This document shows positions 1 through 19,514 of a DNA stretch of 19,514 bases, piece by piece; the stretch's first letter is position 1, and every line of letters begins with the position of its first letter. The position numbers and the translations under genes are program-made. Source of the DNA: Candidatus Thorarchaeota archaeon (lineage in GTDB: Archaea > Asgardarchaeota > Thorarchaeia > Thorarchaeales > Thorarchaeaceae); NCBI GenBank assembly GCA_016840855.1, contig JAEORO010000086.1, positions 1 to 19,514 on the forward strand, read 5' to 3'. The notes under the pieces are model-generated. The model was not told the DNA's origin and did no database searches. It worked only from the letters and a program-made list of their open reading frames with translations.

Positions 1-146
1 AAATCCTCTTTCGCCGCGCCACACATTGGACATACCCAATCGTCGGGCAAATCAGCGAATTTAGTTCCAGCCGCAATACCGCTGTCGGGATCGCCCTCGT
101 CTTCGTCATAAATCCAGCCGCATACCATACATTCGTATTTAGCCAT
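1..146 (-). CDS. Rubredoxin (3' end runs off the window; absent from the ORF track)
   Basis: Manual translation from ATG at 146: [49 protein letters not shown]..., with two CxxCG knuckles and the YD...GDP...GT.F.DLPDDW.CP.CG rubredoxin signature. Confidence 0.97.
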
Positions 147-265
147 ATCAGTGTCTCCGATTTTTCCTATCTACTTCGGATATTTAATCCGCTCGAAAGT
201 TTATGCTGTACTGGATAAAAGGGTTCGGATTGGTAGGAATGAATGAAGATAGAGTTGAAAGATTC

Positions 266-1501
266 TCACTCTTCCTCCTCAAACTCATCATCTGAGGGGC
301 TTTCCTCGTCTTGTTCTTCACCAATTGTACCTAAATCTTCATCCATAGGAATTTCGTCTTTCTCAACTGGTTCTTCAGGCTCAGTTGACTCTTCCTCGGG
401 GATTGAAGGTTCTTTCTCTTCTACTATTTCACCCTCCTCAACTGGTTCTGCTTCCTTCAATTTCTTCCTTGATTCATAGAGATAGTAGAGTACCATTATG
501 AATGCGATGAATGGGAACAGAATGAGCTTGATGACATCTGAAATAACTCCCTGTAGACTTGGATCTACGATTATCAGAGTAAACACACTATCAACAAACA
601 TGAAACCTGATGCGAGGAAATATGTGAATGTTGCAGCGAAATCTCTTGACATCTTGAATCTTGTATCTAAGTCTGCTCTGCTAGAAAGTGTCCTTCCAAT
701 ACCACTCATAGTATAAAGAATGAATGCTATTGAAATTGCGATGCTCACAAGATCAAGATTCGGATCGAATCCCTTCAGAACATTGTATATGAAATAGGCT
801 GAATAGAGTGAGATGAAAAGTCCTAGAATGGATACACCACTTGCTGTTGATTTGTTACGTTCAGCAACTAGTATCATCCCATTCAAGAAGTTGAAACCAA
901 GTGCAAGAAGTCCACCAAAAATAGCAAAACCAATTGCAGGAAGTGAGGGTGTAAATAGAATCCAGCCAACAATTACAGCACCAATGACAACCGCGTAGTT
1001 GAAGATGTAAATTGCTCCATAAAGGAAACCTATGAGAATTGAACGTTTGCCTGTATCTACACTTTTCGCAAAGCTAAGGGAGGTCCTTGTTGCGAAATAT
1101 GACTGGAAACCAATCCAACCCAAGAAGGTGATACCGACAAATATGAAGATGAAGAGTGGGAAGGTGAAGAAGACCATCCCGATCAGAACAAAAGCACTTA
1201 TGACGCCCCAAACGATTGTGTATATGAATGACCTCTTGTACGATTCTTCACTCACAACGAAACGACCAAGTCCTATTGCGGACATGAAGGCAACCAACAT
1301 GAAGTAAATTGGGAATATCCCACCTGAGAACACGAGTAACGCAATGCCCGGAAAGGCATCGCCTAACAGCGCACCAAGCCTTTCCCAGACATTTATGAAA
1401 AATGCACCGACGAAGAATACGAGTGCAAACCATCTTAGTTTCTTACTCTCAAAGAATAGTTTGAGACCTTCAATGAAATTTGTAAGGAATGGTATTTCCA
1501 A
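266..1501 (-). CDS. Hypothetical polytopic membrane protein (about 10-11 TM helices) with a long acidic C-terminal tail
   Basis: 411-aa ORF with TTG start preceded by GAGGAGG. Many hydrophobic ~20-aa segments; last ~60 aa are E/D/P-rich (EEGEIVEEKEPSIPEEESTEPEE...DDEFEEEE). No family recognised. Confidence 0.85.
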   Translation of the reverse strand: MEIPFLTNFIEGLKLFFESKKLRWFALVFFVGAFFINVWERLGALLGDAFPGIALLVFSGGIFPIYFMLVAFMSAIGLGRFVVSEESYKRSFIYTIVWGVISAFVLIGMVFFTFPLFIFIFVGITFLGWIGFQSYFATRTSLSFAKSVDTGKRSILIGFLYGAIYIFNYAVVIGAVIVGWILFTPSLPAIGFAIFGGLLALGFNFLNGMILVAERNKSTASGVSILGLFISLYSAYFIYNVLKGFDPNLDLVSIAISIAFILYTMSGIGRTLSSRADLDTRFKMSRDFAATFTYFLASGFMFVDSVFTLIIVDPSLQGVISDVIKLILFPFIAFIMVLYYLYESRKKLKEAEPVEEGEIVEEKEPSIPEEESTEPEEPVEKDEIPMDEDLGTIGEEQDEESPSDDEFEEEE

Positions 1502-1544
1502 GATTGCATCCTCCTCAAACGCAATTTTTCAAGTAACAATATGA

Positions 1545-2018
1545 CTATTTATTCTTAAGCACATGAAGAATTTCTGCTTCAAGTGTTTCTTTGACAGTTG
1601 GTTTTTCTATGAGAGTGCCTTCTAGGTTCCCTTCTGCATCATAGAAATTGAACCACGGTATAGCGGTTACTCCCCACTCGTTCATTTCAGGTGGTGAAGG
1701 AGGAGAGGCCCATTTATGATTTGGATCTAAAGGAGCAGTCTTGATATTTGTAAATACTAATATCTCGAGACCAAGCTTCTCTTCGAGCTGTAACATGACT
1801 GGCATTGCTCTCTTGCAGTCTCCGCACCAAGCTGCGCTGAAGACAACGACTGTGAGATCCTTAAGAATATCTTTCAGCTCGTCGACCACGCTTGTATCTA
1901 ATTTGTAGTTATTATAGACATCGAGGAATTTCTCTTTGTCCTGTTCCTTGAGTCCATTTATGTAGCCACGTACATTTGTAGTTCGAGATCTGATATCATT
2001 GAGGTCGACCATATCCAA
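1545..2018 (-). CDS. Thioredoxin-fold protein (WCGDC active site)
   Basis: VVVFSAAWCGDC motif after a beta strand, plus a cis-Pro loop (GVTAIPWF). Start may be TTG 2018 or ATG 2012. Confidence 0.9.
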   Translation of the reverse strand: MDMVDLNDIRSRTTNVRGYINGLKEQDKEKFLDVYNNYKLDTSVVDELKDILKDLTVVVFSAAWCGDCKRAMPVMLQLEEKLGLEILVFTNIKTAPLDPNHKWASPPSPPEMNEWGVTAIPWFNFYDAEGNLEGTLIEKPTVKETLEAEILHVLKNK

Positions 2019-2133
2019 GGCACTAGGTCAATCCCTCTAAAACTTTTACATACATCCTTTCAGCTTTGATACGCAATGCTGATAAGATACAACTGGGAAT
2101 CATCAAATGTTCATGATGGGACCGGTGAAGTGA

Positions 2134-2667
2134 GTGTCAGTACAGCTTTACAAAGCAATCATCGTTGGTCCTCCAAATGTCGGAAAGACAAGTTTGGTAC
2201 GGCGTTATCAGAGTGATGAGTTTAGAGAGACACACACAGCGACTATTGCTGCTGAACTTAGCGCTGCAAGCTTTGAGTTTCCTGAAGGTCGAGTGGTTCT
2301 AACAATTGCTGATATTGGAGGACAGGAATCTTTTGCGGGACTAAGACATCAGTTCTATCAAGGTGCGCATCATCTCATAATGGTCTATGATGTTACGAGC
2401 CGACCATCATTTGAAAGGATAACTGCATTATATGAAGCTCTCACAGAAAAGATTTGCATTCAACGAGAGAAGTTTCTTGGCGGTTCACTTGTTGCAAACA
2501 AGTCTGATATGATAGATGATGCTCAAGTTGCAGCTCATGAAGGTCAGCTATTAGCTGATCTACTCACCCTCAAGTTCTTTGAAACCTCTGCGAAAACAGG
2601 TAAGAATGTGAGTGAACTATTCCACTATGCAGCTGCTGAATCGCGTAGACTTCATTTCTCTAGGTGA
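2134..2667 (+). CDS. Ras-superfamily (Rab-like) small GTPase
   Basis: G1 GPPNVGKTS, G2 ATI, G3 DIGGQE, G4 NKSD, G5 ETSAK. Rab-like FYQGA and VYDVT..SF segments. GTG start with GGTGA SD at 2124-2128. No C-terminal Cys. Confidence 0.95.
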   Translation: MSVQLYKAIIVGPPNVGKTSLVRRYQSDEFRETHTATIAAELSAASFEFPEGRVVLTIADIGGQESFAGLRHQFYQGAHHLIMVYDVTSRPSFERITALYEALTEKICIQREKFLGGSLVANKSDMIDDAQVAAHEGQLLADLLTLKFFETSAKTGKNVSELFHYAAAESRRLHFSR

Positions 2668-2692
2668 ATAGAAAAATTTCCTAACTCAATTA

Positions 2693-4066
2693 TTACTGTG
2701 TTGCAACAGTCATTCTGCAATCTTTAATTCTCATTGACGGAATTATTGTGGGTGTTAGTACCTCTCTCCAGTAAATCTGTGTGCGGTCATTACCCATTGC
2801 GTCAATGTTCATGAGCATGCGCATTGTATTGTCACTTATACGCATGTTCTTGATAGGTTTCAGTTCGTTTTTCTCGACGAGGAACATTGCATCTCGTGGG
2901 ATTGTTGAGAACTCTCCTGTTTGATCATTTTGGAAGCGAGTATACCAATTGCATGTTACATATATCGTTGGTCTGGAAACATCTAATAGCTCTTCTATTC
3001 TGTGATTACCATTTTCAAACACGATATTTGATGGTCCGGGTAGAAGCATCTTCATAGAACCACCAGTAAGAATTGAGCTTCCTGTACTTTCAGTTTCAAA
3101 CATTCGTGCAGTAGTAGTATTATGAACATATGACTTGAGTATGCCTTTCTCAAAAATGGTGGTTGCCCTACAAGGAGTTCCTTCCCAGTCAAATCTCCTG
3201 CTGGAGATTCCACCTTTCAAAAGAGGATCATCCAAAGCTGAAATATCTTCTGGAGCAAGCTGTTCTCCTATCTTATCACCAAGCGGTGATGCTCCAATCA
3301 TGATAAGAAATGGATTTGCGAGAGACGGTATGTCACCGATAATGTCAGCCGCGACGGTTGGAGTCAAAACTAAGTCATAAATCCCTGGCTTTCCCTGAAC
3401 AGCTCCCACAGCTTGTTTTGAAAGACGACCAGCTTTAGCACCTGCTTCAATCATTCCCTTTTCGGATTTGGATGGTTCAACACCACATAGAAGACCCTGA
3501 CCAGAATAATCAAGCTCATCTTGTAACGCTCTAACGTTGAGTTCGAAATAGGTCTTCTTTTCAGAACCCTCAGGTCCTTGACTTGATCTGAAGAAGGATT
3601 CCATTTTATCAAACCTAAGTGCTCCCGCAACTCGTTTAGCACCTTCTTCAATCGCGCTATCTACTACAGAATTAATTACACTTGGGGCTTCCTCGCTAAA
3701 CAAGTCAAATTTATTGTCAAGTTGGTCTTTAAGTGCTGGATATGGTTTGATCGTATCTTCAATTCCTGCATAAAACTGAGAGTCTGGTAGAATTTCGGCG
3801 AAAGCTACAACATCATCAACTGCTTGCTTAACGTCGCCTTCTGTTGATATGGGCCGTTGAGTTGAACCTGTTTTAGTTCCCTTGATGACAACAAACAATT
3901 GCAGCTGAAGTGATTCCCATCTTTTACTGATATCAATTAAGTTCTGAGAGAATCTAATCTGTGAGCCACTGGTATTGTTTACTCTTGCAATGATAGCATC
4001 CACCTTGTTGCTGCCATAATCAACAGCAAGGTCCACCATTGATTTTGTATCACGAATACTAGCCAT
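2693..4066 (-). CDS. pmbA: TldE/PmbA family protein (non-catalytic partner of TldD)
   Basis: 457 aa with FDWEG.P and G.LKSYVHN...A motifs of the TldD/PmbA family, no HExxGH. Its ATG overlaps the tldD stop (TAATG at 4066). Confidence 0.88.
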   Translation of the reverse strand: MASIRDTKSMVDLAVDYGSNKVDAIIARVNNTSGSQIRFSQNLIDISKRWESLQLQLFVVIKGTKTGSTQRPISTEGDVKQAVDDVVAFAEILPDSQFYAGIEDTIKPYPALKDQLDNKFDLFSEEAPSVINSVVDSAIEEGAKRVAGALRFDKMESFFRSSQGPEGSEKKTYFELNVRALQDELDYSGQGLLCGVEPSKSEKGMIEAGAKAGRLSKQAVGAVQGKPGIYDLVLTPTVAADIIGDIPSLANPFLIMIGASPLGDKIGEQLAPEDISALDDPLLKGGISSRRFDWEGTPCRATTIFEKGILKSYVHNTTTARMFETESTGSSILTGGSMKMLLPGPSNIVFENGNHRIEELLDVSRPTIYVTCNWYTRFQNDQTGEFSTIPRDAMFLVEKNELKPIKNMRISDNTMRMLMNIDAMGNDRTQIYWREVLTPTIIPSMRIKDCRMTVATQ

Positions 4067-5496
4067 TACCCAACACCTCCCAATCGAATACCCCTGAATC
4101 GAAGTTCTGGTCCACCGGCATATACTGGTATCCCTTGTGAAGGGTCACTTTTCCCACAAGTTCCTGGAAAATCAAAACTGAGGTTCTTTGATACAGCATC
4201 TAGTGCTGAAAGAAGCCCGACACTCGTGGTTTCCATAATAGGCTTTTTCACCATGATGTTTGTGACTTCACCATTTCTGATCAGATATGATTCAGACCCT
4301 GTGTATTTTGATTGGTATCGCCTATCATCTATATTCCATTCTTTGAATCCCGTCATGTATACTCCCAATTTGACATCTTCAATTAACTCATCAAATGAAT
4401 AATCTCCTGCCTCAAAATAGGTATTTGACATTCGAATGATTGGCTCTCTGTTATATCCAGATGAACGAGAAGCACCATTGGATTCTGTACCGAATTTTGC
4501 ACCAAACTCTCTATTTAGTAGGGGCTCATTCACAACTCCATTTTTAACCAGTCTACGTTTTCGAGCTTTGACACCTTCATCATCATAAAGATAGAATCCT
4601 GATGTATTTAGAATAGTTGGATCTTCACTCACATTCGCAGCTTCTGAACCTACTCTCGACTCACCAATCTTGAGGTCTCTCCAGAAGCTCTCTCCAGCTT
4701 GAGCACCCTCTCTTCCCATTATTCTATCCCCCTCACTAGGATGCCCAACATTTTCATGGGAGATTATTCCTGCTACTTCAGGGCCAACAACCATGTCTAT
4801 GGGCTGGGCAAGCAAGTCTTCGACTTTAATCGCTTGTTTGGCTACCCTCTTTAGTTTCTCAACCTGATTTCCAACTCTCTCAACAAGGTTGGTTTCAATG
4901 ATGCGTTCCCAACCGCCTGCTAGTGTGAGATCAAGGTATCTTTGTTCTGAGCCACTATCTCCTTTAGCTGTTAAACTTGCATACATCAAGATATAGGATA
5001 GTTGACTCGCGATTTCTGTTCCCTCGCTGGTTGCTAGGTATTTATCCATCACCTTCGGACTGATTTGAAATGTAAATACATCTAGTCCTTCCATTTGTTT
5101 ATTGACCTCTGCGGATAGTGCCATCAAAGTATCAATATCGATGTCTTCGAGTGGTTCTTTTGTTTTCATCTTCCATTTGGTCTTGTTTGATATTGGTTTA
5201 CCTAAGTCAATTGGAACTTTTCTTTTCGCATTCTTTGCCATCTTGTACGCTAATGAAATCGAGGCTTCTGCCAGACTTTTCTCTAATCTATCATATGATG
5301 CGAATCCCATATTACCATCAACTAGAATGCGAACACCAATACCTGTCGAGGGCGTAAATCCTCCTGAAACCGGTTCACCATTCCTAAATGCAAGCCCCTT
5401 TGTTGTATCTTTAACAAATCTAGCTTCGACATAGCTTCCTCCAAGCTTGCTGCCAAATTCTACACAATAATCAGCTAAATCATACCAATCATCCAA
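4066..5496 (-). CDS. tldD: TldD family metalloprotease
   Basis: HENVGHPSEGDR (HExxGH..E.D) metal motif, YDDEGV, RMSNTY, and C-terminal CGK...Q..PV..GGP. TTG start with GGTG upstream. Confidence 0.93.
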   Translation of the reverse strand: MDDWYDLADYCVEFGSKLGGSYVEARFVKDTTKGLAFRNGEPVSGGFTPSTGIGVRILVDGNMGFASYDRLEKSLAEASISLAYKMAKNAKRKVPIDLGKPISNKTKWKMKTKEPLEDIDIDTLMALSAEVNKQMEGLDVFTFQISPKVMDKYLATSEGTEIASQLSYILMYASLTAKGDSGSEQRYLDLTLAGGWERIIETNLVERVGNQVEKLKRVAKQAIKVEDLLAQPIDMVVGPEVAGIISHENVGHPSEGDRIMGREGAQAGESFWRDLKIGESRVGSEAANVSEDPTILNTSGFYLYDDEGVKARKRRLVKNGVVNEPLLNREFGAKFGTESNGASRSSGYNREPIIRMSNTYFEAGDYSFDELIEDVKLGVYMTGFKEWNIDDRRYQSKYTGSESYLIRNGEVTNIMVKKPIMETTSVGLLSALDAVSKNLSFDFPGTCGKSDPSQGIPVYAGGPELRFRGIRLGGVG

Positions 5497-5613
5497 CTAG
5501 TGCACCATTTACGGACTAATCCCAACATAGTGATAAAGACTCTGAATCACGTACGATTTCCCTACCACATACTTCAAAACAGCTCAATTATTCCTCAATC
5601 TGAGGTCTATGTT

Positions 5614-6942
5614 GTGATAGAGGAAGTTAACAAAAAGAAATGGATGGCTATCTATGCATTTCTAATAATAGATGTTGTTCAGATTCTTCTCGTATCGCTA
5701 CTCTACGTAGGCCATCCAGTTTTTGTATTGGGTTTTGATTTTGCCAACACGAACCCCATCGTATCATTCTCCCTTTTCGTAACCATAAGCTTAATGCAAA
5801 TCACATTGCTCTACTTCACAGCTGCTCAGATGCTTCGACAAAGGGATTTGATTAAGCTTTATCCAGATTATAATCAAGAAACTGAGTGGAAGTGTAGATA
5901 CTCTCGGGACGAAATTGTTGGCTGGACACAAGAACTCGCGAAACAAAGTAATGTTAACGTTGGGAAGATATACTTGATGAGCTCTCCTCTTCCAAATGCG
6001 TTCACATTTAGTCTTCCTCTTTTAGGCTCTATAGTTGTCGTTCACACCAACACCCTTGAGGTGTTGAACGAAGATGAAGTAAAGGCTATTATCACTCATG
6101 AATTAGGTCATATCGCAAATCGCGATTCATTAGTTCAAATATTCACACGGATGCCTTCTTTCTTCATTGATCTAATCTATCTCTACATCTACGTTTTATT
6201 AGGGGTCGGCGTTGCCAGTGCAGTCTTTCTTGATAGTGACCTATACCTTGCGGGAGTACGATTAGCTGTGCTGGGTGGATTCTTTTTAGTTTCAAGAATT
6301 TTAACGATTATCTCCAAGTTATTCATGCAAAAAGCATCACAATATGCTGAATTGATGGGTGATTATCATGCAGCTTCAGTTCTTGGACGCGAAGCAACAA
6401 TCAACGCCTTGATTAGACTTGGACAACGTATTGAAGCAATAACTGCGTTAGTTGAAGAAATTCGTTGGCTAGAGTCGCTAAACCCTGAGCGCACAGGAAT
6501 GGTTTCAAATGCCGAACTCATGAATATGATTACTCACTATCCTCTTGATGGCATCGATGAGGTGAATGCTCGTCAAGTCGCGCCTGGAATCTTTCTTTCC
6601 ACTAGATTGAGGAACTTGAGAGAAATATATGGTGTGCAGTTCAGCGATGAGCAAATCGAAACCGCAGTTGATTCCGCGATTCCAGGTTTGCAGAAGAAAC
6701 GTGACGATGCCAAGCCATCATCTGAAATTAAACGGGATGAACAAATTGTTGATTGGAGAAAAGTCGACTATGATGAAGATAGACGTCTCTCAAATGATGA
6801 ATTAATCGACCTCTTGAAGTTACTCCGTCAGAATCCACAGAAGATGCTCTTTGATCAAGAAGTTGGAATGAATCTCCTGACTCTCGACCATCCAGATTTT
6901 CGACGACGCGTTTTGTTCATTGCTGATGAGTTTGGTCTTTGA
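5614..6942 (+). CDS. M48 family (HtpX/Ste24-like) membrane zinc metalloprotease with a C-terminal insert containing an EF-hand-like loop
   Basis: PNAF, E..A.I.HELGH (6097-6111), E..GD third ligand region (ELMGD), terminal HP...R motif. Two N-terminal TMs and further TMs after HExxH. Start moved from 5500 to GTG 5614, which follows GAGGT at 5602-5606. Confidence 0.88.
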   Translation: MIEEVNKKKWMAIYAFLIIDVVQILLVSLLYVGHPVFVLGFDFANTNPIVSFSLFVTISLMQITLLYFTAAQMLRQRDLIKLYPDYNQETEWKCRYSRDEIVGWTQELAKQSNVNVGKIYLMSSPLPNAFTFSLPLLGSIVVVHTNTLEVLNEDEVKAIITHELGHIANRDSLVQIFTRMPSFFIDLIYLYIYVLLGVGVASAVFLDSDLYLAGVRLAVLGGFFLVSRILTIISKLFMQKASQYAELMGDYHAASVLGREATINALIRLGQRIEAITALVEEIRWLESLNPERTGMVSNAELMNMITHYPLDGIDEVNARQVAPGIFLSTRLRNLREIYGVQFSDEQIETAVDSAIPGLQKKRDDAKPSSEIKRDEQIVDWRKVDYDEDRRLSNDELIDLLKLLRQNPQKMLFDQEVGMNLLTLDHPDFRRRVLFIADEFGL

Positions 6943-6952
6943 TGGTTGGTCT

Positions 6953-8389
6953 TTAATTATTGTTCATCCGGACGTCTTCAATATGATTTGTCCCTCTCAT
7001 TGAAGAGATTAATGCCGCAATGATACAGAAACCTGTGAATGCCCAGATAGTCATCTGAACAGCTTGACCATATCCCTCTGTGAATATTGGACCTGATGTT
7101 GCTCCACCAGGGTTTGTCAAAAGGAAGAACATTCCAAAGATTGTAGTTACGAGTGCAGTTGCAATCGAGAATCCAGTTGTTCTAGCTATATTTGTAAGTG
7201 CGCTCACAACTCCCATATAGCGTTTAGGAGCGGCTGTCATAATAAAATTACCATTTGCCACACTGAAAAACGATAAACCTGTTCCCATTAAGGCTACTCC
7301 AATTGCCATGAGTAAAACATTAGGAATCACTAAGGCAATGAAAACAAGACCACTTAATTGCACCAGTAATCCAATAACAGTTTGAATCTTGGCCCGCATT
7401 CTTTCTGAAACAAATCCAGCAATTGGACCTGTCACAGATATCATGATTGGTTGCACCATTAAGAAGACACCCGTCATGGACTGATTGAATCCAAGAGCTT
7501 CTTGAAGATAAAAAGGCATTAGGAAAGAGATTGGGACCATTGCCATATATGCCAAGATAGCTGAAAAAATACTAGATGATATCCTCCTATCCACTAATAC
7601 CCCGGTTGCAATGATTGGGGTATGAAAGGATCCTTCTCTTATGATGAATGCGAGAAATGTGATTACTATGCCCTCTATAAACAGAATATCAATTTCGATT
7701 GAAATTAAAGGGATAACTGTTACATAGTAAATCAACAAGAATAGAAACGAAAAGAACAGTGCTGCTCCAATTGTATCAAATTTAATTTCTCTGACCTGCT
7801 CAGTTTCGGGTATAATGAATTGAACAACTAGGAAACCGATGATTCCTATTGGCAGGTTAACAAGGAATATACTGGGCCACCCATAATATTGGCTTAGTAT
7901 ACCACCAATAACAGGCCCACTTCCAAGTGCAGCAGCAAGTACTACTGAGTTCATTCCAATCGCTCTCCCTCGGTTTTGAGGGGTCGTAAAGTATGTGACT
8001 AGCGCTAAACCATTAGCGGAAATCATACTAGCACCTAGTGCTTGAAAAACTCTTGAAGCAACAAGCATCTCAAGTCCTATTGATATAGCACACAAGAATG
8101 AACCAGAGATGAATACCAACATACCAAGTTGGAAGATTCTAGTTTTACCAAGTCGATCTCCAAGCTTACCCATTAGTGGCATTGTTGATGTCATAATCAG
8201 CAGATATGCTACGACAATCCATTGGATTGCTGTCATCGTCACACCAAGATCGTCTTTTATGGTCACGAGTGAAACATTAACAATAGATGAATCGAGTGCA
8301 CTCAGAAACACTCCAAAACTTGTGGCTGCCACTATTTTGAAGGGTCCTGGCATTGAAGGTTGTGGATTTGTATCAGTTTCTAAGCTCAT
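6953..8389 (-). CDS. MFS transporter, DHA2 (EmrB/QacA-like, about 14 TM) family
   Basis: LDSSIVNVSL, motif A (GKLGDRLGK), RVFQALGA, motif C (LGSGPVIGG), WPSIFLVNLPIG. Start probably ATG 8389; GTG 8416 is the alternative. Confidence 0.92.
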   Translation of the reverse strand: MSLETDTNPQPSMPGPFKIVAATSFGVFLSALDSSIVNVSLVTIKDDLGVTMTAIQWIVVAYLLIMTSTMPLMGKLGDRLGKTRIFQLGMLVFISGSFLCAISIGLEMLVASRVFQALGASMISANGLALVTYFTTPQNRGRAIGMNSVVLAAALGSGPVIGGILSQYYGWPSIFLVNLPIGIIGFLVVQFIIPETEQVREIKFDTIGAALFFSFLFLLIYYVTVIPLISIEIDILFIEGIVITFLAFIIREGSFHTPIIATGVLVDRRISSSIFSAILAYMAMVPISFLMPFYLQEALGFNQSMTGVFLMVQPIMISVTGPIAGFVSERMRAKIQTVIGLLVQLSGLVFIALVIPNVLLMAIGVALMGTGLSFFSVANGNFIMTAAPKRYMGVVSALTNIARTTGFSIATALVTTIFGMFFLLTNPGGATSGPIFTEGYGQAVQMTIWAFTGFCIIAALISSMRGTNHIEDVRMNNN

Positions 8390-8528
8390 CGATTGTCCAA
8401 CTTCTCTGAATGCCACAAGGCAGTATCGATGTCAACTTGTGGAATTTTCTTCTTCTAATTTCTACCTCTTAATTGCCTTTGCGGTCTGGTTCGAAAGCAT
8501 TTTCAGCGTATAGCTGAGTCCATTTCCT

Positions 8529-9353
8529 ATGCATGATTGGGAGGATTTGATGAAGCAAGGAAAAGAAGATGTTCTCTGCGCCATTAACGTTTGGAGTTCA
8601 CTTCTTGAAGAAACCTTTGGCTCTCGGCTTGAATATGCTTATGCGAAAGGGTCTGCTGTCAAGAATTGGAATTCTCCTGTTGATTATGTCCCAGTGATTA
8701 GTGACTTAGATATACATGTCATGATGACTGATTCAAAATCTCTATTTCCAGAAAATAAAATCGGATTTAACTTGGCAGTCAATGTCTCGAAAAAATATGA
8801 AGATCGTTTTAGAGAAATAAGGGAGGAATACCTTCACATTCCTCGACCTCAGGTTGTTCATATCAATCCTGTTTTAGAAAATCCTTCGTTTATTTTACCA
8901 CAAGTGTCTGATGTTCACATCATGATTGGATCACCAAAGGATGGACCGATTCTACCTACTGAAAAAATTCGATTAGTTGACCGCAAGCAGATTGAGAATC
9001 TATCAGAATATCTAATGGATTTACCAAGGCAGGTCTTTGATCGCGTTGGTCTTGATTTCTGGACATTACTCCGTCGCATGAATTGGAGAGTATCACCAAC
9101 TCCAATAAGACTCCTGACACAGAACCATTCAAATCCTATCGAAGTTTGGCAGTGGAACCGGACACAAATTATCAAGAGTTTGATAGATCATAATCACACC
9201 AATATAGCTGACTCTTATCGAAAATTCTATGATGTTGGATGGGAACTTTTTCTCTCAGCATTTACTGATTATGAAATGCTCCGAGAAATTATAATACATG
9301 GGCAATCTGTGCTTCAAAGATGTCTAGATGAAATTACTAACTATAGAATCTAG
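8529..9353 (+). CDS. Putative Pol-beta-superfamily nucleotidyltransferase with a helical C-terminal domain
   Basis: YAYAKGSAVK...DYVPVISDLDIHV matches the hGS...SDxDh motif (8649-8711), with a longer than usual spacer. Confidence 0.7.
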   Translation: MHDWEDLMKQGKEDVLCAINVWSSLLEETFGSRLEYAYAKGSAVKNWNSPVDYVPVISDLDIHVMMTDSKSLFPENKIGFNLAVNVSKKYEDRFREIREEYLHIPRPQVVHINPVLENPSFILPQVSDVHIMIGSPKDGPILPTEKIRLVDRKQIENLSEYLMDLPRQVFDRVGLDFWTLLRRMNWRVSPTPIRLLTQNHSNPIEVWQWNRTQIIKSLIDHNHTNIADSYRKFYDVGWELFLSAFTDYEMLREIIIHGQSVLQRCLDEITNYRI

Positions 9354-9393
9354 TTTGAGAATCTTTCCCATGCATTGAAACTTTTCTTGTTTA

Positions 9394-9615
9394 TTACGTG
9401 TCCCTGTCTTGATGAATTATGTATTTTGAAACGCCTCGGTGAGACAGCTCTTTCTCGATATTCATTATGTGAACAGCAAGAGCTGCTTGTGTGTTCTTTA
9501 GTGAAATCAAGCTGAGTCTTAGGTCACTATCTGCCGCTGACTTTACTCTTTCAGGCAGAATAACTCCAAGTTTCAGATGTCTTTGATGAATCATAGCTTC
9601 AGTCGTTTTGATCAC
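9394..9615 (-). CDS. Small hypothetical protein (73 aa) with a likely amphipathic or coiled-coil helix
   Basis: Only ORF in an otherwise empty gap. TTATAAA element just upstream on the minus strand (9630-9636). Heptad-like segment LRLSLISLKNTQAALAVHIMNIEKEL. Start uncertain. Confidence 0.55.
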   Translation of the reverse strand: MIKTTEAMIHQRHLKLGVILPERVKSAADSDLRLSLISLKNTQAALAVHIMNIEKELSHRGVSKYIIHQDRDT

Positions 9616-9846
9616 CCTATAGGAACCGCTTTATAATTGTAACTAAACAAATAACCAAATAAATTGTGCTTAACAAATTGGCCAAACATGATTACAAATC
9701 GTAATTGTATTAGTTCAATTATTCATGTCCAAAGTTACAAAATAAAACATTGCTTCTTTTCCAGTTTATCACTCGGCAGATGATATTAGAACCTTGTTCA
9801 GATTTGAATCACAAGAATTGTTCTATTTTACTAAAGTATGATTCTG

Positions 9847-9884
9847 ATTTCATATGAAATGGTAACCAAGTTCTTACATAAGAA
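9847..9884. promoter_or_regulatory. Cluster of palindromes (candidate transcription factor sites) upstream of the amino acid ABC operon
   Basis: ATTTCATATGAAAT (9847-9860, perfect), TGGT-A-ACCA (9860-9868), TTCTTA-CA-TAAGAA (9871-9884). Confidence 0.4.
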
Positions 9885-10021
9885 TAAGCTATAATCAATC
9901 CAACTCAAAATAATTATTCGCATGCTGCAAAGCCTTCTTTTTTAATAAAAACCCTTTTCAGCCAGTTTGAAATAATGTTCAAGGTGAATCATAGGATTCG
10001 CAAAAGGAGGAAATGTGAAAA

Positions 10022-10819
10022 ATGTCAGAAAGCTCTGGCAGAGTAATGATGTCCATCTTACTAGTTGTTGGTCTAATCATCGGATTTGGTGTTGGTTATA
10101 TGATTCCAACACTTACACCCCCTGTTACTCCTCCCGATGATTACGACGTGATAACAGAAAGAGGTACAATAATCGTGGGGACCAACTCGGGTTGGCCACC
10201 ATTTGAAATGCTCAATACAACCACCAATGAGCTCTATGGGTTTGATATAGACCTGGCTGAAATGGTGGCAGACTATATTGGTGTGACAGTCGAATGGGTT
10301 GACATGGATTTTGATGCCCTTATAGGCGCATGTCAAGCTGGATCGATTGATATGATTGCTTCAGCGACATTCATCACCGCAGCGCGGTGTGAGGTCCTAC
10401 AGCCACTGTGTTGGTACATTAGAACAAACGAGGTCGTAGTGGTCAAGGCCAATTCAACACTTGAAATTGATGATCTCACTGATCTTGTTGGCTACACTGT
10501 GGGTGCTCAAACAGGAACTACTGAGGACGAAGAGCTCTCAGCAATCGCAGGTGTCGATTTAGTGAGATATCCTCTTGTCGAAACAATGTTTCAAGACTTG
10601 AATTCTGGCGCGCTTGATGCTGTATATGTAGACGAGCCAATTGTAGCTCTTTACAGTACTGTATATAGTGTCAAGATAATACACACAGTGACTGCTCCAC
10701 CAACTGCATTCTATATAAGATATGGCAGTGACAGACTTTCTGCTGCTATTAATAGCGCTATAGCTGAAGGATTTGCTGATGGATCTGTGGATGCACTTAT
10801 AGCACAGTGGTTTGGGTGA
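10022..10819 (+). CDS. Polar amino acid ABC transporter substrate-binding protein (SBP family 3), N-terminally membrane-anchored
   Basis: N-terminal TM plus Pro/Thr linker. GT...WPPFE, GFDIDLA, FDALI, VGAQTGTT, G.LDAV..D motifs. AGGAGG SD at 10005-10010. Confidence 0.93.
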   Translation: MSESSGRVMMSILLVVGLIIGFGVGYMIPTLTPPVTPPDDYDVITERGTIIVGTNSGWPPFEMLNTTTNELYGFDIDLAEMVADYIGVTVEWVDMDFDALIGACQAGSIDMIASATFITAARCEVLQPLCWYIRTNEVVVVKANSTLEIDDLTDLVGYTVGAQTGTTEDEELSAIAGVDLVRYPLVETMFQDLNSGALDAVYVDEPIVALYSTVYSVKIIHTVTAPPTAFYIRYGSDRLSAAINSAIAEGFADGSVDALIAQWFG

Positions 10820-10825
10820 GATTGA

Positions 10826-11518
10826 GTGCAAGGGCCGTTTGGGTTATTCGATATTCTCATATTGATACTCATTAGAGGACTCCCAATGACCCTTGCTCTC
10901 ACCCTTCTTTCTTTAGCAGTCGGTTTTTTGGTAGGAATTCTACTTGCTTTGATTCGTGTATATGCTCCATATGGGTTGAACTACGTCGCCATTGGGTATG
11001 AGAAAATATTCAGAGGAATTCCGTTACTTGTACTAATTTTCATATTTGGAGCTGCACTATTGCGGTATTTTATGTGGACGGGTTCCTTAGCAAATGCGTT
11101 ATTCTTTTCTGCTATGCTATCGCTCGCTCTGAGAAGTGCAGCATATCAATCTGAGATATTCCGCGGTGCGATAATGTCGGTTGATCCGGGACAGATGATG
11201 GCTGCACGGTCAATTGGAATGAATACTTTACAGGCAACTCGAAGTATAATCTTACCACAAGCGCTACGACTATCTTTACCCGGATGGGCCAATGAATATG
11301 CCGTCGTTATCAAAGATACATCATTAGCTAGTGCGATTGGCATATCTGATTTAATCTATCAAGCTCAAGCATTCACGTGGGACTATCCAGCTCAATTTCT
11401 ACCGATCATACTTATTGTAGCGATTATTTATTTCGTTTTTACATACCCTGTTACCAAGTATCTGGGAGAGAGTATGATATTGAAGCTTAGACAACTTGGA
11501 CTTGGAGGTGGCAGATAA
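10826..11518 (+). CDS. Polar amino acid ABC transporter permease (HisM/GlnP-like)
   Basis: [28 protein letters not shown] loop, ILPQA.R, IKDTSL. GTG start 6 nt after GGTGA. Confidence 0.93.
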
Positions 11519-12288
11519 TTACAGTTGTTTTAGATGTAAAAGATGTGTGGAAAGCATATGATACACTTGAGGTATTGAGAGGTATATCCTTTGATGTAAA
11601 CGAAGGGGAAGTGAAAGTCATCTTCGGACCAAGTGGATCTGGGAAAAGTACTCTTCTGAGAGTTATCAATATGCTTACTCCACCTGACAAAGGTGAAGTC
11701 TTTCTCCGCGGAGAGAGTCTTATGAATCCGAAAGCGGATCTTAGCAAATTACGCTCACACATTGGTTTTGTTTTCCAAAATTTCAATCTCTTTGCACATT
11801 TGAAAGCGATAGATAATGTTAGCATAGGACCTCGTCTTGTTCTCGGAAAGACAAAAGAAGAGGCTGAAGAGGCCGCGCATAAGGCGCTAGAACATGTCCG
11901 GATGAATGAATGGAGCAATCACTATCCAGCTGAATTAAGTGGTGGCCAACAACAACGTGTGGGAATTGCACGATCTCTAGCCATGGACCCTGATGTCATC
12001 TTATTTGACGAACCCACATCAGCTCTAGACCCTGAGCTAATAGGTGAAGTATTGCAAGTAATGCTTGACATCGCTCGAGAAGGAACAACAATGGTAGTGG
12101 TCACGCACGAAATGGGATTTGCACGAGCTGTTTCGAATGAGATGATCTTCATGGATAAAGGTGTTGTTGTGGAAAGGGGCACTCCACAGCATTTCTTCAC
12201 AAATCCCGAATCTGAGAGAGCAAGAACCTTCCTTCATAAGTTGGAGGTCTTGTACGGACAGGCTGAGAGCGATATGGATTCTCAATGA
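11518..12288 (+). CDS. Polar amino acid ABC transporter ATP-binding protein (GlnQ-like); probable ATT start at 11518
   Basis: Walker [26 protein letters not shown], Walker [18 protein letters not shown]. The frame extends upstream of GTG 11545 ([14 protein letters not shown]) to an ATT 7 nt after GGAGGTG (11504-11510). Confidence 0.93.
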
Positions 12289-12301
12289 TGGAGGTTTCTA
12301 G

Positions 12302-13087
12302 CTGACAACTACATCACTGAATCATCTCATCGGTATCTCTGATATATTCGAAGATTTAGAGAAAATAGGGCAATACTTGCCTGAACTAGTTAATGGTTTT
12401 ATGATGATGATGGGGATGTACATATTCGCGCTAACTTTTGGCCTAGGGCTTGGATTAGTGATAGCCATTGCTCGACACTATGGTGGTCGTATCACATCAA
12501 GAATAGCTACAGCGTACATCGAGTTTCTAAGGGGTACCCCCTTAGTAGCTCAGATTCTGGCAGTCACTATTATTCCCTATGCAATCAACATTTGGCTTGA
12601 GGCTCAAGGCTTACCTCCTATCGATGTTTCTTGGCGCATTACGATACTTGATGTATATGGAATCCAACGGACAATTCTGAGTACTAGGATTTTATTATGC
12701 ATGATAACTCTTGGTCTCAATAGTGGTGCATACCAAGCCGAGTTTTTCCGTGGTTCGCTATCATCCATCGCAGCTGGTCAGACACTCGCAGCTCAATCAA
12801 TAGGAATGACAAAACGTCAGGAGATCAGACACATAGCACTTCCTCAGGGATTAAGACGTTCTATACCTGCGTGGGCAAATGAAGCAGTTTATCTTCCAAA
12901 GTACATCACAGTAGCATATTTCGTTGGTGTTCCTGAACTGTTTGGTGCAGCAAAGTTGGTAGCAACACGTACTTACGAAGCACTCCTCGTTTATGGTTTG
13001 ATTGCTATTGTATTCCTAATACTAATTAGCATCATATCATTCCTACTAGACTACCTATACAAGCGGATTAAGATACCCGGGCTTTGA
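12302..13087 (+). CDS. Second polar amino acid ABC transporter permease; probable CTG start at 12302
   Basis: YIEFLRGTPL, AYQAEFFRG, GQ..AA.SIGM, LPQGLRR. CTG 12302 is the first codon after an in-frame TAG and lies 6 nt after GGAGGT (12290-12295). The track start TTG 12377 has no clear SD. Confidence 0.9.
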   Translation: MTTTSLNHLIGISDIFEDLEKIGQYLPELVNGFMMMMGMYIFALTFGLGLGLVIAIARHYGGRITSRIATAYIEFLRGTPLVAQILAVTIIPYAINIWLEAQGLPPIDVSWRITILDVYGIQRTILSTRILLCMITLGLNSGAYQAEFFRGSLSSIAAGQTLAAQSIGMTKRQEIRHIALPQGLRRSIPAWANEAVYLPKYITVAYFVGVPELFGAAKLVATRTYEALLVYGLIAIVFLILISIISFLLDYLYKRIKIPGL

Positions 13088-13145
13088 GTCGTGCTTACAA
13101 ACCTAAAATTAGTAGCAAGCATAGAATCTATCCATATCTTTTAGA

Positions 13146-13187
13146 TTGTATACATAATTGCATACAATTGTATACTATTTGTACACA
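13146..13187. repeat. Four phased TTGTATACA-like boxes (candidate operator array)
   Basis: TTGTATACA 13146, TTGCATACA 13158, TTGTATACT 13168, TTGTACACA 13179. Spacing 12/10/11 bp; core TGTATACA is palindromic. Confidence 0.7.
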
Positions 13188-13195
13188 TCCATTAC

Positions 13196-13232
13196 CTTAT
13201 ATTCGGTTCTAAAAATCTCCATGAAAGGGTGA
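13196..13232 (+). promoter_or_regulatory. Putative TATA box (CTTATA, 13196-13201) and SD (GGGTGA, 13227-13232) of the 2-TM gene pair
   Basis: Spacing fits an archaeal promoter and RBS; SD is 7 nt before TTG 13240. Confidence 0.5.
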
Positions 13233-13239
13233 GTAATAA

Positions 13240-13551
13240 TTGTCGTCGCGTGACATCCAAATGGAAACTAGCGCTGATATTCTTTCTATCGCTTCAAGAT
13301 ATATTGTAGTCAGCGTTCTGGTAATTGCAATAGGCGCAGTTTCAACAGTCTACGCCATTCTTGATTATCTTGTCTATGGGCTACTCCATGGATTATTTTT
13401 ACTCCTAGGTGGATTCTTCCTTGGCATAGCATTCATCATAATCGGGCTCTTCATTGGAGCTTGGGGTCTGTACTGGATGCGAGCAGAGGGTAAACGTCTA
13501 CGGAAGAGATTCGAAGGCAAAATTACCAACATAGGAGGAACGATATCATGA
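13240..13551 (+). CDS. Small 2-TM hypothetical membrane protein (paralog A)
   Basis: Two hydrophobic helices, basic C-terminal tail, SD-led TTG start, similarity to the downstream ORF. Confidence 0.8.
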   Translation: MSSRDIQMETSADILSIASRYIVVSVLVIAIGAVSTVYAILDYLVYGLLHGLFLLLGGFFLGIAFIIIGLFIGAWGLYWMRAEGKRLRKRFEGKITNIGGTIS

Positions 13552-13931
13552 AACACGCTGAGAAGGAAATGAATGTTCCAAACCCTGCATCTCCAATACT
13601 AGAAGAAGAGAAACCAAAGGTCAAAAGGGAAAAACCTCTGAAGATTCGAAAGGTGAAAACCGTAACTTGGGAAGATGTGACTCAGAAGGTCTATGATCGT
13701 ATTGAGTGGTATGCTACAAGGTTTATCATCATGTCAACAATAGGAGTGGTGATTGGTTTCATAGCACTTGTTTATGGTGGAATTGCTTATGTCTTCACTC
13801 CAGCTACTTTACAGGATGTTAGTGTCTTCTTGGCTGTGTTCATAGGTATTGGTGCAATTGTCGCCTCGCTAATCCTCCTAGCATGGGGAGTATTCTGGCG
13901 AAAGAAAGTCGAGATACGTAACATATTCTAG
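13548..13931 (+). CDS. Small 2-TM hypothetical membrane protein (paralog B) with a charged N-terminal extension
   Basis: ATGA overlap with paralog A, AGGAGGA SD, two TM helices ending AWGVFW (AWGLYW in A). Confidence 0.82.
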   Translation: MKHAEKEMNVPNPASPILEEEKPKVKREKPLKIRKVKTVTWEDVTQKVYDRIEWYATRFIIMSTIGVVIGFIALVYGGIAYVFTPATLQDVSVFLAVFIGIGAIVASLILLAWGVFWRKKVEIRNIF

Positions 13932-13968
13932 CTATGATTAATTCTATCCTGTTTCCACTTTCCGAAGT

Positions 13969-13989
13969 TCTAGTGTGACTAGATTTTTT
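13969..13989 (+). terminator. Possible terminator: short hairpin plus T6
   Basis: TCTAGT-GTG-ACTAGA followed by TTTTTT, between convergent transcription units. Confidence 0.45.
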
Positions 13990-13995
13990 CTTACA

Positions 13996-14871
13996 CTAGA
14001 ACTGCTCTAGTGCTCCTTTTCGCCGTACAAAACGTTCAGTGTATCGAAACATTAAGGCGCCAACTGTAAAGAAGATGATGTCTAGAATTATTAGAGCTAC
14101 AACTGCTTGTGCGACCCCCTGATAGGCAAGTCCATTCATCAAGAACCCTCTAAATGCTTCAGTGCTCCAGGTGAGAGGAGATGCATTGGAAATGTACTGT
14201 AGTATAGGTGGAAGTACTGAGATTGGATAAGCCATCGGAGCTACTAGTAGTAAACCACTGGTTATGAACTCCACAATCATCCAACCTTGCTTAGCCAACA
14301 AAACAATGCACGTGATTGCAAATGCGACTCCTTGGAGACCGATAATAGTAAGGGCAATTATGCCTAGTGCAGGTAAAATACCCCAAATATTCAAAGTCAC
14401 ACCAAAGAATAGTATGGCGGCAGAAAGCTGCAACATCACGCCCAATCCTCCATGTTGAAGGTTATGCAACATAGATCCCCAAACCAAGGTACTTCTACCC
14501 ATTGGAGTAGTCATGAGAGTTTCAAGTGTTCCTGCGTTTTGTTCTCTCCTCAATGAGAAACCAGTCCCCCACATGAGACTAATTGTTAAACCGATAATGG
14601 ATGTTCCTATGGCAATATAGGTCACCCAGTCCAATGTTCCAGCTAAATCATTAAGAACAACCGACTCGGAACCTCCAGCTACTGCTGAACCAGTGATCAG
14701 CATTGGAATGAACCAAAGAAAAGGCATGACAATGAACCAAAGCACACTCAATGGATAGCTCAACTCAATCTTCCATATATTGATTGAAATTGCCCATGCA
14801 GCTCTAGCTTCTGATCTTACACCTTTTCTAGTCCACATCCTTTGAAATTCTTCGCTCTCCTGATATGTCAT
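13996..14871 (-). CDS. ABC-2 type exporter permease (second)
   Basis: REQNAGTLETLMTTP, YPISVLP, SPLTW motifs and about 6 TMs. Start moved to ATG 14871 (GGAGG SD, 1 nt after the upstream stop) from the overlapping 14955. Confidence 0.9.
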   Translation of the reverse strand: MTYQESEEFQRMWTRKGVRSEARAAWAISINIWKIELSYPLSVLWFIVMPFLWFIPMLITGSAVAGGSESVVLNDLAGTLDWVTYIAIGTSIIGLTISLMWGTGFSLRREQNAGTLETLMTTPMGRSTLVWGSMLHNLQHGGLGVMLQLSAAILFFGVTLNIWGILPALGIIALTIIGLQGVAFAITCIVLLAKQGWMIVEFITSGLLLVAPMAYPISVLPPILQYISNASPLTWSTEAFRGFLMNGLAYQGVAQAVVALIILDIIFFTVGALMFRYTERFVRRKGALEQF

Positions 14872-14872
14872 T

Positions 14873-15772
14873 TTAGAATCCTCCCATACTTCCACGTTCT
14901 TTTGTCCAATTCTCGCCCCATCTGAATGCAAGTATACCAATCGTCCAGAATCCAATAATTAGTCCTAGCATCCAAACAGATGCTTGTAGGAATGAGAATG
15001 GCTCAAACACTCCTGTGATAGCGAGCTCTCTAATTGATATGATTGCAATTGTCGATGGCACCAGAACTGCTGCATACCTTGCCGCAGCTGGTAGAGCTTG
15101 AAGTGGGTATGTTATTGGTGAGAGAACATATGTCATGTTCGAGATTAACTCTGTCAAGACACTTGGATCTTTGAACACAAGTATCAATCCTGCAATCAGG
15201 AAGCTAAATCCATAGAGGGCAAAAACCATCATGGTCAGCATAATGACTATTGGTGCTACCATTGTGAATGCATAGGTGACACCAAATAGTGCCGAAGATA
15301 TAGTCAACAACACGCAGGCTGAGAATGTGCATTGCAATGTGTCAGAGAATGCTGCACCCACTAGGATGCTAATTCTAGGTACTGGTGTCACAAAGAGTGG
15401 TTCCAAGGTACCTGAGAATTGTTCCCAGCGGAAGTTATTGCCCACTGACCAGATGCTCTTGTCCACATACTGATAGACAAATACTGCAATGATTGAGAAT
15501 GTGATAAAGTCCTGAAATCCAGATAGCTCAGTGAAGTGCTGACTGGTTCCAGGTCCTGCAATCGCAATCATCATGAGTATATACGGTGCATACCATAAGA
15601 GGGGCAGAATTCCCCAGATCAGAAAGTTTGCTGGATACCGTATCGCAATTCGTAGGTTTTTTAATGCGAAGACCTTTGCTGCTTGCCAGTCCATCAGTCT
15701 GGGTCTAAAGCTCCTGAGGTAAACGCTCTCAACAGCTCCAGACTCTTCTTGCGTTGTATCTACGATTGTCAA
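14873..15772 (-). CDS. ABC-2 type exporter permease (first)
   Basis: WEQFSGTLEPLFVTP, YPLQALP motifs and about 6 TMs. TTG start overlaps the ATPase stop (TTGA). Confidence 0.9.
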   Translation of the reverse strand: MTIVDTTQEESGAVESVYLRSFRPRLMDWQAAKVFALKNLRIAIRYPANFLIWGILPLLWYAPYILMMIAIAGPGTSQHFTELSGFQDFITFSIIAVFVYQYVDKSIWSVGNNFRWEQFSGTLEPLFVTPVPRISILVGAAFSDTLQCTFSACVLLTISSALFGVTYAFTMVAPIVIMLTMMVFALYGFSFLIAGLILVFKDPSVLTELISNMTYVLSPITYPLQALPAAARYAAVLVPSTIAIISIRELAITGVFEPFSFLQASVWMLGLIIGFWTIGILAFRWGENWTKERGSMGGF

Positions 15773-16761
15773 TCCTCAATCCTCCTCCCAGTCAGTTTCA
15801 TGAAAACATCATCCAGAGTAGGTTCTTTCACCTCAAAGTGTTCAACCTTAACTCCTGGTGTCTGATGCATCATGTTCAGTAGTCTGTAAGCAAGTTCATA
15901 GCCATCCTCTGCAGTCACAATGAGCTCAGAGTGTCCATTTCTCTCTGTTGAGGATGCGGACATCACCATATCCATACTCTTTATGCTCTCAATATCAGGA
16001 GTCCCTACAACCTTCATGTGAAGGCTATCGTAATGTCTGACCTCTTCTTTGAGTTCCTTGGGTGTACCCAAGCTCTTTAGCTCGCCCTCATTTATCAGAG
16101 CGATTTTATCACACAAAAGGTCCGCTTCATGCATGTAATGCGTTGTCAGCAATATCGTCCTATCTCGCAAGGAATTCCGGATATACATCCTCAGGTCTGT
16201 TGCGAAAGTTGGATCAAGGCCTTGAGTTGGTTCGTCTAGGAGTAAAATTGGTGGGTCATGTAGAAGTGCTCGAGCGAAGACTATTTTCATGCGCATTCCG
16301 TGTGACAAGTTTTCAGCCTTCTCATCTGCTTTGTCTAAAAGCCCCATTCGACCCAAAAGGTCGTCTGCTCTCTCCTTTGCCTCACTGTGTGACATTCTGT
16401 ACAGCTTAGCAAAGAAGATCATGTTCTCTCTCGCGCTAAGTTTCCAATAGATTGAGCGCTCGTTACCCTGACACACGCCCATCGATGCTCTGGCGTATGT
16501 TGACTCCTTTAGGACATCATATCCATTTAATTTAGCAGTCCCTGACGTAGGTAAGACTAGAGTCGCTAGACATTTGATTAGAGTTGTTTTGCCCGCTCCA
16601 TTTGGTCCCAAAAGGCCGTAGATTTGACCTCTCGGAATATCCATTGTAATGGACTTGAGCGCCTCAACTCTCGTTTTCTCTACTGGGACGACAATTGCTC
16701 GCCTTCTGATGCTGATGAAGGTTTTTGAAAGGTCATAAATTTCTACAGCGTTTTGATTCAA
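15769..16761 (-). CDS. ABC-2 (DrrA/NodI-like) exporter ATP-binding protein
   Basis: GLLGPNGAGKTT, LSHGM signature, LLLDEPT.GLDP, TTHYMHEAD, C-terminal EPTLDDVF. TTG start with GGAGGT at 16775-16770. Confidence 0.93.
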   Translation of the reverse strand: MNQNAVEIYDLSKTFISIRRRAIVVPVEKTRVEALKSITMDIPRGQIYGLLGPNGAGKTTLIKCLATLVLPTSGTAKLNGYDVLKESTYARASMGVCQGNERSIYWKLSARENMIFFAKLYRMSHSEAKERADDLLGRMGLLDKADEKAENLSHGMRMKIVFARALLHDPPILLLDEPTQGLDPTFATDLRMYIRNSLRDRTILLTTHYMHEADLLCDKIALINEGELKSLGTPKELKEEVRHYDSLHMKVVGTPDIESIKSMDMVMSASSTERNGHSELIVTAEDGYELAYRLLNMMHQTPGVKVEHFEVKEPTLDDVFMKLTGRRIED

Positions 16762-16764
16762 CGT

Positions 16765-16911
16765 TTAATACCTCCCCCAAGTCGGGTGAGAGTTTTGGTG
16801 TTCGTTCACATAGCTCATAATATACACTCGGATGATAATCTACCCGAGTGAGAAAGAATCGCTCGGGTATCAAACCCGCATATGTTTCGTGAGCATGCTG
16901 AACACCTACTC
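16765..16911 (-). promoter_or_regulatory. Highly structured 5' leader (candidate cis-regulatory RNA or attenuator) of the ABC-2 operon
   Basis: Long-range arms GAGT.GGTGTTC/GAACACC...ACTC and GCTCA/TGAGC. Inner competing helices CGGGT/ACCCG, TACCCGAG/CTCGGGTA, CACTCGG/CCGAGTG. A final CCC/GGG hairpin abuts the SD. Confidence 0.6.
16870..16896 (-). CDS. Putative leader peptide uORF MLTKHMRV
   Basis: ATG CTC ACG AAA CAT ATG CGG GTT TGA, with AGGTG 6 nt upstream, the same SD spacing as the larger genes in this window. Translation unproven. Confidence 0.4.
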   Translation of the reverse strand: MLTKHMRV

Positions 16912-16922
16912 CGTGCGGTTCG

Positions 16923-16934
16923 TTATATGTATAA
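16923..16934. promoter_or_regulatory. Symmetric TTATA-TG-TATAA core, candidate bidirectional TATA for the divergent ABC-2 and EamA units
   Basis: Reads TTATA on both strands and is flanked by the inverted repeat CGTGCG (16912-16917)/CGCACG (16946-16951). Confidence 0.5.
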
Positions 16935-17045
16935 GAATTTTACCACGCACGCGAGGACCTTGTGTTTTCTAGAGAATGTTCCAAAATATCGCCTGTTGTG
17001 CGCATTCCGATATTGTCTTAGGTGAATCTTCGGGCTCCTCACCTT

Positions 17046-17951
17046 ATGCAGCTAGCCCCGGATATGGTTATTGGTTTAGCAATTGGATTACTGGGTTCAT
17101 CACTCTATGGCCTTTCAGTTGTTGCATACCGTTCGCAAGCCCGGGAAATCCATCCTATTGCAGTGAGCACTATCAAAATGTGGATTGCCTTACCTTTGAT
17201 GGTGGTCGTAACTCTTCTTTTACCTGGATTGGAGGCGGCATTTCTTCCACTAAGCTCAGTTCTCTTACTTTCTGCTTCTGTTCTTCTTGGTGCAGTTATA
17301 GCAGACACAATTTATCTATGGAGTCAGGCACGAATTGGGGTTTCTTACGCATTTCCAATTGCTATGTCTTTCCCCATCATTACATTCTTTATGACGGTAG
17401 GATTCCTTGGTGAAGATCTCATCCTATCTAGACTTGCTGGTGCTATAATCGCTGTCATTGGTGTTATTCTGATTTCAAATGAACAAAACCGAAATCAGAA
17501 ATCTCATGATCCGACCCTGAAACTAGATATAGCCGGCATTTTCGGGGCAATCATAACAGCCATACTTTACGCTGCTGGAACCACAATACTTCAGGTTGGT
17601 ATTGAGGGGGTTGATCCAATCGCTGGCAATCTAATTCGAATGGTAGTTGGTTCAATCGCATTTGTTCCTATGGTCGCTGTTGCGAGACTGGGTGGAATGT
17701 CTTTGCCTTCAAAACAAGCCACGATTCGAGTAGTTATAGCTGGATTCTTTGGAATGGGACTAGGATCATTGTTCTATGTCATGGCAGTAGCTATGATTGG
17801 AGCTACAATAATGTCAGTCATTGCATCAACAGCTCCACTCTTTGCAGTACCTGTTTCTGTTCTGATACTTAAGGAGAAAGTGACCTCTACTGCAGGAGTT
17901 GGAATCTTGGCTACTATTGTCGGTGTGAGTCTTGTTGTTTTAGGTATCTAG
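17046..17951 (+). CDS. EamA/DMT family transporter (about 10 TM, two repeats)
   Basis: Two repeats with IG.S.A..I....P and LGE/LKE.....G......G motifs. Start is ATG 17046 or GTG 17022. Confidence 0.9.
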   Translation: MQLAPDMVIGLAIGLLGSSLYGLSVVAYRSQAREIHPIAVSTIKMWIALPLMVVVTLLLPGLEAAFLPLSSVLLLSASVLLGAVIADTIYLWSQARIGVSYAFPIAMSFPIITFFMTVGFLGEDLILSRLAGAIIAVIGVILISNEQNRNQKSHDPTLKLDIAGIFGAIITAILYAAGTTILQVGIEGVDPIAGNLIRMVVGSIAFVPMVAVARLGGMSLPSKQATIRVVIAGFFGMGLGSLFYVMAVAMIGATIMSVIASTAPLFAVPVSVLILKEKVTSTAGVGILATIVGVSLVVLGI

Positions 17952-17952
17952 A

Positions 17953-18882
17953 TTATTGTGGCGCGTCGGTCAACGTTAAGTAGCTTTCAAAGACGTCATT
18001 ACTCCTTTGGAACCTTACCATGAGTTTGGTTCCGACCTTCTTACGCATCACTCTGCTTCTCAAGTCCTCCATTCCCGAAATATCCTCATTGTCAATTGCG
18101 ATGATTACATCCCCTGGTTGTAGTCCCATATCCTTCGCAGGTCCTATAGGAACTTCCATCAGAAGTGCTCCTTCATCTACATGTAGATTATAGTGAGCTG
18201 CCATACCTTTGTTCAGGGTAACACCCACGATTCCCATCCATGGAGTACGAACTGTTCCTGTTTGCACTAATTCATCGAAGATTGCTTTTAGTGAATTTAC
18301 TGCAATGGCAAAGCCAATACCTTGACTCCAAGGAATCATTGCAGTAGGAACTCCAATCAACCTGCCTGATGAATCGACAAGTGCACCGCCACTATTTCCA
18401 GGATTGATCTGGGCTGATGTTTGAATAAGTCCTTCAAGAAAGGACTCTTGACTCTGAATTGTTCTATCAATAGCACTGACCATGCCAAAGGTTACTGTTG
18501 ACCCAAGACCCAATGGATTACCTATAGCTATTGCAAGTTGTCCAACTTTTAGTTTTCCAGAATCCCCCATTTCGATGGGATTTAACTTCTGAGCCTCAAT
18601 CTTCAAAATAGCAAGGTCTCTTAGTTTAGATTGTCCAACCACGACTGCTTTGAATGTCCTTCCATCATATAGTGTTACATCCACATCTCTAGCTCCCTCA
18701 ATAACATGTGCATTTGTGACAATGAACCCTTTATCAGTTATAACAACCCCAGAGCCTTGTCCTTTGACTGGCACAACTTGAGAAAACTGTGTTCTTGCTA
18801 ATCTAGTGGTCGTAACACTGACCACACTAGGTACGACTTCATCTACTATCTCAATCATTTTCTTCTCAAGTTCTAGAAACAT
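17953..18882 (-). CDS. htrA: HtrA/DegP-family serine protease with one PDZ domain and no signal peptide or TM
   Basis: GSGV, TNAHV (His), DLA (Asp), IQTSAQINPGNSGG (Ser), and a PDZ with PWMGI and GLQPGDVI. Confidence 0.95.
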   Translation of the reverse strand: MFLELEKKMIEIVDEVVPSVVSVTTTRLARTQFSQVVPVKGQGSGVVITDKGFIVTNAHVIEGARDVDVTLYDGRTFKAVVVGQSKLRDLAILKIEAQKLNPIEMGDSGKLKVGQLAIAIGNPLGLGSTVTFGMVSAIDRTIQSQESFLEGLIQTSAQINPGNSGGALVDSSGRLIGVPTAMIPWSQGIGFAIAVNSLKAIFDELVQTGTVRTPWMGIVGVTLNKGMAAHYNLHVDEGALLMEVPIGPAKDMGLQPGDVIIAIDNEDISGMEDLRSRVMRKKVGTKLMVRFQRSNDVFESYLTLTDAPQ

Positions 18883-18895
18883 ATTGTTAACAATA
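18882..18895. promoter_or_regulatory. Perfect 14-bp palindrome TATTGTTAACAATA abutting the htrA start codon (candidate operator)
   Basis: Self-complementary; overlaps the first base of the ATG. A related GTTAACAA occurs at 18987-18994 before the divergent gene. Confidence 0.55.
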
Positions 18896-19009
18896 GTATA
18901 CAGAATATTAACTTGACTAAATGTGCCAGTATTGTCGAAAATGCTTTACGCCCTACCAGGGCACAAGACCTAATATCGTGTATAGGGTTAACAAAACAAG
19001 GCGAACTAT

Positions 19010-19514
19010 TTGATTGAATGGCTGAATATTGTAGTATTAGTTATATCTTCTATATTGTTTCTATACTTCTACATCAGAAGTGTGAGCCCAGCACAATTAG
19101 AGAAGAAGATTGGTGGGATTGCATATGCAAAATGCAAGACATATCGACTCATAGCAGGAGCATTTGAGAGCATTACTGTAGTAAATTATATCGTCTATTT
19201 CTTCTATCCACTACAAATCAATCTCCCACTAGTATTTCCTTGGGACTGGATGGCTTCGATTTTAATTGGAATCATAATTCTAATCCCAAGCATGTATCTC
19301 ATGGCAATCGGTATCAAAGATGCAGGGCTAGAAACACTTGAGCCAAGGAAAGAGCACACACTATATGGAGGCATATATGAAACAATCCGCCATCCTCAAG
19401 CTATTGGTGAGTCTGTAATTTGGTTTTCAATTGCATTTTTCCTTAACTCACCATTTCTCGCTCTCTATTCAATTGTCTGGATTCCAATCTTTTACATCAT
19501 GTGTATTGCGGAGG
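19010..19514 (+). CDS. ICMT/PEMT (Ste14-like) membrane methyltransferase, 3' truncated (absent from the ORF track)
   Basis: Manual translation from TTG 19010: MIEWLNIVVLVISS...HTLYGGIYETIRHPQAIGE...YIMCIAE. Has the G.Y..IRHP motif and several TMs; open to the window end. Confidence 0.88.
   Translation, partial: MIEWLNIVVLVISSILFLYFYIRSVSPAQLEKKIGGIAYAKCKTYRLIAGAFESITVVNYIVYFFYPLQINLPLVFPWDWMASILIGIIILIPSMYLMAIGIKDAGLETLEPRKEHTLYGGIYETIRHPQAIGESVIWFSIAFFLNSPFLALYSIVWIPIFYIMCIAE

What the first reader, a model, noticed from the sequence alone, without database searches (positions are those of the whole stretch)
16762..16911. Candidate archaeal translational attenuator: uORF, switchable helices and occluded SD upstream of an ABC-2 exporter
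Seen on the minus strand: a TATA-like element places the transcript start near 16905-16911. Next come an AGGTG SD and an 8-codon uORF (MLTKHMRV, 16896-16870). The last uORF codons (CGGGT, segment 1) can pair with ACCCG just after the stop (segment 2). Segment 2 can instead pair as TACCCGAG/CTCGGGTA with segment 3. Segment 3 can instead pair as CACTCGG/CCGAGTG with segment 4, or via TCGGGT with ACCCGA (segment 5, 16787-16782). Segment 5 otherwise folds onto the G-run and GGAGGT SD of the ATPase, whose start is a weak TTG. Long arms (GAGT.GGTGTTC/GAACACC...ACTC, GCTCA/TGAGC) enclose the whole and cover the uORF's own SD. Established: leader peptide plus alternative helices controlling SD access is how bacterial erm/cat/msr resistance genes are induced. 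Inference: this is a ribosome- or ligand-sensing switch on an efflux pump, a mechanism little documented in archaea. The HMRV end recalls SMRL-type leaders only superficially.
Basis: partly seen in the sequence, partly recalled or inferred. Interest (0 to 1): 0.85.

Follow-up and report, generated by a model that had tools for sequence, protein, structure and literature searches.

The report
Conserved uORF leader of Asgard ABC exporter
In front of an ABC export pump in Thorarchaeota (Asgard archaea) lies a conserved, folded mRNA leader that starts with a tiny 5-9 codon reading frame; it looks like a translation-sensing control element of a kind not yet described in archaea.

Summary
At 16762-16911(-) there is a promoter, an AGGTG Shine-Dalgarno (SD), an 8-codon uORF, the named helices, an SD hairpin and a TTG start. 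It is single-copy, not a repeat, and matches no Rfam family.

It is strongly conserved. 40 of 45 orthologous Thorarchaeota operons carry TATA, about 24 nt, GGTG, 5-8 nt, ATG (one GTG), 5-9 codons and a stop, although peptide and leader sequences diverge beyond alignment. 0 of 41 non-orthologous DrrA-like loci do.

A long-range helix, P1, locks the uORF's own SD: median unpaired probability is 0.01, against 0.27 in 250 control genes.

- A simulated ribosome on the uORF does not change access to the main SD.
- That SD's occlusion is ordinary for this genome.
- The 2:3/3:4 bistability dominates in only 4 of 19 genus members.

Formal covariation is weak, and there are no expression data.

Best reading: a uORF-based, probably co-transcriptional, translation-sensing leader whose output step is unknown. 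Premature termination or pausing at a T-rich tract after the uORF is my inference. It would be new for archaea.

The parts
16929..16944 (-). BRE/TATA-like promoter (GGTAAAATTCTTATAC). It implies a TSS at about 16907 +/- 3.
   Evidence: The motif is conserved in 16 of 16 genus orthologs while sequence further upstream is unrelated. A TATA-like element lies 40-15 nt upstream of GGTG in 40 of 40 uORF-bearing leaders. The TSS itself is inferred, not mapped.
16903..16907 (-). SD of the uORF (AGGTG), 6 nt before the ATG, at or next to the predicted 5' end of the mRNA.
   Evidence: It is complementary to the 16S 3' end GGATCACCTCCT of same-genus genomes. The spacing equals the genome-wide GGTG peak at -12..-9 (197 against about 20 per 4-nt bin, 2445 ORF starts).
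16900..16906 (-). P1 5' arm (GGTGTTC). It overlaps the uORF SD.
   Evidence: (I4).
16870..16896 (-). uORF: 8 codons plus TGA (MLTKHMRV).
   Evidence: An 8-codon uORF is present in 20 of 20 group-A leaders; a short uORF is present in 40 of 45 orthologous leaders.
16864..16878 (-). Hairpin A (segments 1:2, CGGGT/ACCCG). Its 5' arm is the last two sense codons, and the stop codon lies in the loop.
   Evidence: Alifold consensus. The same layout occurs with a different sequence in group C (GGGA/TCCC).
16851..16858 (-). T-rich tract (TTCTTTCT), 12 nt after the uORF stop.
   Evidence: Invariant T columns in alignments A1 and A2. A T-rich tract 9-20 nt after the stop occurs in groups A, C and D and in L101, L099, L108 and L109. 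Its function is inferred.
16825..16850 (-). Hairpin B (segment 3 CACTCGGGTA at 16850-16841; segment 4 CCGAGTG at 16831-16825). Segment 3 can instead pair with segment 2 (16869-16862).
16797..16817 (-). 3' arms of the enclosing helices: TGAGC at 16817-16813 (pairs with GCTCA 16894-16890) and GAACACC at 16803-16797 (P1 3' arm).
16770..16792 (-). Hairpin over the main SD (CTCACCC ... GGGGGAGGT; SD GGAGGT at 16775-16770).
   Evidence: The predicted occlusion is not exceptional.
15769..16761 (-). ABC ATPase, TTG start at 16761, DrrA-like.
   Evidence: PF00005 (7e-32) and PF13732 (1.1e-8). TIGR01188 scores 275.6 bits, below its cut-off of 312.
13996..15772 (-). Two ABC-2 type permease genes (14873-15772 and 13996-14955).
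   Evidence: PF01061 hits and drrB subfamily hits below cut-off.

Best explanation
The element is a conserved cis-regulatory 5' leader of about 150 nt. It belongs to a DrrAB-like ABC-2 exporter operon of Thorarchaeota (Asgard archaea).

Shown by comparison:
- A promoter places the 5' end at a GGTG Shine-Dalgarno.
- That SD serves a 5-9 codon uORF (8 codons here).
- The uORF lies inside a folded domain closed by a long-range helix, P1, whose 5' arm is the uORF's own SD.
- A T-rich tract, one or two strong hairpins, the P1 3' arm (31-40 nt before the main start) and a hairpin over the main SD follow. The main start is usually a TTG.

Inferred:
- Because P1 locks the uORF's SD once its 3' arm has been transcribed (about 100 nt later), ribosomes can load on the uORF essentially only on the nascent transcript.
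- The leader would therefore read out whether a ribosome follows the RNA polymerase closely.
- A ribosome reaching the last codons melts hairpin A and comes to lie next to a polymerase that is on the T-rich tract.
- I propose that this favours read-through. Without a coupled ribosome, pausing or premature termination (intrinsic, or through aCPSF1/FttA) lowers expression of the pump.
- The full-length mRNA then folds into the locked form: P1, hairpins A and B, and the SD hairpin.

The signal is unknown. It could be general translation status or a translation inhibitor that the pump exports. The output step is the weakest part of this explanation.
For: Conservation of the uORF:
- In the genus, 16 of 16 full-length orthologs keep an 8-codon uORF: 15 ATG and 1 GTG, with stops TGA x8, TAA x7 and TAG x1. 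There is no indel inside it, although neighbouring loops have indels.
- Across 45 orthologous leaders (ATPase 67-96% identical; 73-82% among the 13 aligned), 40 have GGTG, 5-8 nt, start, 5-9 codons and a stop. The lengths are 8 codons x28, 5 x7, 6 x3 and 9 x2. The peptides are unrelated between groups.

Specificity:
- 0 of 41 non-orthologous DrrA-like loci show this pattern in their 260 nt upstream.
- In the own genome, 259 GGTG-ATG-short-ORF composites occur in 2 x 3.36 Mb. Five of them have a TATA-like element. Only this one also has a gene more than 100 nt downstream.

A genuine start site by local rules:
- The SD matches the 16S 3' end.
- It sits at the genome's preferred distance from the start codon.
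- A TATA-like element lies at a fixed distance in 40 of 40 leaders.

P1:
- The uORF SD has a median unpaired probability of 0.01 in 39 leaders, against 0.27 in 250 matched control genes. Only 7% of controls are that low.
- The best 3' partner ends 31-40 nt before the main start in 28 of 39 leaders. The arms differ in sequence between groups (GGTGTT/AACACC, GGTGTTCGA/TCGAACATC, GGTGGCTC/GAGCCGCC).

Same architecture in separate alignments of groups A, B and C.

Not a repeat: one copy per genome, found in 22 of 28 genus genomes. The only extras are two decayed partial duplicates and one remnant.

Control: a second ATG at about nt 90 is present in only 13 of 20 group-A leaders, with ORFs of 2-21 codons.

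Literature basis for the inferred step: archaeal termination occurs at poly(U) stretches or through aCPSF1/FttA, and ribosomes coupled to the polymerase are proposed to prevent premature termination (PMC8116511, passages).
Against: - There are no expression data of any kind. The TSS, uORF translation and transcript ends are all inferred.
- Formal covariation is weak. On 26 leaders of groups A and B, 97.5% of cells pair, but only 1 of 21 pairs shows a double change, and 198 of 500 shuffles reach that count. The alignment was fitted to the model.
- Individual P1 duplexes are only modestly better than shuffles (p 0.003-0.95). P1 is not predicted in group D, in L114, or clearly in L077, L099, L106 and L110.
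- The T-rich tract is not a canonical archaeal terminator. The window has TTCTTTCT with no run of four T. Group E, L106, L110 and L086 lack a tract at that place.
- T-runs are only modestly enriched after genes in this genome: T5 in 13% against 5%.
- Five of 45 leaders lack the uORF at the usual place. These are L083, L102, L103 and L151; L098 has one about 250 nt upstream.
- Peptides are not conserved, so no stalling motif can be named.
- The conserved R/K at position -2 in groups A-D may be an RNA constraint, namely the G-rich arm of hairpin A.
- Hairpin-dependent pausing of archaeal RNA polymerase is not established (my knowledge).
Confidence: 0.5

Rival explanations
1. erm/cat-type translational attenuation. 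A ribosome stalled on the uORF re-pairs segments 1-4 and thereby frees the SD and TTG of the ATPase gene.
For: The window has mutually exclusive 1:2/3:4 and 2:3/1:4 pairings. An SD hairpin with differing outer stems is conserved in groups A, B and C. The main start is a weak TTG in groups A and B.
Against: Forcing the ribosome footprint single-stranded, at the uORF start or at its stop, leaves SD accessibility unchanged or lower in the 37 leaders modelled. The SD hairpin is local and shares no strand with segments 1-4. The alternative conformer dominates in only 4 of 19 group-A leaders and is at most 0.07 in 13 of 19. SD occlusion is ordinary for this genome.
Confidence: 0.12
2. A ligand- or protein-binding structured leader (a riboswitch-like or autoregulatory RNA). 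P1 would be the switching helix. The uORF would be either its expression platform or incidental.
For: The domain is closed by P1, is unusually stable (z = -3.57; -0.283 against -0.226 kcal/mol per nt in controls) and has many invariant unpaired positions within the genus. P1 overlaps an SD, as in many riboswitch expression platforms (my knowledge).
Against: No Rfam family matches even at E <= 10. The inner sequence is not conserved between genera, although the ATPase stays 73-82% identical: the covariance-model score falls from 112-167 bits (group A) to 27-37 (group B) and below 20 (others). What survives is the architecture and the uORF, not a core. The element precedes one operon only.
Confidence: 0.2
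3. No conditional regulation. The leader sets a constitutive low expression level or stabilises the mRNA: a 5' end buried in P1, a masked SD and a TTG start. The uORF is a tolerated or merely ribosome-recruiting feature.
For: In most orthologs one fold dominates at equilibrium. Both SDs are predicted to be paired. No inducer or stalling motif can be identified.
Against: A neutral uORF would not keep its start, frame length, SD spacing and promoter distance across lineages whose leaders no longer align. The second ATG in the same leaders is not kept.
Confidence: 0.15
4. A MITE, another repeat, or a chance palindrome.
For: The stem is long and imperfect. Two partial extra copies exist in relatives.
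Against: There is a single copy in the own genome and one per genome in 22 of 28 genus genomes, always at the same operon. The extra copies are segmental duplicates that include the first roughly 25 ATPase codons, or are decayed.
Confidence: 0.01

Closest known systems
bmrB leader peptide upstream of bmrCD, Bacillus subtilis: ribosome-mediated transcriptional attenuation of an ABC multidrug exporter (PMC4191407; title and start of abstract seen, details recalled)
   Same: A short leader ORF precedes an ABC exporter operon. A structured leader lies between the leader ORF and the pump genes. The idea is that the ribosome's state on the leader decides transcript fate.
   Different: That system is bacterial, with a canonical intrinsic terminator and anti-terminator and a longer leader peptide. 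Here there is no canonical terminator, the host is an archaeon, the uORF has 5-9 codons, and a long-range helix locks the uORF's own SD.
ermC/ermB/cat/cmlA leader-peptide translational attenuation
   Same: A short uORF with its own SD, overlapping helices, and a masked SD of the resistance gene.
   Different: The defining step was tested here and not seen: unmasking of the downstream SD by a stalled ribosome. There is no conserved stalling peptide.
trp operon leader (trpL) of enteric bacteria (recalled)
   Same: A hairpin overlaps the end of the leader ORF and could synchronise polymerase and ribosome. The decision is taken co-transcriptionally.
   Different: There are no regulatory codon runs and no terminator hairpin directly before a U-run. 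The enclosing P1 helix has no counterpart in trpL.
uORF-controlled Rho-dependent attenuation in bacteria (tnaC; toiL-topAI; recalled), and the proposed competition of ribosome and aCPSF1/FttA in archaea (PMC8116511, passage)
   Same: Translation of a short uORF would protect the nascent RNA from a termination factor. This is the mechanism I infer.
   Different: No archaeal example is documented. [quoted passage not shown]
Eukaryotic regulatory uORFs (recalled). Candidate uORFs seen by Ribo-seq in Methanosarcina mazei and Haloferax volcanii (PMC11456600 and PMC10117724, passages)
   Same: A very short uORF lies upstream of the main ORF on one mRNA.
   Different: Initiation here is SD-led, not by scanning. 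The archaeal Ribo-seq uORFs are listed as candidates without a conserved structure or a mechanism. Their supplementary lists could not be seen.

Membership tests
Leader-peptide translational attenuators (erm/cat type) | Short leader ORF with its own ribosome-binding site upstream of the regulated gene | tested here: met
   (sequence level only; translation not shown).
Leader-peptide translational attenuators (erm/cat type) | Ribosome occupancy of the leader ORF re-pairs the leader so that the SD or start of the downstream gene becomes accessible | tested here: not met
   Constrained partition-function folding of 37 leaders: SD unpaired probability unchanged or lower. This is equilibrium modelling, not an experiment.
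Leader-peptide translational attenuators (erm/cat type) | Conserved drug- or metabolite-dependent stalling peptide | tested here: not met
   Peptides are unrelated between groups. Only R/K at position -2 is shared by groups A-D, and this is confounded with hairpin A.
Ribosome-mediated transcription attenuators (trp/bmrB type) | Terminator (in archaea, an oligo-U signal) within the leader, downstream of the leader ORF | tested here: inconclusive
   A T-rich tract lies 9-20 nt after the uORF stop in 7 of 11 lineages. It is often interrupted or only T4, and it is absent in 4 lineages. The genome's terminator signal is weakly defined.
Ribosome-mediated transcription attenuators (trp/bmrB type) | Mutually exclusive terminator and anti-terminator helices | tested here: inconclusive
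   Alternative pairings exist in the window, but the alternative dominates in only 4 of 19 group-A leaders. Crossing helices are visible in group B.
Riboswitch or other Rfam family | Match to a curated covariance model; conserved aptamer core across taxa | tested here: not met
   No relevant match at E <= 10. The core is not conserved between genera.
MITE or interspersed repeat | Many dispersed copies in unrelated contexts | tested here: not met
DrrAB-type ABC-2 exporter (the regulated genes) | ABC ATPase with a DrrA-like C-terminal domain plus ABC-2 membrane proteins | tested here: met
   PF00005, PF13732 and PF01061. The NCBIfam drrA and drrB subfamily hits are below their cut-offs, so the substrate is unknown.

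The most novel reading that the evidence does not exclude
This is the first ribosome-mediated attenuator of Archaea, found in Asgard archaea. It would be a single-round, co-transcriptional sensor. A mini-uORF can be initiated only on the nascent transcript, because its SD is later locked by a long-range helix. Whether a ribosome closely follows the RNA polymerase at the T-rich tract after the uORF decides if the ABC exporter operon is transcribed. It might be tuned to translation-inhibiting compounds that the pump exports.
Probability: 0.33. Interest if true: 0.85.

Novelty: new variant of a known kind. Interest (0 to 1): 0.7.

Why it matters
Leader-peptide and uORF control is textbook in bacteria and eukaryotes. 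For archaea, a 2021 paper states that no example of transcription attenuation or antitermination is known (PMC8448881, passage). Ribo-seq studies list only candidate uORFs.

This leader gives a concrete test case. It is phylogenetically supported, with 40 of 45 orthologous leaders carrying the uORF. It lies in the archaeal lineage closest to eukaryotes, and its anatomy is defined: uORF, self-locking SD helix, T-rich tract and masked main SD.

It would allow direct tests of whether transcription-translation coupling is used for gene control in archaea. It would also show how a short uORF works with an SD-led, eukaryote-like ribosome.

My four searches on this question found no description of this element. 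Those searches cover open-access papers and bioRxiv only.

Tried and rejected
- Rfam scan of 16500-17200, both strands, E <= 10: three chance snoRNA/sRNA matches at E of 1.6 or more, none in the leader.
- MITE or repeat: rejected.
- Expression: no RNA holder was listed for window:16300-17000.
- Metagenome scan with an alignment of 13 orthologous ATPases. The tool picked generic Walker-type peptides. All 80 loci kept are other ABC ATPases (29-45% identity), so 0 of 80 are orthologs.
Nothing came from it.
- No 16S rRNA in the own MAG. I used two same-genus genomes instead.
- Calibrating the distance from TATA to start codon on the genome's own genes. A weak peak appears at -44..-41 (32 against 8-22 per bin). 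It did not hold up in a stricter set of 1037 genes, so it is not used as evidence.
- T-runs as terminators in this genome: only modest enrichment after 1696 long ORFs.
- SD unmasking by a ribosome on the uORF: not seen. Exceptional occlusion of the main SD: not seen.
- A conserved four-segment switch: not general.
- A second uORF, starting at an ATG about nt 90 and ending near or overlapping the main start in some leaders: not conserved (13 of 20, lengths 2-21 codons).
- Alignment A3 (E <= 10) held spurious and minus-strand matches. It was replaced by A4 (26 true leaders).
- The 46-codon ORF 16733-16873(-) that overlaps the leader is taken as spurious, because the leader alignment has indels that are not multiples of three.
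- Supplementary files of the Ribo-seq papers were not opened. They may list archaeal uORFs relevant to the novelty claim.

Full report
**What is there.** Read on the minus strand, the 260-nt spacer lies between a divergent EamA-type transporter gene (start 17022, +) and an ABC ATPase gene (TTG 16761, -). It holds, in order:
- a BRE/TATA-like element, 16944-16929;
- AGGTG, 16907-16903;
- an 8-codon uORF, 16896-16870 (MLTKHMRV, stop TGA);
- a small GC hairpin (A) whose 5' arm is the last two sense codons and whose loop holds the stop codon, 16878-16864;
- a T-rich tract, 16858-16851;
- a 9-bp hairpin (B), 16850-16825;
- the 3' arms TGAGC (16817-16813) and GAACACC (16803-16797), which pair back to GCTCA and GGTGTTC around the uORF start;
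- a hairpin over GGAGGT, 16792-16770;
- the TTG start.

The 166-nt stretch folds at -50.9 kcal/mol, z = -3.57 against 200 dinucleotide shuffles, and none of those does as well. The downstream genes are a DrrA-like ATPase (PF00005, PF13732) and two ABC-2 permeases. The NCBIfam drrA and drrB hits are below cut-off, so the substrate is unknown.

**Not a repeat, not a known RNA.**
- The spacer occurs once in the 3.36-Mb MAG.
- A covariance model built from 16 genus leaders (R1) finds one copy per genome in 22 of 28 genus genomes.
- The only extras are a segmental duplicate in G004 that also carries the first roughly 25 ATPase codons, a decayed orphan copy in G024, and a 5' remnant in G011, which lacks the operon.
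- Rfam gives nothing relevant at E <= 10.

**Host.** Orthologous loci at 72-96% ATPase identity carry record titles of Candidatus Thorarchaeota MAGs; a few are titled Hermodarchaeota or Promethearchaeota. So this is an Asgard archaeon. The genome uses SD-led initiation heavily: SD motifs peak at -16..-9 (273 and 346 against about 27 per 4-nt bin, 2445 ORF starts). The 16S 3' end in two same-genus genomes is GGATCACCTCCT.

**Conservation in the genus.**
- Upstream of the promoter the 16 full-length orthologs are unrelated. From the promoter to the TTG they align at 73-74% mean column identity.
- All 16 keep an 8-codon uORF at the same place: 15 ATG and one GTG. The stops are TGA x8, TAA x7 and TAG x1. 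Codons 2-6 vary and there are no indels inside it, while loops around it do have indels.
- As a control, a second ATG near nt 90 is present in only 13 of 20 group-A leaders, with ORFs of 2-21 codons.

**Conservation beyond the genus.** I examined 45 orthologous leaders: the window plus 44 loci.
- 40 have TATA-like, about 24 nt, GGTG, 5-8 nt, start, 5-9 codons and a stop, lying 116-172 nt before the ATPase start.
- L078 uses GTG. The script read it in another frame; the aligned frame comes from the same genome's locus L011.
- L098 has such a uORF about 250 nt upstream. L083, L102, L103 and L151 have none at the usual place.
- The lengths are 8 codons (28 leaders), 5 (7), 6 (3) and 9 (2).
- Peptides fall into unrelated groups:
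  - A: MLTxxxR[EDV]
  - B: MKTEYLK[EGR] and MDTLKRKE
  - C: MK[HLS]R[DE]
  - D: MFIRQ and MFLRR
  - E: MSDKHYVL and MSDEYIIL
  - six singletons
- Leader sequence also diverges. R1 scores 112-167 bits in group A, 27-37 in B and below 20 elsewhere. The ATPase stays 73-82% identical.
- 0 of 41 non-orthologous DrrA-like loci show the composite in their 260 nt upstream.
- In the own genome the full composite, with a gene following after more than 100 nt, occurs once: here.
- The GGTG sits at the genome's preferred distance from a start codon.

I take this as good comparative evidence that the uORF is a real, selected translation unit. Translation itself is not shown.

**Structure.**
- Separate consensus folds of groups A, B and C give the same plan. 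P1 joins the 5'-terminal SD region to a site about 100 nt downstream. In A and C a small hairpin has the uORF stop in its loop. One or two strong inner hairpins follow, then a hairpin over the main SD.
- In full-length leaders the uORF SD is predicted almost never free: median unpaired probability 0.01 in 39 leaders. In 250 control genes of the same genome, folded in the same geometry, the median is 0.27, and 7% of controls reach the leaders' median.
- The best 3' partner ends 31-40 nt before the main start in 28 of 39 leaders. The arm sequences differ between lineages.
- P1 is not predicted in group D or L114, and only weakly in L077, L099, L106 and L110.
- A formal count on 26 leaders of groups A and B gives 97.5% paired cells, against at most 51% when partners are slid. 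Only one pair has changes on both sides, which is not better than shuffles. That alignment was also fitted to the model. The helices therefore rest on conserved pairing and on between-group differences, not on statistically secure covariation.

**Testing the proposed mechanism.**
- With the ribosome footprint forced single-stranded (start codon in the P site, or stop codon in the A site), the main SD's unpaired probability does not rise. The window gives 0.08, 0.09 and 0.08. Across the 37 leaders modelled (two group-A leaders, L088 and L119, were not in that script's lists) it is unchanged or lower.
- The SD's predicted occlusion (0.00-0.41) is not unusual. 250 other GGAGG SDs of the genome have a median of 0.27, and 19% are at or below 0.1.
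- The bistability seen in the window (2:3 + 1:4 against 1:2 + 3:4) dominates in 4 of 19 group-A leaders and is at most 0.07 in 13.

So the erm/cat-type reading is not supported. A ligand aptamer is unlikely too, because the inner sequence is not conserved between genera.

**What I think it does.**
- Shown: a promoter-proximal mini-uORF with a proper SD; a helix that buries that SD in the finished leader; and a conserved pyrimidine/T-rich tract 9-20 nt after the uORF stop in 7 of 11 lineages.
- Inferred: since the P1 3' arm is made about 100 nt after the SD, the uORF can be initiated mainly on the nascent RNA. A ribosome at the uORF's end melts hairpin A, and its front edge reaches the T-rich tract, where the polymerase would then be.
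- Archaeal termination uses poly(U) and aCPSF1/FttA, and coupled ribosomes are proposed to shield against premature termination (PMC8116511, passage).
- I therefore favour a co-transcriptional, translation-sensing attenuator.
- The weak points are stated in the Against line. The tract is not a canonical terminator, and nothing is measured.

**Comparison and novelty.**
- The closest known system by function is the bmrB-bmrCD attenuator of Bacillus subtilis (PMC4191407; I saw only the title and the start of the abstract).
- erm/cat leaders, trpL, and Rho-linked uORFs such as tnaC are recalled from my own knowledge.
- Ribo-seq papers on M. mazei and H. volcanii mention 5'-UTR sORFs only as potential uORFs (passages). 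Their supplements were not seen.
- My searches turned up no description of this leader.
- I rate it a new variant of a known kind, with interest 0.7. The comparative signal for the uORF and P1 is strong, and the lineage makes it notable. But the mechanism is inferred and no expression data exist.

Noticed in passing
L059 1501-1646 (-) = G004:C82:12578-12723: A second, well-preserved copy of promoter, leader and uORF (MLKILTRE), followed by only about 25 codons of the ATPase gene and then unrelated sequence, lies ahead of a large secreted-protein gene. It looks like a segmental duplication remnant 2.7 kb upstream of the intact operon.
   Followed up: partly
L060 897-1043 (+) = G024:C141: A decayed orphan copy of the leader (87 bits) with no same-strand gene behind it. 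The 8-codon frame is still open (MFILLILE), but the 5' arm of hairpin A and the main SD and start are lost.
   Followed up: partly
L058 1501-1625 (-) = G011:C22: Only the promoter, the uORF (MLNTKQRE) and the leader up to the T-rich tract remain. This genome has no ortholog of the ATPase (best hit 6.9e-55), which suggests deletion of the operon.
   Followed up: partly
window 16762-16821 (-), and group-A loci: A second ATG about 55 nt before the main start opens a 16-21 codon frame in 10 of 20 group-A leaders. The frame ends just before, on (TTGA overlap) or just after the main start. It is missing or very short in the others, so it is not conserved.
   Followed up: yes
whole genome G000: Strong SD usage: GGAGG-type motifs at -16..-9 are about tenfold over background, and GGTG peaks at -12..-9. 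T-runs are only modestly enriched downstream of genes.
   Followed up: partly
L093 1180-1200 (group C): The start of the ATPase gene is ambiguous in group C. An in-frame ATG lies only 1 nt after GGAGGT, and a CTG stands at the position where other groups have TTG.
   Followed up: no
window 16733-16873 (-): A 46-codon TTG ORF overlaps the leader and the ATPase start. The leader alignment has indels that are not multiples of three, so it is probably not a gene.
   Followed up: partly
window 17022-18882: The neighbours are an EamA-family transporter (17022-17951, +) and an HtrA-like serine protease with a PDZ domain (17953-18882, -). The upstream neighbour differs between orthologous loci, so the promoter, leader and operon move as one unit.
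   Followed up: no
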